A stretch of 64,000 nucleotides of DNA from Myxococcota bacterium. Its GTDB lineage: Bacteria; Myxococcota_A; Polyangia; Nannocystales; Nannocystaceae. Both the position numbers and the translations under genes were made by a program. Under the pieces are notes generated by a model. It searched no databases. It had not been told where the DNA came from and saw only the letters and a list, made by a program, of their open reading frames with translations. Shown here in pieces: positions 1 through 64,000 of this stretch (within the stretch, counting starts at the first letter, position 1; each line of letters starts with the position of its first letter). The stretch spans positions 384,001 through 448,000 of the forward strand of contig JBCCHT010000002.1 in assembly GCA_039028615.1 (NCBI GenBank), written 5' to 3'.

Positions 1-5
1 ACATC

Positions 6-1469
<1,464 letters not shown>

Positions 1470-1473
1470 CGCC

Positions 1474-4449
1474 CTACTGGGCCAGGAACGCCTCGATCTT
1501 CGCCCGGACCTCGGGATCACCGGTCGCGTAGAACGTCTCGGCGGCGGTCGCCAGCTCGTTGGCCCGGGCTCGATCCCCGCCGCCTCGGGCGAGCGCCTGG
1601 GCCAGCGTCCACTCGGCCTCGGCCCGAAGCTCGGGCACACCGACGCGCGCCGACCGGATGCGTAGCGCTCGAGTGGCGGGCTCGATCGCCGCGGCGGCAT
1701 CGCCCAACGCCAGCTGGGCCGCCGCGATCCCGACCAATCCGTACGAGACGTCGAGATGGTCGGGCTCGTGTACGGCCGTCGCCACGGCCGAGGACCGCTT
1801 CGCCGCCGCCAGCGACTCGGCGTGTCGCCCCAACCCGGCGAGCGCCTGGGCCAGGTTCGCGTGCGCGATCACCAGGTGGGGATGCTCGGCCCCGTGCGTC
1901 TGCTCGAGCAACGCCATCGCCTCACGGTGGTGCCCCAGCGCGGCCTCGAAGTCGCCCATACTCAGCTCGGCCGTCCCCAGGTTCGACAACAAGATGCCGC
2001 GCACGGGGTGCTCGGGCGGCAGCGAGGCGTCGACGATGGCGAGCGCACGCCCGTAGGCTCCCGCCGCCCCCTCGGCGTCCCCCAGCACGTCGTAGACCAT
2101 CCCGAGGTTGCTCAGCATGGGCATCAAGTCCACGTGCTCGCGGCCGAGCGCCTTTTCGACCTCGGCCACGCTGCGCTCGATCATGGGGCGAGCGTCGGCG
2201 CTGCGTCCCTGCTCGTGCAGCATGAGTGCCACGCTCATGCGAGCGGCCGCCACCGCGGGGTGCCCCGGGGGAAAGCTCTTTCGCGCCACGGCCAGCCCAC
2301 GCCGCTGGATCTCCGCCGCTTCCTCGATGGCCCCGACCCGCCGCAGGTTCTCGGCCAAGCCGCCCAGCGCCCCGACCATCTTCGGGTGCTCGACGCCCAG
2401 CGCCGCGCCCAAGCGCTCGACGCCCTGCCGCGCCAGGTCGACCGCCTCGTCGTAGTCTCCACGCTCGCGATGGATGCTCGCCAAGGTCGCCGCGACCTCG
2501 GCCATCCCGGGGTGTCGTGCGCCCAGGCTGGCCTCGCCCGCGGCGGAGGCCTGCTCGGCCAAGCGCAGCGCATCGTCGAAGCGCCCGTCGTCGCGCGACA
2601 GCTTCGCCAGCATGTGCTTGGCCTGGAAGATCTGCGGGTCGTCGTCCTTCACCCCGGACCGACGAGCCAGGGCCAAGGACAGCTCGATCCACCACGCGCC
2701 CTTGGCCGCGGCTCGCTGACGCACGCCGATGACGGTGGCGAGGTCGGCCGCCAGCACGCTCGCCAGGTGGACCGACCCTCCTTCCATGGCGAGCACGAAC
2801 ACCCGGCGATACCCCTGCTCGGCCTGCTCGTAGCGCTGCTCGAGCTCGTCGATGCGCGCGAGCATCTGCCCGGCTCGCACCACCCCTCGACCGAAGTCGA
2901 TGGCCCCCGCGTCCGCCTGCGTCCGCTCCAGGGTCTCGCGAGCCGCCTCGCGGCGACCCGCGAGCAGATCGCCCTGCGCTTTCGCCAGCGCCGCCTCCAA
3001 CGCGCGGCGCTGTGCCCCTTGCTGGGGGTCTCCGAGCTCGACGGGCAGGTGATCGAGATAGCGCTCGTCCACGCAAGAGTCGAGTAGAGGCAGCGCGGAG
3101 GTCATCGCCACCGCGCCATCCACGATCCCCGCGTCGGCTTCGGCCAGCACCTCGATCGTCGCGGCGAAGCGCTGGCGACGTTCCTCCAGGCATACCGCCG
3201 AGACCTCGGCCCGCTCTCGATCCCAGCGCCCTTCGATCTGGGTCACCACGCAGGCCGCGGTCCGGGCCTCGGCCCACCCCTTCGCCGTACGGTCGAGCCA
3301 GGGCTCGATGCGCTCGACGGTGTCCCGCGCCCGCGGCAGGCCCGTGGCCAGCAGGCCCTCCGAGGTTCGCCGTCTGGCCTCGTCGTTCCACACCTCGTCG
3401 ATGGAGGCCCCTTCGCGCTCGCAAGCCTCGACCGCCCGGGCATGCAACAGACGCTCGCCGCCGACCAACCCGCCGACCAGGGCCGCGCCCCCGATCACCA
3501 GCCCCACGCGGCGACGCGTCCGCGAGGGGTCTCGGGACAGCTCCAGCAACAACGCGCCCATGTCCGGCCAGCGCTGCTCCGGTCGCAGCGCGAGTCCACG
3601 ACGCAGCGCCGCGCGTACGTGGGCCCCGACCTTGATGTTCGTCGGCTCACGAAGCTCCCCCGCCGTGACGTTGGCCGCCAGCTCGGCGAGGGTGTCTCCA
3701 CCGAACGGGTGCTGCCCGAACAGCGCGCTCCACAGCGCGACACAGAACGAGAACTGGTCCGTCTGCGCCGTCAGCTCGGCTTCGGCGAACTGCTCGGGCG
3801 CCATGAATCGCGGCGTGCCGGCCAGCGCCCCGCCGGTCTGGGCCGTGCTCGCATCGTCGACCTCGGCCAGCTCGTTCACCGACCGAATGCGCTGCGCCAG
3901 CCCGAAGTCCATCACTTGCGCGCGTGGAACCGAGATGGGGCCATCCGCCCCGATCATCACGTTGTCCGGCTTGAAGTCCCGGTGGACCAGGCCGCGCTGG
4001 TGGGCGGCCGCCAGCCCGTGTCCCGCTTGCACGAACACGTCGAGGATCTCGCGGACGCTCCGCTCGCCACGCGAGCACCACGCGGCCAGCGTGACGCCCT
4101 CCACGAAGTCCATCGCCAAGAACACCCGGCCGCGCTCGATCCCCACGTCGTGGATGGCCACGACGTTGGGGTGACTGACCCGCGCGAGCGCCTGGGCCTC
4201 GGACAAGAGGCTCTCGGCCGCGGGCGTCGGGGTCCCACCACCGGTCGGCGCCAGCAGCTTCACGGCGACCTTGCGATCGAGCTGCGGATCGTAGGCCGAG
4301 TACACGACCCCCATGCCTCCGCGCCCGACCCGCTCGATGAGCACATAGCGACCGATGCTGGCCCCGACCTCGAGGGCAGGCTCCAGGGGCGCTCGCAGGC
4401 TGCCCTGTTCCCCCACCTGGGTCTCGTCGCCACTCGACGCGTGACTCAC
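1474..4449 (-). CDS. Ser/Thr protein kinase with C-terminal TPR repeats
   Basis: GRGGMGVVY, VAVK, HRDFKPDN, DFG, GTPRFMAPEQ; TM segment; repeated 'LGxxHP' TPR units. GTG at 4449 chosen because the longer ORF overlaps the divergent gene. Confidence 0.95.
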   Translation of the reverse strand: MSHASSGDETQVGEQGSLRAPLEPALEVGASIGRYVLIERVGRGGMGVVYSAYDPQLDRKVAVKLLAPTGGGTPTPAAESLLSEAQALARVSHPNVVAIHDVGIERGRVFLAMDFVEGVTLAAWCSRGERSVREILDVFVQAGHGLAAAHQRGLVHRDFKPDNVMIGADGPISVPRAQVMDFGLAQRIRSVNELAEVDDASTAQTGGALAGTPRFMAPEQFAEAELTAQTDQFSFCVALWSALFGQHPFGGDTLAELAANVTAGELREPTNIKVGAHVRAALRRGLALRPEQRWPDMGALLLELSRDPSRTRRRVGLVIGGAALVGGLVGGERLLHARAVEACEREGASIDEVWNDEARRRTSEGLLATGLPRARDTVERIEPWLDRTAKGWAEARTAACVVTQIEGRWDRERAEVSAVCLEERRQRFAATIEVLAEADAGIVDGAVAMTSALPLLDSCVDERYLDHLPVELGDPQQGAQRRALEAALAKAQGDLLAGRREAARETLERTQADAGAIDFGRGVVRAGQMLARIDELEQRYEQAEQGYRRVFVLAMEGGSVHLASVLAADLATVIGVRQRAAAKGAWWIELSLALARRSGVKDDDPQIFQAKHMLAKLSRDDGRFDDALRLAEQASAAGEASLGARHPGMAEVAATLASIHRERGDYDEAVDLARQGVERLGAALGVEHPKMVGALGGLAENLRRVGAIEEAAEIQRRGLAVARKSFPPGHPAVAAARMSVALMLHEQGRSADARPMIERSVAEVEKALGREHVDLMPMLSNLGMVYDVLGDAEGAAGAYGRALAIVDASLPPEHPVRGILLSNLGTAELSMGDFEAALGHHREAMALLEQTHGAEHPHLVIAHANLAQALAGLGRHAESLAAAKRSSAVATAVHEPDHLDVSYGLVGIAAAQLALGDAAAAIEPATRALRIRSARVGVPELRAEAEWTLAQALARGGGDRARANELATAAETFYATGDPEVRAKIEAFLAQ

Positions 4450-4543
4450 CTCGAAGAGCCTACCAAGACCCCCGACGACCCATGCACCCCGAGGAGGTCC
4501 AGGCCGGGACAGCGAGCGGGCAACACCCCTGGTACAAGTCCGC

Positions 4544-6190
4544 ATGAGCGGAGCACGCAAGGCCGCGCCTCCGGTCACGCTCGAGCGCTGCCGCGACCCC
4601 GGCTTCACTCCCGGAGTTCGCGACGTCCCGGCGTTACTCGAGCTGTGGACCAGCCTGCGGGACAGCGGCCAGCGCAAGGCAGCGGACCACGTCGTCAAGG
4701 CGCTCGCGCGAGCGGACGACGGCGTCGCCCGGGTGCTCCTCCGCGACTTCGAGACGGCCCCGGCCGATCACCGCACGCTGACGGTACGGGCCCTGTCGCG
4801 CCTGTCGTCGCGGCTCACCCTGCCCGACTGGCCCGACCTCGTCGCTCGCGCGCTGCGGGACTGGGAGCCACGGGTGGTGAGGGAAGCCGCGCGGGCGGTG
4901 GGCAAGCTCGACGACCCCGACCCCGCGACCTACGAAGGCCCGCTGCTGACGATCTACGAGGGCGCTGCCCTTCCCGAGCGACGTGCCGCCATCGAGGCGC
5001 TGGGCCGCATTGCCGGGCCTCACCTGTGCGAGCGCATCGAAGCCACCCCCTGCGACGATGCGGATCTCGAACGTCGCCGGGCCGAAGCGCTGACCCTCAT
5101 CACTCGTCGGGCCGATCGCGAGACCCCGGGGCGCATCGTCCCCTCCGCGGCCCTGCCCGAGCCCACCCTCGTGTGGCTACGCGGTCGCGAGGGAGTCAGC
5201 CATACCGTCGCCGACCAAGCCGAGCGCCGACTCCAGGCCCTGAGCCCGCACGGCCTGAGCATCGAGATCGTGGGCGACGACACCGTCGAGCTACGCTGGG
5301 CCGGCGACCTCGAGGCCCTGTATCGAGTCCGAAGCGCCATCGAGGTCGCCCTGGTGTTTCCCCTCCCGGCGGGCGCAGACCTGGTGTCGCGGATCGTCGA
5401 GGGGCTCGAGCAACCCGCGCTGCTCGCAGCCTTGGCCGCGTGGACCGAAGGCCGCCCGCGCTTCCGCCTGAGCCTGGCCTCGGGCGGACGTCGCCGCGCC
5501 GACCTGTGGTCGGTGGCCCGCCGCATCGCCTCGCGCAACAGCCCGCTCGTCAACGACAGCCGCGAAGTGTGCTGGACGGTCGAAGTCGACGAAGCGGGCG
5601 GGCGCCTGTTGTGCCTGCCCCGCGAGGCCGACCCCCGCTTCCGCTATCGCAAGGCCGACGTGCCCGCGGCCACCCACCCCACCTTGGCCGCCCTGCTCGC
5701 GTGGGCCGGGCAGCCACGCTTCGGCGAAGTGGTGTGGGACCCCTTTTGCGGCAGCGGCTCGGAGCTGGTCGAGTGCGCCCGCATGCAGCCCGGCTTGCAC
5801 CTGTGCGGCACGGACACCAGCGCGGCCGCGATCGCGGCCGCCCGTCAGAACTTCGAGGCGGCACAGCTGGACGTCGACAGCGTCGAGCTCATCCAGGGCA
5901 GCGCGATCGACCAACGCCCCTCGCACGTGCCGGTCTCCTTGATCGTCTCGAACCCCCCGATGGGCCGCCGCGTGATGGTCGACGGCACCGGAATGCGCCA
6001 GCTGCTGCAGGACTTCGTCGCCCGGGCGGCCCAGCTGCTCGCGCCCGGGGGCCGGGTGGTGTGGCTGTCGCCCGCCCCCCGATCGACCGCGCACGCGGCC
6101 GAACAGCTCGGCATGTCGGCCGAAGACTTGCCCGCGGTGGACATGGGCGGGTTCACGGCAACCCCGCAGATCCTCCGCAAGCCGCTTTGA
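4544..6190 (+). CDS. HEAT-repeat domain fused to an RNA-methylase-like class I SAM methyltransferase (UPF0020/RlmL-Trm14-like)
   Basis: N-terminal HEAT-like units (PRVVREAARAVGKL, ERRAAIEALGRIAG); C-terminal DPFCGSGS motif I and SNPPMG motif IV. Confidence 0.8.
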   Translation: MSGARKAAPPVTLERCRDPGFTPGVRDVPALLELWTSLRDSGQRKAADHVVKALARADDGVARVLLRDFETAPADHRTLTVRALSRLSSRLTLPDWPDLVARALRDWEPRVVREAARAVGKLDDPDPATYEGPLLTIYEGAALPERRAAIEALGRIAGPHLCERIEATPCDDADLERRRAEALTLITRRADRETPGRIVPSAALPEPTLVWLRGREGVSHTVADQAERRLQALSPHGLSIEIVGDDTVELRWAGDLEALYRVRSAIEVALVFPLPAGADLVSRIVEGLEQPALLAALAAWTEGRPRFRLSLASGGRRRADLWSVARRIASRNSPLVNDSREVCWTVEVDEAGGRLLCLPREADPRFRYRKADVPAATHPTLAALLAWAGQPRFGEVVWDPFCGSGSELVECARMQPGLHLCGTDTSAAAIAAARQNFEAAQLDVDSVELIQGSAIDQRPSHVPVSLIVSNPPMGRRVMVDGTGMRQLLQDFVARAAQLLAPGGRVVWLSPAPRSTAHAAEQLGMSAEDLPAVDMGGFTATPQILRKPL

Positions 6191-6421
6191 GAATGTAGGT
6201 CCCAACCCTTCAATGCGCCGCGTCCTGCGCTAGGTCCGGGCTCCAGCGCGTTCGCGCGGGCGAATCGAGGTGGGCGATCCAGCGCACGAACGTCGACCGA
6301 GGCCCGCTGGCGTCGCATGGCCTCGCACGCGGATGCGGGCTGACACGCCGTCCACGGCCGCTTTGCCGGCCTCCACTGGCCGCGGTACGAGGTTTCCGCT
6401 ACCTTTTCGCGCGCTCGTACG

Positions 6422-7069
6422 ATGAGTTTGACAGAAGAATTCCTCAAGTTTTCGCTGCTCGGGGCGGAGTGGGTCCTTTGGCTACTCGTCGTGCTCAGCG
6501 TCCTCAGCGTCTACGTCATGATCGAGCGGGCGCTGTTCTTCCGCGGGGTCTCCGGGGCCGACGCGGAGCTCCGACGCAAGCTGCTGTCCCAGCTGTCCGA
6601 GGGCGACCGAGAGGGCGCCGCCAAGACGGTCAAGGACGCCAACGGCCCGGGTGGCCGCATGGTCCGCGAGATGCTCGGTCAGGCCGAGCACGGCAGCGAG
6701 GCCATCGAGGCCGCCCTCAATGCGGTGCGCCCCGAAGAGCGCGTGCGGTTGGGCAAGAACCTCAGCTTCCTCGGCACCCTGGGCTCCAACGCTCCCTTCA
6801 TCGGCCTGTTCGGTACCGTCCTCGGCATCATCAAGGCCTTCAAGGACCTCGCCGAGTCCGGGCTCAAGCCGGGCGGCGAGACGAGCACCGAGGTCATGGC
6901 CGGTATCTCCGAGGCCCTGGTCGCCACCGCGGTCGGCCTGCTCGTCGCCATCCCGGCCGTCGTCGCCTACAACATCTTCCAGCGCCGCGTGAAGCGAACG
7001 CTGGGCGAGGCCGAGAGCCTGGCCAACACCGCTCGCTCGCTCATCGCGGGCCGCGACGAGGAGAAGTAG
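6422..7069 (+). CDS. exbB: MotA/TolQ/ExbB proton channel family protein
   Basis: LGTLGSNAPFIGLFGTVLGII and GISEALVATAVGLLVAIPA signature helices. Confidence 0.93.
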   Translation: MSLTEEFLKFSLLGAEWVLWLLVVLSVLSVYVMIERALFFRGVSGADAELRRKLLSQLSEGDREGAAKTVKDANGPGGRMVREMLGQAEHGSEAIEAALNAVRPEERVRLGKNLSFLGTLGSNAPFIGLFGTVLGIIKAFKDLAESGLKPGGETSTEVMAGISEALVATAVGLLVAIPAVVAYNIFQRRVKRTLGEAESLANTARSLIAGRDEEK

Positions 7070-7073
7070 ACCC

Positions 7074-7508
7074 ATGGCAGGCGGGGCCGACTTCGACGAC
7101 GAGGGTGAGATCACCGGGATCAACGTGACCCCGCTGGTCGACGTGGTCCTCGTGCTGCTCATCATCTTCATGGTGACGACGTCGATCATCACCAACCCCG
7201 AGGGGCTGCGGGTCGACAAGCCCGAGGCGGCCAGCGGCGAGTCGGTCGATCGACTCAGCGTGCTGCTCGTGTGCCGCCGCGACGGGTCCACCGCGGTCGA
7301 CGGCGTCGAGGTCGAGACCGACGCCGAGATCCGGGCCGAGATCAAAAAGAAGCTCAAGCAAGACCCCGATCTCCAGGGGATCGTTCAGTGTGACACCAAG
7401 GCCGAAGTCGGTCGCATGGTCCACCTCATCGATTTGCTCCGGGCCGAGAAGGTGATGAAGTACGCCATCGCCACCGAAAAGCCCCCCAAGGAAGAAGCCG
7501 GCGGTTGA
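7074..7508 (+). CDS. exbD: ExbD/TolR biopolymer transport protein
   Basis: INVTPLVDVVLVLLIIFMVT motif; 4 bp after exbB. Confidence 0.93.
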   Translation: MAGGADFDDEGEITGINVTPLVDVVLVLLIIFMVTTSIITNPEGLRVDKPEAASGESVDRLSVLLVCRRDGSTAVDGVEVETDAEIRAEIKKKLKQDPDLQGIVQCDTKAEVGRMVHLIDLLRAEKVMKYAIATEKPPKEEAGG

Positions 7509-8362
7509 GCCTCCACTCCCAGTTCGACGAACAAGACGAGTCACCCGGACGGTGGCCGCTCTTTCTGTTCGTCGCGTCCGTGGCCTTCCACGTGGCGATC
7601 TTCTACACGCTCCACGAGATGCCGGAGCCCGAGGCGGACTACAAGCCGACGATCTACGAGGTCGCGGTGGTCGATCCCCCGGAGCCCGAGCCGGAGCCCG
7701 AACCCGAGCCGGAGCCTGAACCCGAGCCGGAGCCCGAACCCGAGCCGGAGCCTGAACCCGAGCCGGAGCCGGAGCCCGAGATCAAGCCTCCGCCCAAGCA
7801 GAAGCCGCCTCCCAAGAAGCAGCCGCCCAAGCAGCCGCCGCCCGCCGACGAGCTGCCGCCGCCGCCCAAGTTCCGCCTGCCCACCGACCAGACCGTTCCG
7901 TCCGGCACGGGCAGCCCCGTCTCCGTCAACGCAGGCGGCACCACGACCCCGACGACCGGCGGCTACACCAAGGGTTCCGACGACGGCAAACCCGGCGGCA
8001 AGAAGGGCAGCAAGGGCAAAGGCACCGGGGGCACCGGGGACGCGCCCACCGGTCCCAAGTGGGCGCCCAAGAGCGACATCTACATCAAGAAGTTGCCGCT
8101 GCCCAAGAAGCGCCCGCCCAAGCTCCAGTGTCCGGCCAGCCGCGACCAGGGGATCTTCGGCACCGTCGTGCTCAGCATCGACGTCCGCACCGACGGCACC
8201 ATTCGCCGGGTCCGCGTGATCCGAGGCATCGGGGGCGGCTGCGACGCCATCGCCAAGAAGGCGATCAAGAAGATGACCCTCAGCCCCGCGATGGGCACCG
8301 ATGGCAAGAAGGCCGACTACGCCGGCCTCCGCTACGAGTACGTGTTCGACCCGCCGAGCTGA
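7505..8362 (+). CDS. tonB: TonB-family energy transducer
   Basis: N-terminal TM with SxxxH (SVAFH), long EP then KP/PP spacer, C-terminal TonB_C-like domain (GTVVLSIDVRTDGTIRRVRVIRGIGGGCDAIA); 4-bp overlap with exbD. Confidence 0.88.
   Translation: MSLHSQFDEQDESPGRWPLFLFVASVAFHVAIFYTLHEMPEPEADYKPTIYEVAVVDPPEPEPEPEPEPEPEPEPEPEPEPEPEPEPEPEPEIKPPPKQKPPPKKQPPKQPPPADELPPPPKFRLPTDQTVPSGTGSPVSVNAGGTTTPTTGGYTKGSDDGKPGGKKGSKGKGTGGTGDAPTGPKWAPKSDIYIKKLPLPKKRPPKLQCPASRDQGIFGTVVLSIDVRTDGTIRRVRVIRGIGGGCDAIAKKAIKKMTLSPAMGTDGKKADYAGLRYEYVFDPPS
7680..7780 (+). repeat. 6-bp period coding repeat encoding the (EP)n spacer of TonB
   Basis: gagccg/gagccc/gaaccc/gagcct units in tandem. Confidence 0.9.
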
Positions 8363-8383
8363 CCCTGCGTCGCCCCGGCTCGC

Positions 8384-9754
8384 TCAGCGCTCGTCGGCCC
8401 CGATGTCGGGCCGCTCGTCGCGGAGCTGCCCGTCGATGTCGTAGAGCACGGCGTCGTCTCCCAGCTGCACACCCGCGTCGATCGCCGACGCCCCGTCGAT
8501 GAGGTGGACGTCGCCCCCGAGCGGATCGACGAACTCGTTGAGCTCGGCCAGCAGGTTGCCCGCGACCGGCACCCCGGCGTCGTCGCGATCGAGGATCTCG
8601 TTGGTCACCAGGTTGTTGACCACCCGCGCCTGCGTGTTGGGGAAGCGGTACTCGATGGAGTTGTAGGTCTCGATGGCGGAGACCACCGTGTTGTGCACCA
8701 CCGTCGCCCCGCACACGTTCCACAGCCCGATGCCGGTGTCGAAGCCCACCTCGGAGGCAGCGATGCCCGTGCCCGTGGCCATGACCATGTTGTTGCGCAC
8801 CACCCCGCCCTGGTGGTCGAAATAGGAATCCCCGCAGGGGCTGTCGTCGAAGCTCCGCCGCGGCTCGGCGTCCTCCCACAACCCGAGGATGATGCCCTGG
8901 GTGCAGTCTTGCACCACGTTGTGCTCGACCACGGTGTGGGCCGAGGTCTCGAGGAAGCGAATGCCCGCCCCGCCGTAGCCGGTGGAGCACCACATGCCTT
9001 CGATGTAGTTGTCGCGGATCGTCCAGCCGAAGGTCGCGAAGCCGGCCACGGCCGAGACCCCGTCGCACGCTTCGCCCAGCTCCTGGCGCCCCTCGTCGGT
9101 CAGCTCGATGGTGGAGCAAGCCAGGGTGCCGTCGTCGGCAGGGAACTCGGCGTAGCTCGGGTTGACCTTGAACGCCGCCGCGATCGGGTCGATGAGGTGC
9201 AAGCGATAGCCCTGCACCCGGTCCGCTGCGGCCGTTTCCGAGCCGGTCACGTGCACGAGGTGATCGGTGGGCCGGGCCAGGGTCAGCTCGGCCACCATCA
9301 CGTCGGACTGCTGAATGGTGAAGATGGTCGACGCCAGGCGCTGGCCATCGATGAGCACGTCCTCGGGCTGCCCCGTCGACGACCGCACGGTGATGCCCGG
9401 AGCGTTGGGATAAAGCGCCCGATCGATGAGGTAGGTGCCCGGGGTGAGCACGACGGTGCTGCCTTCGGGCGCAGCCTCGACGATGTCCGGCAGCTCTGCC
9501 GCCTGCTCGGGCCCGACCGTGATCACGGTGCCGGTCGGCGGCGGCAGAGGAGCGCAGGGATCCGGCCGCGGTCCTCCCGGCTCGCCCGGGCCTCCGCTCT
9601 CGTCGGCCCCGCCGCTGTCGAACCCGGTGCCCGAGTCGGCGATGGGCCCCGGCCCGGTGTCCGTGCCCGAGCCCGCCGTCGCGTCGGGATCGAAGAGCGG
9701 ATTGATCTCGCAACCCGCCAACGCGAGCGCGAATATGGCCGACCAGCGCCTCAT
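8384..9754 (-). CDS. Lipoprotein with right-handed parallel beta-helix repeats
   Basis: MRRWSAIFALALAGC lipobox; TVVLTPGTY; repeated 'IRDNYIE/VEHNVV/VRNNMV/VVHNTV'; C-terminal SAIDAG...DIDGQLR...PDIGADE. Confidence 0.8.
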   Translation of the reverse strand: MRRWSAIFALALAGCEINPLFDPDATAGSGTDTGPGPIADSGTGFDSGGADESGGPGEPGGPRPDPCAPLPPPTGTVITVGPEQAAELPDIVEAAPEGSTVVLTPGTYLIDRALYPNAPGITVRSSTGQPEDVLIDGQRLASTIFTIQQSDVMVAELTLARPTDHLVHVTGSETAAADRVQGYRLHLIDPIAAAFKVNPSYAEFPADDGTLACSTIELTDEGRQELGEACDGVSAVAGFATFGWTIRDNYIEGMWCSTGYGGAGIRFLETSAHTVVEHNVVQDCTQGIILGLWEDAEPRRSFDDSPCGDSYFDHQGGVVRNNMVMATGTGIAASEVGFDTGIGLWNVCGATVVHNTVVSAIETYNSIEYRFPNTQARVVNNLVTNEILDRDDAGVPVAGNLLAELNEFVDPLGGDVHLIDGASAIDAGVQLGDDAVLYDIDGQLRDERPDIGADER

Positions 9755-9830
9755 CGACAGCTCCGTCGACAGGGTACCCATGGGGCCCGACGCCGCCAAC
9801 CGGTGCGATCGTCGCGCCCGGGATTGGAGG

Positions 9831-11288
9831 CTAGGCGAAGAGCCCATCGATGCGGCCGACGACCTCACCGAGATCTTGATCGACACCGACCGCCCGCATC
9901 GCCGAGTTCAGCACGTGGCCGGGATGCATGCCGTCGGCGACCACGTGCTGGCCGGCGTCGAGACCACCGGCTCGCCCCGCGATGAGGCAGCACATGTTCT
10001 CGGTCGAGTGGGTCGACAACTCCCCTCCGCTGCCCGGGTCAAAACCGTGCCCGGCCTCGTTGAGGTGCACCAACGCGCAGCGATCGAGCACGGAGCCCCC
10101 GCCCTCGGGGGTGTCGCGGAGCTTCGCCACCAGGTACGCGAAGTGATCGATGTGCCACGCCCGCACGCGGCTCATGTCCTCGGTGGTGCCGCCCCCGTGC
10201 CCCAGCTCGTGCAGGTCGTAGGGGATGTCGGTGATGGGATGAATGTTCATGTGCGACTGCGCCATGGTCATCAGCCACGCCACCGAGCGGGTCAGGTCGC
10301 AGGTGAAGGCCATGTGGATCAAGTCGGCGAACACCCGCGCCCGCGTCGACTCGTCGCTCCAGCCCGCGTTGACGTCGTAGCCGTCGCCACCCACACTGGC
10401 GTTGTCGCCCCCGACGGCCGGGTCCTCCCCCGGATCGGGCAGCATCTGGCAGTGCCCTCCCGCGTCGGGCGGGTTGGCAGCCAAGCGCATCTCGAGGTCG
10501 CGAATCTCGTCGAGGTGCCGCTCCATGCGTCGGCGGTCGGCCGTGCCCAGCTGCGGCATGAGGGCATCGATGCTCGCCCCCACCCGATCGAGCACGGATC
10601 GGCGCTTGTCGAGCTCGTAGAGCAGGTCGGCGGCGTCTCCCGGATCGGGCGGCACGAACCCGGTGAACAAGGCCTGGTAGGCCAGGCGCGGGCTCGTCTG
10701 GCCGGGGTTGGCCACGATGCTGTCACCCTCGCGGCGATACGACAGGATGTCGCGACCATAGGGCGCACTCTGGGTGAGGTACCAGCTGGCCTGCACCTGA
10801 TAGGCCAGCGAGCGAAAAGTCGTGCCGCCGCCGATCGCCTCGGCCACGAGCTGGTCGGCGGTCGGCCCGTTGACGCCGTAGTCGTCGGTCGAGCTGTTGC
10901 GCACGCCGCTGATCAGGGGCCCCAGCGCCTGGATGTGAAAGTCCGACGCCCAGCCCCCGGCCGGGATCGGCGAGGTGCCGTAGGGGATCCGCAGGCCCGA
11001 CACCACGCTGATGTCATCGCGCACGTTGCCGTAGCCCGAAAGCGGAGCCAAGGCCGTCTTGAGGTCGTAGTCGTGCCCCACCGTGTCGGGCGCGTAGAAG
11101 TTGTGCACGGGGTCGTTGTCGGCTCCCAGCGCGCCCCCGTCGAAGCTCACCAGGAACCGATGCGGGAGCACCTCGCCCCCGGCCAGCGCCGTCCCGTGGG
11201 AATCCAGCATGATCTCGAGGGTCGGCAGCGCCACGGCCACGCCTCCCAGCCCTCGCAAGAAGGTCCGTCGTCCAAGCCTGCGTGTCAT
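9831..11288 (-). CDS. DUF1552 domain protein (Tat substrate)
   Basis: RRTFLRGLGG twin-arginine leader; RSVLD...LGTADRRRMERHLDEIRDLE; AFTCDLTR; follows a DUF1592 gene. Confidence 0.88.
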   Translation of the reverse strand: MTRRLGRRTFLRGLGGVAVALPTLEIMLDSHGTALAGGEVLPHRFLVSFDGGALGADNDPVHNFYAPDTVGHDYDLKTALAPLSGYGNVRDDISVVSGLRIPYGTSPIPAGGWASDFHIQALGPLISGVRNSSTDDYGVNGPTADQLVAEAIGGGTTFRSLAYQVQASWYLTQSAPYGRDILSYRREGDSIVANPGQTSPRLAYQALFTGFVPPDPGDAADLLYELDKRRSVLDRVGASIDALMPQLGTADRRRMERHLDEIRDLEMRLAANPPDAGGHCQMLPDPGEDPAVGGDNASVGGDGYDVNAGWSDESTRARVFADLIHMAFTCDLTRSVAWLMTMAQSHMNIHPITDIPYDLHELGHGGGTTEDMSRVRAWHIDHFAYLVAKLRDTPEGGGSVLDRCALVHLNEAGHGFDPGSGGELSTHSTENMCCLIAGRAGGLDAGQHVVADGMHPGHVLNSAMRAVGVDQDLGEVVGRIDGLFA

Positions 11289-11289
11289 C

Positions 11290-12945
11290 TCAGTCCTCCT
11301 CCCGTCGGTAGGAAAATGCTTCGTCCTCGACCAGCGCGAGCACGACGGCGTCGAACCGATGGCCTTCGCCCCGGAAGCGCGTGAGCAAGTCGTTCACGTA
11401 GCGCAAGTCCTCGAACCCGACCTGGTGGCCCATGGCCATGCGATAGAGCTGATGGACCATGCAGGAGTCGAGCAGCTCGTTGTCCATCACGTAGTCGGCC
11501 AAGCCAGCCGGGCCGGAGAAGGGCTGACCATCGATGCGCCCCTCCCCCGTGATCTCGCACTGCGGGTTGTCGGCCTCCGCGGTGCGGAAGCGGCCCATCT
11601 GGTCGTACTGCTCGAGGCCGAAGCCCACCGGGTCGACCAGCTCGTGGCAGCCGTTGCACGAGCCGTTGCTGCGGTGTTCCTCGTAGCGATCGATCTTGCA
11701 CTCCGCGTCGCCGCCCTCGGGCGGGTTGTCGACGTCGACATCGGGCGGAGGCGGCGGAATGGCCTGGCACAGCAGGCGGGTGCGGATCAGCAGGCCGCGC
11801 TGCGTGGGGCTGGTGTCGCCGAAGCGCGCCGCGACCGAGAGGAACGAGCCGTGCGAGAGCAAGCCCTGGCGACCGATGGCACCGTAGTCGACCCAGGTCG
11901 GCTCGTCGCTGCCGGGCGCGGGCAGGCCGTACAGCTCCGCCAGCGTGTCGTCGACGTAGCTGCCCCCGGCCGCGAACACGTCGAGATACGAGCGCGGATC
12001 GTCGAAGATCACGTCGTCAAGCAGGGCCCGGGTCTCGCGGCGCATCGAGGTCGTCAGCGCGGCTTCGTGGGGCAAGGCGTAGTAGCCGAGCCACATCGCA
12101 TGAAAGCGATCGATCCGCTCGCGAGCGCGGGGGTCGTCGAGCATGGTCCGCGCCAGCTCGGCCACCTGCGCCGGACTGTCGAGCCCGCCCGCCTCCGCCT
12201 CGTCGAGCAAGTCGTCCGACGGCGTCGTCCCCCACACGAAGTACGAAAGCCGCGTCGCGACCTCGTAGCCGTCGAGTCGGAACACCCCGGGCTCCGCCGT
12301 GGGCGTGCCTACCTCGACCCGATAGATGAAGCTCGGGTGCTGCAAAAGGACCCGCAGCACCGTGTCTACGCCCTCGTAGAAGTCGCTGCGCTGCGCGGCG
12401 AAGTCGAGGCCCAGCTGCGTCCAGCCCTCGATCTCCTCGGTCGTCAGCGGTCTCCGCAGCGCCCGTCGGCCCACCCGACCGACGAAGTCTTCCATGCAGC
12501 TGGCATCGGCGGGCCCGGTCGGCTCACAGCCCACCACCAGCTGCCGCCGGGTGGGGTCTTGCACCAAGCGCGTCGCGATGTCGTTGGCCATGGTCTCGAT
12601 GCTCTCCACGAGCACGGTGGAGACCGCTTGATTGGTGAAGTCGTTGTCGAAGGGATCGATGACGTCCTCGGGCAGGAAGCGCGTGCCCGGGTCGGTGTCG
12701 TCGCCCAGCAGGTCGCGCAGGGTGTGGTCCATCTCCGTACGCGAGAGTCGACGCAGCCCCACCATGCCGACGCCGCCGTTTTCGGGTGGAGTCTCGGCCG
12801 TGCCGTCGTCACTGCCCCCGTCGGCGGTGCCGCTGCCTTCGGTCCCGAAGCCCAACCCGCCGTCGGGAGTCCCGCGATAGCAGCCCATCACCAGGGTGCC
12901 CCCCAGCGCTGCCATCGCCACGTTTCGATAGGTCCTCGTCCTCAT
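11290..12945 (-). CDS. DUF1592/DUF1588 (PSD/PSCyt) domain lipoprotein with heme-binding motif
   Basis: LRRLSRTE, EVATRLSYFVWGTTP, TSPTQRG, CNGCH (CxxCH), DPVGFGLEQYDQMGRFR; lipobox LVMGC. Confidence 0.9.
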   Translation of the reverse strand: MRTRTYRNVAMAALGGTLVMGCYRGTPDGGLGFGTEGSGTADGGSDDGTAETPPENGGVGMVGLRRLSRTEMDHTLRDLLGDDTDPGTRFLPEDVIDPFDNDFTNQAVSTVLVESIETMANDIATRLVQDPTRRQLVVGCEPTGPADASCMEDFVGRVGRRALRRPLTTEEIEGWTQLGLDFAAQRSDFYEGVDTVLRVLLQHPSFIYRVEVGTPTAEPGVFRLDGYEVATRLSYFVWGTTPSDDLLDEAEAGGLDSPAQVAELARTMLDDPRARERIDRFHAMWLGYYALPHEAALTTSMRRETRALLDDVIFDDPRSYLDVFAAGGSYVDDTLAELYGLPAPGSDEPTWVDYGAIGRQGLLSHGSFLSVAARFGDTSPTQRGLLIRTRLLCQAIPPPPPDVDVDNPPEGGDAECKIDRYEEHRSNGSCNGCHELVDPVGFGLEQYDQMGRFRTAEADNPQCEITGEGRIDGQPFSGPAGLADYVMDNELLDSCMVHQLYRMAMGHQVGFEDLRYVNDLLTRFRGEGHRFDAVVLALVEDEAFSYRREED

Positions 12946-13087
12946 CGCATTGACGCAGACTGACGAGCCCCCGATCGGTTCATGGATTTCTTCGAGGAAA
13001 TCGCAGGCGAGTGCATCCGCTGCCGATCGTGTAAGCGCTCGCGCCCCGGCATCCCGCGCCATGGGGGACGACGACCCCAGACCGCTG

Positions 13088-13711
13088 CTACTGCGAGTCG
13101 GGTTGGTCGGAGCGAGCTCTCAGTGAGCGCGCCCATCCGTCGAGGTCGTGCAGGCTCTGCGCCGGCACCCCGCCCTGCGCCACGACCTGCTCGAGGTGCT
13201 CGCGTAGACGCTCGCGCGCCCGCAGCAAGCGGGTCTTGACCGTACCGCGCGGGATGTCCAGCACCTCCGCCAGCTCGGCCGTGCTCAGCCCCTCCCAGTA
13301 GTGCAGCTCGAGCAAGACCTGCGACGCCAAGGGCAGCTGCTGCAGCGCGAGCAGCAGGTGCTGGTCCTGCTGCGTCTTGGCCAGGATACGGCTGGGCGAA
13401 GTCCCCAGATCGATCACCGACTGGCTCAAGGGATCGGGCCGCCCGACGCCTCGATACCCCCGCGCGATGTGGTCATAGAGCCGGTTGCGTGCGATTCGGA
13501 ACAAGTAGGCGCGGAAACTGGAGCCATCGCGCAGGCGATCGCGCGACTCCACACAGGCCAAGAACGTGCCCTGAATCAAGTCCTCGCGCTCGTCTCCGAC
13601 CTTGGTGCGAAAGAACCGGCTCAGCGCCGAGATGTGCCGCTCGAAGAGCACCCGACCCGCCGCGGAGTCGCCCGCGCGCCAGGCCTCCAGCAGCTCCCCA
13701 TCCGTCCGCAT
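13088..13711 (-). CDS. ECF-type sigma-70 factor
   Basis: ELLEAWRAGD, DLIQGTFL, SSFRAYLFRIARN (region 2); LELHYWEGLS...IPRGTVKTRL (region 4). Confidence 0.93.
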   Translation of the reverse strand: MRTDGELLEAWRAGDSAAGRVLFERHISALSRFFRTKVGDEREDLIQGTFLACVESRDRLRDGSSFRAYLFRIARNRLYDHIARGYRGVGRPDPLSQSVIDLGTSPSRILAKTQQDQHLLLALQQLPLASQVLLELHYWEGLSTAELAEVLDIPRGTVKTRLLRARERLREHLEQVVAQGGVPAQSLHDLDGWARSLRARSDQPDSQ

Positions 13712-13785
13712 CGCCTAGACCCTACACCATGCCTTCGTCCCGAAAGTGTGCGTGCGTGACGGGCCAACGAGCGTTACGGTTGCCT

Positions 13786-15060
13786 GTGTCTCGACGCATT
13801 GCGCAAATTTCGTGGGCCTTACTCCTTACCGCGTGTTTCGACCCAGAGACTTCTTCGTCCGGAGAATCCGGCACCGAGTCGCCGTCGACCGGAACTCCGT
13901 CGGCAACGCCCATGGGCACCACGGCGGAGACGCCCGATCTCCCCACGACCACGACTCCGGCCACCACGGGCGGCACCACCGACGGTGAAGACACCACCGA
14001 CGGTGAAGACACCACCGACGATGAAGACACCACCGACGGACCCGGCGAGGACAGCAGCTCCTCGGGTGAACCCGAGCCTCCGCCGATGAACATCGCCTTC
14101 GTGACCGCGGCCAGCCACAACGGCTCGCTCGGCGGGCTCGCGGGGGCCGACACCATCTGCAGCGATACCGCGGCATCGGCCGGGCTCGAGGGAGAGTTCA
14201 TCGCGTTCATCGGCATCAGCTCTGCGGAGAACCCCCGGCAACGCCTCGAGGGCGCACGAGGATGGGTTCGCGTGGACGGGCAACCCGTGTTCGACCTGCC
14301 GACCGACGACATCTTGTATCCACTGCGTATCGACGAGATGGGCAACGACGTCGGCGGGAACGTAGAGGTCTGGACGGGATATCGGCGGACCTCGATCTCG
14401 CCGCTGTCCACGTGCGCCGACTGGACCACGGCCTCGGGCGCCGACGAAGGCAACATTGGCGTCGCCGATGCGGGGTCGGCCACCTTCCACGACAACGGTC
14501 GCGATCCTTGTTCCTTCTCGCGACGCCTGTACTGCTTTCAGATCGACCACGACATACCGGTCGAGCTGCCGGAGGTGGTGGGCCGAACCGCCTTTCTCGC
14601 CGACACCTCGTGGGACGGCTTCGGTGGCATCGGTGCCGCCGACAACATCTGCCAGAACCAGGCGGACATGGCGGGGCTCGGCGGTCTGTACCTCGCCGCG
14701 CTATCGGGTACCACGGCGACCGCTCGCTCCCGCTTCGACCTGACCGGTGACCCCTGGGTTCGCCCCGACGGGCTCGCGCTCGCCCCCACCGCGGCCGCGT
14801 TCTTCGACCAGGCCCTGTGGGACCTGCCGCTCCACATGGAGGCGGACGGCACGGCTCCAGCCACGACCCAGACGACATGGACGGGGCCAGACTGGAACTC
14901 CACGGGCTCGTCGAGCCAGACCTGCGCCAACTGGGCGGGGTCGACTGGCAACGGACTCGCCGGTCGCAGCGCGTACAGTGACAAGAACGTCGCGATCGCC
15001 TCCGTCGACATCGACGACTGCGACGACTCGGGCGCGAACCTCTACTGTCTGCAGCAATAG
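13786..15060 (+). CDS. Lipoprotein with T/D/E-rich linker and two DUF1554-like (C-type lectin/endostatin-like) domains
   Basis: ALLLTAC lipobox; two copies of the GxxGGxxxADxxCxxxAxxAGLxG...WVRxDG...WTG...CxxW...LYC module. Confidence 0.75.
   Translation: MSRRIAQISWALLLTACFDPETSSSGESGTESPSTGTPSATPMGTTAETPDLPTTTTPATTGGTTDGEDTTDGEDTTDDEDTTDGPGEDSSSSGEPEPPPMNIAFVTAASHNGSLGGLAGADTICSDTAASAGLEGEFIAFIGISSAENPRQRLEGARGWVRVDGQPVFDLPTDDILYPLRIDEMGNDVGGNVEVWTGYRRTSISPLSTCADWTTASGADEGNIGVADAGSATFHDNGRDPCSFSRRLYCFQIDHDIPVELPEVVGRTAFLADTSWDGFGGIGAADNICQNQADMAGLGGLYLAALSGTTATARSRFDLTGDPWVRPDGLALAPTAAAFFDQALWDLPLHMEADGTAPATTQTTWTGPDWNSTGSSSQTCANWAGSTGNGLAGRSAYSDKNVAIASVDIDDCDDSGANLYCLQQ
13975..14040 (+). 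repeat. 18-bp tandem repeat (about 3.6 copies) encoding TTDGED
   Basis: accaccgacggtgaagac x3 with one g>a variant, then accaccgacgga. Confidence 0.9.
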
Positions 15061-15105
15061 CCTCGCCGCCTGCGGAGCAGCGTAGTTCGATGCTACGCTG
15101 CTCTC

Positions 15106-16278
15106 GTGGGGCACTCGACTCGGGCATGCGCATGGCTGCTGGGCACCACGCTGGTGCTCGTCGCCGGCTCCGCCCGCGCCACCGATGGGGTCGAGCCGCG
15201 GATTCCTCCCGACTGGACGGACCCCGCGTGCATCCAGATCGTCGACCGCAGCGCGGGCAGCAGCACCATCAACCTGCCCTACTCGATCCTCGAGGAAGAC
15301 CTCGACATTCCCAATGAAGAGGTCGAGGACAGCCGACGGCACCAGTTCTTCGCGTTCTGCCGCTCCTATCCGCTGACGCGCTACCTCCCCACCTGGATCA
15401 CCCAGGCCGACATCGACCGCGCCGACCTGGTCGGTCTCGGGCCCACGGGGGTCGAGGTCGGCGACCTGCTCGAGGAAGACCCGGCGTGGGACGACTGCTG
15501 GTTTCGGATCACCGAAGACGACGATCGCCGCCCGATCTCCTTCGATGTCGCCGCGGCCGGGGTCGACTGGGACACCTCGCAGGTGCCCGCGGGGACCTAC
15601 CTGGTCGAGGGCTACACCTGGTTTCCGCCCTTCAACGAGTGGAACGACCGCGCCGGGGTGATCAAGGTCGTCGACGAGCCCGACCTCGCGGCGAGCGGCC
15701 CCGCCATCGCCATCTCCAATGGTGAGGAAATCGTGTTCCTCGACGAGACGGTCACCATCGAGGGCTGCGTGAGCGCGATGGAAGGGTCCACGATCGACGC
15801 CTACTACGCGCTCAACGAGCTTCCCGAGCAATGGGTGGCGTTCGCCGAGGACGAGCCGGTCGACACGGAGAGCTTCGCCATCGAGCTGGCACCCCCCGAA
15901 GAGCTGTTCGGGGAGTCGCTCATGGTGCGCGTGGAAATCACCGACCCCATGGGGCGGAGCTTCGTGCACCACATGCGCGAGTTCGTGGTCTTGCTCGAGA
16001 GCTCCGGCCCCGGCAGCTGCGACGAAGGCGGGTTCATCGGCGGCGCAGGGTGCCAGGGCACCGACGACGGGAGCAGCGAAGGACCCGCGGACACCGATGG
16101 CATGGCGGCCGACTCCACCGCGGGCACGACGGCGAGCTCCGCCACCGAGTCGGACTCGAGCACACCACAAACGGGGCCCGGCAGCGGCTGCGGCTGCAAC
16201 CAATCTCCGGGCCGCGCACCGGGAACGCTGGCGCTCGGGTTGTGGGCGCTGCTCGGTCGACGTCGTCGCCGACGCTAG
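15106..16278 (+). CDS. Secreted acidic protein with MYXO-CTERM sorting signal
   Basis: Signal peptide ending SARA; C-terminal SGCGC + hydrophobic stretch + RRRRRR. Confidence 0.8.
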   Translation: MGHSTRACAWLLGTTLVLVAGSARATDGVEPRIPPDWTDPACIQIVDRSAGSSTINLPYSILEEDLDIPNEEVEDSRRHQFFAFCRSYPLTRYLPTWITQADIDRADLVGLGPTGVEVGDLLEEDPAWDDCWFRITEDDDRRPISFDVAAAGVDWDTSQVPAGTYLVEGYTWFPPFNEWNDRAGVIKVVDEPDLAASGPAIAISNGEEIVFLDETVTIEGCVSAMEGSTIDAYYALNELPEQWVAFAEDEPVDTESFAIELAPPEELFGESLMVRVEITDPMGRSFVHHMREFVVLLESSGPGSCDEGGFIGGAGCQGTDDGSSEGPADTDGMAADSTAGTTASSATESDSSTPQTGPGSGCGCNQSPGRAPGTLALGLWALLGRRRRRR

Positions 16279-16320
16279 CGCTCGCTCTGCCGTCGACGGC
16301 GAGTGCTACCATGCCCCCGC

Positions 16321-18420
16321 ATGAGCACCCGGCCGCGCCATCCCGGGCTGGGAGTGGATACCCAGCACGATCTGGCCGAGCAGAACATGCGCAACCGGCT
16401 GGCGACGTCGCTATTCGGTGAGTCGCACATGCCGGTCAAGGTCGACCGCTACGTGGTGCTGCAAGAGCTCGGCGCGGGCGGCCTGGGGGTCGTGTATGCC
16501 GCCTACGACCCCAAGCTCGATCGTCGGGTCGCGCTCAAGCTCATCAACCCCGCCCGACTCACCCCGGCCGCGGCGCAACGCATGCAGCGGGAGGCCCAGG
16601 CGATGGCCCAGCTCGCGCATCCCCACGTGGCCACCATCCACGACACGGGGACGCACGGCGACGGCACCTTCATCGCGATGGAGCTGGTCGATGGCGTGAC
16701 GCTGTCCCGCTGGACACGGCAGCAGGACCGCACCTGGAAGGAGATTCGCGACGTGCTCAGCGGCGCCGGTCAGGGCCTGGCCGCGGCGCATCGCGAGAAC
16801 CTGATCCACCGCGACTTCAAGCCGGCCAATGTCCTGGTGGATGCCCACGGCCGCGCGCGGGTCCTCGACTTCGGTCTCGCGTGTGCGGCCGACGAGGTGC
16901 CGTCGGTGGGGCTCGATGGCTCCACCAGCGTGCTGGGCGACGCCATCACCGAGACGGGCATCTTGATGGGCACGCCCCGCTACATGTCGCCCGAGCAGTT
17001 CGCGGGTCGGGCCGATGCCCGCTCGGATCAGTGGGCGTTCTGCGTCGCGGCGTGGGAGCTGCTGTATCGGACCCCGCCCTTCACCGCGCCCGACGTGCCC
17101 AACCTCCGGCAGGTGGTGAACTCCGGGCACATTCCCCCGACGCCGCCGGACTCCCCCGTCCCCGGGTGGCTGGAGCGAGTGCTGCGGCGAGGCCTCAGCG
17201 TCGACCCGGCCGCCCGCTTCGCCGACATGGACGCGCTGCTCACCGCCATGGATCGCGACAAGCGATCGCGGCGCAGGCAACGACTCGGCGTGGCGGCGGC
17301 GGTCGTGCTCTCGGCAGCGCTGACCGGTACGCTGATGTTGCTCTATCGCCCGGAGCCGACCGGCGAGTCTCGGGCCCGGGTCGAGCAGTACGACCAACAA
17401 GCACGAGCGGCCGCGGCCGAGGGACGGTTTGTCTACCCCGCCCCCGATGCCCCGCAAGAGCCCACCGCCTTCGCCCGCGTGGTCGCCCTCGAGCAGATCG
17501 AAGGGCCGAGCCGCGCCGAGGCCCAGACGCGTGCGGCCGCCCTGCGCGAGGAGCTGGCGCAGACGCTCGTGGACTTGGGGGACGAGTACACCGACCGCTC
17601 GGGCGGGGCTTCGTTCGCCGCCGACTACTACGCCGCGGCGCTCATCTTTGCGCCCGACCACCCCCGCGCCCGCGGCCGCTCCACCTTGACCCCGGGGGAG
17701 CTGTCGGCCCTGCGACACAAGGCCGAAACGGCGGAGTTCTCCGGCGCCGAGCTGGCCGGCGCCCAAGTCCTCGCCGCGCTCGCCGAGCCGAACGAGCCGG
17801 AGCGCGCGGCCAAGATCGCGGCCCTGTACGACGGCTCCAATGCCCCCGCCGCGAGCACCAGCATGCACCTCGAGGAGCTGCTGGGCTCACCGCCTCGACG
17901 CGCGGCCAAGACCCGTCGACGCAAAGCCCCGACCCCTCGCGCCGACCCGGCGCCACCCCCCGCCGCCGCCGACGAGACGCCTCCCGAAGCGGCCGCCCCG
18001 ACCCCGCCTCCGGCTCCAACCCCCCTCGGTCGCGATCAGGGCCCGCGCAACCCGGCCGCGGCCGCGGCGGAGACCAAGCGAGGTCGGGCCGCCCTCGCCC
18101 GCGGGGACGATGCTGCCGCCGAGACCTCGTTCTTCCGCGCGCTGAGCTTCGACCGCCGCAACGTCGGCGCCCAGCTCGGCCTGAGCGAGCTGTACTTCGA
18201 TCGCGGCTCGTACCAAAAGTCGCTGAGCTACGCCCGCAAGGCAGTCAAGGCGGCCCCTCGCAACGGCGCGGCTCACATGCAGCACGGCGACGCGTGCTTC
18301 AAGGTCCATCGCTACGACGAAGCTCGGGCCGCGTATGTCGAAGCCCAGCGGCTGTCGCAGGCGGGCGCCACCCGTGCGCTCGAGCGGCTCGATGCCAAGC
18401 TGAAGAGCAGCTCCGGCTGA
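16321..18420 (+). CDS. Ser/Thr protein kinase with TM helix and C-terminal TPR repeats
   Basis: GAGGLGVVY, VALK, HRDFKPAN, DFG, GTPRYMSPEQ; TM; TPR-like helices near C-terminus. Confidence 0.95.
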   Translation: MSTRPRHPGLGVDTQHDLAEQNMRNRLATSLFGESHMPVKVDRYVVLQELGAGGLGVVYAAYDPKLDRRVALKLINPARLTPAAAQRMQREAQAMAQLAHPHVATIHDTGTHGDGTFIAMELVDGVTLSRWTRQQDRTWKEIRDVLSGAGQGLAAAHRENLIHRDFKPANVLVDAHGRARVLDFGLACAADEVPSVGLDGSTSVLGDAITETGILMGTPRYMSPEQFAGRADARSDQWAFCVAAWELLYRTPPFTAPDVPNLRQVVNSGHIPPTPPDSPVPGWLERVLRRGLSVDPAARFADMDALLTAMDRDKRSRRRQRLGVAAAVVLSAALTGTLMLLYRPEPTGESRARVEQYDQQARAAAAEGRFVYPAPDAPQEPTAFARVVALEQIEGPSRAEAQTRAAALREELAQTLVDLGDEYTDRSGGASFAADYYAAALIFAPDHPRARGRSTLTPGELSALRHKAETAEFSGAELAGAQVLAALAEPNEPERAAKIAALYDGSNAPAASTSMHLEELLGSPPRRAAKTRRRKAPTPRADPAPPPAAADETPPEAAAPTPPPAPTPLGRDQGPRNPAAAAAETKRGRAALARGDDAAAETSFFRALSFDRRNVGAQLGLSELYFDRGSYQKSLSYARKAVKAAPRNGAAHMQHGDACFKVHRYDEARAAYVEAQRLSQAGATRALERLDAKLKSSSG

Positions 18421-18424
18421 GGGC

Positions 18425-19498
18425 TCAGAATCGGCCCTGGACCCACAGCGAACCGAGTCCCGGAGCCAGCTGGATCCTCGCCGTCGAGCGCTCTTCGCCG
18501 CGGCGACGCGGCCGAGTCGCCACCGTCAGGCCGATGCCCGTCGCGAGCAGCACACCGCCGACCACCGCCAGGCCGATGCCCGCCTCGGCGGTGGCGTAGA
18601 TGAACCGGCAGTTGCCGTTGGGATCGACATCCGCGCCGGAGCACTGCACTCGGTTGGGCTGACCGTCGATCACGATCAGCGGGACCCCCACCACCAGGGC
18701 CGCGCCGCCGATGCCCAACGCCGACCACCCCAGCGCCCGCATGCGTTGCCGTCGCTTGGGGCGAGGCACAGGCTCGAGCGTCACCTGCACGCGATCGCGG
18801 ACGCCGGCCACCGCCTCGAGCTGACGCTGCTCGGACACGTAGCCATCGAGCTGCGCTTCCACCCGGTGCGGCCCGGGCTCGACCACGCGCTCGAAGGGCG
18901 TCTGCCCCACGATTTCCCCGTCGAGCACCACCACCGCGCCGGGCGGGATGCTGTCGAAGACCAACACGGGAGGCTCGAGGCTCAGGGCGTCGAGCCGCGC
19001 GCCGATGGCCGCGGCCTGACTGTCGATGACCTCCACCACCTCGGAGAACCCGCAGACCTCGCAGCGCTCTCGGCTCTGGGCCACGCTGCGCTCGGTCTGG
19101 GCGTCGATGACATCCACGACGATGGTGAAGTCGCGGCGCTCCGCCACCACCCGCATGTGCACGGCGTGATGGGTCTGCGCCCGGCGAGCCCGCTGAGCTC
19201 GACATGCGATGGTCTCGCACGCGGCATCGCTGGGCTCGGCCACGGCCACCTGGACCCCGCCCCGCACGAGCCCTTCCTGGAGGGCGCGGGCCAGCTCGGC
19301 GCGGCGCGCCTCCGGGAGCATCGCATCGCCTTCGATCTGCGCGGGCAGCAGCAAGACCGCCCCCGACGCGGACGTCGGCTGCGGCGGGGGTTCGACCACG
19401 GGCGGCGGGCTGGCGTGCGCCGTCGCGGTCTGCAGAGCGACCCCGAGCACCACCCACGGTGCTCGAGACCCTCGGCCATGCTGTGGCGTCCCCCGCAT
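18425..19498 (-). CDS. PEGA domain-containing protein
   Basis: DSIPPGAVVVLDGEIVGQTP...PGPHRVEAQLDGY PEGA signature; two C-terminal hydrophobic segments; ends VQGRF. Confidence 0.88.
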   Translation of the reverse strand: MRGTPQHGRGSRAPWVVLGVALQTATAHASPPPVVEPPPQPTSASGAVLLLPAQIEGDAMLPEARRAELARALQEGLVRGGVQVAVAEPSDAACETIACRAQRARRAQTHHAVHMRVVAERRDFTIVVDVIDAQTERSVAQSRERCEVCGFSEVVEVIDSQAAAIGARLDALSLEPPVLVFDSIPPGAVVVLDGEIVGQTPFERVVEPGPHRVEAQLDGYVSEQRQLEAVAGVRDRVQVTLEPVPRPKRRQRMRALGWSALGIGGAALVVGVPLIVIDGQPNRVQCSGADVDPNGNCRFIYATAEAGIGLAVVGGVLLATGIGLTVATRPRRRGEERSTARIQLAPGLGSLWVQGRF

Positions 19499-19549
19499 TC
19501 GAGCCCGCAGCCTACCCACCTCGGACCCAAAGCCCAAGGCGGCGGGCTC

Positions 19550-20629
19550 TCAGGCGCTCGGATCGGCGCTGGGCGACGCGCCGCCCTTGCCCTCGGGATC
19601 GAAGGCCTCGAGCTCGGCGCTGATCTTCTCCAAGAATCGACGCTTCTCGTGGAACGGCAGGAACGCGCTCTTGAAGCCATTGAGGATCACCTGGTGCAGG
19701 TCCTCGAGCGAAAAACCCATCTCGCTGTGCATCAGGTGCATCTCCTCGGACACCGTCGTATCGGTGATCAGCCGGTTGTCGGTGTTCACGGTGACGCGAG
19801 CGCCGAGGTTGAAGTAAAGGCGCATCGGGTGCGAGCCGAGGCCCTCGACCGCCCCCGTCTGCACGTTGGACTTCGGGCAGCACTCGAGCGGGATCCGATG
19901 ATCGACCACGTAGTGCAGCAGATCACCATCCTCGCGCAGCCGGCAGCCATGGCCGATGCGGTGGGCCCCACAAATGTGCAGGGCCTGGGCGATCGACGGG
20001 GGGCCGTAGGCCTCGCCCGCGTGAATCGTGACGTTGATGTTGTTTTGACGCACCAGCTGAAACGCGTCCTGGTGCTCCTTGGCGGGGTGGTCGTCCTCGG
20101 CCCCGGCCAGATCGAAGCCGACCACACCTCGGTTTTTGTAGGCGACCACCAGCTCGGCCATCTCGAGCGATGACGCGGGCGAGATGTTTCGAATGCCGCA
20201 GACGATGATGCGACTGACGATGCCGTACTTCAGCTCGGCGTCGTACAGGCCCTTGAGCACCGTCTCCACCACCGTGGTCAGGCGCAACCCTTGCCGGGTG
20301 TGCAGCATGGGGGCGTAGCGCACCTCCATGTAGCGAACGTTCTCACGTGCGGCGTCCTCGGCGAGCTCGAAGGCGGCCCGGTACAGGGCTTCCCGCGTCT
20401 GCAGCACCTGCAGCGTGACTCCGAAGGCCTCTAGATACTTGACCAGGCTGCCCGTGTTCTCGCCGATGTGCATCGCCGCCCGCAGACCTGCGACATCGGA
20501 GGCGGGCAGTTCGATGTTTTGCTCGCGCGCCAGGTCGAGCACCGTTTCGAGCCGCATCGAGCCATCGAGGTGGACGTGCAGATCGGTCTTGGGAAGGCGC
20601 TGGAAGACCGAAAGGGGCAGCGAATTCAT
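19550..20629 (-). CDS. add: Adenosine deaminase
   Basis: LPKTDLHVHLDGS, GFDLAGAE, TIHAGEA, RIGHG, VNTDN metal and catalytic motifs. Confidence 0.95.
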   Translation of the reverse strand: MNSLPLSVFQRLPKTDLHVHLDGSMRLETVLDLAREQNIELPASDVAGLRAAMHIGENTGSLVKYLEAFGVTLQVLQTREALYRAAFELAEDAARENVRYMEVRYAPMLHTRQGLRLTTVVETVLKGLYDAELKYGIVSRIIVCGIRNISPASSLEMAELVVAYKNRGVVGFDLAGAEDDHPAKEHQDAFQLVRQNNINVTIHAGEAYGPPSIAQALHICGAHRIGHGCRLREDGDLLHYVVDHRIPLECCPKSNVQTGAVEGLGSHPMRLYFNLGARVTVNTDNRLITDTTVSEEMHLMHSEMGFSLEDLHQVILNGFKSAFLPFHEKRRFLEKISAELEAFDPEGKGGASPSADPSA

Positions 20630-20825
20630 GCAGACTTCTAACGCCCTCGTGGGCACCGCGCTAGGGCCACGCCGCGAGATCACACACCGGGCATGGAGAA
20701 GGGGGTTTTTGCCCCACAAAGGGCGGCTATCGGGCCGCTGTCGGCGCGTAGCGGGGGACGGATCGCGATGGATCGGGGCCCAGCCAATGCCCTAGACTTA
20801 GCGCTCGATTCGAGGTCATCGCCCG

Positions 20826-21548
20826 TTGTTCTCGCCCACCTCCGAGGGTTCCCCTGCTCCTCGGTCGCGCTCTTGGCTGCGCGGCGTGGGATCGATCGCT
20901 CTTTTGGGGTGCGCGACTGCGAACATCGGCGGCTGCGTTCGCGAGCCCCATGCGTGCGAGCTTCAGCTCGAGCGAGGCGACGTCATCATCACCGAGATTC
21001 GGGGCCCCCAAGACGGCACCGACACCCGCGGCGAATGGTTCGAGCTTTACAACGCCACCGACGCGATGGTCGACCTGTTCGGCCTGCGCGGTGAGCTCGT
21101 GAACCTGCGGGGCTCCATCGAGATCAACTTCATCGTGCGCGAGTCGTTGCCCGTGGGCCCCGGCGAGTACGTGGTGCTCGGCAGCCTCGCCAATGCGCCC
21201 CCCGAGGTCGACTACAGCTTCAACGACGACTTCGCGGTCGAGCCCCGTCTCGAGGACTCCGACGGCACGCTCGTGGTGCCCGTCGGCGAAGACAGCGACC
21301 CGCGCGAGCTGTTCTCCAACGCCCGCGTCGAGCTGTTCGCCTGCGACCAGCTGATCGAGACGGTCATCTACGAGCAGCTGCCGGCCGCGGGCACCTTCAG
21401 CTTCGACGGCGCGCGCAGCCCGAGCGCCGACGACAACGACGACCTGAGTCACTGGTGCACCAACGACGCCGAGGCGCCCGAAGACGGACCCCAAACCGAG
21501 ATCGGACTGCCCGGGTCTCCGGGGGAGGCCAACCCGCCATGTCCCTGA
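20826..21548 (+). CDS. Lamin-tail-domain (LTD) lipoprotein
   Basis: GDVIITEIRGP...GEWFELYNAT...PGEYVVLG...GSPGEAN; hydrophobic leader with Cys; TTG start uncertain. Confidence 0.82.
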   Translation: MFSPTSEGSPAPRSRSWLRGVGSIALLGCATANIGGCVREPHACELQLERGDVIITEIRGPQDGTDTRGEWFELYNATDAMVDLFGLRGELVNLRGSIEINFIVRESLPVGPGEYVVLGSLANAPPEVDYSFNDDFAVEPRLEDSDGTLVVPVGEDSDPRELFSNARVELFACDQLIETVIYEQLPAAGTFSFDGARSPSADDNDDLSHWCTNDAEAPEDGPQTEIGLPGSPGEANPPCP

Positions 21549-22858
21549 CCTCGGTGAAATCCCTGGTGGCCGGCTGCGGCCTCGTGCTGCTCGGCTCCTG
21601 CACTCCGCGGGGCACGGTCCACTACGACCGCACCAAGCTGGCCGAGAGCCTCGCCAACGAGCAGAGCGACTCGGGCCTCGTCGTCGGCGAGTTCGTGCTC
21701 GCCAGCCCCGCGGTGGTCGATGGCGACACGATCAAGGTGGTCGGCATCGAGGGCACCCTGCGCCTGCTCGGCATCGACACCGAAGAGACCTTCAAGAGCG
21801 ACAAGGACCGCCGCGCCTACGACGACGGCTTCGAGCAGTACCTCGCCAAGAAGCAAGAGGGCCACGACCGACCCATCAAGGCGGCAACGCCCCTGGGCAT
21901 GGACGCCAAACACTGGGCCGAGGAGTTCTTCGAGGGCATCCGCACCGTTCGGCTCGAGCGCGACCATCCCAAGGAGCTGCGCGGTCGCTACGGACGCCTG
22001 CTGACCTACGTCATGGTCGAGAAGGACGGCGAGTGGCTCAACTACAACGTCGAGTCCGTGCGCGCGGGGATGAGCCCCTACTTCTCGAAGTACGGCTACT
22101 CGCGACGCTTCCACGACGAGTTCGTGCAGGCCCAAGAAGAAGCCCGCGCCGCCAAGCGAGGCATCTGGGACCCCGCGCTCGAGCACTACCCCGACTATGA
22201 CCTGCGGCTGCGCTGGTGGGACGCCCGCGCCGAGGTCATCGCCCAATTCGAAGAGCAGGGCCAAGGCCGCGAGGACTGGGTCGTGCTGACCAACTGGGAT
22301 TCCCTCGATCGGCTCGCCGGGCTCGAGGGGCGCGAGGTCACCGTGCTCGCCACCGTGGGCGACATCTACCCCTCCAAGGGCAAGGGCCCCGCCCGGGTGA
22401 TGCTCTCGCGTCGCATGTTCAGCGATTTCCCGCTGATCTTCTTCGACGACGAGGTGCTCGAGACCTGCGGCGTCGACAAGGCCCGCGGCGAGTTCGTGCA
22501 GGTGCGCGGCACCGTGAGCCGCTACGAGTTCCGCTCCAAGCGCAAGCGCGCCCGTAAGAAGGACGCGAACGAGCAGCCGCCCTCGCAGCTCCAGATGCAG
22601 ATCCGCCGACCGGAGCAGATCGCATTCATCGACACGCGGCCGGCCCAGATCGCGGGGGGGTATGCCCCGCGGATGCCGGAGCCCGCGCCCGAGCCGGTGG
22701 TCGACGACGCGCCCCCGCCCGTGCCCGATCCGACCCAAGCCGCCCCCACGGGCGCCGAGCCTCCGCCGCCTCCGCCCGTCGAGCCCGACTCGAGCGTGCA
22801 GCAAGCCCCCGTCGGCGACGACTCGCCCGAACAATCTCCGCCCGCAGTGGCCCCCTAG
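21539..22858 (+). CDS. Thermonuclease (SNase/NucH-like) lipoprotein with extra OB-fold-like domain and Pro-rich tail
   Basis: Lipobox LLGSC; VVDGDTI, LRLLGIDTEE, RYGRLLTYV, ARAAKRGIW; start overlaps the upstream stop. Confidence 0.9.
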   Translation: MSLTSVKSLVAGCGLVLLGSCTPRGTVHYDRTKLAESLANEQSDSGLVVGEFVLASPAVVDGDTIKVVGIEGTLRLLGIDTEETFKSDKDRRAYDDGFEQYLAKKQEGHDRPIKAATPLGMDAKHWAEEFFEGIRTVRLERDHPKELRGRYGRLLTYVMVEKDGEWLNYNVESVRAGMSPYFSKYGYSRRFHDEFVQAQEEARAAKRGIWDPALEHYPDYDLRLRWWDARAEVIAQFEEQGQGREDWVVLTNWDSLDRLAGLEGREVTVLATVGDIYPSKGKGPARVMLSRRMFSDFPLIFFDDEVLETCGVDKARGEFVQVRGTVSRYEFRSKRKRARKKDANEQPPSQLQMQIRRPEQIAFIDTRPAQIAGGYAPRMPEPAPEPVVDDAPPPVPDPTQAAPTGAEPPPPPPVEPDSSVQQAPVGDDSPEQSPPAVAP

Positions 22859-22889
22859 GTCCGTCACCCCCGAGACACACGAGGACACG

Positions 22890-25706
22890 ATGTCGAAACA
22901 TCCCATTGTTCGAGCCCTGCCCTGGGCGCTGGTCATGGGCTCCGCTTTGCCCGCGTGTGGCGGCGACGACCTCGCCCGCCCGCCGGGGGCCTGCGAGTCC
23001 GGACTGCTCGTCGGCGACCTCGTGATCACCGAGATCATGGCCGACCCCCCGGGCGCCGACTCCGGCCGGGAGTGGTTCGAGATCTACAACGCCAGCGCCA
23101 CCGAGTTCGACCTGCGCGGGCTGGTGTTGCTGCACAGCCGCGAGGACTCGACCGACGCCAACGTGCACGAGATCGGCCGCAGCCTGACGCTGGGGCCCGA
23201 CGACTACGCGGTGGTCGGCGGCCTGCTCGACGACGAAGACGTGCTCGCCGTCGTGCCCTACATCGACTACGGCTACGGGGGCGACCTCGGCGACATGCGC
23301 AACAGCGCGGGGCGCTTGGTCGTGGCCTGCGGGGACGAGATCATCGACGAGGCCCTCTACAACGACCCCACCCCGAATCACTCGCGCAGCTTCACGGGGG
23401 ACCGCGCCCCCGATGCCAACGCCAACGACGACCTGAGCTTGTGGTGCGACTCGAGCTCGGAGATCGACGCCGAGGGCTTCGGCACCCCCGGGGCCTCCAA
23501 CGACATCTGCGTGGGCACGGGCGGGCCCGTCTCCTGCATCGACAACGGCGTGCTGCGAGAGGCCCGAGCCCCCGAGGCGGGCGACCTGGTCATCACCGAG
23601 GTGCTCTCCGACCCGGCCGCCGCCGAGGACGACAGCGCCGAATGGTTCGAGGTGCGGGTCAACGCCGACATCGACCTCAACGGCCTGGCCATCGGCAAGC
23701 AGTCGAGCTTCGAAGACGCCGAGCCCGTGACCGGCAACGACTGCGTCCCGGCCTTGGCCGGCACCCGCCTGGTGTTTGCACGCAGCGCCGACTCCGAGCT
23801 CAACGGCGGGCTCCCCAACGTCGACATCGAGTTCGGCTTCTCGCTCAATCAGTCCGACAACCAGGTCGTGCTCAGCTACGGCAACCTGCTGGTCGACACC
23901 TTCCCCTACGGGAGCTCGTCGCCCGGGGTGGCCCACAACCTCGATCCCGACTTCGAGAATACCGACGACAACGACGACGAGCGCTACCACTGCGACGCGA
24001 CGTCGACCTACGGAGCCGGCGATTTCGGCACGCCCGGGGCGCCCAATACCGAGTGCGAGATTCCACCGCCCGAGGGCCAGTGCCTCGACGGGGAGTCCTT
24101 CCGCGACATCGTCCGGCCGCAGCCGGGTGACCTGCTGGTCACCGAGATCATGGCCAACCCCGAGGCGGCCGGCGAAGAGAGCGAGAGCGAGTGGTTCGAG
24201 CTGCGCGCCACCGCCGACTTCGACCTCAACGGGCTCGAGCTCGGCACCGAGGAGGGCAAGCCCCGCGACGTCGTCGAGGCCACCGAGTGCCTGAGCATGG
24301 GCGCGGGGGACCACGTGGTGGTCGCTCGCGAGACGGACCCCGCCATCAACGGTGGGCTCCCGGTCGTCGACGCCACCTTCGGCTTCGCGCTGACCAACTC
24401 CAACGGTGCGCTGTGGATCGGAAGCGGCGGCACCACCCTCGACCTGGTGACCTGGGCCTCCGTGCCCGCAGGCGCCTCCCGCAGCCTCGACGCCAGCATC
24501 ACCGATCCGGGCGCCAACGACCCGGACGAGGTCTGGTGTGAGGGCCTCGAGCCCTTCGGCGATGGCGACCTCGGCACGCCGGGCGCGGAGAACCCCGTGT
24601 GCGGCGGCATCCCGACCGGCACCTGCCTCGACGGCGGCCGCGAGCGCGACCTGGTCCGGCCCGCCGTGGGGGAGCTGGTCATCACCGAGCTGATGCCCAA
24701 CCCGGCCGCGGTCAACGACTCCGAGGGCGAGTGGTTCGAGCTGCTGGCCACGGCGAACGTCGACCTCAACGGGCTGCGCTTCGGGGACGACCCCGCCGAC
24801 GCACCCAGCCGCGACAACAGCCTGCCCGCCGGGGGCGACTGCATCAGCGTCAGCGCAGGTGAACGGGTCATCCTCGCGCGCAACGCCGACACCATGGCCA
24901 ACGGCGGCCTGCCCGAGGTCGTCGGCACCTTCAGCTTCGGCCTGGTCAACGGCGGCGGGGCCCTGTTCGTCGGCATGGGCGACGAGGTCATCGACGACAT
25001 CACCTGGACGGGCAGCGCGGCGGGAGTCGCCCTGACCCTCGACCCCATGGCCGAGGACGCGGTCTCCAACGACGACCCGGCCAACTTCTGCGCCGCCACC
25101 GAGCCCTACGGCGATGGTGACCTGGGCAGCCCGGGCGCGCAGGGAGCCGCCTGCGGCGGTGGGGGCGGAGGAGACGGCATGTGCGACGACGGGGGCATGC
25201 CCCGCGCCATCGTGGCCCCCACCGTGGGCGACCTGGTCATCACCGAGGTCATGCCCAACCCGAGCGCGGTCGCGGATTCCTCCGGCGAGTGGTTCGAGGT
25301 CCTGGTCACCGCCGACGTCGACCTCAACGGCCTCGAATTCGGCGACACCCCGGGCGCTCCCGATGGGACCCTCGCCTCGGGTGGAGCCTGCATCGCGGTG
25401 ACCACCGGCCAGCGCCTGGTGTTCGCACGCAATGCCGACGCCATGGCCAACGGGGGCCTGCCCGCGGTCGACCAGACCTTCAGCTTCGACCTCGTCAACG
25501 GCGGTGACGACCTCTTCGTCGGCGTCGACGGCATGGTGCTCGACCAGATCTCCTGGTCGAGCAGCAGCGCGGGCACCAGCATCTCGCTCGACCCCGCCGC
25601 CGAGGACGTCGTGGCCAACGACGATGCCGCCAACTTCTGCGCGGGCGTCGACCCCTACGGCGACGGAGACCTGGGCACCCCCGGTTCGGTCAACCCCGCG
25701 TGCTGA
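22890..25706 (+). CDS. Large acidic surface lipoprotein with five tandem lamin-tail domains
   Basis: Lipobox ALPAC; five G(D/E)L(V/L)(I/V)TE..(D/N)P...EWFE...G(T/S)PG repeats joined by Cys-containing linkers; gagga Shine-Dalgarno before ATG 22890. Confidence 0.88.
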   Translation: MSKHPIVRALPWALVMGSALPACGGDDLARPPGACESGLLVGDLVITEIMADPPGADSGREWFEIYNASATEFDLRGLVLLHSREDSTDANVHEIGRSLTLGPDDYAVVGGLLDDEDVLAVVPYIDYGYGGDLGDMRNSAGRLVVACGDEIIDEALYNDPTPNHSRSFTGDRAPDANANDDLSLWCDSSSEIDAEGFGTPGASNDICVGTGGPVSCIDNGVLREARAPEAGDLVITEVLSDPAAAEDDSAEWFEVRVNADIDLNGLAIGKQSSFEDAEPVTGNDCVPALAGTRLVFARSADSELNGGLPNVDIEFGFSLNQSDNQVVLSYGNLLVDTFPYGSSSPGVAHNLDPDFENTDDNDDERYHCDATSTYGAGDFGTPGAPNTECEIPPPEGQCLDGESFRDIVRPQPGDLLVTEIMANPEAAGEESESEWFELRATADFDLNGLELGTEEGKPRDVVEATECLSMGAGDHVVVARETDPAINGGLPVVDATFGFALTNSNGALWIGSGGTTLDLVTWASVPAGASRSLDASITDPGANDPDEVWCEGLEPFGDGDLGTPGAENPVCGGIPTGTCLDGGRERDLVRPAVGELVITELMPNPAAVNDSEGEWFELLATANVDLNGLRFGDDPADAPSRDNSLPAGGDCISVSAGERVILARNADTMANGGLPEVVGTFSFGLVNGGGALFVGMGDEVIDDITWTGSAAGVALTLDPMAEDAVSNDDPANFCAATEPYGDGDLGSPGAQGAACGGGGGGDGMCDDGGMPRAIVAPTVGDLVITEVMPNPSAVADSSGEWFEVLVTADVDLNGLEFGDTPGAPDGTLASGGACIAVTTGQRLVFARNADAMANGGLPAVDQTFSFDLVNGGDDLFVGVDGMVLDQISWSSSSAGTSISLDPAAEDVVANDDAANFCAGVDPYGDGDLGTPGSVNPAC

Positions 25707-26194
25707 TGCGTTCACCGACCAAGATCATGGGGGCCGGCCTGGTGCTCGGGCTGGCCCTGGGAGTGGCCTGCAGTGACGGGCCCGAGTGTGGTCCCACCGA
25801 GGCCGTCGTGGCGCGGGTCATCGATGGCGACACCATCGAGCTCGAGTCCGGGGAGCGGGTGCGCTACCTGCTGGTCGACACGCCCGAGCTCAGCGGCGGG
25901 GGCGAGTGCTACGGGCTCGAGGCGGCCGAGTTCAACCGCTCCGCCGTCGAGGGCGAGACGGTCACGCTGTCGTACGACACCGAGTGCACCGACGGCTTCG
26001 ATCGCCTGCTCGCCTATGTGCAGCTGCCCAGCGGGCGCCTCGTCAACGAGGTCCTGCTCGAGCGCGGCCTGGCCTGCGTGCTGCACATTCCGCCCAACGG
26101 TGAAGATCGCGTCGATGAGTTTCGCGCCATCGAGGCTCAGGCCCGCGCGGGCCAGAACGGCCTGTGGGGCATGTGCACGGAGGCGCCGTGCTGA
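25706..26194 (+). CDS. Thermonuclease (SNase) family lipoprotein
   Basis: Lipobox GVAC; VIDGDTIEL, VRYLLVDTPE, FDRLLAYV, ARAGQNGLW; TGATG stop/start coupling. Confidence 0.92.
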   Translation: MRSPTKIMGAGLVLGLALGVACSDGPECGPTEAVVARVIDGDTIELESGERVRYLLVDTPELSGGGECYGLEAAEFNRSAVEGETVTLSYDTECTDGFDRLLAYVQLPSGRLVNEVLLERGLACVLHIPPNGEDRVDEFRAIEAQARAGQNGLWGMCTEAPC

Positions 26195-28458
26195 GCAGGC
26201 TCGGTCGAGGGCTCGCGCTGTCCGCCCTGCTGCTGGGCGCTGCGTGGCCCATGACCGCCCGCGCCGTCGAGTACGAGGTCTTCGTCGACGTCGATGACGA
26301 AGAGGACCTCAACGAGCTGCTGCTCACCGAGCAGGTAAGCGAGACCACCTACGAGACCCTCGTGGAGCTCATGCGTCGGGGCACCGACCTCAACCGAGCC
26401 TCCCGCGAAGACCTCTACGCGCTGCCCAACCTGACCTACGACGAGGTCGATGCGATCTTGGCGTATCGCGACGACGCGGGGCGCATCGCCGACCCGGCGG
26501 ACCTGGTGGTGGCCAACGTCATCAGCCGACGCAAGCTCGCCGCCATCGCCTCGTTCCTGCTCGTGCCCGATGCCAAGGGCTCACGCGGGGCCGTGCACGG
26601 CCTGGTCCGCTACCGGATGACCTACGTCGCCCAGGACCCGCGCGTGCCTCCCATGGCCCTGCAGGCGCGCGTGCGGGCGTTCGGCAACCTCACCGTGGGC
26701 GGGGCCGCCGTGCTCGAGCCCCAGCTGCTCGCGCCAGTGCGCTGGGACCCCAACCGCGCCGCCCTGGTGGCCGAGGGCGACCAGGTGCGCCCCCGGGTGC
26801 CCAAGCTCTTCGCCCAGTGGGAGACCGACCGCTGGGGCGTCATCGCGGGTACCTACCGCATCGGCTTCGGCCAGCGCCTCACCTTCGACAACAGCCGCCG
26901 CTACACGCCGAACGGCTTCTACCTCGACGACGCGCTCATCGCTCGCTACGACCTGACCCGCCTGTGTCGCGAGTCCGCGGGCGAGCTGCGGGTCTCCCCC
27001 TGCGACGACGACGATCGCCGCGTCGCCCCGTCGTTTCGCTTCAGCCCCGGCCTGACCGGTGTGGCGGGCGGAGCCAAGAAGCTGCCGCTGCCCGTGGGGT
27101 GGTTTCAGGCCTACGGGTTCTGGTCGATGCAGACGCACGACCTGTACCAGTACCGAATCTACGAGCGCGACCGGTGTGAAGACCCGCGCAGCGACGACGC
27201 CTCGTGCGAGTCGCCCGCGCTGTACAACCCCACCGAAGGCACGCTCGATCCCTCGAGTCGGCACGTGTTCCGCACGCTGCCCCGCACCGTCGACCTCATC
27301 ACGCAGGGTGCCAACCTCGGTTGGTACAACGACTCGCGAACCCACGTCGGCGTGACCGGCTACGGCACCATTCCCCGCTGGCGCATCGACGGCGCGGCTC
27401 TCGACTTCAAGCCGGCCGAGCGCTTCCCCCGGGGCGGTGCCTTCGGGGCGGTGGGGGCCGACTTTTCGTGGGGCTACCGCTGGGCCGACGTCTTCGGCGA
27501 GGTCTCGCGCAGCTTCGACGGCACCGATCCCTCGCAGGGCGGCGGGGGTGGCTTCGCCGGCATCCTGCGGCACACCGCCTCGTGGAACGACCAGGAGCTC
27601 GAGGTCAGCGCGCGCTACTACGACTCGCGCTACTCCAACCCCTACTCCCGTCCCATCTCCGCGCGCGACCGCTTCGAGGGCAACCAGGCCCGCGACGAGG
27701 CGGGCGGGCGGGTCCGCTACACCGCCCTGCTCGCGCAGAAGGTCAGCCTGCGGACCTTCGCCGACTTCTGGGTGCGTCCCTCCACCCTCGAGCCGCGCAC
27801 TCGCGTCTACGCCCGCGCCGACGTCGATGCCACCAAGTGGTGGCGTCCCGGCCTGTGGCTCGAGTACCAGAACAACGACCTGGGGCGCCCCAACTTCACC
27901 GATTGCCGCGACGTCTCCATCGAGGCCGGTGACGTGCTGGGGCTGCCCGACGAGGCGATCATCTGCGGAGGCCAGCGCGTGCAGCTGACCGCGCGCTCGC
28001 GCTTCGCCCCCATCCGTCGGCTGTACTTCACGCTCCAGTATCGCCACGAGTTCCAGAACTCGCTGTTCGCCGACACCCAGTTCTCCCGTTCGGGCGCCAC
28101 CGACGACGACATCGACTTCGAGACCTTCGACATCTTCGACGAGGCCGACCTGGCGCGGCTGCAGGCCAATAACCGCCTGCGCCAGGACACCAACGCCTTC
28201 GTCCAGGTCGTCGCCAAGCCCATCGATCCGCTCCGCCTGCGGGCGCGGGTGCGGTGGTTTTGGGAGGACATCACCGACAACTCGCGCCTCGAGCACTCGG
28301 TGTGGACCTACTTCGAGGCGCAGTACAAGATTCGCCCCTGGGCGGTGCCGATGATCCGGTACAGCATCTTCGCCTACGTCGATCGCCGCGACAGCACCGC
28401 CACCCGCTCGCCGAACCCCGAACACTGGATCGCGCTGCAGTTCCAGTCGCGGTTCTGA
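26188..28458 (+). CDS. ComEA-like helix-hairpin-helix domain fused to a probable outer-membrane beta-barrel
   Basis: Signal peptide ending TARA; DLNRASREDLYALPNLTYDEVDAILAYRDDAG HhH; many amphipathic aromatic-rich strands; C-terminal HWIALQFQSRF with terminal Phe. Confidence 0.8.
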   Translation: MLSRLGRGLALSALLLGAAWPMTARAVEYEVFVDVDDEEDLNELLLTEQVSETTYETLVELMRRGTDLNRASREDLYALPNLTYDEVDAILAYRDDAGRIADPADLVVANVISRRKLAAIASFLLVPDAKGSRGAVHGLVRYRMTYVAQDPRVPPMALQARVRAFGNLTVGGAAVLEPQLLAPVRWDPNRAALVAEGDQVRPRVPKLFAQWETDRWGVIAGTYRIGFGQRLTFDNSRRYTPNGFYLDDALIARYDLTRLCRESAGELRVSPCDDDDRRVAPSFRFSPGLTGVAGGAKKLPLPVGWFQAYGFWSMQTHDLYQYRIYERDRCEDPRSDDASCESPALYNPTEGTLDPSSRHVFRTLPRTVDLITQGANLGWYNDSRTHVGVTGYGTIPRWRIDGAALDFKPAERFPRGGAFGAVGADFSWGYRWADVFGEVSRSFDGTDPSQGGGGGFAGILRHTASWNDQELEVSARYYDSRYSNPYSRPISARDRFEGNQARDEAGGRVRYTALLAQKVSLRTFADFWVRPSTLEPRTRVYARADVDATKWWRPGLWLEYQNNDLGRPNFTDCRDVSIEAGDVLGLPDEAIICGGQRVQLTARSRFAPIRRLYFTLQYRHEFQNSLFADTQFSRSGATDDDIDFETFDIFDEADLARLQANNRLRQDTNAFVQVVAKPIDPLRLRARVRWFWEDITDNSRLEHSVWTYFEAQYKIRPWAVPMIRYSIFAYVDRRDSTATRSPNPEHWIALQFQSRF

Positions 28459-28626
28459 GCCGGCCTGCGCCGCGAACGCCACGGTCTGCGGGCACCCACA
28501 ACGGTGTACGGGGCCTGGTGGAGCACCCGCCACGCCGTGGTCAATCGAAGGGGCGGTGGTACGTGGTTGGCAGTACGAGGGCCGCGCTGGGCACGAGCGC
28601 GGCTGCTACGATCCACCGGAGCCGAC

Positions 28627-29829
28627 ATGGGCGTGAACAAGGCAGCAGCACTCGGGGCAGGCATGGCGATGACGATGCTGGCGACCGGCTGCGTCGAGCG
28701 CCTCATCTACGACCACGTCTGCGGCAACGGCATCGTCACCCCGGGCGAGCTGTGCCTCGGCCTGGGGGATCGCCGCGAGGTGGTGGTCGACACCCTCGCG
28801 CCGCTGTCGTTGCGCACGGGCGACTTCAACGGGGACCTGAACGCCGACCTCATGGTCTTGGGCACCGAGCCCTCGGGCATCGTCGCGGCGCGGCTGTGGC
28901 TCGGTGACGGCGACGGTGGGCTCTCCCCTCCCCTCGACCCCGGCGTCGGGGGGTGCAGTGCTCATCCCGTGGCGGGCTCGCTCGGCGACGACACGGCCGA
29001 CGACCTGCTCGTCGATGACTGTGGGCCTTCGGTCTCGTTGTTTCGCGGCACCAGCAGCGGCACCTTCCAGTCCGCGCTGACGGTGGTCACCGGGGTCGCG
29101 ACCCACGGCTCCGGCATGATCGACCTCGACGACGATGGCCTGCACGACGTCGTCATCTTCGGCTCGCTGCCCGAGGACCAGGGCGGCCTCGCGCTGGCCG
29201 TGGCCCAGCAGACCTCGCCCGGCGTGTTCCGGCCCCCTTCGATCAGCAACGTCGAAGGCGGCCCGCTCGGCCTCGAGCCCAACGGATGGAGCATGCTCGA
29301 CTACGACGGCGACCCGCACCGCGACGTCATGCTCGTGCAGTCGGATCTCCCGGGGGGCATCGCCATCAGCCGGGGGCTGGACAACTTCAACTTCAGCGCG
29401 CCCGAGCCGGTGGGTCCGCCCGGGCTTCAGGTCAGCTGGGCCGCCGTGCGAGACCTCGATGGCGACGGCACCGAAGAGGTGCTCGCCGCCAGCTACGACG
29501 CCCAAGCGCTCATCGTGCTCGACTTCGACGACGGGCTGCTCGTGGAGCGACGCCGTAGCTCGATCCCTGGCCTGCAGCCCAGCCCCATCGCTCTCGACGA
29601 CGTCGACGGCAACGGCACGCTCGACCTCGTCCGCGTCGAATCGGGCGTGACCAACCTCGACGTCTGGCAGGGGCAGGAGGACGGGCGCTTCACCGGGCCC
29701 ACCTCGATCGATCTCGACGCCCCCATCGATCAGCTCGCCCTGACCGACCTCGACAACGACGGGGTGCTCGACATCGTGGCCGGGAGCTTCGGTGAGTCCC
29801 GGGTCCGGGTGCTGCTCAGCGATCCCTGA
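28627..29829 (+). CDS. FG-GAP/VCBS repeat (beta-propeller) lipoprotein
   Basis: Lipobox LATGC; repeated GDFNGDLNADL, DLDDDGLHDV, DLDGDGTEEV, DVDGNGTLDL, DLDNDGVLDI. Confidence 0.88.
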   Translation: MGVNKAAALGAGMAMTMLATGCVERLIYDHVCGNGIVTPGELCLGLGDRREVVVDTLAPLSLRTGDFNGDLNADLMVLGTEPSGIVAARLWLGDGDGGLSPPLDPGVGGCSAHPVAGSLGDDTADDLLVDDCGPSVSLFRGTSSGTFQSALTVVTGVATHGSGMIDLDDDGLHDVVIFGSLPEDQGGLALAVAQQTSPGVFRPPSISNVEGGPLGLEPNGWSMLDYDGDPHRDVMLVQSDLPGGIAISRGLDNFNFSAPEPVGPPGLQVSWAAVRDLDGDGTEEVLAASYDAQALIVLDFDDGLLVERRRSSIPGLQPSPIALDDVDGNGTLDLVRVESGVTNLDVWQGQEDGRFTGPTSIDLDAPIDQLALTDLDNDGVLDIVAGSFGESRVRVLLSDP

Positions 29830-29985
29830 GACGGCTGGAGCAAAGGCAACGTTCCTGCACCAGCGAGCGTGTTTTCGGTGAGGTCCACGGGGATGCGACG
29901 GCCGAACGGGCCCACTTTGGTGCGAGCGCGCGCCAATCGGTCACTCACCGGTTGCCGCGCCAACGCGGGGCAGTAGCATGGAGGC

Positions 29986-31008
29986 ATGAGTGGAGGGGCA
30001 CGGGCCTGGGTCGGAGCGACCATCGTGGCCCTGGGTCTCGGCATCGCGACGGGAGTCGGGTGCGGGCGCTCGCCCGTATGGCTGCCCTGCGATGGGCTTG
30101 AGACGGTCGAGAACGTGCCCGCGCTCAGCTGCGATCACCCCGCGTGTGCCTCGGCGACCTCGCTGTACCTCGATATCGGGGCCGATAACGTGCTCATCGT
30201 GCAGGACCGCTCGTGTTCGATGGCCGAGCTCATCGATGGGCGCAACAAGTGGTCCCGGGCCGTCGAGGCGCTGGTGGGCGTGCTGACCGACCCGCGCTCG
30301 ACCACCGTGCGATGGGGGCTCTCGCTGTTTCCCGACGGCAACAACGACGGGATCCAGGGACCCATCATCGTGCCGGTCGCGGCCGGCCAGAGCGGGACGA
30401 TCGCCGCCCTGCTGACCAACGCGCTGGACCGCAACGATCGAAACCACCCGCAGCAACCCGGCGAGGGCTGCTTCACCAACCTGGCGGACGCGCTCGATCA
30501 GGCGGCCGACCCCCGCGTCTTCTCCGGCCTCGACGGCAGCAGCCACCTGTTGCTGATCACCGATGGCTTCGCGCGACACGGCGGCGAGGTTGCCTCCAGC
30601 CTGGTGAGCATCCTGCAAGAACTCCACGATGAGGGCACCCCCACCTTCGTGGTGGGCTTCGGCGCGCGGGTCAGTACCAACACGCTCAATGCCCTCGCCC
30701 GCGCGGGTGGGGTGCCGGCCTCGGCCAGCACGGGCTACTACGACGCGGGCCTCGAGGACCTCAGCGGCGCCCTGCTCGAGGTCGTGCAGGGGCTCCGCTG
30801 CCGCCACCGCATCGACCTGCCGCCCGAGGACGTGTCCCGCCTGCTGGTGCGATGGGCCGACGACACCTTCATCCCCGCCGCCCCCAACGGGGGAGACGGG
30901 TGGCGCTACGACGTGGAGCTGGGCGCCCTGGTGTTCTCGGGCTGGGCCTGCGAGCAGCTGCTCGTCGGCGACGTCACGGGGATCGAGCTCGACCTCGACT
31001 GCGGCTAG
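29986..31008 (+). CDS. von Willebrand factor A domain lipoprotein (CglB-like myxobacterial vWA family)
   Basis: Lipobox GVGC; MIDAS DRSCS; LLITDG; TFVVGFG...LNALARAGG; Cys-containing C-terminal GWRYD...ACEQL module. Confidence 0.82.
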   Translation: MSGGARAWVGATIVALGLGIATGVGCGRSPVWLPCDGLETVENVPALSCDHPACASATSLYLDIGADNVLIVQDRSCSMAELIDGRNKWSRAVEALVGVLTDPRSTTVRWGLSLFPDGNNDGIQGPIIVPVAAGQSGTIAALLTNALDRNDRNHPQQPGEGCFTNLADALDQAADPRVFSGLDGSSHLLLITDGFARHGGEVASSLVSILQELHDEGTPTFVVGFGARVSTNTLNALARAGGVPASASTGYYDAGLEDLSGALLEVVQGLRCRHRIDLPPEDVSRLLVRWADDTFIPAAPNGGDGWRYDVELGALVFSGWACEQLLVGDVTGIELDLDCG

Positions 31009-31015
31009 CGACTCG

Positions 31016-32224
31016 CTACTCGTCCACCACGTTGATGAACATCTCCGCCAGCGCCTCGTGTCCGGCGGCCGTGGGGTGGATGCAGGTCAGGTCGAACCAG
31101 TTCTCGTTGCCTTCGCCCCGGTAGCAGACGTTGTCCGGATCCCCGGCCTTGAACCCGTGACCGCAGAATGACTCGAACATGAACACCAGGTCGGTGCCCG
31201 TCTCCGAGGCCACCCGCGCGTACTCCTCGTTGATGAGGTTGAGCGAGCCCAGCAGCAGCTCGGGGTTCTTCGGGTTGGCATCGAAGCCCGCCACGCTGGC
31301 CGCGGGACAGCTCAGCACGTCGACGGTGAAGTCGGTGTACTCGTAGACGTTGGCGTTGACCACGAACACGCCGTTGGGGAAGCGGTCGGGCTCCACCAGC
31401 CAATTGATGGCGTCTTCGTGGTGCTGGACCATCTCTTCGAGGTCGTGGAAGACATCGGCGATGGGCACGCCCGCGATCGAGTCCTGGGCGATCGATGACA
31501 CGTCGTTGCCCCCCATGGTCATGATGACCAGGGTTCGCTGATCGAAGTCCTCGACCGAGAAGCAGTCCTCCATCTGGCCCATGATGTCGTCGTTGCGAGC
31601 GCCCCAGACGGCACACGACGCAAAGTCTCCGCTCTCCTGAATGACCGAGGTCCCGCCGAAGGGGTCGAATTGCTGCCACAACGCTTGGGGTGCCTCGAGC
31701 CCGAAGCGCTCGGCCAGCTGATCGGCGACCAGGCTCCGATAGAACCCGGGCACGGGTGCGGGGGGAGTGCCCACCGTCACGGAGTCCCCCAAGAACACCA
31801 CCCGCTCGATCTCGGTGATGTCCTGGTGGTCGGTGCCCTGGCAGTGCTCGCCCACGGTCACGCCCAGCTTGGTGTAGTCGGGCCCCGGCGACTCGCCGTG
31901 CACGAACTGGTCGTTGAGGCACGCCAGCCCGCGGGGCTCCTCTTCTCCCGTGCTCGACTCCTCGCCCTCTTCTTCAGCCCCGCCCGCGGTCGTGTCCCCG
32001 TCGTCACCGTCCTGAGTGCCGCCCGGGAGGCTCGTCCCGTCGGGGGGCAGCCCGGTTTGATCGGCACCGCCGGGGTCCGTACCGCCCGTGGCTTCGCCGC
32101 CCGTCCCACCGTCGCTCGAAGAATCGGTCCCCACCGTGTCGGTGCAGCCGCTGGCGGCGAACATGGCAACCAACCCGCAGTGAAGCACAAAGACCAACGA
32201 CGAAGACGAAGTACGCAATCTCAT
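31016..32224 (-). CDS. SGNH/GDSL hydrolase family lipoprotein
   Basis: FLGDSVT (block I), WGAR (II), MGGND (III), CIHPTAAGH (V); lipobox ASGC. Confidence 0.87.
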   Translation of the reverse strand: MRLRTSSSSLVFVLHCGLVAMFAASGCTDTVGTDSSSDGGTGGEATGGTDPGGADQTGLPPDGTSLPGGTQDGDDGDTTAGGAEEEGEESSTGEEEPRGLACLNDQFVHGESPGPDYTKLGVTVGEHCQGTDHQDITEIERVVFLGDSVTVGTPPAPVPGFYRSLVADQLAERFGLEAPQALWQQFDPFGGTSVIQESGDFASCAVWGARNDDIMGQMEDCFSVEDFDQRTLVIMTMGGNDVSSIAQDSIAGVPIADVFHDLEEMVQHHEDAINWLVEPDRFPNGVFVVNANVYEYTDFTVDVLSCPAASVAGFDANPKNPELLLGSLNLINEEYARVASETGTDLVFMFESFCGHGFKAGDPDNVCYRGEGNENWFDLTCIHPTAAGHEALAEMFINVVDE

Positions 32225-32430
32225 GGGACCCCTGACTCTACTGCACAGTTCCTACCGCCAGCGCGAGCGCCCAGGTGCTACGACGCGGGGTGCTGAACCC
32301 CCTACGCCACAGCCCCGCGTTCGATCACCGAAATTGCATTCGACGAACGACCGTTGCGCTCGCGCGCACGGATTTGCGCACTTCTTGATGTGGATCCGCC
32401 CCCATGCGAAACCCTCCCGGGGATCTACGC

Positions 32431-33558
32431 GTGTCGAACGGCCGTCCATCAGCACAGCCCACGGTTTTACTGGCAGGAGGCGGCACGGGGGGCCACATCT
32501 ACCCCAACGTCGGCATCGTCGAGGCCCTACGGGCGATTCGCCCCGAGGTTCGCGTGCGCTTCTTGGTGTCCTCGCGACCGGGTGACGCCAAGATCATGAA
32601 CAACCTGGGCGAGGATTGGACGCCGAGCCCGGTCCGGCCGCTGCCCACGCTACGGCGCCCCTGGGAGGCGCTGCCCTTCGCTCGAGCCTGGCGCCGCGGC
32701 ACGGCCCAGGTCCGCCGACTCATCGCCGAACACCAGATCGCAGCGGTGGTCGCCACGGGCGGCTTCGTCTCCGGTCCCGCCATCGCCGTCGCCGCCAGCC
32801 GTGGCCTGCCGCGCGCCATGGTGAACCTGGACGGAGTCCCCGGCGCCGCCAACCGCCTGCTGGTGCGCCGCTGCTCGCAGGTCTTCACCGCCTATCCCTC
32901 GCCCAAGCTGCCGCAGGCGGAGGTCATCGGCCTGCCGCTGCGTACCGCTTCGGTGGGCGCCCCCGAGCGCACCGAGGCCCGACGGGCGCTCGACCTGCCG
33001 CCCGAGCGCCCGCTTCTGTTCGTGACCGGGGCGACCCACGGCGCCACCTCGATCATCGAGACGATGATGGCCCTGGCCAAGCGCGACGACTTCCGCCGCG
33101 CCGTCGAGCCCTGGCAGATCCTCCATCAGTGTGGAACCTACGACGTGGCCAAGCTCCAGCGGGCCTACGACGACGCGGGGATCCAAGCCCGGGCGGTCGA
33201 CTATCTGAGCGCGATGGGCCAAGCGTGGGCCGCCGCCGACATCGCATTGAGCCGAGCCGGAGCGGGCAGCGTGGCCGAGGCGTGGGCGAACGCCACCCCC
33301 ACCGTGTTCGTGCCGAACCCCTACCACCGCGATCAGCACCAGCGACTCAACGCCGAGCCGATGGCCGAGGGAGGCGCCGCGCTGATTCGAAGCGACGCCA
33401 TCGCTCCCGAGCGCAACGCGGATGACTGGGGTCCCGTGTTGCGGGAGCTTTTGGGTGATGACGAGCGTCGAGACGCGATGCGTCGCGCGGGCCGTGACAG
33501 CTGTCCTCCCGCCGGGGCTGCCGCCGTGGCGCAGTGGATCGACCGCGTCCTTCCCTGA
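32431..33558 (+). CDS. murG: MurG-like GT28 glycosyltransferase (stand-alone, outside the dcw cluster)
   Basis: AGGGTGGHIYP, TGGFVSGP, PGAANR, SRAGAGSVAE, HQRLNA. Confidence 0.85.
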   Translation: MSNGRPSAQPTVLLAGGGTGGHIYPNVGIVEALRAIRPEVRVRFLVSSRPGDAKIMNNLGEDWTPSPVRPLPTLRRPWEALPFARAWRRGTAQVRRLIAEHQIAAVVATGGFVSGPAIAVAASRGLPRAMVNLDGVPGAANRLLVRRCSQVFTAYPSPKLPQAEVIGLPLRTASVGAPERTEARRALDLPPERPLLFVTGATHGATSIIETMMALAKRDDFRRAVEPWQILHQCGTYDVAKLQRAYDDAGIQARAVDYLSAMGQAWAAADIALSRAGAGSVAEAWANATPTVFVPNPYHRDQHQRLNAEPMAEGGAALIRSDAIAPERNADDWGPVLRELLGDDERRDAMRRAGRDSCPPAGAAAVAQWIDRVLP

Positions 33559-34169
33559 GTCGGTTACGGGCTCCGCGGCCCGACGACATTGTCGGAGCCG
33601 CGATCACACCGTCGGACCACCGACGTCGTTGAACCGCAAAGCGAACGCGACCCGGGCGTTTCCGCGAAGGTTTCGTTCCGCTGTCACATTGTCACATTCG
33701 CTGACTTCGATCGTGATCAGAGCCCGTGACCCGCGGCCGTTCGCGGAAGTTTCGCTCTTCGATTCCTTTCTTTTTTCCGCGGCGCATCACCGCGAATCGG
33801 ATGTTCACGACCCACTCGATTCACGGAGTGTTTCGTTCTTCTTCGGGCGACTCGACGCACGCAATAGCTGGTAAGCGCGGCGCGGCAGACCGATTACGTA
33901 AGGCTTGCCAGCCTCGCGCGTTGACCTCCAAAGCCGGCCATGAAGTTCGTGAGGACGATGTCACCTTGGGCTCGATTTTTCGTAACCCAAAACGACCCCC
34001 AACGTGGAATGGACTGACGTCGACTCGGTTGTCGAACATCGCAACATCCCGCGCTCATGCGGGGTCGAATCAACAACCCGTGTCGAGGCCCGCGACTCTG
34101 CGGCAGAAGGCCCCTCCTTCTGCGCAGCGCCGCCGGGACCTTCACCCCTCACGCCCCCGAGACACAATC

Positions 34170-34343
34170 ATGACCAAGATCAAGCCCCTCGCCCTCCTCG
34201 TCTCCCTGACCGCCGTCACCATGCTCTCCGCCTGCAACCTCGATTTCCTCGACACGCTTCGTCCGGGTTCCGACGAGCTGTGTGCCGACATCGGTGACGG
34301 GCACTGCCCCCTGCCCCACCCTCCGGGCACTCGCGAGCCGTAG
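34170..34343 (+). CDS. Small (57 aa) lipoprotein
   Basis: MTKIKPLALLVSLTAVTMLSAC is a textbook lipoprotein signal; C/G-ending codons; two further Cys. Confidence 0.7.
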   Translation: MTKIKPLALLVSLTAVTMLSACNLDFLDTLRPGSDELCADIGDGHCPLPHPPGTREP

Positions 34344-34642
34344 TCCGTGCCGAGTCGCATGTCTCCTCGACCTCCCGGCCATCCCAAGCCCATGCCGCAC
34401 GCCGAGGACGACGAGCATCTCGCAGTCCTGCGCTGGCTCAATCGCTACGCCCTCTCCACGCGCTTCCCTCGCTGGGAGCCGCAGCCATCACCCGCCCCCG
34501 AATGCTCCCCGGGCGCGGGCAACTACGACACGGAGCCATAGTGCCCGATGGGCCCGCCATCCCCTTCAGGTAGGCCCTTCGATTCGTCCCGCCAGCGCGT
34601 CCGCAACTCCTGCGGACGCGTTGGCCCTTTTCGAATGACGGC

Positions 34643-35209
34643 TCAGTCCTTGGCGTAGACCTTGGGGTCGAGCACGCCGATGTAGGGCAGGTTGCGGTAC
34701 ACCCCGGCGTAGTCGAGCCCGTAGCCCACCACGAACGCGTTCGGGCACACGAAGCCGCGCCAGTCGACCTCGATGTTCTGCGTGCGAGTCTCTTGCTTGT
34801 CGAGGAACGCACAGACCTCGATCGAGGCCGGCTTGCGGGTCTCCAGCGCCTCCGTCAGGTAGCGCAGGGTCAAGCCGGTGTCGATGATGTCCTCGACCAG
34901 CAGCACGTGCCGCCCCTCGATGGGCTGGTTCAGATCCTTGATGAACCGCACCACGCCGGACGACTTGGTGCCGTCGCCATACGAAGACACGGACATGAAG
35001 TCGACCTCGAGCTCGATGTCCATCGCCCGCACCAGGTCGGCGATGAAGGGGAAGCACCCGTTGAGGATGCCCACCACCAGCGGCTTGCGATCGGCGTAGT
35101 GATCGGCCAACGCCTTGCCCATCTCGGTCACCTTGGCGGCGATGTCTTCGGCGGAGAACAGGACCTCGGCGATCGAGGAACCGAGCAGGGAGTCGGGCGG
35201 CGTGCTCAT
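34643..35209 (-). CDS. hpt: Hypoxanthine phosphoribosyltransferase
   Basis: VSSYGDGTKSSG, VLLVEDIIDTGLTL PRPP motif, FVVGYGLDY...YRNLPYIG. Confidence 0.97.
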   Translation of the reverse strand: MSTPPDSLLGSSIAEVLFSAEDIAAKVTEMGKALADHYADRKPLVVGILNGCFPFIADLVRAMDIELEVDFMSVSSYGDGTKSSGVVRFIKDLNQPIEGRHVLLVEDIIDTGLTLRYLTEALETRKPASIEVCAFLDKQETRTQNIEVDWRGFVCPNAFVVGYGLDYAGVYRNLPYIGVLDPKVYAKD

Positions 35210-35370
35210 GATCGAGCAGGAGTCTACCAGCCCCCAACGTGCGCCCCATGGCCTCCCACGGGAGATCTCTCGCGGTTCCGGGCTCGTCTCTCGTCACCCG
35301 CGGCCACGGCCGAGCCGCCGAAGATCGGCGAGCAAACGCCCATCCAACGACGAGCACCCGCGACCCGGGC

Positions 35371-36489
35371 TCACTTCGATGCCGAACGTAGCGCCCGCGG
35401 ACAGGAGCGACTCGGCCCCGACTCCACCGGTTTCGACAAGACGATCTGCCGTCCCGCCCGGTGGCCCTCGGAAAACGCCTCGTTGCGCCGAGCGCCACCC
35501 CGGCGGACCGACTCGGTCTTGGGATAGCGCCGTCGGAAGTAGTCCCCGAGCTCGGCCGTCGGCACCCAGATGAGCCCCTGCTCCTGGAACTGCTCGTTCT
35601 GGGCCTCGAGCTTGACCTCGAAGCCCCGCATCACCCCGGCGAGGAAGGCCTGGCGATCGCGATTGGAGCTGCGCTGGGTCTGCCGCTTGTAGTCGGCCCA
35701 AAGTCGCAGCGCGGTGGACGACAAGAACGCGTGCACGTGCTCGGCCATCAGCAGGTTCGGCTCGAGCCCGCAGATCTCCAGCACGCTGCCCCGCTTGCCC
35801 TCCAGCGGGCGGTAGACGGGAATCCACAGGCTCTCGACGAAGAAGTACTGCGACAGGATGCTGGCCAGGCGACGATCGTGCTCGAGGATGCGACCGGAGG
35901 GGCGCCCGAGGTGGCGAAAGCCATGGCGCCGATCGGGGCTCGTGGGTCGACCCGGCAGCGCCTCCTCGACCTCGATGTTGAACTTGAGCATCAGCCGCCG
36001 TGCCGCCATCGCAGCCGCCTCGGCCTCGTGCTGATTGGGGCTCTGGGCCAGCGCCAGGAGCTTGCGGATGCGGGCGACGATGCGGCTGGCGGAGTCTTGC
36101 TCGGGGCTCGCCTCCGACGGCCCCACCCGCGCCCGACCGTCGATGCCCAGGCGCTCGCACACGCTGCGGAAGATGGGCCCGTGCGGCGGCTCGTCGACGA
36201 CCAGGCACTCGTCGACGAACTGATGCGCCGCCTCGTGCTTGAGCACCTCGAGCACCTCGACCCACGGGCGCTCCAGCACCAGCGAGCGAGAGACCTCGAG
36301 GCTGCGCAGCGACCCGTTCCACTGCCCCAGCCGCTCGCGGGTATCGGACAAGCGCAGCACGGGCCGCCGCATCACGTCCTTGAACAGGGTGTAGTTGATC
36401 GAGTCCCACTCGGAGGCGAGACGCACGAGCAGCTTGGCCTCGAGCTCGACGCTGAGTTCGACACCGATCTTCGACCCGCGAGCGCTCAC
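35371..36489 (-). CDS. SprT-like HExxH metallopeptidase domain plus DUF2786 domain protein
   Basis: LKHEAAHQ...PHGPIF; RIRKLLALAQSPNQHEAEAAAMAARRLMLKFN. Confidence 0.85.
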   Translation of the reverse strand: MSARGSKIGVELSVELEAKLLVRLASEWDSINYTLFKDVMRRPVLRLSDTRERLGQWNGSLRSLEVSRSLVLERPWVEVLEVLKHEAAHQFVDECLVVDEPPHGPIFRSVCERLGIDGRARVGPSEASPEQDSASRIVARIRKLLALAQSPNQHEAEAAAMAARRLMLKFNIEVEEALPGRPTSPDRRHGFRHLGRPSGRILEHDRRLASILSQYFFVESLWIPVYRPLEGKRGSVLEICGLEPNLLMAEHVHAFLSSTALRLWADYKRQTQRSSNRDRQAFLAGVMRGFEVKLEAQNEQFQEQGLIWVPTAELGDYFRRRYPKTESVRRGGARRNEAFSEGHRAGRQIVLSKPVESGPSRSCPRALRSASK

Positions 36490-36592
36490 CGGGCACAGCC
36501 TAGCGATCCCACGCCATCACGCAAAGGGCCGCTCACGTGCACCCGGAGCCATTTCGCGGTGCTATGGTGCGGGCCGCCCCGGAGATCCCGAC

Positions 36593-36760
36593 ATGCAATG
36601 CCAAGAGTGCCACGAAGATGCCGACGATCTGACCCGGGTCAAGGTCGAAGGCAAGAACCGCAAGCTGTGCGAGGACTGCCTCGAGCTGTGGAACGAACAG
36701 CAGGAGATCGCGGCCGAGGCCGGCCGCGCGATGCGGGACATGATGGAGTACAAGGGCTGA
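36593..36760 (+). CDS. Small (55 aa) CxxC...CxxC zinc-ribbon-like protein
   Basis: MQCQECH...KLCEDC; ggaga Shine-Dalgarno upstream; typical codon usage. Confidence 0.78.
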   Translation: MQCQECHEDADDLTRVKVEGKNRKLCEDCLELWNEQQEIAAEAGRAMRDMMEYKG

Positions 36761-36775
36761 GCGGGCGGCCCTGCT

Positions 36776-38332
36776 TCAGCTCCCCAGCTGCACCAGCACG
36801 CTGGTCCGCCGCTCGCGGACGAAGTGCATCAGGCTGTACTCGATGCCGCCGTGGCCCCCGAGGTTCTGCGGGCCTGGCGGCGAGTATCCGAGTGAGCGCT
36901 CGAAGATCGTCAAGTCCTGAATGTAGTTGGGGTCGGTCTCGATCTCGGACTGCACGAGCGAGATGAACTCGGCGATCCAGGCGTTGTGCTGCTCTTCGGT
37001 GAAGTAGTCGTCGACCAGCTCCTGCACGTAGGCCCGGTACTGCTCGCGATGGGCAGGCACGTCGAAGATGCGGCGCGACAGCACGAAGTCGTGCCCGCGC
37101 TGGTTGCAGACGACCTGGTCGATGGGAAAGGTCAGCGCGTTCTGGCCACAAGGGTGCCCCGCGTAGGCCTCGTTCTGGTCCCAGGGCAGCATCATGAACT
37201 GATCGGTATCGGGGCGGTGATACAGGTAGTAGTTGTGCCCCATGCCGAGGTACCCGTCGAAGCTCGAGGTCACCACGGTGACCGCCGACAGGCGTAGGAA
37301 CGAGTCGACGTCGAAGACCTCGTCGATGGCCGCATCGAACTGCGCATCGGGAGTGTTGTTGAGCACGTCGAGGAAGTGGATGAGATCGGAGTAGTCGTTC
37401 TTCTCCGGGTCGTCCTCGTTGGTCTTGAGCACCAAGCCACACTCGTCGAAGCCGCCGGGGCAGGTGGTGGTCGACAGGTAGTCCTCGCGGTTCGGCCCTC
37501 GATACACCAGGGCCCCGATGTCCGTGTCGGTGAAGACGCCCTTGTAGAGGTTGCCGTTGCCGTTGCCGATGCCGAAGCGCTCCTCGAGGAAGCACTTGTC
37601 GATCTGCTGCACGGTGACGTAGGTGCCGTTGTCGTGGCCGTCGACGCTCACCCGCGCGTAGGCGGTCCGTGCCGCGGGGACCCCCATCGCGTTGTAGAGC
37701 CGATTGGCCAGCCGCTCCCGCATGTAGCTCAGGTCGGCCCAGTTGTTGCCGAAGTTGACCTTGTTGACGTCGTGGTAGCGCGGCCCGCCGTAGCGATCGA
37801 AATCGACCTTGAGCGGGAACTTGCCGTCGGGCGACGACACGGGTCCCAGCGGAACGCCACCCGGAGCAGAGCCGAAGCGCAGGCTCGACCAGCCCTTGAG
37901 GCGGAACCCCACGGTGGCGATGGGCTCACCATCGAAGGTCATCGCGCTCGGGTAGTAGGTCTTGGTGCTGGTCTGATCCCACTCGTCGAGCAAGGCCTCC
38001 CACGTGCCGGGCTCGGGATCGATGGTGACCTCGACGACGTGATCCTGGGGAAACACGTGGTCGAAGGCGGCGTCCCAGTCGATGGGCTCAGGGCCCCCGG
38101 TGTCGCCCGTGGCGGCGTCGCCCGTGCTGCCACCGATGCCGGTCTCGTCGACCTGCCCCTCGGTGTCGTCGGCGGGCGTGCCCGTATCGTTGCCGTCTTC
38201 GGTGCCCCCGGTGCTCGTGCTCCCGGCCGATCCGGTCCCGTCGGCATTGCCGTCGCCCTGGCACGCGACACCCGAAAGACCCAACGCCAACACGGCCCAC
38301 GGAGCGACTCGCGAAACTAACGATTCGGACAT
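36776..38332 (-). CDS. CotH kinase family lipoprotein
   Basis: VGFRLKGWSS, KFPLKVDFD, DLSYMRERLA, HNYYLY...MLPWDQNEAY; lipobox GVAC. Confidence 0.9.
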   Translation of the reverse strand: MSESLVSRVAPWAVLALGLSGVACQGDGNADGTGSAGSTSTGGTEDGNDTGTPADDTEGQVDETGIGGSTGDAATGDTGGPEPIDWDAAFDHVFPQDHVVEVTIDPEPGTWEALLDEWDQTSTKTYYPSAMTFDGEPIATVGFRLKGWSSLRFGSAPGGVPLGPVSSPDGKFPLKVDFDRYGGPRYHDVNKVNFGNNWADLSYMRERLANRLYNAMGVPAARTAYARVSVDGHDNGTYVTVQQIDKCFLEERFGIGNGNGNLYKGVFTDTDIGALVYRGPNREDYLSTTTCPGGFDECGLVLKTNEDDPEKNDYSDLIHFLDVLNNTPDAQFDAAIDEVFDVDSFLRLSAVTVVTSSFDGYLGMGHNYYLYHRPDTDQFMMLPWDQNEAYAGHPCGQNALTFPIDQVVCNQRGHDFVLSRRIFDVPAHREQYRAYVQELVDDYFTEEQHNAWIAEFISLVQSEIETDPNYIQDLTIFERSLGYSPPGPQNLGGHGGIEYSLMHFVRERRTSVLVQLGS

Positions 38333-38379
38333 CGGGGCCGAGAGTAGCAGTCCTGCCGCAACCACGGAGCAATTCACCG

Positions 38380-38395
38380 TGGCACGTTCCTTACA
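38380..38395 (+). promoter_or_regulatory. Candidate sigma-54 (-24/-12) promoter for the DUF4139 gene
   Basis: TGGCACG-ttcc-TTACA: exact -24 box and correct spacing; -12 box TTAC deviates from TTGC; about 100 bp upstream of ATG 38494. Confidence 0.4.
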
Positions 38396-38493
38396 CATTC
38401 AACCGACGGTGAGCTCGGCCCTCCACCCGGCGCCAACCTGTCAGCGCGAACACCACCGTGCGTTGTCGGGAACGTCGCCTCCGGAAAAGCCCC

Positions 38494-40674
38494 ATGCCGA
38501 GACCGCCCAAGTCCCTCCTCGTCGCCGCGCTCGCCCTCGCTGTGTCCGCCTGTGCTCGGACCCAACCCGTCATCGCGAACCCCGAAGCCCCGCTCGGTCG
38601 CGTGATCATCTACCGCAACGGCGTCGCCTATTTCGAGCGCGAAGCCGAGGTCGAAGACGCGCTGAGCCTCCGCGTGCCCCGAGCGCGCGTCGACGATTTT
38701 CTCAAGTCGCTGACCGTCACCGACACCAAGACGGGCAAGCCCCTGCCCATCTCCTACCCCACCACGCGGGGCCAAGCGGGTGAGTGGCTCGACATGACCA
38801 TCGACCTCCCGCCGGGAACGCACCGAGTCAAGCTCGCGTACGTGACCGAGAGCCCGGCATGGAAGCCCTCGTATCGCGTCATGCTGGGCGACGACGAAGA
38901 GGCCTCACGCCTGCAGTCGTGGGCCATCGTCGACAACGTCTCGGGCGAGCGCTGGAGCGACGTCATGGTCGGCGTGGGATCGACCTCGGCGCTGTCGTTC
39001 CGCTACGACCTGCACAGCGTACAGGTCGTTCAGCGCGAGACCCTCGATACCGGCACGCTGCTCGCCCAGGCCCCGCCCACCGGGGGCAGCCCCTACGCGG
39101 TCGATCGCGGCAACGTCCGAGTGCTGGCCAACCTCTCCGACGGCGAGATGCGCACGGCCGCCTCCGACTCCGCGGGGATCAGCCTGGCGGGCACCACGGG
39201 CGCAGAGTCGAACTACTCACTGGAAGCCAAGAACCTCCCCGTGGGCAACGACACGGGCCGAGACTTCACGGCGGTGGTCGACGTCACCCCCACCGCGAGC
39301 CGAAAGAGCCGCCGCCGGGCCGCACAACCGACGGGAGTCTCCGACGCCCAGCCGCCTCCAACGCGAGCATCGGCGCTCCAGGCCTTGCGAGCCGAGCTCG
39401 CCAACAATCAAACCCGGGTCCGCATCGAAGGCTGGGGCCTCCACGGTGAAGACGACCCGCAACGCGAAGGCCTGCGCCGAGCCAACACGCTCCGCGAGCA
39501 GCTCGTGGCCAACGGCATCGCGGCCGACCGCATCGACGTCGTGGCCGGAGACCACGCCATCGACTCCCCCGCCGACGTCGTGCAGGTCATCGCGATCGAG
39601 CAGGAGCCGGGGTTCAGCGAGGCGGTGGTGGACGGGGTCGATCCAGACGAGCCGCGGGGTACCGCCCACTTCATCTCCGAAAAACCCATGTCGATCGACC
39701 CCGGGCACTCGGCCATGGTCACGCTCTTCGACGAGCCCACCGAGGCCGCCCGTGTGTACCTATACGATCCGCTCTCCGCTCGCGGCTCCAAGCAGTTCGC
39801 CTTCAACGCGGTGCGAGTGGTCAACCCCAGCGACGACACGCTCGACAGCGGGCCCATCACCGTCTACGCCAAGGGCCGGTTCCTCGGCGAAGGCCTCACC
39901 GAGCCCATTCCTCCGGGGAAGGCCGCTCTGGTGCCCTACGCCCTCGATCGCACCGTGCTCATCAGCCCCAGCGTCCAGTCCCGCGACCAGGTGGAGAAGC
40001 TGGTCACCGTCGAGCGGGGCATCGCCACCACCCAGACGCGTCGCACCAGCCAGACCCGCCTCGACATCGACAACCGCGGGCACGCCGATGCCCAGCTCTA
40101 CGTGCGGCACCGCGTGTCGTCGGGCTGGACCCTGCAGGATCCCCCCGAGAACCTCGAGCACCTCGGCCGGGACATCCTCGTGCCCATCACCGTGCGGGCG
40201 GGGACGCGGGAGGAGCTCATCTTGGAGGAGACCCTCCCGGTGACCGCGTCGGTCGATCTACGGTCGTCCCGCGGGCTCGAGAAGATCGCGGTGTACCTGC
40301 AATCCGAGGACATCGACGACCCCCTCCGCGAGCGGCTCGAAGCGATCGTTGATGCCTACCGCGACCTGGGAGACCTCGAGAGCACCTTGGTGACTCGCAA
40401 CGAGCAGCGGGAGGTCCTGCGACAGCGGGTGAATGAGCTCGAGTCGCAGCTCATCGGGCTTCGCAAAGTACGGCGGGCCCAGGATCTGAGCGGCCACCTC
40501 GCCAAGCGCATGCGTCAGCTGGGTGACGAGCTGGACGACGTCACGGTGGAAGTCACCGAGCTCGAGGCAGACAAGCTCAAGGCGAGGATCCAGCTACAGA
40601 ACCTGGTGTCCGAACTCAGCCTCGAAACCCCGGAACCGAAGGGAGCAAGCACCACCCGCTCGACCGCGCCGTAG
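38494..40674 (+). CDS. DUF4139-domain lipoprotein with inserted OmpA-like domain
   Basis: Lipobox AVSAC; RVIIYRNGVAYFER, VDDFLKSL, AYVTESPAWKPSYR, WAIVDNVSGERW; internal VRIEGW...GLRRANTLREQLVANGIAADRI. Confidence 0.85.
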   Translation: MPRPPKSLLVAALALAVSACARTQPVIANPEAPLGRVIIYRNGVAYFEREAEVEDALSLRVPRARVDDFLKSLTVTDTKTGKPLPISYPTTRGQAGEWLDMTIDLPPGTHRVKLAYVTESPAWKPSYRVMLGDDEEASRLQSWAIVDNVSGERWSDVMVGVGSTSALSFRYDLHSVQVVQRETLDTGTLLAQAPPTGGSPYAVDRGNVRVLANLSDGEMRTAASDSAGISLAGTTGAESNYSLEAKNLPVGNDTGRDFTAVVDVTPTASRKSRRRAAQPTGVSDAQPPPTRASALQALRAELANNQTRVRIEGWGLHGEDDPQREGLRRANTLREQLVANGIAADRIDVVAGDHAIDSPADVVQVIAIEQEPGFSEAVVDGVDPDEPRGTAHFISEKPMSIDPGHSAMVTLFDEPTEAARVYLYDPLSARGSKQFAFNAVRVVNPSDDTLDSGPITVYAKGRFLGEGLTEPIPPGKAALVPYALDRTVLISPSVQSRDQVEKLVTVERGIATTQTRRTSQTRLDIDNRGHADAQLYVRHRVSSGWTLQDPPENLEHLGRDILVPITVRAGTREELILEETLPVTASVDLRSSRGLEKIAVYLQSEDIDDPLRERLEAIVDAYRDLGDLESTLVTRNEQREVLRQRVNELESQLIGLRKVRRAQDLSGHLAKRMRQLGDELDDVTVEVTELEADKLKARIQLQNLVSELSLETPEPKGASTTRSTAP

Positions 40675-40743
40675 AGCCATCGACGGGGCACGAAAGACGG
40701 CGGCCATCGGTGAGGAGCCGCCGCCTTCGTGTCCTGGAGTCGG

Positions 40744-42312
40744 TCAGTACCCGATCACCGTCTCGCACGCGACCACGACGGCGGTGTCGAGATACGCGGA
40801 GCAGGTATCGTTGCCGTCGCCACCGTTGACGACCGCCAGCTCTCCCGAGGCTTCGATGACGTCGTCGCCGTTGCCCCCGTTGAAGCCGGCATCCGCCCCG
40901 CTGCCGACGAGGTGGTCGTTGCCGTTCCCCCCAATCAGCGCCGAGAACTCGGCGTTGCACTGGATGAAGTCGTCGCCATCGCCCGCGCTGAGGTAGTTGC
41001 GATCGCTGCCCTCGCGATACTGCACGGGGCCGAGGAGCGTGTCGTTGCCGCCTTCGGCCCAGACATAGTTGTTGCCGTGGCGCACGATGATCGTCTCGGC
41101 CATGTCTCCGCCGCGAATGGCATCGTTGCCTCGGCCAGAATGGATGGTGATGGGAATCGGCGTGGGGCTCACCCCCGGATCGATGGTGGTGCGATACACG
41201 TCGTAGCCCCGAGAGAGCCGGACGCGAATGGAGGTCAGGTCGCTCTCGTCGAGGTCGAAGATGAGCGTACCGTTGGAGTAGCCCTGCACCATCACCGCAC
41301 CCGCATCGTCCCCGTAGGCGAGTTCGAAGGTCTCTGCGACCTGGGTGCCAAAGACGATCAGCTCCCCGGTGAACTCGTTCAGCTCGTAGGTCGCGAGCTC
41401 GGACGGCACGACGTTGGCTTGGAGGTGCGGCGGCACATCGAGCTGCCCGTAGTCGGCCTGGCCCCAGCAGGTGATCCGCCCCTGGGTGTCCGCCGAACAG
41501 GTATGATACTCCCCGGCCGAGATGGCGGCCGAGGGCGGGAGCCCCGAAGGCACGCTCGACTGCCCGACCTCGTTGGCACCCCAGCAGTGCACGCCGCCGG
41601 TCGTGTCGCGGGCGCAGCTGTGGCCATTGCCCGCCGTGACCGCGACCATGGTGGTGCTCAGCACCTCGGGCGGAATGTTGAGCTGATCGCGAGCATCGTT
41701 GCCCCAGCACGAGACCTGGCCGTTCGTATCCACCACGCAGCCGTGCCCGTAGCCCGCCGCCACATCGACGGCGGCGACATCGGGCACTGAAATCAGCGAG
41801 CCTTGGTAGTCGGTACCCCAGCACTGGAGGTCGCCCGCCGTGTCGACGGCACACGCCCAAAACGCCGACGAGCTCAGCGAAGTCGCGGTCAGCCCCGCGG
41901 GCACGTCGAGGTGGCCGAAGGCGTTGCTCCCCCAGCACGACACCGCGCCGTCGTCCGCGATGGCGCACGTGTTGTAGTCGCTCGTCGATAAGGCGGTCGC
42001 GACCAGGCCGGCGGGGGGTGTGCTCTGCCCCACGTGGTCATAACCCCAGCAGGTCACCGCGCCCGCGGCATCGGCCGCGCACGAGTGGAACTCCCCCACC
42101 GAGACTTGCTGAATCTGCGTGAGCGGTGGCGGAGTCGCTTCGCCCACATACTCCGTGCCCCAGCACGCCACCGAGCCATCGGACTCCACTCCGCACGAGT
42201 GTTGGACTCCCCCTCCCACGGCCCCGACATCCTCGGCCGCCGCGAGCAAGGGAAACAAAGTCGCACTGGTCCACGCTACGCCCGTGACCAGACGGTTCAT
42301 CATCGTCGTCAT
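40744..42312 (-). CDS. Secreted RCC1/BLIP-II repeat protein with C-terminal RTX-type Ca-binding repeats
   Basis: Seven xGxxHSC...G.V.CWG...GQ repeats; GRGNDAI, GGNDTL, GDGDDFI, GNGNDHL, GNGDDVI, GDGNDT. Confidence 0.9.
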   Translation of the reverse strand: MTTMMNRLVTGVAWTSATLFPLLAAAEDVGAVGGGVQHSCGVESDGSVACWGTEYVGEATPPPLTQIQQVSVGEFHSCAADAAGAVTCWGYDHVGQSTPPAGLVATALSTSDYNTCAIADDGAVSCWGSNAFGHLDVPAGLTATSLSSSAFWACAVDTAGDLQCWGTDYQGSLISVPDVAAVDVAAGYGHGCVVDTNGQVSCWGNDARDQLNIPPEVLSTTMVAVTAGNGHSCARDTTGGVHCWGANEVGQSSVPSGLPPSAAISAGEYHTCSADTQGRITCWGQADYGQLDVPPHLQANVVPSELATYELNEFTGELIVFGTQVAETFELAYGDDAGAVMVQGYSNGTLIFDLDESDLTSIRVRLSRGYDVYRTTIDPGVSPTPIPITIHSGRGNDAIRGGDMAETIIVRHGNNYVWAEGGNDTLLGPVQYREGSDRNYLSAGDGDDFIQCNAEFSALIGGNGNDHLVGSGADAGFNGGNGDDVIEASGELAVVNGGDGNDTCSAYLDTAVVVACETVIGY

Positions 42313-42666
42313 CTTCGACCCCCGTTTTGATGTGTCGCTCGCCGATCCATACGGCCAGCGAATCGCCTTCATGGTGCAGGCGATCGAGCTGGAGTCAAAC
42401 TCCAGTTCACGACTTTCTCCACGGTGGTTGGTTCCGCATGACGAGGTGCAAAGGTGGCAGGATCGAACTGCACCGATTCGTTGGCGTTGCCGATCCTGCA
42501 TTCGCTCGCCGTGAATGTTCCACCGACGGCCCGAGGTCCCCGGCCCCCCAAGACCGCGGACGCTCGCGGGTACAGAGTCGAAGACGACGTCGAGTAACCG
42601 TCGGCACCGGGGCCATGAGCACCCGTTGGCCGGGCCGAGACCCACCGACGGGATCCCGTTGCTATC

Positions 42667-43293
42667 GTGCCGTCCATGGTGCCGCCCGACTCCGAGCTTC
42701 TCGCGGCCTGGCGCTCGGGTGACGAGCGAGCCGGGGCCACGCTCTTCGAGCGGCACTACGCCGGCATCAAGCGGTTCTTCGAGAACAAGGTGCCCGACGC
42801 GGCGGAGGAGCTCATTCAGCAGACCTTCCTCGCGTGTCTCGAGGCCCGCGATCGATTTCGGGGCGACAGCAGCGTCCGCACCTACCTCTTCGGCATCGCC
42901 CACAACCTGCTGCGCGAGCACTTCAAGGCTCGCCACCGCCACCCGGCGCAGCCGCTCGATACCTCGGCGGTGTCCGCCCACGAGCTGGCGCCCGGCCCCT
43001 CGTCGATCGTCGCGGCCAAGGAAGAGCAACGGCTGCTGCTCGAAGCGCTGCGCCGTGTGCCGCTCGACTATCAAATCGCCCTCGAGCTGCACTATTGGGA
43101 GCACTACACGGCGGCCCAGATCGCCGAGATCATCCAGCTTCCGGTGGGCACGGTGAAGACCCGCCTGCGCCGCGGTCGGCAGCTCGTCGAGGTCGAGCTG
43201 CGACAGCTGGCGACCACACCTCGGCTCCAGCACAGCAGCAGCGACGATTTCGACGCGTGGGCGGCCGAGCTCCGCGTGCAACTCGCCCGCTAG
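42667..43293 (+). CDS. ECF-type sigma-70 factor (paralog of 13088-13711)
   Basis: ELLAAWRSGD, ELIQQTFLAC, SSVRTYLFGIAHN, LELHYWE, LPVGTVKTRL. Confidence 0.93.
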   Translation: MPSMVPPDSELLAAWRSGDERAGATLFERHYAGIKRFFENKVPDAAEELIQQTFLACLEARDRFRGDSSVRTYLFGIAHNLLREHFKARHRHPAQPLDTSAVSAHELAPGPSSIVAAKEEQRLLLEALRRVPLDYQIALELHYWEHYTAAQIAEIIQLPVGTVKTRLRRGRQLVEVELRQLATTPRLQHSSSDDFDAWAAELRVQLAR

Positions 43294-43302
43294 CGCCCTC
43301 GC

Positions 43303-44973
43303 GTGAGCGGCTATACTGCATCCCTGCGACGCGGACTGCCCATTGCAGCGATTGCGGCCGCCCTGGCGGGGTGCGCCCCGCCCGACGATGGCGTCGACCG
43401 CCGCTGCCGCTTCGAGCCCGATGGACACGGCACGCCCTCGGGGCTGCTCCGCTTCTCTCGCGACGGCGGGTTGTTCACGCTGGGCTTCTCCCTCACCGTC
43501 GAGTCTCCGCTGGCGGGCACGCTGCGCTACACCCTCGACGGCTGCCCGCCCGACGCGGACTCCCCCCGGCTCGATGGACCGCTGGACATCGACGCGACCA
43601 CCGAGGTTCGGGTCGGGCTCTTCGACAGCGAGCAGGATTCGCCCCCGCGCTCCTCTCGGGTCTACATCGCGGCCGATCCCGAGCTGCGACACGAGTCGGA
43701 GCTGCCCATCGTGGTCGTCGAGACCTGGGGACAGCCGGGCATCGAGCAGATCGAGCGCCCGCGTGTGCATCGACCCGCCTACTTGGTGGTCATCGAGCCC
43801 GGCGACGATGGCATCGCCCGCCTCGACGACCCGCCGACATTCGCCGGGCGCATCGGCATGCACATCCGCGGCAACAGTACGGCCGAGCAGTACCGCAAGA
43901 AGCAGTACAAGCTCGAGCTGTGGGACGAGTTCGACCGCGATCTCGCCCAGCCCATGCTCGGCATGCCGGCCGAAGCCGACTGGGTCCTCCATGCGCCCCA
44001 CTCCGACAAGACCTTCATGCGCAACCACTTGGTCTACCGGTGGAGCAATCGCATGGGTCGTTGGGCGGCCCGGACTCGGTTCGTGGAGACGCTCATTGAT
44101 CGCGGTGACACGCTCGACTCGAGCGACTACGTGGGCGTGTACGTATGGATGGACAAGATCGAGGTCGGTCCCAACCGCGTCTCCGTCACCCCGCTCGAGC
44201 CCGAAGACGCCGATGAGTCCACGCTGGCGGGCGGCTACCTGCTCGTTCGCGACTGGGACCATCACGAACGAGCGCTGCGCACCGAGACCTATCGCGACGC
44301 CATCCTCGTCGACGACCCGCGCCCCGAGGACATCACCCCCGCTCAGCGCAGCTGGATCGCCGACTACCTGAACGCGTTCGAACGCGCATTGTCGGGGCCC
44401 GACTTCCAGGACCCCCAGCGGGGCTACGCGCCCTATATCGACATCGACGCCTTCATCGATCATCACCTATTGGTCGAGCTGGCCCGCAACGTGGATGGCT
44501 TCGTGCTGTCCACGTACATGCACAAGGAGCGCGAGGGGCCGCTGGTGATGGGTCCCGTGTGGGACTACAACGGCTCGCTGGGCAACGCCGACTACTACGG
44601 CGCCTGGGACCCCGAGGGCTGGCACCACGAGCACCCCGACTTCCCCGGAGACAACCCCCAGGGCTACCGCTGGTACGAGCGGCTCTTCGAGGATCCGGCC
44701 TTTGTGGCTCGCTACGCCGAGCGCTGGCGAGCGCTTCGAGCCGGGCCGCTCGCCACCGACGCCTTGCTCGCCGACATCGACGAAGCGAGCGCGCTACTGC
44801 AACGACCCGCGATGCGCAACTTCGAACGGTGGCCGATTCTCGGACGCTATGTGTGGCCGAACGACGAAGGCCACGAGCAACGCGGCAGCTTCGACGACGA
44901 AGTCGACTACCTTCGCCAGTGGCTGCTCGCTCGCGTGGCGTGGATGGATGCCCAACTCGGTTCGGCGGGCTGA
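43303..44973 (+). CDS. CotH kinase family lipoprotein with N-terminal chitobiase/Fn3-associated domain
   Basis: Lipobox LAGC; LRYTLDG.PP; MHIRGNST...KKQYKLEL, DWVLHAPHSDKTFMRN, MGPVWDYNGSLGN. Confidence 0.9.
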   Translation: MSGYTASLRRGLPIAAIAAALAGCAPPDDGVDRRCRFEPDGHGTPSGLLRFSRDGGLFTLGFSLTVESPLAGTLRYTLDGCPPDADSPRLDGPLDIDATTEVRVGLFDSEQDSPPRSSRVYIAADPELRHESELPIVVVETWGQPGIEQIERPRVHRPAYLVVIEPGDDGIARLDDPPTFAGRIGMHIRGNSTAEQYRKKQYKLELWDEFDRDLAQPMLGMPAEADWVLHAPHSDKTFMRNHLVYRWSNRMGRWAARTRFVETLIDRGDTLDSSDYVGVYVWMDKIEVGPNRVSVTPLEPEDADESTLAGGYLLVRDWDHHERALRTETYRDAILVDDPRPEDITPAQRSWIADYLNAFERALSGPDFQDPQRGYAPYIDIDAFIDHHLLVELARNVDGFVLSTYMHKEREGPLVMGPVWDYNGSLGNADYYGAWDPEGWHHEHPDFPGDNPQGYRWYERLFEDPAFVARYAERWRALRAGPLATDALLADIDEASALLQRPAMRNFERWPILGRYVWPNDEGHEQRGSFDDEVDYLRQWLLARVAWMDAQLGSAG

Positions 44974-45057
44974 GACCCGTCGCACCACGGCGCCACGGGC
45001 ACCGACGAAGCGTGTTCCGAGCGTTTCCTGCGTCCGGCTGTGTTACGAATTTGGGTG

Positions 45058-45927
45058 ATGAACTGCGATCGGATGTTGGGGTGGGCGTTTGTCTCGGTTG
45101 GACTGGTGTTCGCGGGGTGCGGTGACGATGGCTCGGCGACGAGCGACACCGAATCCAGCCAGACCACGGGAGATGGAGGAGATACGGCGGACACGGACGA
45201 GTCGGCGGACGAGACCGCAGGCACGACCGGGGTCACCTATAGCGGTGACATCCGGCCCTTGTTCTCGGCCCGCGGCTGTACGATCTGCCACCACGAAAAC
45301 TCGGCGATCGACATCGACATCGCGGACCCCTTCAGCCCGCCCAACGGCCTGGTGGGCTCCACCAACACCTGGGCCATCGCGCATCCCGAGGGCAACACGC
45401 CGATGCTCAACGTCGACCCCGGGAACCCGGACGAGAGCTTCTTGATGGACAAGATCGGCGACCCGGCGGCGCTCGACATGGCCACCGCGGGCAATCACAT
45501 GCCGCTGCTGATCGAAGCGCTGACCGACGACGAAATCGCCAGCCTCCGGGCGTGGATCGACGCGGGAGCCAACGACGACCAGATGTTCCAAGACGAGATT
45601 CGGCCGATCTTCGGCGACGAGACCTCCTTGGGCGCTGCGTCGGGCAAGTGCACGTGGTGCCACCACTCCTTCCCGGGGGGCCAGGCGCCCAACCTCACCG
45701 ATCCTTTCGATCCGATGACGGGCGCGGTGGGAGTCCCCAGCATCTTCGACCCCGAGCGCATGCGCATCGCCCCCGGCGACGCGGACAACAGCATCTTGGT
45801 GCTCAAGGTCGAGCTGACGGAGCCCGGCGCGCTGGGGCAGCCGATGCCGCTGCAGTTCCCGGTGCTGACCGAGGAGGAGATCGCCACCGTCCGCACCTGG
45901 ATCGAAGAGGGCGCGCAAGACAACTGA
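45058..45927 (+). CDS. Di-heme c-type cytochrome lipoprotein (two internal repeats)
   Basis: Lipobox FAGC; CTICH and CTWCH; each repeat has PG...S.L..K...MPL...LT..EIA....WI..GA. Confidence 0.85.
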   Translation: MNCDRMLGWAFVSVGLVFAGCGDDGSATSDTESSQTTGDGGDTADTDESADETAGTTGVTYSGDIRPLFSARGCTICHHENSAIDIDIADPFSPPNGLVGSTNTWAIAHPEGNTPMLNVDPGNPDESFLMDKIGDPAALDMATAGNHMPLLIEALTDDEIASLRAWIDAGANDDQMFQDEIRPIFGDETSLGAASGKCTWCHHSFPGGQAPNLTDPFDPMTGAVGVPSIFDPERMRIAPGDADNSILVLKVELTEPGALGQPMPLQFPVLTEEEIATVRTWIEEGAQDN

Positions 45928-45949
45928 GCCTCGGGTACAGTGCTGCCCG

Positions 45950-46786
45950 GTGACGGACGACCGCGTCGAGGCGTACTACGAGTCGAACACCAAGCGGTTC
46001 CTTCGGTTCGGTCAAGGCGGCCAGCAGGGCGCGATTCACCGGGCCGTGTGGGGCCCGGGGGTCCTCGACCGAGCCGAGGCATTTCACTACGTCGACGACC
46101 GCCTGCTCGAGGCGATGCCCCACGACGCGACGCGGGTCCTCGACCTGGGCTGCGGCGTCGGAGCCTCGCTGGCCTACATCGCCGAGCGACGAGACGTCCA
46201 CGGCGTGGGCGTCACGCTCAGCGCCACCCAGGTCGAGCTGGCCACCCAGCGCTTCGCTCGGGCCGGCCTGGGCAATCGCCTGTCGGCCCGACGCGCCGAC
46301 TTCACCGACCTGCCCGCGGACCTCGAGCCCGTCGACTTTGCGTATGCGATCGAGGCGTTCGTGCACGCGCCCGCGCCCGAGCCCTTCTTCGCGGAGGCCG
46401 CTCGGATCCTGCGACCGGGCGGGCGCCTGGCGATCTGCGACGACTTCGCGGCACCACGGGTCGATGAGGGCGAGCTGACCTTCCGCGAGGCGCGGTGGAT
46501 TCGGGAGTTCCGCACGGGGTGGAACACGGGCTCGCTGATCTCGGTCCGACGCGCCGAGCAGCTCGCGAACGCAGCCGGCTTCGAGCGCGTCTCCGACCAG
46601 GACCTCACCGCGGACATCGAGCTACGGCGCCCCCGCGATCGCCTGATCACGATGATGGTCCGCCTCGGTCGACGCATCCCCACCCGCAATGCGTGGTGGC
46701 TCAACCTGCTGGGCGGCAACGCGCTGCAGATGGCCTTGGTGCGGCGCCTGATGACCTATCGCGTGCTGGTCTGGACTCGCCGCTGA
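45950..46786 (+). CDS. Class I SAM-dependent methyltransferase
   Basis: VLDLGCGVG, GVTLSATQ, YAIEAFVH, LRPGGRL. Confidence 0.92.
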   Translation: MTDDRVEAYYESNTKRFLRFGQGGQQGAIHRAVWGPGVLDRAEAFHYVDDRLLEAMPHDATRVLDLGCGVGASLAYIAERRDVHGVGVTLSATQVELATQRFARAGLGNRLSARRADFTDLPADLEPVDFAYAIEAFVHAPAPEPFFAEAARILRPGGRLAICDDFAAPRVDEGELTFREARWIREFRTGWNTGSLISVRRAEQLANAAGFERVSDQDLTADIELRRPRDRLITMMVRLGRRIPTRNAWWLNLLGGNALQMALVRRLMTYRVLVWTRR

Positions 46787-46790
46787 AGGC

Positions 46791-47663
46791 TCAGCCTCGG
46801 CCCCGACCCCGTCGCACCGCGAAGTCGAGCTGGTGCGCGATGTAGACCAGGGTCCCGTCTTCGACCTGCGCATGGCGGAGCGCCGCCCAACCCCGCACGT
46901 CGTCGCGCAGCTGAGGCACGCGCATGAGCTCGGCCTCCACCGTGTCCACGATGTGGTGCACGAAGTAGGCCTCGTCGGCGATGTAGCCGCCTTCGTCGCC
47001 GTACACCACCCAGTCCGAGCTCCCCGCGGCGGCCACGGCTCCCCCGGCGGCACGAATCTGCTCGAACAGCTCGCGCCCCGCCGTGGACGACCCCGTGCGC
47101 ACGTCCATGCTGCGGTGGTACGCCGCCATCAACGCCTCGTCGCGAGGGTCTTTGGGGGTGAAGATCGTGTCGCCGTCGAAGTTGATCGTCGGCCAGAACA
47201 ATCCGTCGTCGCCCAGTCTCTCGAGCAACGTGGGCAGTACCGCGGGCACGTCGACGAGGTCGAGCACCGCGTGCGCGATGACAAGGTCGAACGGCCCCTC
47301 GGTGTCCCGGACCCAGTCCTCCAGGCGCGCGTGCACGGTGGAGACGTCGAACGAGACCTCGTCGACCGCCTCGCCCGCGCGCGGCTGGCCGCGTCGCCAG
47401 GGCTCCACGAGCGTATCGGCCTCGGCCAGCAGCTGCGGATCCATGTCGACGAGCAAGTACTCCGCCCGCGCAATCCGGCCGGTCCCGATCAACCGATCGA
47501 TCATCGTGCCCACCCCACCGCCGAGCTCGGCGATGCGAGCCGGGCGATCGGTGGGCATGGCCGACAGCACGGTGTTCATGACGTCGGCGTTGAGCGCCCG
47601 GTCGTCCACCGTCCGCTTGGACCGAAGGTAGCGGTCGAAGGTGTACTGCTGCGGAATGGCCAA
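46791..47663 (-). CDS. Class I SAM-dependent methyltransferase-like protein
   Basis: YLRSKRTVDDRALN, ELGGGVG, VDMDPQLL, FDLVIAHAVLDLV; TTG start just after the upstream stop. Confidence 0.85.
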   Translation of the reverse strand: MAIPQQYTFDRYLRSKRTVDDRALNADVMNTVLSAMPTDRPARIAELGGGVGTMIDRLIGTGRIARAEYLLVDMDPQLLAEADTLVEPWRRGQPRAGEAVDEVSFDVSTVHARLEDWVRDTEGPFDLVIAHAVLDLVDVPAVLPTLLERLGDDGLFWPTINFDGDTIFTPKDPRDEALMAAYHRSMDVRTGSSTAGRELFEQIRAAGGAVAAAGSSDWVVYGDEGGYIADEAYFVHHIVDTVEAELMRVPQLRDDVRGWAALRHAQVEDGTLVYIAHQLDFAVRRGRGRG

Positions 47664-47668
47664 TGGCT

Positions 47669-49462
47669 TCAGTTCCCGATGCGAATCCCGTTGGGGCGCA
47701 GCTTGGGCGGCAGCGTGCCCGGCTCGCCGCAGCACCGCATCAGCGCCCGCACGACCATCGAGAACATCGCCTCGTGGGCCATCGCCGCGGGGCGGCCGTT
47801 GTTGAGCACCATGCCGTCGACGAAGCCATCGTCCCGGAACTCCTCGAGCAGCTGCGGGTCGCGGCTGAACACGTGCACGGGCACGTCGTAGCTCTCGTTG
47901 GCATCCGAGACCAAGGGCGGCTGGTGGTCGCCCATGATGATGACGAGCTTGTCGCCCTCGACGCTCTCGAGATGGCTGGTGAGCACCTCGAGGTCGTAGT
48001 CGATGGTGGCCACGAACGAGTCGAGCTGCAGGCCGCTCACCTCGCCCATGTACGCGTAGCGCGGGGCCTTGAAGCGTCGAAAGTGGCGCACGCGGTCTCC
48101 GACCTCCTTGAGGCTCGCCGCGTCGACCGTCAGCTCGGGCCCCGGCCCTTCCTCGTCGGCACTCGGCTCGCCCAGGACCCGCCAGTCATCGACCACCGAG
48201 GGCACGATGCTCCACGGCGCATGCGAGGAGACCATGTGGAAGTTGGTGAAGATCGGGCCGTCGGCGCGCGAGAAGACGTTGTCGTGGGCGAAGCCGAGGC
48301 TGTACTGATCGGGGATGATCCCCCAGCCGATCGAAGGGCCCTCGTACTCGAGGTCGAGCGCGAACACGGTGGTGTCGTAGGCGTAGCGGTTCTCGAGCAC
48401 CGCCCCCGGCCGCGCCCGATCCTTGGGCGCGAGCAGGATCGTCTGGTAGCCGTTGGCGTCGAGGAAACGGACGAGGTTCGGCGTGTTGGCCACGTCGTCG
48501 ACCAAGTGCCGGAACACCGACTCGTAGCGCACCTTGATCCCCGTGAGCAGGGTCGCCTCGGCCATCCACGACCCGCCGCCGCTGACCGGCGCCTCGCTGA
48601 AGCCGCTGACGACGTGCCACCCCGCCTCGTCGAGCCGCTCGCCGTAGTGGGTCAGGCGGTCGTGCCAATCCGCCGCGATTTCGGGGTGAGAAAACAGGAT
48701 GCGCCCGTAGCTCTCGACGAGGAACAGCTGCACGTCGGGCTTGCGCTCGAGTCGGAACTGCTCGCGGTATCGAGCATACGGCGATCCCTCGATGCCTCGC
48801 TGGATCCGCGCGTAGATCTCCATCGACTTGCCGAGATTGCGGCTCATCGCTGGCGTCGTCCACACCACCCCCGCGGTGTAGCGCCCGCCGGAAGTCGGCA
48901 TGCGACCAATGGCGGCAGAGCTTCCCACCATCACGACCAGCAACCCCAGGGTGATGCCTCCCGTGCGCAGCGGCGGCCCGGACGCGAGCGTGTTCACCAG
49001 CCATCGAAACAGGCGCAACCCCAGCCACCCCAACAACCCGAGCAGCGCCAGCACGACGATGAGAACCACCGCCCGGAACACGCTCCACAGGTCCATGATC
49101 AGCACGCCGACGTGCTTGGCCAGAAACAGCTGATCGTAGAGCAGTGGCTCCTGCCGCACGATGGTCAGCCCAATCACGCAGATCCACATGTACAGCCACA
49201 GCACGAAGCCGACCGTGAGCGCGGCGCGACGGACCCATGCGGCGTAGCGAAACTTCGCCGTGATCGCGCACAGCGCCACGATGACGAGCGCATCCCCACA
49301 CGGACGCAGCAGAAGCAGCGGCTGCCGCGGCAGCTCTCGGATCACGGCGGGCAACACGAACAGGGCGTTGAGCACGACCAGGCTCACCCACGGCGCCGCC
49401 GACCGCAGCCAGGGCGGGATCCTCGATCCGAGGCTCGACGAGGATGAAGCAGGTTGATCCAT
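47669..49462 (-). CDS. Membrane-anchored alkaline-phosphatase-superfamily (sulfatase/LtaS-like) transferase
   Basis: About 5 N-terminal TM helices; FLVESYG, GGGSW, SSHAPW, MGDHQP metal-binding motifs. Confidence 0.82.
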   Translation of the reverse strand: MDQPASSSSSLGSRIPPWLRSAAPWVSLVVLNALFVLPAVIRELPRQPLLLLRPCGDALVIVALCAITAKFRYAAWVRRAALTVGFVLWLYMWICVIGLTIVRQEPLLYDQLFLAKHVGVLIMDLWSVFRAVVLIVVLALLGLLGWLGLRLFRWLVNTLASGPPLRTGGITLGLLVVMVGSSAAIGRMPTSGGRYTAGVVWTTPAMSRNLGKSMEIYARIQRGIEGSPYARYREQFRLERKPDVQLFLVESYGRILFSHPEIAADWHDRLTHYGERLDEAGWHVVSGFSEAPVSGGGSWMAEATLLTGIKVRYESVFRHLVDDVANTPNLVRFLDANGYQTILLAPKDRARPGAVLENRYAYDTTVFALDLEYEGPSIGWGIIPDQYSLGFAHDNVFSRADGPIFTNFHMVSSHAPWSIVPSVVDDWRVLGEPSADEEGPGPELTVDAASLKEVGDRVRHFRRFKAPRYAYMGEVSGLQLDSFVATIDYDLEVLTSHLESVEGDKLVIIMGDHQPPLVSDANESYDVPVHVFSRDPQLLEEFRDDGFVDGMVLNNGRPAAMAHEAMFSMVVRALMRCCGEPGTLPPKLRPNGIRIGN

Positions 49463-49562
49463 TGGGACCGGAAGCCTGCCACAGCTTGCCGAACGCCATC
49501 GAGTCTCAGCATCATCGTCCTTCGTCCCGATTTCACGTACAGTTCGGTCTCCGTCCCCGCCC

Positions 49563-50516
49563 GTGAGCAGCGCCCTTCAATCCACGCCCCACGAACTCCA
49601 CGGCCCCGATCTCGCGGGGGCGTGGCAGCTGGTTTCGTCGTTGCGCGCGCGCATCTCCACGCACGGGCCGATCATGCACGCGACCGGCTTGTGCCTCGAC
49701 CGCGCGGGTGAGCTGCAAGAGGTGGCCTGCGCCGACGGCTGGATCGTCGCCGATCCGGGGCTCGAGTCCGGCTGGGCCTACTCGGCCACGATCGCGAGCT
49801 CGGACGCCCGGGTGGGGCAGCTGCTCGACCTGTACATGCCGCTGTGCGTCGGCGCGGCGTCGCGGCGGCTCGTGGTCGCCCACCTCGCGCAGTCCCTCGA
49901 CGGTCGCATCGCCACCAACAACGGCGTCTCGCAGTTCATCAGCGGGCACGAAGACCTCGAGCACACGCACCGTCTGCGCGCCCTGGTCGACGCGGTGGTC
50001 GTGGGCGCCTCGACGGTCGAGCACGACGACCCGCGCCTCACCACCCGCCTGTGCCCGGGGGCCAACCCGGTGCGCGTCGTCATCGACCCGCGCGGGCGCA
50101 CCAGCGTCGACCGACGCCTCGTCGACGACACCGAGGCCCGCACGCTCATCATCCGCGGCGCCGGCCTCCCGCATAGCCACGACCTCACGGGCGCCCCCGT
50201 CGAGATCGTCGAGCTCGAGACCGACGATCAGGGCTGGCTGCCGATCCCCTCCATCATCGAGGCCCTCCACGCCCGTGGCATCGAGCGCATGATGATCGAG
50301 GGCGGCGGCCTCACCGTCTCCCGCTTCTTGGTGGCCGGGCTCGTCGATCGCCTGCACCTGTCGGTCTCGCCCGTCATCATCGGCTCCGGCCGGCCCGCGT
50401 TCACCTTCCCCGAGGTCTTCGATCTCGAGTCGGTCACGCACCTGCAGCCGCGTCAGTTCCAGCTCGGCCGCGACGTCTTGTTCGACTGTCCGCTGACGTC
50501 GAAGTCGAGCCCATGA
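49563..50516 (+). CDS. RibD C-terminal (pyrimidine reductase/DHFR-fold) family protein
   Basis: HLAQSLDGRIAT, HRLRALVDAVVVGASTVEHDDPRLTTR, MIEGGG, PVIIGSG; no deaminase HAE/PCxxC domain. Confidence 0.9.
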   Translation: MSSALQSTPHELHGPDLAGAWQLVSSLRARISTHGPIMHATGLCLDRAGELQEVACADGWIVADPGLESGWAYSATIASSDARVGQLLDLYMPLCVGAASRRLVVAHLAQSLDGRIATNNGVSQFISGHEDLEHTHRLRALVDAVVVGASTVEHDDPRLTTRLCPGANPVRVVIDPRGRTSVDRRLVDDTEARTLIIRGAGLPHSHDLTGAPVEIVELETDDQGWLPIPSIIEALHARGIERMMIEGGGLTVSRFLVAGLVDRLHLSVSPVIIGSGRPAFTFPEVFDLESVTHLQPRQFQLGRDVLFDCPLTSKSSP

Positions 50517-51544
50517 TCTCGCTGGTGGTCCCGGCCTTGTCCGGGCCCAACACCGGGGGCACTCGCTTCAACCGACGCCTGGTCGCGGCGCTCCGCGACG
50601 GGGGACAGCCCGTGCAGGTCCGGGACTTCGATACGGCCCTGGACGCGATCGGGCACCCGATGGCCCTGCCGTGGATCGACAGCCTGTGGCTCCCGCGGCT
50701 CGGCGAGTGGCTGGCCGCGGCCCAGCGCGTGGGCGTGCCCGCTCGATTCGGCCTGCTCACGCACTATCTGCCCGCGCTGGTAGAGCACGGCGAGCGACCG
50801 CCAGCAGCCGGCCTGTCCGAGGGCGAGGCGCTGGCGCTGCGTCATGCCGAGGCCTTCCTCGTGCCCAGCGAGTACCTGGCCTCGGAGCTTCGGGCGCTGG
50901 GGGTCGACCCGTCGCGGATCTCGGTGCTCGAACCCGGGCTCGACCTTCCCGTCGAGCCCACGCCGGGCGATCCGACGTCGACGACCCGAGCGGTGATGCT
51001 CGCCAACGTCGTCGAGGGCAAGGGCGTTGCTCCCCTGCTCGATGCCCTGGCGAAACGCCTGCACGACGACGATGCGCTCGAGCTCCGCCTCATCGGTAGC
51101 CTGGAGATGGAGCCCGGCTACGCCCAGCGCTGTGCCGTAAACGTGCGCGAGCACCCCGCGCTGAGCCCCCGCGTCCACCTGACCGGCCCCGCCTCGCATG
51201 AGAACTGCATTCACGCGCTGCTCGAGGCCGACGTGCTCCTGTCGGCCTCGCGCATGGAGTCCTACGGCATGGCGCTCGCCGAGGCCCGCGGCTGCGGGCG
51301 GCCCGTCATCGCGCGCAAGGGCGGCAACGCGAGCGCCCACGTTCGTACGGAGTGGGGCGGACGACTCGTCGACGACGAGACCGCCGTGGCCGACGCGCTC
51401 GTCGAGTTTGCTCGCGACACCGAAGCTCGCCGCGAACGCAGTCGGCTCGCCTGGACCCATCGCCTGCAGCGGACGTGGTCGGCCTGCGCCAACGATCTAC
51501 TCGCGGCGCTCGCCGACCGGTCCGCGCCACGACCACCACAGTGA
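50513..51544 (+). CDS. Glycosyltransferase family 4
   Basis: TGGTRFNRR, KGV, SRMESYGMALAEA (ExxG...E); 4-bp overlap with the RibD-like gene. Confidence 0.9.
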   Translation: MISLVVPALSGPNTGGTRFNRRLVAALRDGGQPVQVRDFDTALDAIGHPMALPWIDSLWLPRLGEWLAAAQRVGVPARFGLLTHYLPALVEHGERPPAAGLSEGEALALRHAEAFLVPSEYLASELRALGVDPSRISVLEPGLDLPVEPTPGDPTSTTRAVMLANVVEGKGVAPLLDALAKRLHDDDALELRLIGSLEMEPGYAQRCAVNVREHPALSPRVHLTGPASHENCIHALLEADVLLSASRMESYGMALAEARGCGRPVIARKGGNASAHVRTEWGGRLVDDETAVADALVEFARDTEARRERSRLAWTHRLQRTWSACANDLLAALADRSAPRPPQ

Positions 51545-52186
51545 GTGGGCAAACGACCCGATGATGAGCAGCGACGCCAGCTGCACCGCGCCCGCCGTCA
51601 GCCAGCACGGCCACACCATCACCCCGATGAACGTGCAGACCAGGATGCCGAAGGCGTTGCGGGCCAGGGCGTTGCGAGGCACTTCGCCGTGCAGCTGCAG
51701 CCCCGAGACCACCAGGACGTAGCCGTAGCGCAGGCCGCCCACGATCAAGACCCAGCCCGGCGCCAAGTCGGCCTGCACCAGCGCTCCCGTCACCACCGCG
51801 ACCATGAACGCATCCGCCTCTTGGTCGAAGGCCGCGCCGAACTTCGTGGCCGTCCCCGTGCGCCGCGCCCACCAGCCGTCGAGGGCATCGAGGCCGAAGA
51901 TCACCAGCACCAGCCATCCCCCCCAGGGGATGAGCGGTCCGGGCGATAACCAGGCGACCCACACGACCAAGGCGATCCGCAGCGCGGTCACCGAGTTGGC
52001 GAAGCCGAAGCGCCGCGGCGCCCGCCAGGCGGCTCGGTTCGCGGCGAGCCAGCGCACGAACGCCAACAACCCCAGCAAGACGAGCCCCTCCAGGCGACGG
52101 GTGAACGCGACCAACACCACACCGCCGAGCATGGCCTCGGCGAGGGCCAGCGTAGCTCGCTGCTCAGGGGGAAGGCGTCGGGGCAT
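51497..52186 (-). CDS. CDP-alcohol phosphatidyltransferase family protein
   Basis: ANSVTALR; DALDGWWARRTGTATKFGAAFDQEAD = DxxDGxxAR...GxxxDxxxD. Confidence 0.93.
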   Translation of the reverse strand: MPRRLPPEQRATLALAEAMLGGVVLVAFTRRLEGLVLLGLLAFVRWLAANRAAWRAPRRFGFANSVTALRIALVVWVAWLSPGPLIPWGGWLVLVIFGLDALDGWWARRTGTATKFGAAFDQEADAFMVAVVTGALVQADLAPGWVLIVGGLRYGYVLVVSGLQLHGEVPRNALARNAFGILVCTFIGVMVWPCWLTAGAVQLASLLIIGSFAHSLWWSWRGPVGERRE

Positions 52187-53141
52187 GGTCGGGGCGTCGT
52201 CGTTGGAGCAGCAGCGGCACGGCCCCGGGCAGGGCGCCGAGCAGGCTCACGACTCCGAAGATAGCCGCACTCGCAGCCCCCTGCGCAACCGGGATGTCGG
52301 CGAGCTGGAACAAGGCCATCGCGCTGAGTTCACGCACCCCCCAGCCCCCCACCGTCAGCGGGAGCATGGTCGCGGCGAGAATGAAGGGCACGATCAGCAG
52401 CGCCTGCCCCACCGTCATCGAGGAGCCGATGGCGACGGCGCCGCAGTAGAACATCGCCACCAGTAGGCCGAGACCCGCGAGCGAGCTGAGCCCTTGCACG
52501 AGCGGGGCGATGCCGCTGAACACCGCAACCCGCAGCTCCTCGCGCACCCGCGACAGTGCCTGTCCGGCCCGAGTCTGAGCAAAGCCCGGTCGCCGAGCGA
52601 AGAGCACCACGCCGATCACCGCGAGCGCCACCACCCCCATCGTGCCGAGGATGGCGGCGAGATGGTCGTGCAGCCCCCACACGAGGGCGGCGACGAGCAG
52701 GACCGCCCACAGCACCGCTTGGCCCACGATGCGTTCGATCACCACCGAGCGCGCCACCAACCCCAGCGGACGCGCCTCCCCGTCCGTCTGGCGAGCGACC
52801 CGAGCCACATCGCCGAGCACGCCGCCGGGCAGCACGAAGTTGAGCAACACCGCCACGTAGTACTCGCGGCACGCGACCCCGAACGGAAGCTCCAGCCCCA
52901 TGCGGGTCGCGGTGAAGCTCCAGCGCCAGGCCATGGTCGCGAGCTGAGCGACCGACAACAGCAGCGCCAGCCCGAGCCAGCGCGGATCGGCCTGCCCTAC
53001 CTGGTCGACGATTTCCTGCAGGTCGAGCCACAGCAGCGTCGACGCCAACAGCCCCAGACCTATCGCCCATCGCAACCCGGCCGTGGCCAGCGGGTGGGCG
53101 CGGGCCCACTCGCGAAGCCGGGTCAGGGGCGAAGAGCTCAC
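52164..53141 (-). CDS. Lysylphosphatidylglycerol synthase TM-domain (UPF0104, flippase-like) membrane protein
   Basis: AWRW, LNFVLPGGVLGDVAR, SVVIER, LPLTVGGWGVRE; about 8 TM helices. Confidence 0.9.
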   Translation of the reverse strand: MSSSPLTRLREWARAHPLATAGLRWAIGLGLLASTLLWLDLQEIVDQVGQADPRWLGLALLLSVAQLATMAWRWSFTATRMGLELPFGVACREYYVAVLLNFVLPGGVLGDVARVARQTDGEARPLGLVARSVVIERIVGQAVLWAVLLVAALVWGLHDHLAAILGTMGVVALAVIGVVLFARRPGFAQTRAGQALSRVREELRVAVFSGIAPLVQGLSSLAGLGLLVAMFYCGAVAIGSSMTVGQALLIVPFILAATMLPLTVGGWGVRELSAMALFQLADIPVAQGAASAAIFGVVSLLGALPGAVPLLLQRRRPDHAPTPSP

Positions 53142-53536
53142 AAGGGGCCTTCGAAGGCCGCCCAGGCCGCGTGGGACTCACGAAGCACGATCTTGAGCGA
53201 CTTCAGTCCCTCCGAGCCGGGCCCGAGCTCGCCGGCCTCGATCTTCGCCTTCATCTTGTCGAACACCACCTTGGCCATGAACTCGGTGGTGGTGTTCTTG
53301 CCCTTCAGCTCGTCGATGTCGTCGAGGTTCCGATAGGAGTACTCGCCCATGATCGCCTCGAGGGCGGTCGTGGCTCGGCCGATGTCGACCACGAGCCCGT
53401 TGGCGTCGAGCGCTTCTCCGTGGAATTCCGCATCGACCACATAGGTCGCGCCGTGAAGCTTCTGCGCAGGTCCGAAGACCTCCCCCTTGAAGCTGTGAGC
53501 GATCATCATGTGGGCGCGAACGCAGACGGTGAACAT
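53138..53536 (-). CDS. 6-pyruvoyl-tetrahydropterin synthase / QueD family (COG0720) protein, atypical subtype
   Basis: IAHS, FGPAQKLHGATY, YRNLD, NTTTE, LRES; lacks the CxxxHGH motif of canonical QueD. Confidence 0.9.
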   Translation of the reverse strand: MFTVCVRAHMMIAHSFKGEVFGPAQKLHGATYVVDAEFHGEALDANGLVVDIGRATTALEAIMGEYSYRNLDDIDELKGKNTTTEFMAKVVFDKMKAKIEAGELGPGSEGLKSLKIVLRESHAAWAAFEGPL

Positions 53537-53539
53537 GGC

Positions 53540-54520
53540 TCAACCGTACACAACCCGGTGACACAGGACGAACGCGTCGGATTTGGTGACCTGGGCCATG
53601 GTCTGCGGCAGATCCTCGAAGCGGCTGTCGCCGTCGAGCAACGCGTCGAGAGCATCGTCGGCGAGAAGGCGCAGCGCCAGCTCGAGGCGGCGGCGGTAGG
53701 TCCACCGAGCGCGCCGCGGCAGCGGGATCGCACCGACCTGGGAGGAGATGATGCGAAGCCGTCGGGAGTGGAAGGCCCCGCCCAGCGACAGCGTGGCGGG
53801 TCGGTCGCCGAACCAGCTCATCTCCACCACGGTGGCCTCGGCGCCCGCCAGCTCCAGCGCACGCGACAGGGCGGCCGGCGATCCGCTGGTGTCGATCACC
53901 CGATCGAGCTCACCGCTCGCCTCCTCGGGCGATCGAAAGGGCACCCCCAGCGCGTCCGCGACCGCACGCTTGCGCTCGTCGAGATCGATGAGCTGGACCT
54001 CGCAGCCCGCGACCCGGGCGGCGAGATAGGCGACGAGGCAGCCCACCACCCCCGCACCGATCACCCCGACTCGATCGCCGATGCCGAGCTGTGCATCCCA
54101 CAGGCCGTTGATCGCGGTCTCCATGTTCGCCGCCAGCACCGCTCGCGACGCCGGCAGCCCGGCGGGCAACGGCACGACCGAGTCCGCCGCGACCGTGTAC
54201 CGGGTCTGATGCGGATACAGGCAAAAGACCTCCCGCCCGCGCAGCGATGCCTCGCCGTCCTCGACGACCCCGACATTGCAGTAGCCGTACTTGACCGGCC
54301 AGGGGAACTCGCCCTGCTGGTGCGGTCCCTTCATGCGGGCATGCTCGCTGGGCGGCACCCGACCGTGGAAGACCAACGACTCGGTCCCGCGGCTGATGGC
54401 GCTGTAGAGCGTCCGCACCAGCACCTGCCCTGGTCCGGGCGCGTCGATGGACTCGGCTCGAAGCTCGGACTTCGCCGGGCCCGTCACCCAGAATGCTCGT
54501 GCGTCATGGCTCCCGGTCAC
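53540..54520 (-). CDS. MDR-family (zinc-binding alcohol dehydrogenase-like) oxidoreductase
   Basis: PGPGQVLVRTLYSAISRGTE, FPWPVKYGY, GAGVVG Rossmann motif, FHSRRLRIISSQV. Confidence 0.9.
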   Translation of the reverse strand: MTGSHDARAFWVTGPAKSELRAESIDAPGPGQVLVRTLYSAISRGTESLVFHGRVPPSEHARMKGPHQQGEFPWPVKYGYCNVGVVEDGEASLRGREVFCLYPHQTRYTVAADSVVPLPAGLPASRAVLAANMETAINGLWDAQLGIGDRVGVIGAGVVGCLVAYLAARVAGCEVQLIDLDERKRAVADALGVPFRSPEEASGELDRVIDTSGSPAALSRALELAGAEATVVEMSWFGDRPATLSLGGAFHSRRLRIISSQVGAIPLPRRARWTYRRRLELALRLLADDALDALLDGDSRFEDLPQTMAQVTKSDAFVLCHRVVYG

Positions 54521-54584
54521 CGCACGCAGCAGGGTCCACGATGGCGAGGGGTTGTGCAATGCTACGCGTCGCATTCGCCGCCCC

Positions 54585-56273
54585 ATGAGCTCGACGCGCC
54601 CGCCCTGGCGACTCGCCACACCTTCGTTCGCCGCGGTGGGACTGCTGGCGACCATCGTCGTGTTCCTGTTCGTCCGTGAGCTGGGTACGCCTGTCTACGA
54701 CGACGCGTATTTCTTCAAGCGCTTCGCCCTCAACGCCATCGAGCACCAGACCCTCGCCTGGAACCTCGCGGATGGCCCCGTGCACGGGTGCACCAGCCAG
54801 GCCTTCGTGGTGGTGGCGATCATCGCCGCGCTGTTCAGCCACACGCACTACGTGGTGGTCATCAAGGGCATCGGCGCCGCGAGCCTGATGCTCGCGGGCG
54901 GCCTGCTCGCGCGCTGGGGCGCTCGCCATGCACCCGAGGGCTCGCCCGCCCCCATGCTCGTGCTGCTCGGGCTGGGCTCTCCCCTCGCGCTCAGCACCGT
55001 GCTGTCCGGGATGGAAACGGCCATGACCATGGCGGTGCTCGCCGGGGTGCTGGTGGTCATGCTCCGGCCCGGGACCGAGCCCGACGACGGGCCGAGCCCG
55101 CTCGTCGCTGCCCTGCTCACGGCGCTGGTCTACCTGTGTCGCCCTGATGTCGCGGTGGTCCCCGCCGTCGTCTACGCGGGTCATGCCTGGCGCGCGACCG
55201 GTCGCCTGCCGTGGCGCTACGCCCTGATGCTCGCCGCGTCGATCGGCGTGGTCTGGGCCGCGCTGTGGGCCTACTACGGCACGCCCCTGCCCTTGTCGTT
55301 CTACATGAAGACGGCCGGGGTGCAGTCCTACGGCGAGTTCATGATGAACGCCGCCGCCGAGCAAAAGCAGCTCCACGTCGGCCTGACCCTGCTGTTCGCG
55401 GCGCCGCTTTTGTGGATCGCGGGCCATCGCCGCGACCCGATCAACGTCGCCCTGCTCGCCGCGGTGGCCTCGCTGTGGGCCTACCACGCCGGCTTCACCA
55501 CCGAGATCATGGGCTATCGCGGGCGCTTTTACGCCCCGGGCTTCATCCCCCTGACGATGGCCGCCATGCGTGGACACGCGGCGTTCGTGGAGCGAGGCCG
55601 CCGTGGACTCGCGGTCGGCCTGCTGCTGGTGCTCACGGTGGTCATGGTGATCGGCTACCGGCAGCACTGGGTCCCGTCGTCGCAAGACGACCCGCTCAGC
55701 CAGGTGCTGTGGCCGAGCTACGCGGGCCTCGGGCTCGGGGCAGCGTGGGTGATGCTGGCCTCGCCGCGGATCGGGGCCCACATCCAGGGGCTGGGCCTGG
55801 GCGCCATCACCATCGCCGCCGTGCTCGGCTGGAAGCCCCCGGCCCTGTCGCCGTTGCGGGCCGACCACCAGCTGCTCCGACGACACGACCGTCAGGTCAC
55901 CACCACCCGCGGCATCTTCGACGTCGCACGCTGCCTGGAGACGCCCACCGTCTACCACTCGGAGATGGGCGTGACCGGGTTGGTCCTGTTTCGCTCTCGC
56001 GTGGTCGACCTCGTGGGCCTGCTGAGCGACAACCGACTACGCGGGGAGAGCTTCGAGCAGCAGTGCCAGCGCGACCAGCCGGAGGCCATCTTCCTGCCTC
56101 ATCGCGGCTATCGTGATCTGAACGCCGAGATCCAGCGGTCGTCCTGCATCGGCGACTACCAGCGCGTGGTCGACCGCTCGTCCTCGCCGCTGCACATTCG
56201 CCGCGATCTGGTCGCTGGATTCATGGCCTGCGCCCGTGACGTACAGCGCTTCCGCGCCCGCCCGAAGCGATGA
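54585..56273 (+). CDS. Polytopic membrane protein, GT-C-like glycosyltransferase
   Basis: DDAY after first TM, VHGCTS, SGMET, RPD, PLPLSFYMK, VVDLVGL; more than 10 TM segments. Confidence 0.72.
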   Translation: MSSTRPPWRLATPSFAAVGLLATIVVFLFVRELGTPVYDDAYFFKRFALNAIEHQTLAWNLADGPVHGCTSQAFVVVAIIAALFSHTHYVVVIKGIGAASLMLAGGLLARWGARHAPEGSPAPMLVLLGLGSPLALSTVLSGMETAMTMAVLAGVLVVMLRPGTEPDDGPSPLVAALLTALVYLCRPDVAVVPAVVYAGHAWRATGRLPWRYALMLAASIGVVWAALWAYYGTPLPLSFYMKTAGVQSYGEFMMNAAAEQKQLHVGLTLLFAAPLLWIAGHRRDPINVALLAAVASLWAYHAGFTTEIMGYRGRFYAPGFIPLTMAAMRGHAAFVERGRRGLAVGLLLVLTVVMVIGYRQHWVPSSQDDPLSQVLWPSYAGLGLGAAWVMLASPRIGAHIQGLGLGAITIAAVLGWKPPALSPLRADHQLLRRHDRQVTTTRGIFDVARCLETPTVYHSEMGVTGLVLFRSRVVDLVGLLSDNRLRGESFEQQCQRDQPEAIFLPHRGYRDLNAEIQRSSCIGDYQRVVDRSSSPLHIRRDLVAGFMACARDVQRFRARPKR

Positions 56274-56322
56274 GCCCCCGACCGCGACCGGCCGGGGGCT
56301 CGAGAGTCGATCTACGACGGAC

Positions 56323-58506
56323 CTAGACCGGCCAGATGCAGATGAAGCCGCCGAAGCAAGTCATCCCATTGGGACAGGTCTCCCCGAGCTGACAGCTGAG
56401 CAGGCAGTCGTTGATCCCTTCGGTGGTGACGTCCTGGCAGACCACCGTAGCCGTGCCCGTGGGCGGAGACGGCGGGCACCCGGCCGCGTTGACGCAGCCC
56501 TGGTCCGCACAGATCCCCACCGTCGGCGTGGCCACGTTGTCGACGATGCAGATCTCGGTACCGAGGCAGACCGACGGCGCCGCGAAGTCGGCACAGTTGC
56601 CGTAGCCCGCGGGCGGGTCACACGAGCCGAGGTCGATGCCCGAGCAATCCGCCGCGCAGGACAAGGGCCCACCGGTCAGGCCCGCGTCGCCGCAGGCCTG
56701 GCCGCCGACATCGAACCCGTCGCAGGCCTCGGCGCCATCGATGACCCCGTTACCGCACTGGTTGCAGCCGCTGGTGTCGTAGCCGCTGCAGTCGCCCGCG
56801 CACCCGAGCGCACCGCCGCCGAACCCGAGCGACGCACAGGTCTCGCCCTCGAGGTCCACCCCGTCGCAGGTCTCGCCGGCCTGGTCGACGATGTCGTTGC
56901 CGCACGCACCACACTGCGCATTGCAGCTGTTGACCGCATCGTTCGCGCACGAGGCATCCCACGCCGTGCTGCAGCAGGTCGGGTCGAGCGCGCAGACACA
57001 CGCCTCGATGTCTGGCACCTCGCAGCCCGTGCCGCCGTTGTCGAAGCAACAGTCGCCGCCCGGGTCGAGGGTGCAGTTGCCGGTGTTGAGCGTGCAGTTG
57101 GGCGCACACGACAGCAGGCCCCCGGTGAAGCCCTGAGTCTGGCAGGACTGCCCGCCGAGGTCGGCCCCGTCGCACTGCTCTCCGCCGCCGATGACCCCAT
57201 CGCCGCACAGGAAGCACCCCGAGGTGTCGAACGCATTGCAGCCGGGCTCGCACCCCAGCACGCCGCCGTTGAAGCCCTGCGTGATGCAGTTTTCTCCGTC
57301 GAGGTCCGTGCCGTCGCAGGTCTCGACCCCCTCGGTGATGTCGTTGCCACACGAGAAGGTGATGCAGCCCGAAGTATCGAACCCACACGACGCATCACAG
57401 GCCAGCGTGCCCGCATCGAAGCCCTGGGTCTGGCAGGTCTCGCCGTCGAGGTTGGCGTTGTCGCACTGCTCCGGGCCCTCGACGACGCTGTTGCCGCACG
57501 AGAACGTGTCGCATCCCGCCGTGTCGAAGGTGCAGTTGCCCAGGCACCCCAGCGTGCCCGCATCGAAGCCCTGCGAGATGCAGTCTTCGCCATCGAGGTT
57601 GGCGTTGTCGCACTGCTCCGGGCCTTCGATGACGTCGTTGCCGCAGACCCAGGTCACGCACGCGCTGGTGTCGAACGAGCAGTCGCCCGCGCACGCCAGC
57701 GTCCCCTCGTCGAAGCCCTGCGACACGCAGTCTTCCCCCGCCAGGTCTGCCCCTTCGCAGTCCTCGGGGCCCTCGATGATCGCGTTGCCGCAGGCCCAGG
57801 TCACGCAGCCCGAGGTGTCGAGCGTACAGTCGCCCGCGCACGCCAGCGTCCCCTCGTCGAAGCCTTGCGACACGCAGTCTTGCCCCGCCAGGTCGGCGTT
57901 GTCGCAGACCTCCGCGCCCTCGATGACATCGTTGCCGCAGGCCCAGGTCACGCACGCGCTGGTGTCGAACGAGCACCGCCCGTCGCAGGCCAGCGTGCCC
58001 TCGTCGAAGCCTTCGGAGATGCAGTCGGCCCCGCCCAGCTCGGCACCGTCGCACTGCTCGCGCCCCTCGATGACATCGTTGCCGCACGAGAAGTCGACGC
58101 ACGCCGACTCGTCGAAGGTGCAGTCGGCCGCACACGCCAGCGTGCCCTCGTCGAAGCCCTGGCTGACGCAGTCGGCTCCGCCCAGGTCGGTGCCGTCACA
58201 ATCCTCGGTGCCTTCGACCGCATCGTTGCCACACTCCGCGTCCGGGCCCGTCGAGTCGACGCCTCCGCTGGTATCGACCCCTCCCGAGCCCGAGCCCATC
58301 GAGCCGCCGCCCACCCCGTCCGAGCCCGACCCGGAGCCGGAAGTCGTGCCTCCGCCTCCCGTGTCCGACACGCCGGAATCCCCCGCCGTGGTGGGCACGC
58401 CGAAAGTGGTGACGGCACCGGGCACCGCATCGTCGCCGCACCCAGGAACGACGAGCAACGCCCCCAGCGTCGCAATGGCCAAATAAGAAAATCGAGCAGA
58501 CCGCAT
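56323..58506 (-). CDS. Cys-rich repeat lipoprotein (myxobacterial cysteine-rich/DUF4215-like repeats)
   Basis: Lipobox VPGC; ten approx. 50-aa CG(N/D)...E.C(D/E)..(D/E/N)(L/V).G..C...G...G.L.C...C repeats. Confidence 0.9.
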   Translation of the reverse strand: MRSARFSYLAIATLGALLVVPGCGDDAVPGAVTTFGVPTTAGDSGVSDTGGGGTTSGSGSGSDGVGGGSMGSGSGGVDTSGGVDSTGPDAECGNDAVEGTEDCDGTDLGGADCVSQGFDEGTLACAADCTFDESACVDFSCGNDVIEGREQCDGAELGGADCISEGFDEGTLACDGRCSFDTSACVTWACGNDVIEGAEVCDNADLAGQDCVSQGFDEGTLACAGDCTLDTSGCVTWACGNAIIEGPEDCEGADLAGEDCVSQGFDEGTLACAGDCSFDTSACVTWVCGNDVIEGPEQCDNANLDGEDCISQGFDAGTLGCLGNCTFDTAGCDTFSCGNSVVEGPEQCDNANLDGETCQTQGFDAGTLACDASCGFDTSGCITFSCGNDITEGVETCDGTDLDGENCITQGFNGGVLGCEPGCNAFDTSGCFLCGDGVIGGGEQCDGADLGGQSCQTQGFTGGLLSCAPNCTLNTGNCTLDPGGDCCFDNGGTGCEVPDIEACVCALDPTCCSTAWDASCANDAVNSCNAQCGACGNDIVDQAGETCDGVDLEGETCASLGFGGGALGCAGDCSGYDTSGCNQCGNGVIDGAEACDGFDVGGQACGDAGLTGGPLSCAADCSGIDLGSCDPPAGYGNCADFAAPSVCLGTEICIVDNVATPTVGICADQGCVNAAGCPPSPPTGTATVVCQDVTTEGINDCLLSCQLGETCPNGMTCFGGFICIWPV
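57120..58235 (-). repeat. About 150-bp period coding tandem repeat
   Basis: Recurrent cgtgccc/cgtccc...tcgaagccc and tcgttgccgca at 150-bp spacing. Confidence 0.85.
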
Positions 58507-58601
58507 CCACCCCAGATTACGCCAACGACGGGGCGGCAGGTCGACAAATCGCCAACGTTGGGCTCACCGTCGAAGGTGTTGTGGTGCCGTGTGTGCCTCG
58601 A

Positions 58602-59198
58602 CTAACGATCGGTCTTCGGCCACCACTCCAGGGTCCAAGTCCCCGCGCGTTGGTCTTTGGCCGGGTCCCAAATTGCCTCACCTTCGCAGTCGAACACCGC
58701 GAAGATGGCAAAGAACGCTCCCTTCCAGACCGTGGGATAGCCCTGCGCCTCCCAAACCTCGCGAGCGATGTCCTCAAAAGAAACGATGGCCCGGTCCGCC
58801 CCGGCGACCTCGGCGGTCGCGGTCAGGTGATCGCGATAGATGTGCCCCCACGCCCGCGGAACCATCTTCACCAAGCTCCCCGGGTTCGCGCCCAAAAGTC
58901 GTGCACTGCCCCGAATGATGCTGCGGAACAACGGACCGTTGAGGGTCCCGTGCACCGCGTCGCAAACGAGTTCCACCGCCCCGCTCTCCCCGAGCACGGG
59001 GACCCAGGAGTCGACGATGAGCCGCTCGTGTTCAACATCGATCCACGCCGTCGGTGGCGCCGACGCGACCAGCTCGATCGTCTCGGCGGGCACGCGTTCC
59101 AGCAGCTTCGCGTACGCCCGAGCGTTGCGCCGCTCGAGCAGCTGCAACGCATCTCGAAGCCCACGCGCACGCACGGCTGGGGCCCGCTTGCTCACCAC
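58602..59198 (-). CDS. Uncharacterised myxobacterial protein, DUF2378/V4R-like
   Basis: ORF with myxobacterial pattern (LLERVPAET...PTAWIDVE...LVKMVPRAWGHIYRD...TWTLEW); family from recollection only. Confidence 0.55.
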   Translation of the reverse strand: MVSKRAPAVRARGLRDALQLLERRNARAYAKLLERVPAETIELVASAPPTAWIDVEHERLIVDSWVPVLGESGAVELVCDAVHGTLNGPLFRSIIRGSARLLGANPGSLVKMVPRAWGHIYRDHLTATAEVAGADRAIVSFEDIAREVWEAQGYPTVWKGAFFAIFAVFDCEGEAIWDPAKDQRAGTWTLEWWPKTDR

Positions 59199-59347
59199 TC
59201 GAGCCTGCCGTGCCCCGTCCTCGCGTCGCAAACCGTCGAGTGTCCCGTTCCGAAAAATCGTGCCGGATCCGCCGGCCCGACCGAGGTCGCGAGTGAAAAT
59301 CAGGGTCATCACGACGGCGTTCCAATACTGCGTTCAGGGTTACCCTG

Positions 59348-59707
59348 ATGGCCCGAAGAGCGGTCTCGCGCCTGCCTTCGCCTGTCGATCTGCAACGGAT
59401 GACCATGGTCGTTTGGGCCCGCTGCGGCACTATCCAACCGTGGCGATCGTGCTCCGACTCCGTGACCGTCGAAGGCACCACGCTGACGGTCGAGACCTCC
59501 GCGACGATCACTGAACTCGGGAAGCGGGCCTGCACCGACGATTGCAGGGCGGTCCTGACCGATTGCGAAGTGCCCAAACTCGCCCCGGGCACCTACACGC
59601 TGCAGTACGGCGACCCGAGTTCCTCGTTCACCGTCCCCGACGACACCGAGGTCTGCGTCGGCAGATGGTATCTTGCCTCGATCCCACTAGAACGATTCGA
59701 TCGATGA
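59348..59707 (+). pseudogene. Probable 5'-truncated paralog of the downstream Cys-rich lipoprotein
   Basis: From about 59449 the product aligns with the next gene (VTVEGTTLTV...CTDDCRAVLTDCEVPKL vs VVDGDTITI...CTADCRGVSTDCEVPEL); no signal peptide or lipobox upstream. Confidence 0.55.
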
Positions 59708-60129
59708 GACTGACGCTTAGATTTGCCATGCCTCGCACCACGCTGGCCCTCGCGCTCATCGGCATGTTCGGCTGCAGCGACACGCAGAAGAACGAGCACG
59801 TCGACCGGGGCCAGGCGTGCGTCAACAACAACGAAGACGGCAGCCACTCCGTCGACGTCGACTTCGGCATCTGCCTGAGTTCTTCGTGTGACTCGCTCGA
59901 TGAGGCCAGCTGCACCGCGGTGGTCGATGGCGACACGATCACCATCCGCGCCTCCGCCATCGTCACCAGCCCGCGAGGCTTTGCCGATTGCACCGCCGAC
60001 TGCCGTGGCGTGAGCACCGATTGCGAGGTCCCCGAGCTCACCCTCGACTCGTACACCGTGTGGTACGGCGGCAACAGCCAGCCACTCGACGTGACCAACG
60101 ATCTTTCGGTTTGCGTGACGGGGCGCTGA
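59704..60129 (+). CDS. Small Cys-rich lipoprotein
   Basis: MPRTTLALALIGMFGC lipobox; CLSSSC and CTADC motifs; alternative start at 59728. Confidence 0.8.
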   Translation: MRLTLRFAMPRTTLALALIGMFGCSDTQKNEHVDRGQACVNNNEDGSHSVDVDFGICLSSSCDSLDEASCTAVVDGDTITIRASAIVTSPRGFADCTADCRGVSTDCEVPELTLDSYTVWYGGNSQPLDVTNDLSVCVTGR

Positions 60130-60193
60130 CCGGGGCCGCTCCCGGCTGCGCCCTGGGGTGACACCCTGGGCCCAGCGCGGTGTTGGAGGGGCC

Positions 60194-60652
60194 GTGACCG
60201 CCACCAAGACCGTCCTCGCCTCGCTCGCTCTTTTCACCTTGGGCTCGCTCGCCTGCGCTCCGGGGCCCGTCGAGCCCTGGGATACAAACCTGCGGGACGG
60301 CATCGCGGTAGGCGGCTACGACGTCGTGGCCTACTTCGACGGTGAGGCCGTGCCCGGCGACGATGCCATTTCCACCGAGTGGGACGGCGTGACCTGGCTG
60401 TTCGCCGACGAGCAGTCCCGCGCCGTCTTCGAGGAGGACCCCGAAGCCTACGCCCCGCGCTACGGCGGCTGGTGTGCGTGGTCGATGCGATGGAACCAGA
60501 TCGTGGATTCCAAGCCCGGGCACTTCAGCATCGACGACGGCGAACTGTACCTGTTCAACAACGAAGACGCGCGGCGCAAGTGGGCCCGCGATCCGGCCCG
60601 GTACCGTCGCATCGCCGATCGCAACTGGGCCGAGATCGAGCTGCTGCCCTGA
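60194..60652 (+). CDS. YHS-domain protein (lipoprotein)
   Basis: AVGGYDVVAYF, WLFA...FEEDPEAYAPRYGGWCAW, DGELYLF, ADRNW. Confidence 0.9.
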   Translation: MTATKTVLASLALFTLGSLACAPGPVEPWDTNLRDGIAVGGYDVVAYFDGEAVPGDDAISTEWDGVTWLFADEQSRAVFEEDPEAYAPRYGGWCAWSMRWNQIVDSKPGHFSIDDGELYLFNNEDARRKWARDPARYRRIADRNWAEIELLP

Positions 60653-60681
60653 TCTCGGCCCACCCTAGCTCAACGCCCCGC

Positions 60682-62151
60682 TCAGGGTTCGTAACGGTAG
60701 TACTCCAGGCCGATGTCCTGGAAGTCGGCTTCGTTGCGATCGCCGATGCGGTCGATGGCAAACTCGCCCTTGGGTGTGAGCTCGAGGTCGACCTTGCCCG
60801 TGTCGTGGAGCTGCTCGTACTGCGCCTGGGTGAGGTCGACCACCGGCTCCAGGGTGGCGTCGAAGCCGATGCGGGAGGCCGCTTCACGCCAGCCCCGCTG
60901 CACGGTGGCAGGGATGGCCTCGGACGCGTCGCCGCTGCCGTAGCCGACGAGCAGCACCTGCTTGCCCTCGAGCTCGAGGTCGTCCTTGGTCGCCGCCTCG
61001 GCGAAGCCCCCCGCGATCCAGGCGGGCAACGAGGCGCTGTACAGGTTACCGAGCTTCATCATCGATGCGGCCCCGAGCGTCATCTTCTGCTCGACGACCT
61101 CCTTGAACTTCTCGGTGCTTCGGAAGTGCCGCACCGCCTTCATCGCGTTGCCGTAGACGTCCTCGCCGGCCCGCCCTTGCAGCACTTGTTCGAAGAGGTC
61201 GGGGCGGCTCGCCATCTCGGCCTTGACCTGGTCGAGCTCGACGCCTGCCCCCTTGCACAGCTCGCCCAGCTCACCGAGGTGCGCCTCGCTATGCGAAAGA
61301 CCCCATGCGTACAGGGCCGCCATGGCGTTGACGGGCATGCGGCGATAGGGACGGTGCATGAAGACCGCATCGACGCCGTGGTAGAAGTTCCGCGGCGTCA
61401 CCCTCAGGCGGCCGAGCATGTCCTCGAGCGCACGTACGGTGGCATCGACGTAGCAGACGGTGGAGTACTTGCCCGAGAACACGGGGAAGTCGTGCACCTT
61501 GCCCGTTTGCTCGGTGTAGCCCTCCATGAAGTGGCGTCGCGTGGGCTTGCGGAAGTCGGGGCCACGATAGTCCGACGCACTGCCGCCGCGCCGCAGGTCG
61601 AGCGAGAGCATGGTGGGCTGCTCGGACAGCAGCATGGCCACCGCTCCCGCGCCCTGAGTCGGCTCGCCACTGCTGCCCCGCTCGTACTCGGCGATGTCGC
61701 CACACACCACGATGGCCAGGCGCCCCTCGCCGTCGTGCGACAGGTAGCGAAGACCAGCCTTGAGCGCATAGACCCCGCCGAGGCACGCGTGCTTGAACTC
61801 GGGCACCTCGCAGTTGCGAGCCAGCTCGGGGTGCCCCAGCTGACGCAGCGCCCGGTTGACCATGCCCTTGACGATCACCGCGCCCGCAGAGTTGTCGGTG
61901 CTGGATTCCGTGCCGAAGCCCAAGAAACCGACTCGCGCCGGATCGACGTCATAGTCGATCAGCAGCCGCAAGACCGCGTTGGCAGCCATGGTGTAGATGG
62001 ACTCGTAGGGCGCCTTCATACGGAAGCTCTCGCCTACGACGGATCGAACCTTTCCCCAGGTCCCTCCCGTCCACTGACACCAGTCCTCCAGCTGCACTCG
62101 CAGCCTCGGGACGTACACCTTCATTCCACTGATTCCGTATTCGTTTCTCAT
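60682..62151 (-). CDS. mvaS: Hydroxymethylglutaryl-CoA synthase
   Basis: GTESSTDNS, EFKHACLGG (catalytic Cys), GEPTQGAGAVAM, DFRKP, MHRPY, GNLYSAS, GYGSG. Confidence 0.93.
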   Translation of the reverse strand: MRNEYGISGMKVYVPRLRVQLEDWCQWTGGTWGKVRSVVGESFRMKAPYESIYTMAANAVLRLLIDYDVDPARVGFLGFGTESSTDNSAGAVIVKGMVNRALRQLGHPELARNCEVPEFKHACLGGVYALKAGLRYLSHDGEGRLAIVVCGDIAEYERGSSGEPTQGAGAVAMLLSEQPTMLSLDLRRGGSASDYRGPDFRKPTRRHFMEGYTEQTGKVHDFPVFSGKYSTVCYVDATVRALEDMLGRLRVTPRNFYHGVDAVFMHRPYRRMPVNAMAALYAWGLSHSEAHLGELGELCKGAGVELDQVKAEMASRPDLFEQVLQGRAGEDVYGNAMKAVRHFRSTEKFKEVVEQKMTLGAASMMKLGNLYSASLPAWIAGGFAEAATKDDLELEGKQVLLVGYGSGDASEAIPATVQRGWREAASRIGFDATLEPVVDLTQAQYEQLHDTGKVDLELTPKGEFAIDRIGDRNEADFQDIGLEYYRYEP

Positions 62152-62771
62152 CGTATTCCCCCGGTTTGCCGTGCACGTCGCAACCCCCGCGACGCGTCAC
62201 GATTTTCCCCACATTCGTTTTGAGGGGCACTCGGCCCGAAGTCAATCGATGATGTCGGGCCAATCGAAGAGGCGGTGCTCGATGCGAAGATCGAGCCTGA
62301 ACTGCGGTTCGACCCCGGGGACGCCCGGCAAGGACGTGGTCGTACTCGGTCGTTGTCGAGCGCGGTCCCGAGCCCGCGACTGTCGCGGTCCGACCTGCCA
62401 TGTTCGCAACCGGGGTATCCCCTACTCGCCACGGCAACGAAGGTTCGAAGCGGTCTCGATCGATCCGAGGATGCAGACCTCGCGACGGGCGGCATGTCGC
62501 CGACATTCTCTCCAACCAGCGACTCGGATCACACATTTTATTTCGCCGTGAAATGCAACCGTGCACCCCGGTACGCACGAAAATCGCCGGCCCCGGAGTA
62601 GGTCTTCGACGGTCGTGGAACCGATCGCCGTTCGGAGGCCGACGACTCGTTTTTGCGGTGCGAGATCCGTGCGCCTCGATGCGCACGTGCAGGTTCATGC
62701 GTTGCGACCTCGGTCACGGTCGACGTCAATCCCACCTGGTCGCCGTCACTCCACGTCTCAGGGTGGACGAC

Positions 62772-63359
62772 ATGCCCTTGTCACCGTCCCTCTGCGTATC
62801 GACCTTGCTGGCTATCGCACCTGCGGGCACCCCCGCCCCCGCTCCCACGGACACCATCACCACCACCGACACCGAGACGGCCGCCGCCCAGCCCGAGCCA
62901 CGCCGACCGTTTTGGGACGACAGTGGTCCCTACCTCTCGCTGGGCCTCGCCCCCTTCGCGAGCATGAACAACCAGGCCTTTCACCCCGGTGTCCGCTACG
63001 ACATCGAGTCGGGCGTGGCCCTGAGTCGACGTCGCGCCATGCTGTGGGTCGGCGCGGACTTTCATCTCATGCAGTTCCACGGCAAGCCGCGCCCCGGCTG
63101 GGGTGTCGATGTGGTGGCCACACTCAGCGGCCGCCACGTCTACGGCCGCGTCGGTGCAGGCACGGCCATGGGCATCCCCGGCGGCGCCGACGTGCGAGAC
63201 GTGCGTCCGATGGTCGGCGGACAGCTCGGGGCAGGCCTGGTCGGGCGCTTCGACGGCATCGAGGGGCGGCTCGGCCTCGACCTCGACACGCGCATCGACA
63301 CGACGGGGCGAGTCTCCAACACCCTGATGCTCGCGCTGCGTATCAACTTCGGCCCCTAG
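62772..63359 (+). CDS. Hypothetical secreted protein, probable small outer-membrane beta-barrel
   Basis: Hydrophobic leader, T/P linker, about 8 alternating-pattern strands, ends LALRINFGP. Confidence 0.6.
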
Positions 63360-63403
63360 AAGGTGATAGCGTCTCGGGTCCTGCCCCGACGGGCACGAGC
63401 CCC

Positions 63404-64000
63404 ATGGACCCCGAGCGCTACTACACCGACCTGGCCATGGCCTTCGTCCGCGGGCATCGCCCTGCGCTCGCGGACGCCGAGGCCGACCCGTCGACGGTCC
63501 TCGAGCGAGCGCGGGCCGAAGGACTCTCGCTCCACAAGTTCAAGCGCAACGCCACGCTGCCCCGCGTGGCCAAGGTCTTGGGCATCCTGCGCGGGCTAGG
63601 GCCCGAGGACCTGCTCGACATCGGCAGCGGGCGCGGGACCTTCCTGTGGCCGTTGCTCGACGCGTTCCCGCACCTGCCCGTGACCGCCCTGGATGCCGAT
63701 CCGCTCCGGGCTCGCGACCTGCACGCGGTCCGCGACGGCGGCATCACCCGGTTGCGGGCCATGCAGGGAGACGTCACCGCGCTCGATCTGCCCGATCGCT
63801 CGGTGGCCGTGGTGACCGCGCTCGAGGTGCTGGAGCACCTGGAAGCCCCCGCCACGGCGGCGGCGGAGCTGTTGCGGGTCGCTCGACGCTTCATCGTGGT
63901 CTCCGTCCCCTCCAAGCCCGACGACAACCCGCAGCACATCCAGCTGTTTTCGCCCGACTCCCTGCGCGACATGTTCATGCACGCGGGCGCCCGGCGAGTG
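63404..64000 (+). CDS. Class I SAM-dependent methyltransferase, 3'-truncated by the window edge (absent from the ORF track)
   Basis: Manual translation from ATG 63404: [11 protein letters not shown]...[42 protein letters not shown]...ALEVLEHLE...[13 protein letters not shown]; no stop before 64000. Confidence 0.88.

Follow-up and report, generated by a model that had tools for sequence, protein, structure and literature searches.

The ddbABCDEF system of B. thetaiotaomicron has been reported to join nucleases with an outer-membrane transporter, DdbC being described there as a TonB-dependent transporter with DdbD as its DUF5689 partner (10.1101/2025.03.18.642099). As far as their reports describe them, ddbABCDEF and RA0C_RS04915/04920 of R. 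anatipestifer follow one logic, in which nucleases are exported and work with accessory lipoproteins and a single outer-membrane transporter, and DNA feeding is linked with transformation. Also, Hvo_1477 of Haloferax volcanii is described as a lipoprotein with SNase and lamin-tail domains (LTD) that is needed for growth with DNA as phosphorus source (PMC3929857). ComEA, known from V. cholerae, B. subtilis, Geobacillus (8dss) and Thermus (2duy), is an exported protein with a tandem HhH fold (Pfam HHH_3). Its conserved lysine (V. cholerae K63, B. subtilis K164) is reported to bind DNA (PMC3879209, PMC9747964), and the V. cholerae K63E change to abolish transformation (PMC3879209). A P. gingivalis paper presents it as an open question how, where there is no competence pilus, DNA gets through the outer membrane (PMC11532111).

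Here we describe a five-gene cluster in the window, that is, the whole 64,000-nucleotide stretch of Myxococcota DNA that was analysed. The last gene of the cluster encodes a ComEA-fold domain fused to a predicted 24-strand outer-membrane barrel, and we give a probability of about 0.5 to this protein being a channel through which nucleic acid, once cut by nucleases, crosses the outer membrane to serve as food. As in ddb-like loci, exported nucleases, accessory lipoproteins and a putative outer-membrane transporter occur together. In contrast to ddb, the partners are LTD and SNase proteins, and none of the five cluster proteins has a TonB-receptor or DUF5689 Pfam match, DdbC and DdbD being compared by description only. 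Hvo_1477 shares both domain types but is archaeal and a single fused protein, with neither outer membrane nor barrel there.

Gene cluster and genomic context

The cluster and the gene that diverges from it are the following:

19550..20629, minus strand: adenosine deaminase, divergent from the cluster (TIGR01430 over cut-off)
20826..21548, plus strand: first cluster gene, predicted lipoprotein with a single LTD (Pfam LTD E 5.7e-6, under the cut-off; resembles LTD repeat 1)
21539..22858, plus strand: large SNase-family nuclease with lipobox-like Cys (Pfam SNase E 4.6e-12)
22890..25706, plus strand: acidic predicted lipoprotein with five LTD repeats (Pfam LTD E 1.1e-29)
25706..26194, plus strand: small SNase-family nuclease with lipobox-like Cys (Pfam SNase E 5.5e-17), its stop overlapping the barrel gene start
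26188..28458, plus strand: barrel gene, predicted 756-aa protein with HhH fold and 24-strand beta-barrel

The barrel gene follows two LTD and two SNase lipoprotein genes, and stops and starts overlap in the cluster. Its reading frame has no internal stops and begins with GTG, preceded by GGAGG. In a promoter and terminator scan no sigma-70 site was found, nor any convincing terminator after the barrel gene. The catalytic motif is present in 52/60 orthologues of the large SNase and in 69/72 of the small one. By eye, the C-terminal domain of the large SNase looks OB-like; a PDB search with it gave nothing below E 0.7. Within the cluster, the LTD and SNase proteins are acidic, so direct DNA binding without cations is not favoured.

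Where the upstream DNA of a myxobacterial locus covers 6.5 kb or more, SNase and LTD genes precede the barrel gene in 58 of 60 cases. It stands alone in its locus in five genomes, four of which carry LTD and SNase genes elsewhere. LTD or nuclease genes adjoin it, or lie one gene off, in 15 of 19 more divergent loci, where the nuclease type varies (SNase 7, PLD-type 4, metallo-beta-lactamase 1); this change of nuclease beside the same barrel suggests that the need to cut is conserved. LTD proteins are also common where no barrel was detected (123/201 genomes, vs 51). Three HhH-only cases (G029, which reads as Tex by eye, G062 and G182) and L094 were left out of the counts.

Of the 57 loci whose upstream sequence extends to the full 8 kb, 21 have a gene for adenosine deaminase, a CNT nucleoside transporter or thymidine kinase in it. 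All 21 are of the Nannocystales type, whose members are kin; the other 36/57 have no such salvage gene. Adenosine deaminase occupies the equivalent place in 13/80 loci. Elsewhere, the source genome carries pilQ, comEC, dprA and a pair of small ComEA-like genes, including a canonical basic ComEA (net +8). PilQ was over cut-off in 45/50 barrel-positive genomes and ComEC present in 49/50; no comEC, dprA or pilQ match was found in the 80 close and 19 divergent loci of the barrel. With nuclease and salvage genes as neighbours, a role in feeding is better indicated than one in transformation.

We found 574 homologues of the barrel protein in the full-length range (E<=0.001, among 7995 scored candidates), and 826 cluster representatives matched it at the same threshold; the architecture is therefore not due to chance. 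Matches among PLSDB plasmids were to the HhH part only.

The N-terminal ComEA-fold domain

The N-terminal part of the protein comprises:

26188..26265, plus strand: predicted Sec/SPI signal peptide, aa 1-26, with A-x-A site
26266..26379, plus strand: acidic segment, aa 27-64, net -11, which is predicted to form a single packed domain with the HhH
26380..26562, plus strand: ComEA-fold tandem HhH, aa 65-125, without GIG hairpin, from profile and fold comparison
26443-26445, plus strand: E86 codon, at the position of the ComEA DNA-binding lysine in the alignment

The signal peptide ends in A-R-A, and among aligned relatives A24 is kept in 84/89 and A26 in 88/89. The acidic segment has a family median charge of -10 and is coupled by coevolution to the HhH domain (D36-S122, V35-M62, D40-A119). 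Pfam HHH_3 matches aa 65-124 (E 2.3e-6, 28 bits, cut-off 27), while the protein reaches 14.3 bits of the 152.35 set as cut-off for TIGR01259, the ComEA family. The best folds for the domain were ComEA proteins, 2duy and 8dss, at Z of only 5.8 and 5.6, with an rmsd of 2.4-2.8 A over 65 residues, and a PDB sequence search with the family profile returned only ComEA- and EEPD1-type HhH matches.

In contrast to ComEA, this HhH is fused to a 620-aa barrel, is net acidic, and has lost the residues by which ComEA binds DNA. The GIG hairpin of HhH1 is replaced by N-L-T, Gly being found at its two positions in 60 and 5 of 315 rows, the latter equivalent to V. cholerae G60. E86 aligns with the essential lysine; the position is acidic in 237/315 rows and K/R in 3/315, and in 0/58 of the Bacteroidota-type rows. 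The net charge of the HhH domain is -3, also the median in both the myxobacterial-type and Bacteroidota-type sets. R73, Y77, Y84 and R94 are highly conserved, R94 (310/317 rows) corresponding to the structural R71 of V. cholerae; R115 is K/R in 164/314. By eye, several relatives (P0198, P0238 and P0260 among them) appear to have the barrel with most of the HhH lost. Judging from these residues, the ComEA-like domain is probably not a built-in DNA ratchet. Members of this family are routinely labelled 'ComEA family DNA-binding protein', a labelling that their residues do not support.

The N-terminal domain is predicted to lie on the periplasmic side. We also considered whether it could plug the lumen. 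Between domain and barrel, 23 coevolving pairs reached Z>=5, whereas each of three kin-swap nulls gave 0-2, although these pairs scatter across many strands and non-neighbouring strand pairs score similarly.

The predicted outer-membrane barrel

The C-terminal region contains:

26596..28455, plus strand: predicted 24-strand outer-membrane barrel, aa 137-756, with Arg-rich inward face and terminal Phe
26866..27051, plus strand: loop 5/6, aa 227-288, with FGQRL motif and Cys260-Cys272, predicted to fold into the lumen
27622..27696, plus strand: loop 13/14, aa 479-503, with NPY motif, predicted to fold into the lumen

From the DSSP of the AlphaFold2 model (mean pLDDT 84.4, pTM 0.82) we count 24 membrane strands in residues 137-755, with short and long links in alternation. 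Coevolution couples 20/24 neighbouring strand pairs above the 95th percentile of non-neighbours; the pair of strand 24 and strand 1 scores 3.3 against a threshold of 4.0. Signal peptide, even strand number, amphipathic antiparallel strands and terminal aromatic residue are all found, as in an outer-membrane barrel. The aromatic content is 13% across residues 134-756, the long loops hold three Cys pairs, with each Cys retained in 253-283 of 274-309 non-gap rows, and the chain terminates in Phe in 284/320. The preliminary description had read from 26188-28458 a signal peptide, an acidic segment, an HhH motif and a barrel of aromatic-rich strands with paired Cys in the loops and a terminal Phe, and this HhH-barrel is confirmed in every one of these parts.

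On average over the family, the charges at inward-facing strand positions add up to about +10, and the inward arginines R461, R476, R508, R543, R687 and R724 are conserved at 90% or more. Loops 5/6 and 13/14 are coupled to distant strands (T232-S440, D248-R161 and N235-R488 for the former; Y482-S440, Y482-A457 and R495-R323 for the latter), and both are predicted to fold into the lumen.

Fold searches gave no outstanding barrel (Z 10-14 over 50 rows) and no close solved relative. The ushers FimD/PapC, together with MtrB and LptD, also large monomeric barrels, had the lowest Foldseek E-values, with FimD/PapC at the top (E 1.5e-11). With 8-12% identity and a TM of about 0.3-0.4 to the query, this is a generic barrel resemblance only. 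Ushers have 24 strands, as counted here, but the neighbours of this barrel are LTD and SNase genes, not pilin or chaperone genes. In shape, the agreement with ushers is poor (TM 0.33, rmsd 22 A; VIA Z 13.6, tied with porins and VDAC), no Pfam usher domain was found, and the chain ends at the last strand, without C-terminal periplasmic domains. Unlike TonB-dependent transporters such as DdbC and SusC (plug and 22 strands), it has no Plug or TonB-receptor Pfam match, the N-terminal domain being a helical HhH and not a plug. That the lowest E-values belong to ushers, which export proteins, counts against a feeding channel.

Relatives in Bacteroidota

The preliminary description mentioned similar HhH-barrel architectures in Bacteroidota, and these turned out to be real full-length homologues. 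The approximately 680-aa 'ComEA family' barrels align over 549 columns at 18% identity (HHalign 99.64%, E 7.6e-25). The barrel on its own gives 45 bits, against 2.6 bits for the best of 200 shuffles, in a set selected by motif, which raises local scores. They share the identical architecture, the FGQxL loop motif and an equally degenerate HhH, but form a separate tree branch (SH-aLRT 99) and differ in their neighbours. No LTD or SNase was recognisable among the immediate neighbours; a small FadL-like barrel lies upstream in 32/63 loci and a comEC-like gene downstream in 5/63 (four Pfam-confirmed and one fragment). One of the comEC-linked clusters bears the name Pedobacter, and dprA is divergent in one. 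The comEC-linked loci look like close kin.

Discussion

In the reading that we favour, a channel for food, extracellular DNA or RNA would be cleaved by the nucleases encoded beside the barrel; the fragments would cross the predicted arginine-lined, loop-narrowed barrel of 24 strands and then be salvaged. The cluster lipoproteins would be located at the cell surface, where the LTD proteins may serve in substrate capture or as a lid, while oligonucleotides could move by diffusion with downstream breakdown as a sink. We infer that the acidic ComEA-fold domain is a docking or gating module. The nucleic-acid link suggested by the preliminary description is borne out by the nuclease and salvage genes beside the barrel. 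Against a feeding channel stand the loci without salvage genes (36/57), the Bacteroidota-type homologues without recognised LTD or SNase among their immediate neighbours, the frequent occurrence of LTD proteins without a detected barrel, and the acidity of the LTD and SNase proteins. In addition, ordinary porins could pass nucleotides, which makes the need for a large pore less than obvious.

The barrel protein had been proposed to be a single-chain DNA porin whose own HhH binds and ratchets DNA without a pilus. Its best fold matches are indeed ComEA proteins, and R115 together with R73, Y77, Y84 and R94 could form an alternative binding surface. This proposal is nevertheless weakened by Glu at the essential lysine, the loss of both hairpin glycines and the net charge of -3, and with an HhH that lacks the DNA-binding residues of ComEA we consider it very improbable. 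The relatives that seem to dispense with most of the HhH also speak against it; moreover, one tethered domain offers one binding site, when a Brownian ratchet needs many binders along the DNA. The barrel could instead be a secretin-independent conduit for transforming DNA, with the cluster nucleases trimming or nicking DNA in the manner of NucA and EndA, with a small soluble ComEA, such as the basic one of the source genome, as ratchet, possibly docked on the acidic domain, and with ComEC completing uptake. We judge this unlikely. It would account for comEC directly following the homologue at some Bacteroidota-type loci, for the divergent dprA and for ComEC in 49/50 genomes, and a P. gingivalis report states that the way across the outer membrane is not known there (PMC11532111). 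However, the comEC-linked loci are seemingly close kin, no competence gene was found close to any of the 99 myxobacterial-type loci, PilQ is at hand in most barrel-positive genomes, and R. anatipestifer is reported to have another essential candidate barrel, RA0C_RS04915 (PMC8459023). Besides, double-stranded DNA could pass the predicted loop-filled lumen only if this were gated.

Another possibility, to which we also give little credit, is that the cluster lipoproteins are exported or displayed through the barrel, or that it is a sheath around one of them as LptD holds LptE, with DNA being digested outside and not passing through. The usher-like strand number and Foldseek matches, the basic lumen facing acidic lipoproteins and the small FadL-like barrel paired with 32/63 Bacteroidota homologues would fit such a role. 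The ComEA fold is also found in PsbU, and the HhH of one homologue passes the Pfam GspK model; neither PsbU nor GspK is known to bind DNA. The poor shape of the usher match and the lack of a Pfam usher domain argue against it, as do the interchangeable folds of the neighbouring nucleases, and the comEC adjacency would be left unexplained. A surface nuclease shield or biofilm-remodelling kit, in which the barrel is merely an anchor or scaffold without transport, seems improbable to us. Both nucleases keep intact catalytic motifs and the lumen is predicted to be largely loop-filled, yet a 24-strand barrel with such conserved inward arginines would be costly as an anchor, and salvage genes adjoin the cluster.

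The feeding channel would give predatory myxobacteria a testable route from prey DNA or RNA to phosphorus, nitrogen and nucleosides, and the widespread HhH-barrel family is a concrete candidate for the passage of DNA through the outer membrane. Tentatively, and with considerable doubt, the superfamily may represent an undescribed class of nucleic-acid channels free of secretin and TonB plug, serving prey-DNA feeding in Myxococcota and the missing transformation step in Bacteroidota, with an ancestral ComEA domain changed from a DNA binder into an acidic module for docking or gating. Our literature searches found no study of the HhH-barrel family, including its Bacteroidota members of about 680 aa, although screens in supplements could name a member; term look-ups in PMC12378983 and PMC4319957 gave nothing relevant to it. 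Regarding two HhH proteins described in Bacteroidota, P. gingivalis PGN_0421 has its reported ComEA match at aa 94-165 (E 6e-21) and seems closer to a canonical ComEA, and R. anatipestifer RA0C_RS02645, described as periplasmic with three HhH domains, is therefore probably outside the HhH-barrel family.

The barrel protein and its HhH domain

26188-28458 (+), barrel gene of 756 open codons; GTG start preceded by GGAGG and overlapping the stop of the upstream gene

The only Pfam match of its product is the helix-hairpin-helix (HhH) model HHH_3, at residues 65-124 and barely above cut-off, and the NCBIfam ComEA model gives 14.3 bits (cut-off 152). Of 7995 candidates scored in a word-based search, 574 are homologous at E<=0.001; among these the top 120 are 666-834 aa long with 85-100% query coverage. 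When cluster representatives were searched with a profile, 826 reached E<=0.001 and 320 reached E<=1e-30. Paraliomyxa miuraensis is the nearest named relative (68% identity, 61-row tree). The gene is single copy in its genome and, in a phylum sample, 54 of 201 genomes matched it (51 after removal of three HhH-only matches), a count that may miss members because five candidates were scored per genome. Four relatives (P0198, P0238, P0260, P0261) retain the barrel while the HhH domain is, by eye, mostly or wholly gone.

The AlphaFold2 model (89 sequences; pLDDT 84.4, pTM 0.82) has 24 predicted membrane strands at residues 137-755, counted from its secondary structure, with modelled links of 2-5 residues alternating with others of 4-62. 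Mean-field coevolution (320 rows, 231 effective, near-duplicates remaining) agrees with these strands, although its rows overlap the AlphaFold alignment and it is thus not independent of the model: the top 60 pairs include 22 between neighbouring strands and 2 between non-neighbours, and 20 of the 24 neighbouring pairs score above the 95th percentile of non-neighbours, the closing pair of strands 24 and 1 staying below that level. Loop 5/6 (FGQRL motif) and loop 13/14 (NPY motif) have the highest-scoring couplings, which link them with distant strands and with one another (T232-S440, Y482-S440, Y482-A457, D248-R161, N235-R488), so both loops are predicted to occupy part of the lumen. Inward-facing positions have a mean charge of about +10 across the family, with arginines in strands 14-23. 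The outer-membrane barrel of the preliminary description is supported, as a predicted 24-strand pore, basic and narrowed by loops. No near solved barrel was found by Foldseek, which ranked FimD first (E 1.5e-11, TM 0.33, rmsd 22 A), or by VIA-align, which gave much the same scores (Z 10-14) to porins, VDAC, ushers and TonB receptors. At window positions 26266-26298, the mature N-terminus has conserved alternating hydrophobic residues loosely resembling a TonB box, but coevolution packs it against the HhH domain.

Modelled alone, residues 27-129 have the fold of ComEA, with modest best matches to the Thermus (Z 5.8) and Geobacillus (Z 5.6) proteins. Coevolution connects the acidic segment with the HhH helices, the two making up one domain of net charge -14; this acidity is not proteome-wide, because the genome's own small ComEA, which retains GVG, GIG and the key lysine, has a charge of +8. 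Aligned on Geobacillus ComEA, the query has N-L-T for the hairpin G-I-G and E86 for that lysine. In V. cholerae ComEA, according to PMC3879209, transformation falls about 250-fold with K63A and is lost with K63E, and cells with G60V or G60E are non-transformable; PMC9747964 reports no DNA binding by Geobacillus ComEA K166A. Of 315 non-gap rows, 3 have K/R at the lysine position and 237 have D/E; the 58 Bacteroidota-type rows, whose alignment slips near residue 94, have no K/R and mostly Gln. A structural arginine is conserved in 310 of 317 rows. The preliminary description proposed a single-chain DNA porin with this HhH as its ratchet. One HhH2 position, basic (K/R) in 164 of 314 rows, favours that proposal and counts against a non-binding reading; the lysine counts oppose it. 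Judged from these residues, canonical DNA binding by the barrel's HhH is unlikely, and we regard the self-contained ratchet as very improbable.

Gene neighbourhood

The barrel gene is the last of five consecutive genes on one strand, which overlap at three of their four junctions.

Order of the five genes (lipoboxes by eye; LTD, lamin-tail domain; SNase, staphylococcal-nuclease family)
single-LTD lipoprotein
large SNase
five-LTD lipoprotein
small SNase
barrel

The genome collection yielded 248 confirmed relatives, of which the best 80 loci were used. Where 6.5 kb or more of upstream sequence is available, 58 of 60 loci carry both SNase and LTD genes there; where 1.5 kb or more is available, 72 of 76 carry an SNase or LTD gene. 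Orthologues preserve the nuclease motif D-x-D-T...R...D-T-x-E in 69/72 cases for the small SNase and 52/60 for the large one. Five genomes had neither gene type at the barrel locus (one such locus ended at a contig edge), and four of them carry LTD and SNase elsewhere. Twenty divergent loci were added from the phylum sample and one was dropped; Pfam checks of 53 selected neighbour genes place an LTD or nuclease gene beside the barrel, or one gene away, in 15 of the 19 (SNase in 7, PLD-type in 4, metallo-beta-lactamase in 1). One divergent genome has a PLD-nuclease and barrel pair (L105:9142-11298, -) directly 3' of a recD-like helicase gene.

Salvage genes also occur near the barrel: adenosine deaminase and a CNT nucleoside transporter in 13/80 loci each, thymidine kinase in 10/80 and hpt in 7/80, these being kindred Nannocystales-type genomes and the counts not independent events. 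Among the 57 loci that extend the full 8 kb, 21 have at least one of the first three upstream.

Bacteroidota relatives and competence genes

The Bacteroidota relatives that the preliminary description pointed to do exist. As a lead, the Atlas puts the barrel alone, at a score of 0.96, beside Bacteroidota clusters labelled 'ComEA family DNA-binding protein'. Scanning metagenomes with a motif gave 120 stretches, 80 with flanks. Against a profile of 58 proteins of 600-780 aa, the query scores 77 bits and its barrel by itself 45 (best of 200 shuffles, 2.6), and HHalign joined the query family to this set at 99.64% over 549 columns. Five of 10 proteins looked up were in the collection, the named clusters being Parabacteroides distasonis, Proteiniphilum and Pedobacter.

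Across 63 loci with a protein of at least 600 aa, a gene of about 270 aa lies immediately 5' in 32 (L114:2470-3276 and 31 others); it encodes a putative small barrel with a FadL-like start, often overlaps the homologue, and gave one weak Pfam match to FadL in four tested. Longer homologues at L127, L144 and L145 (850-920 aa) have two HhH units, their hairpins likewise lacking the lysine by eye, followed by a FadL-like gene. A divergent dprA adjoins one of the 63.

The barrel as conduit for transforming DNA, served by a soluble ComEA, is favoured by a comEC-like gene immediately 3' in 5 of the 63 (four Pfam-confirmed, one a fragment), the best evidence for a competence link coming from these relatives. 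The comEC start overlaps the homologue's end or lies no more than about 10 bases from it (L138:5369-7453, which groups with Pedobacter proteins; L149, L153, L170 and the fragment L146). HhH proteins essential for transformation are described in P. gingivalis (PGN_0421; PMC11532111) and R. anatipestifer (RA0C_RS02645; PMC8459023), but the former looks closer to a canonical ComEA and the latter is probably outside this family. In the 99 myxobacterial-type loci (80 + 19), comEC, dprA and pilQ gave no match, and we hold such a conduit to be unlikely here. The genome carries a PilQ that scores over cut-off, ComEC and DprA once each, along with two small ComEA-like genes. Barrel-positive genomes have PilQ over cut-off in 45/50 and ComEC in 49/50; this co-occurrence neither proves nor excludes the claimed pilus independence. 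The PilQ frame (G000:C31:36760-41103, 1448 codons) has a very long Ala/Lys/Glu-rich helical stretch ahead of the secretin, and several barrel-positive genomes have comparably long frames.

Proposed role

The feature is real and its family undescribed, a literature search that took in few subscription papers having found no study of it; the locus is a putative variant of a DNA-utilisation locus. Its anatomy, synteny, intact nuclease motifs and loss of the ComEA residues are direct observations. We propose, with a probability of about 0.5, that the lipoprotein nucleases would cut outside DNA or RNA, that the LTD proteins may capture the substrate or act as a lid, that short pieces would cross the barrel by diffusion, and that deaminase, nucleoside transporter and kinase would salvage the products. 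The logic matches that of the B. thetaiotaomicron DNA-utilisation locus ddbABCDEF, whose pore is instead a TonB-dependent transporter (10.1101/2025.03.18.642099), and that of Haloferax volcanii Hvo_1477, itself a lipoprotein with SNase and LTD domains that the cells require to grow on DNA (PMC3929857, PMC5118699). That the barrel instead exports the lipoproteins is doubtful, and that it serves only as a scaffold is quite improbable.

Other genes nearby

28627-29829 (+), predicted FG-GAP repeat lipoprotein, 168 bases 3' of the barrel
29986-31008 (+), VWA-domain protein
32404-33558 (+), MurG-like glycosyltransferase
34643-35209 (-), hypoxanthine phosphoribosyltransferase

The FG-GAP lipoprotein gene occurs in 8/80 other loci and is probably not core to the cluster. 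Located 6 kb downstream, the phosphoribosyltransferase passes the TIGR01203 cut-off and would, with adenosine deaminase, make purine salvage complete. An amidohydrolase lies downstream of the barrel in 5/80 loci (L010:7980-9647, -; L014, L015, L018, L040) and most resembles 5'-deoxyadenosine deaminase, below cut-off. The glycosyltransferase gene, under the TIGR01133 cut-off and outside any cell-division cluster, comes after the barrel in 15/80 loci, and the VWA-domain protein weakly matches the gliding lipoprotein CglB (E 1e-6, far under cut-off).
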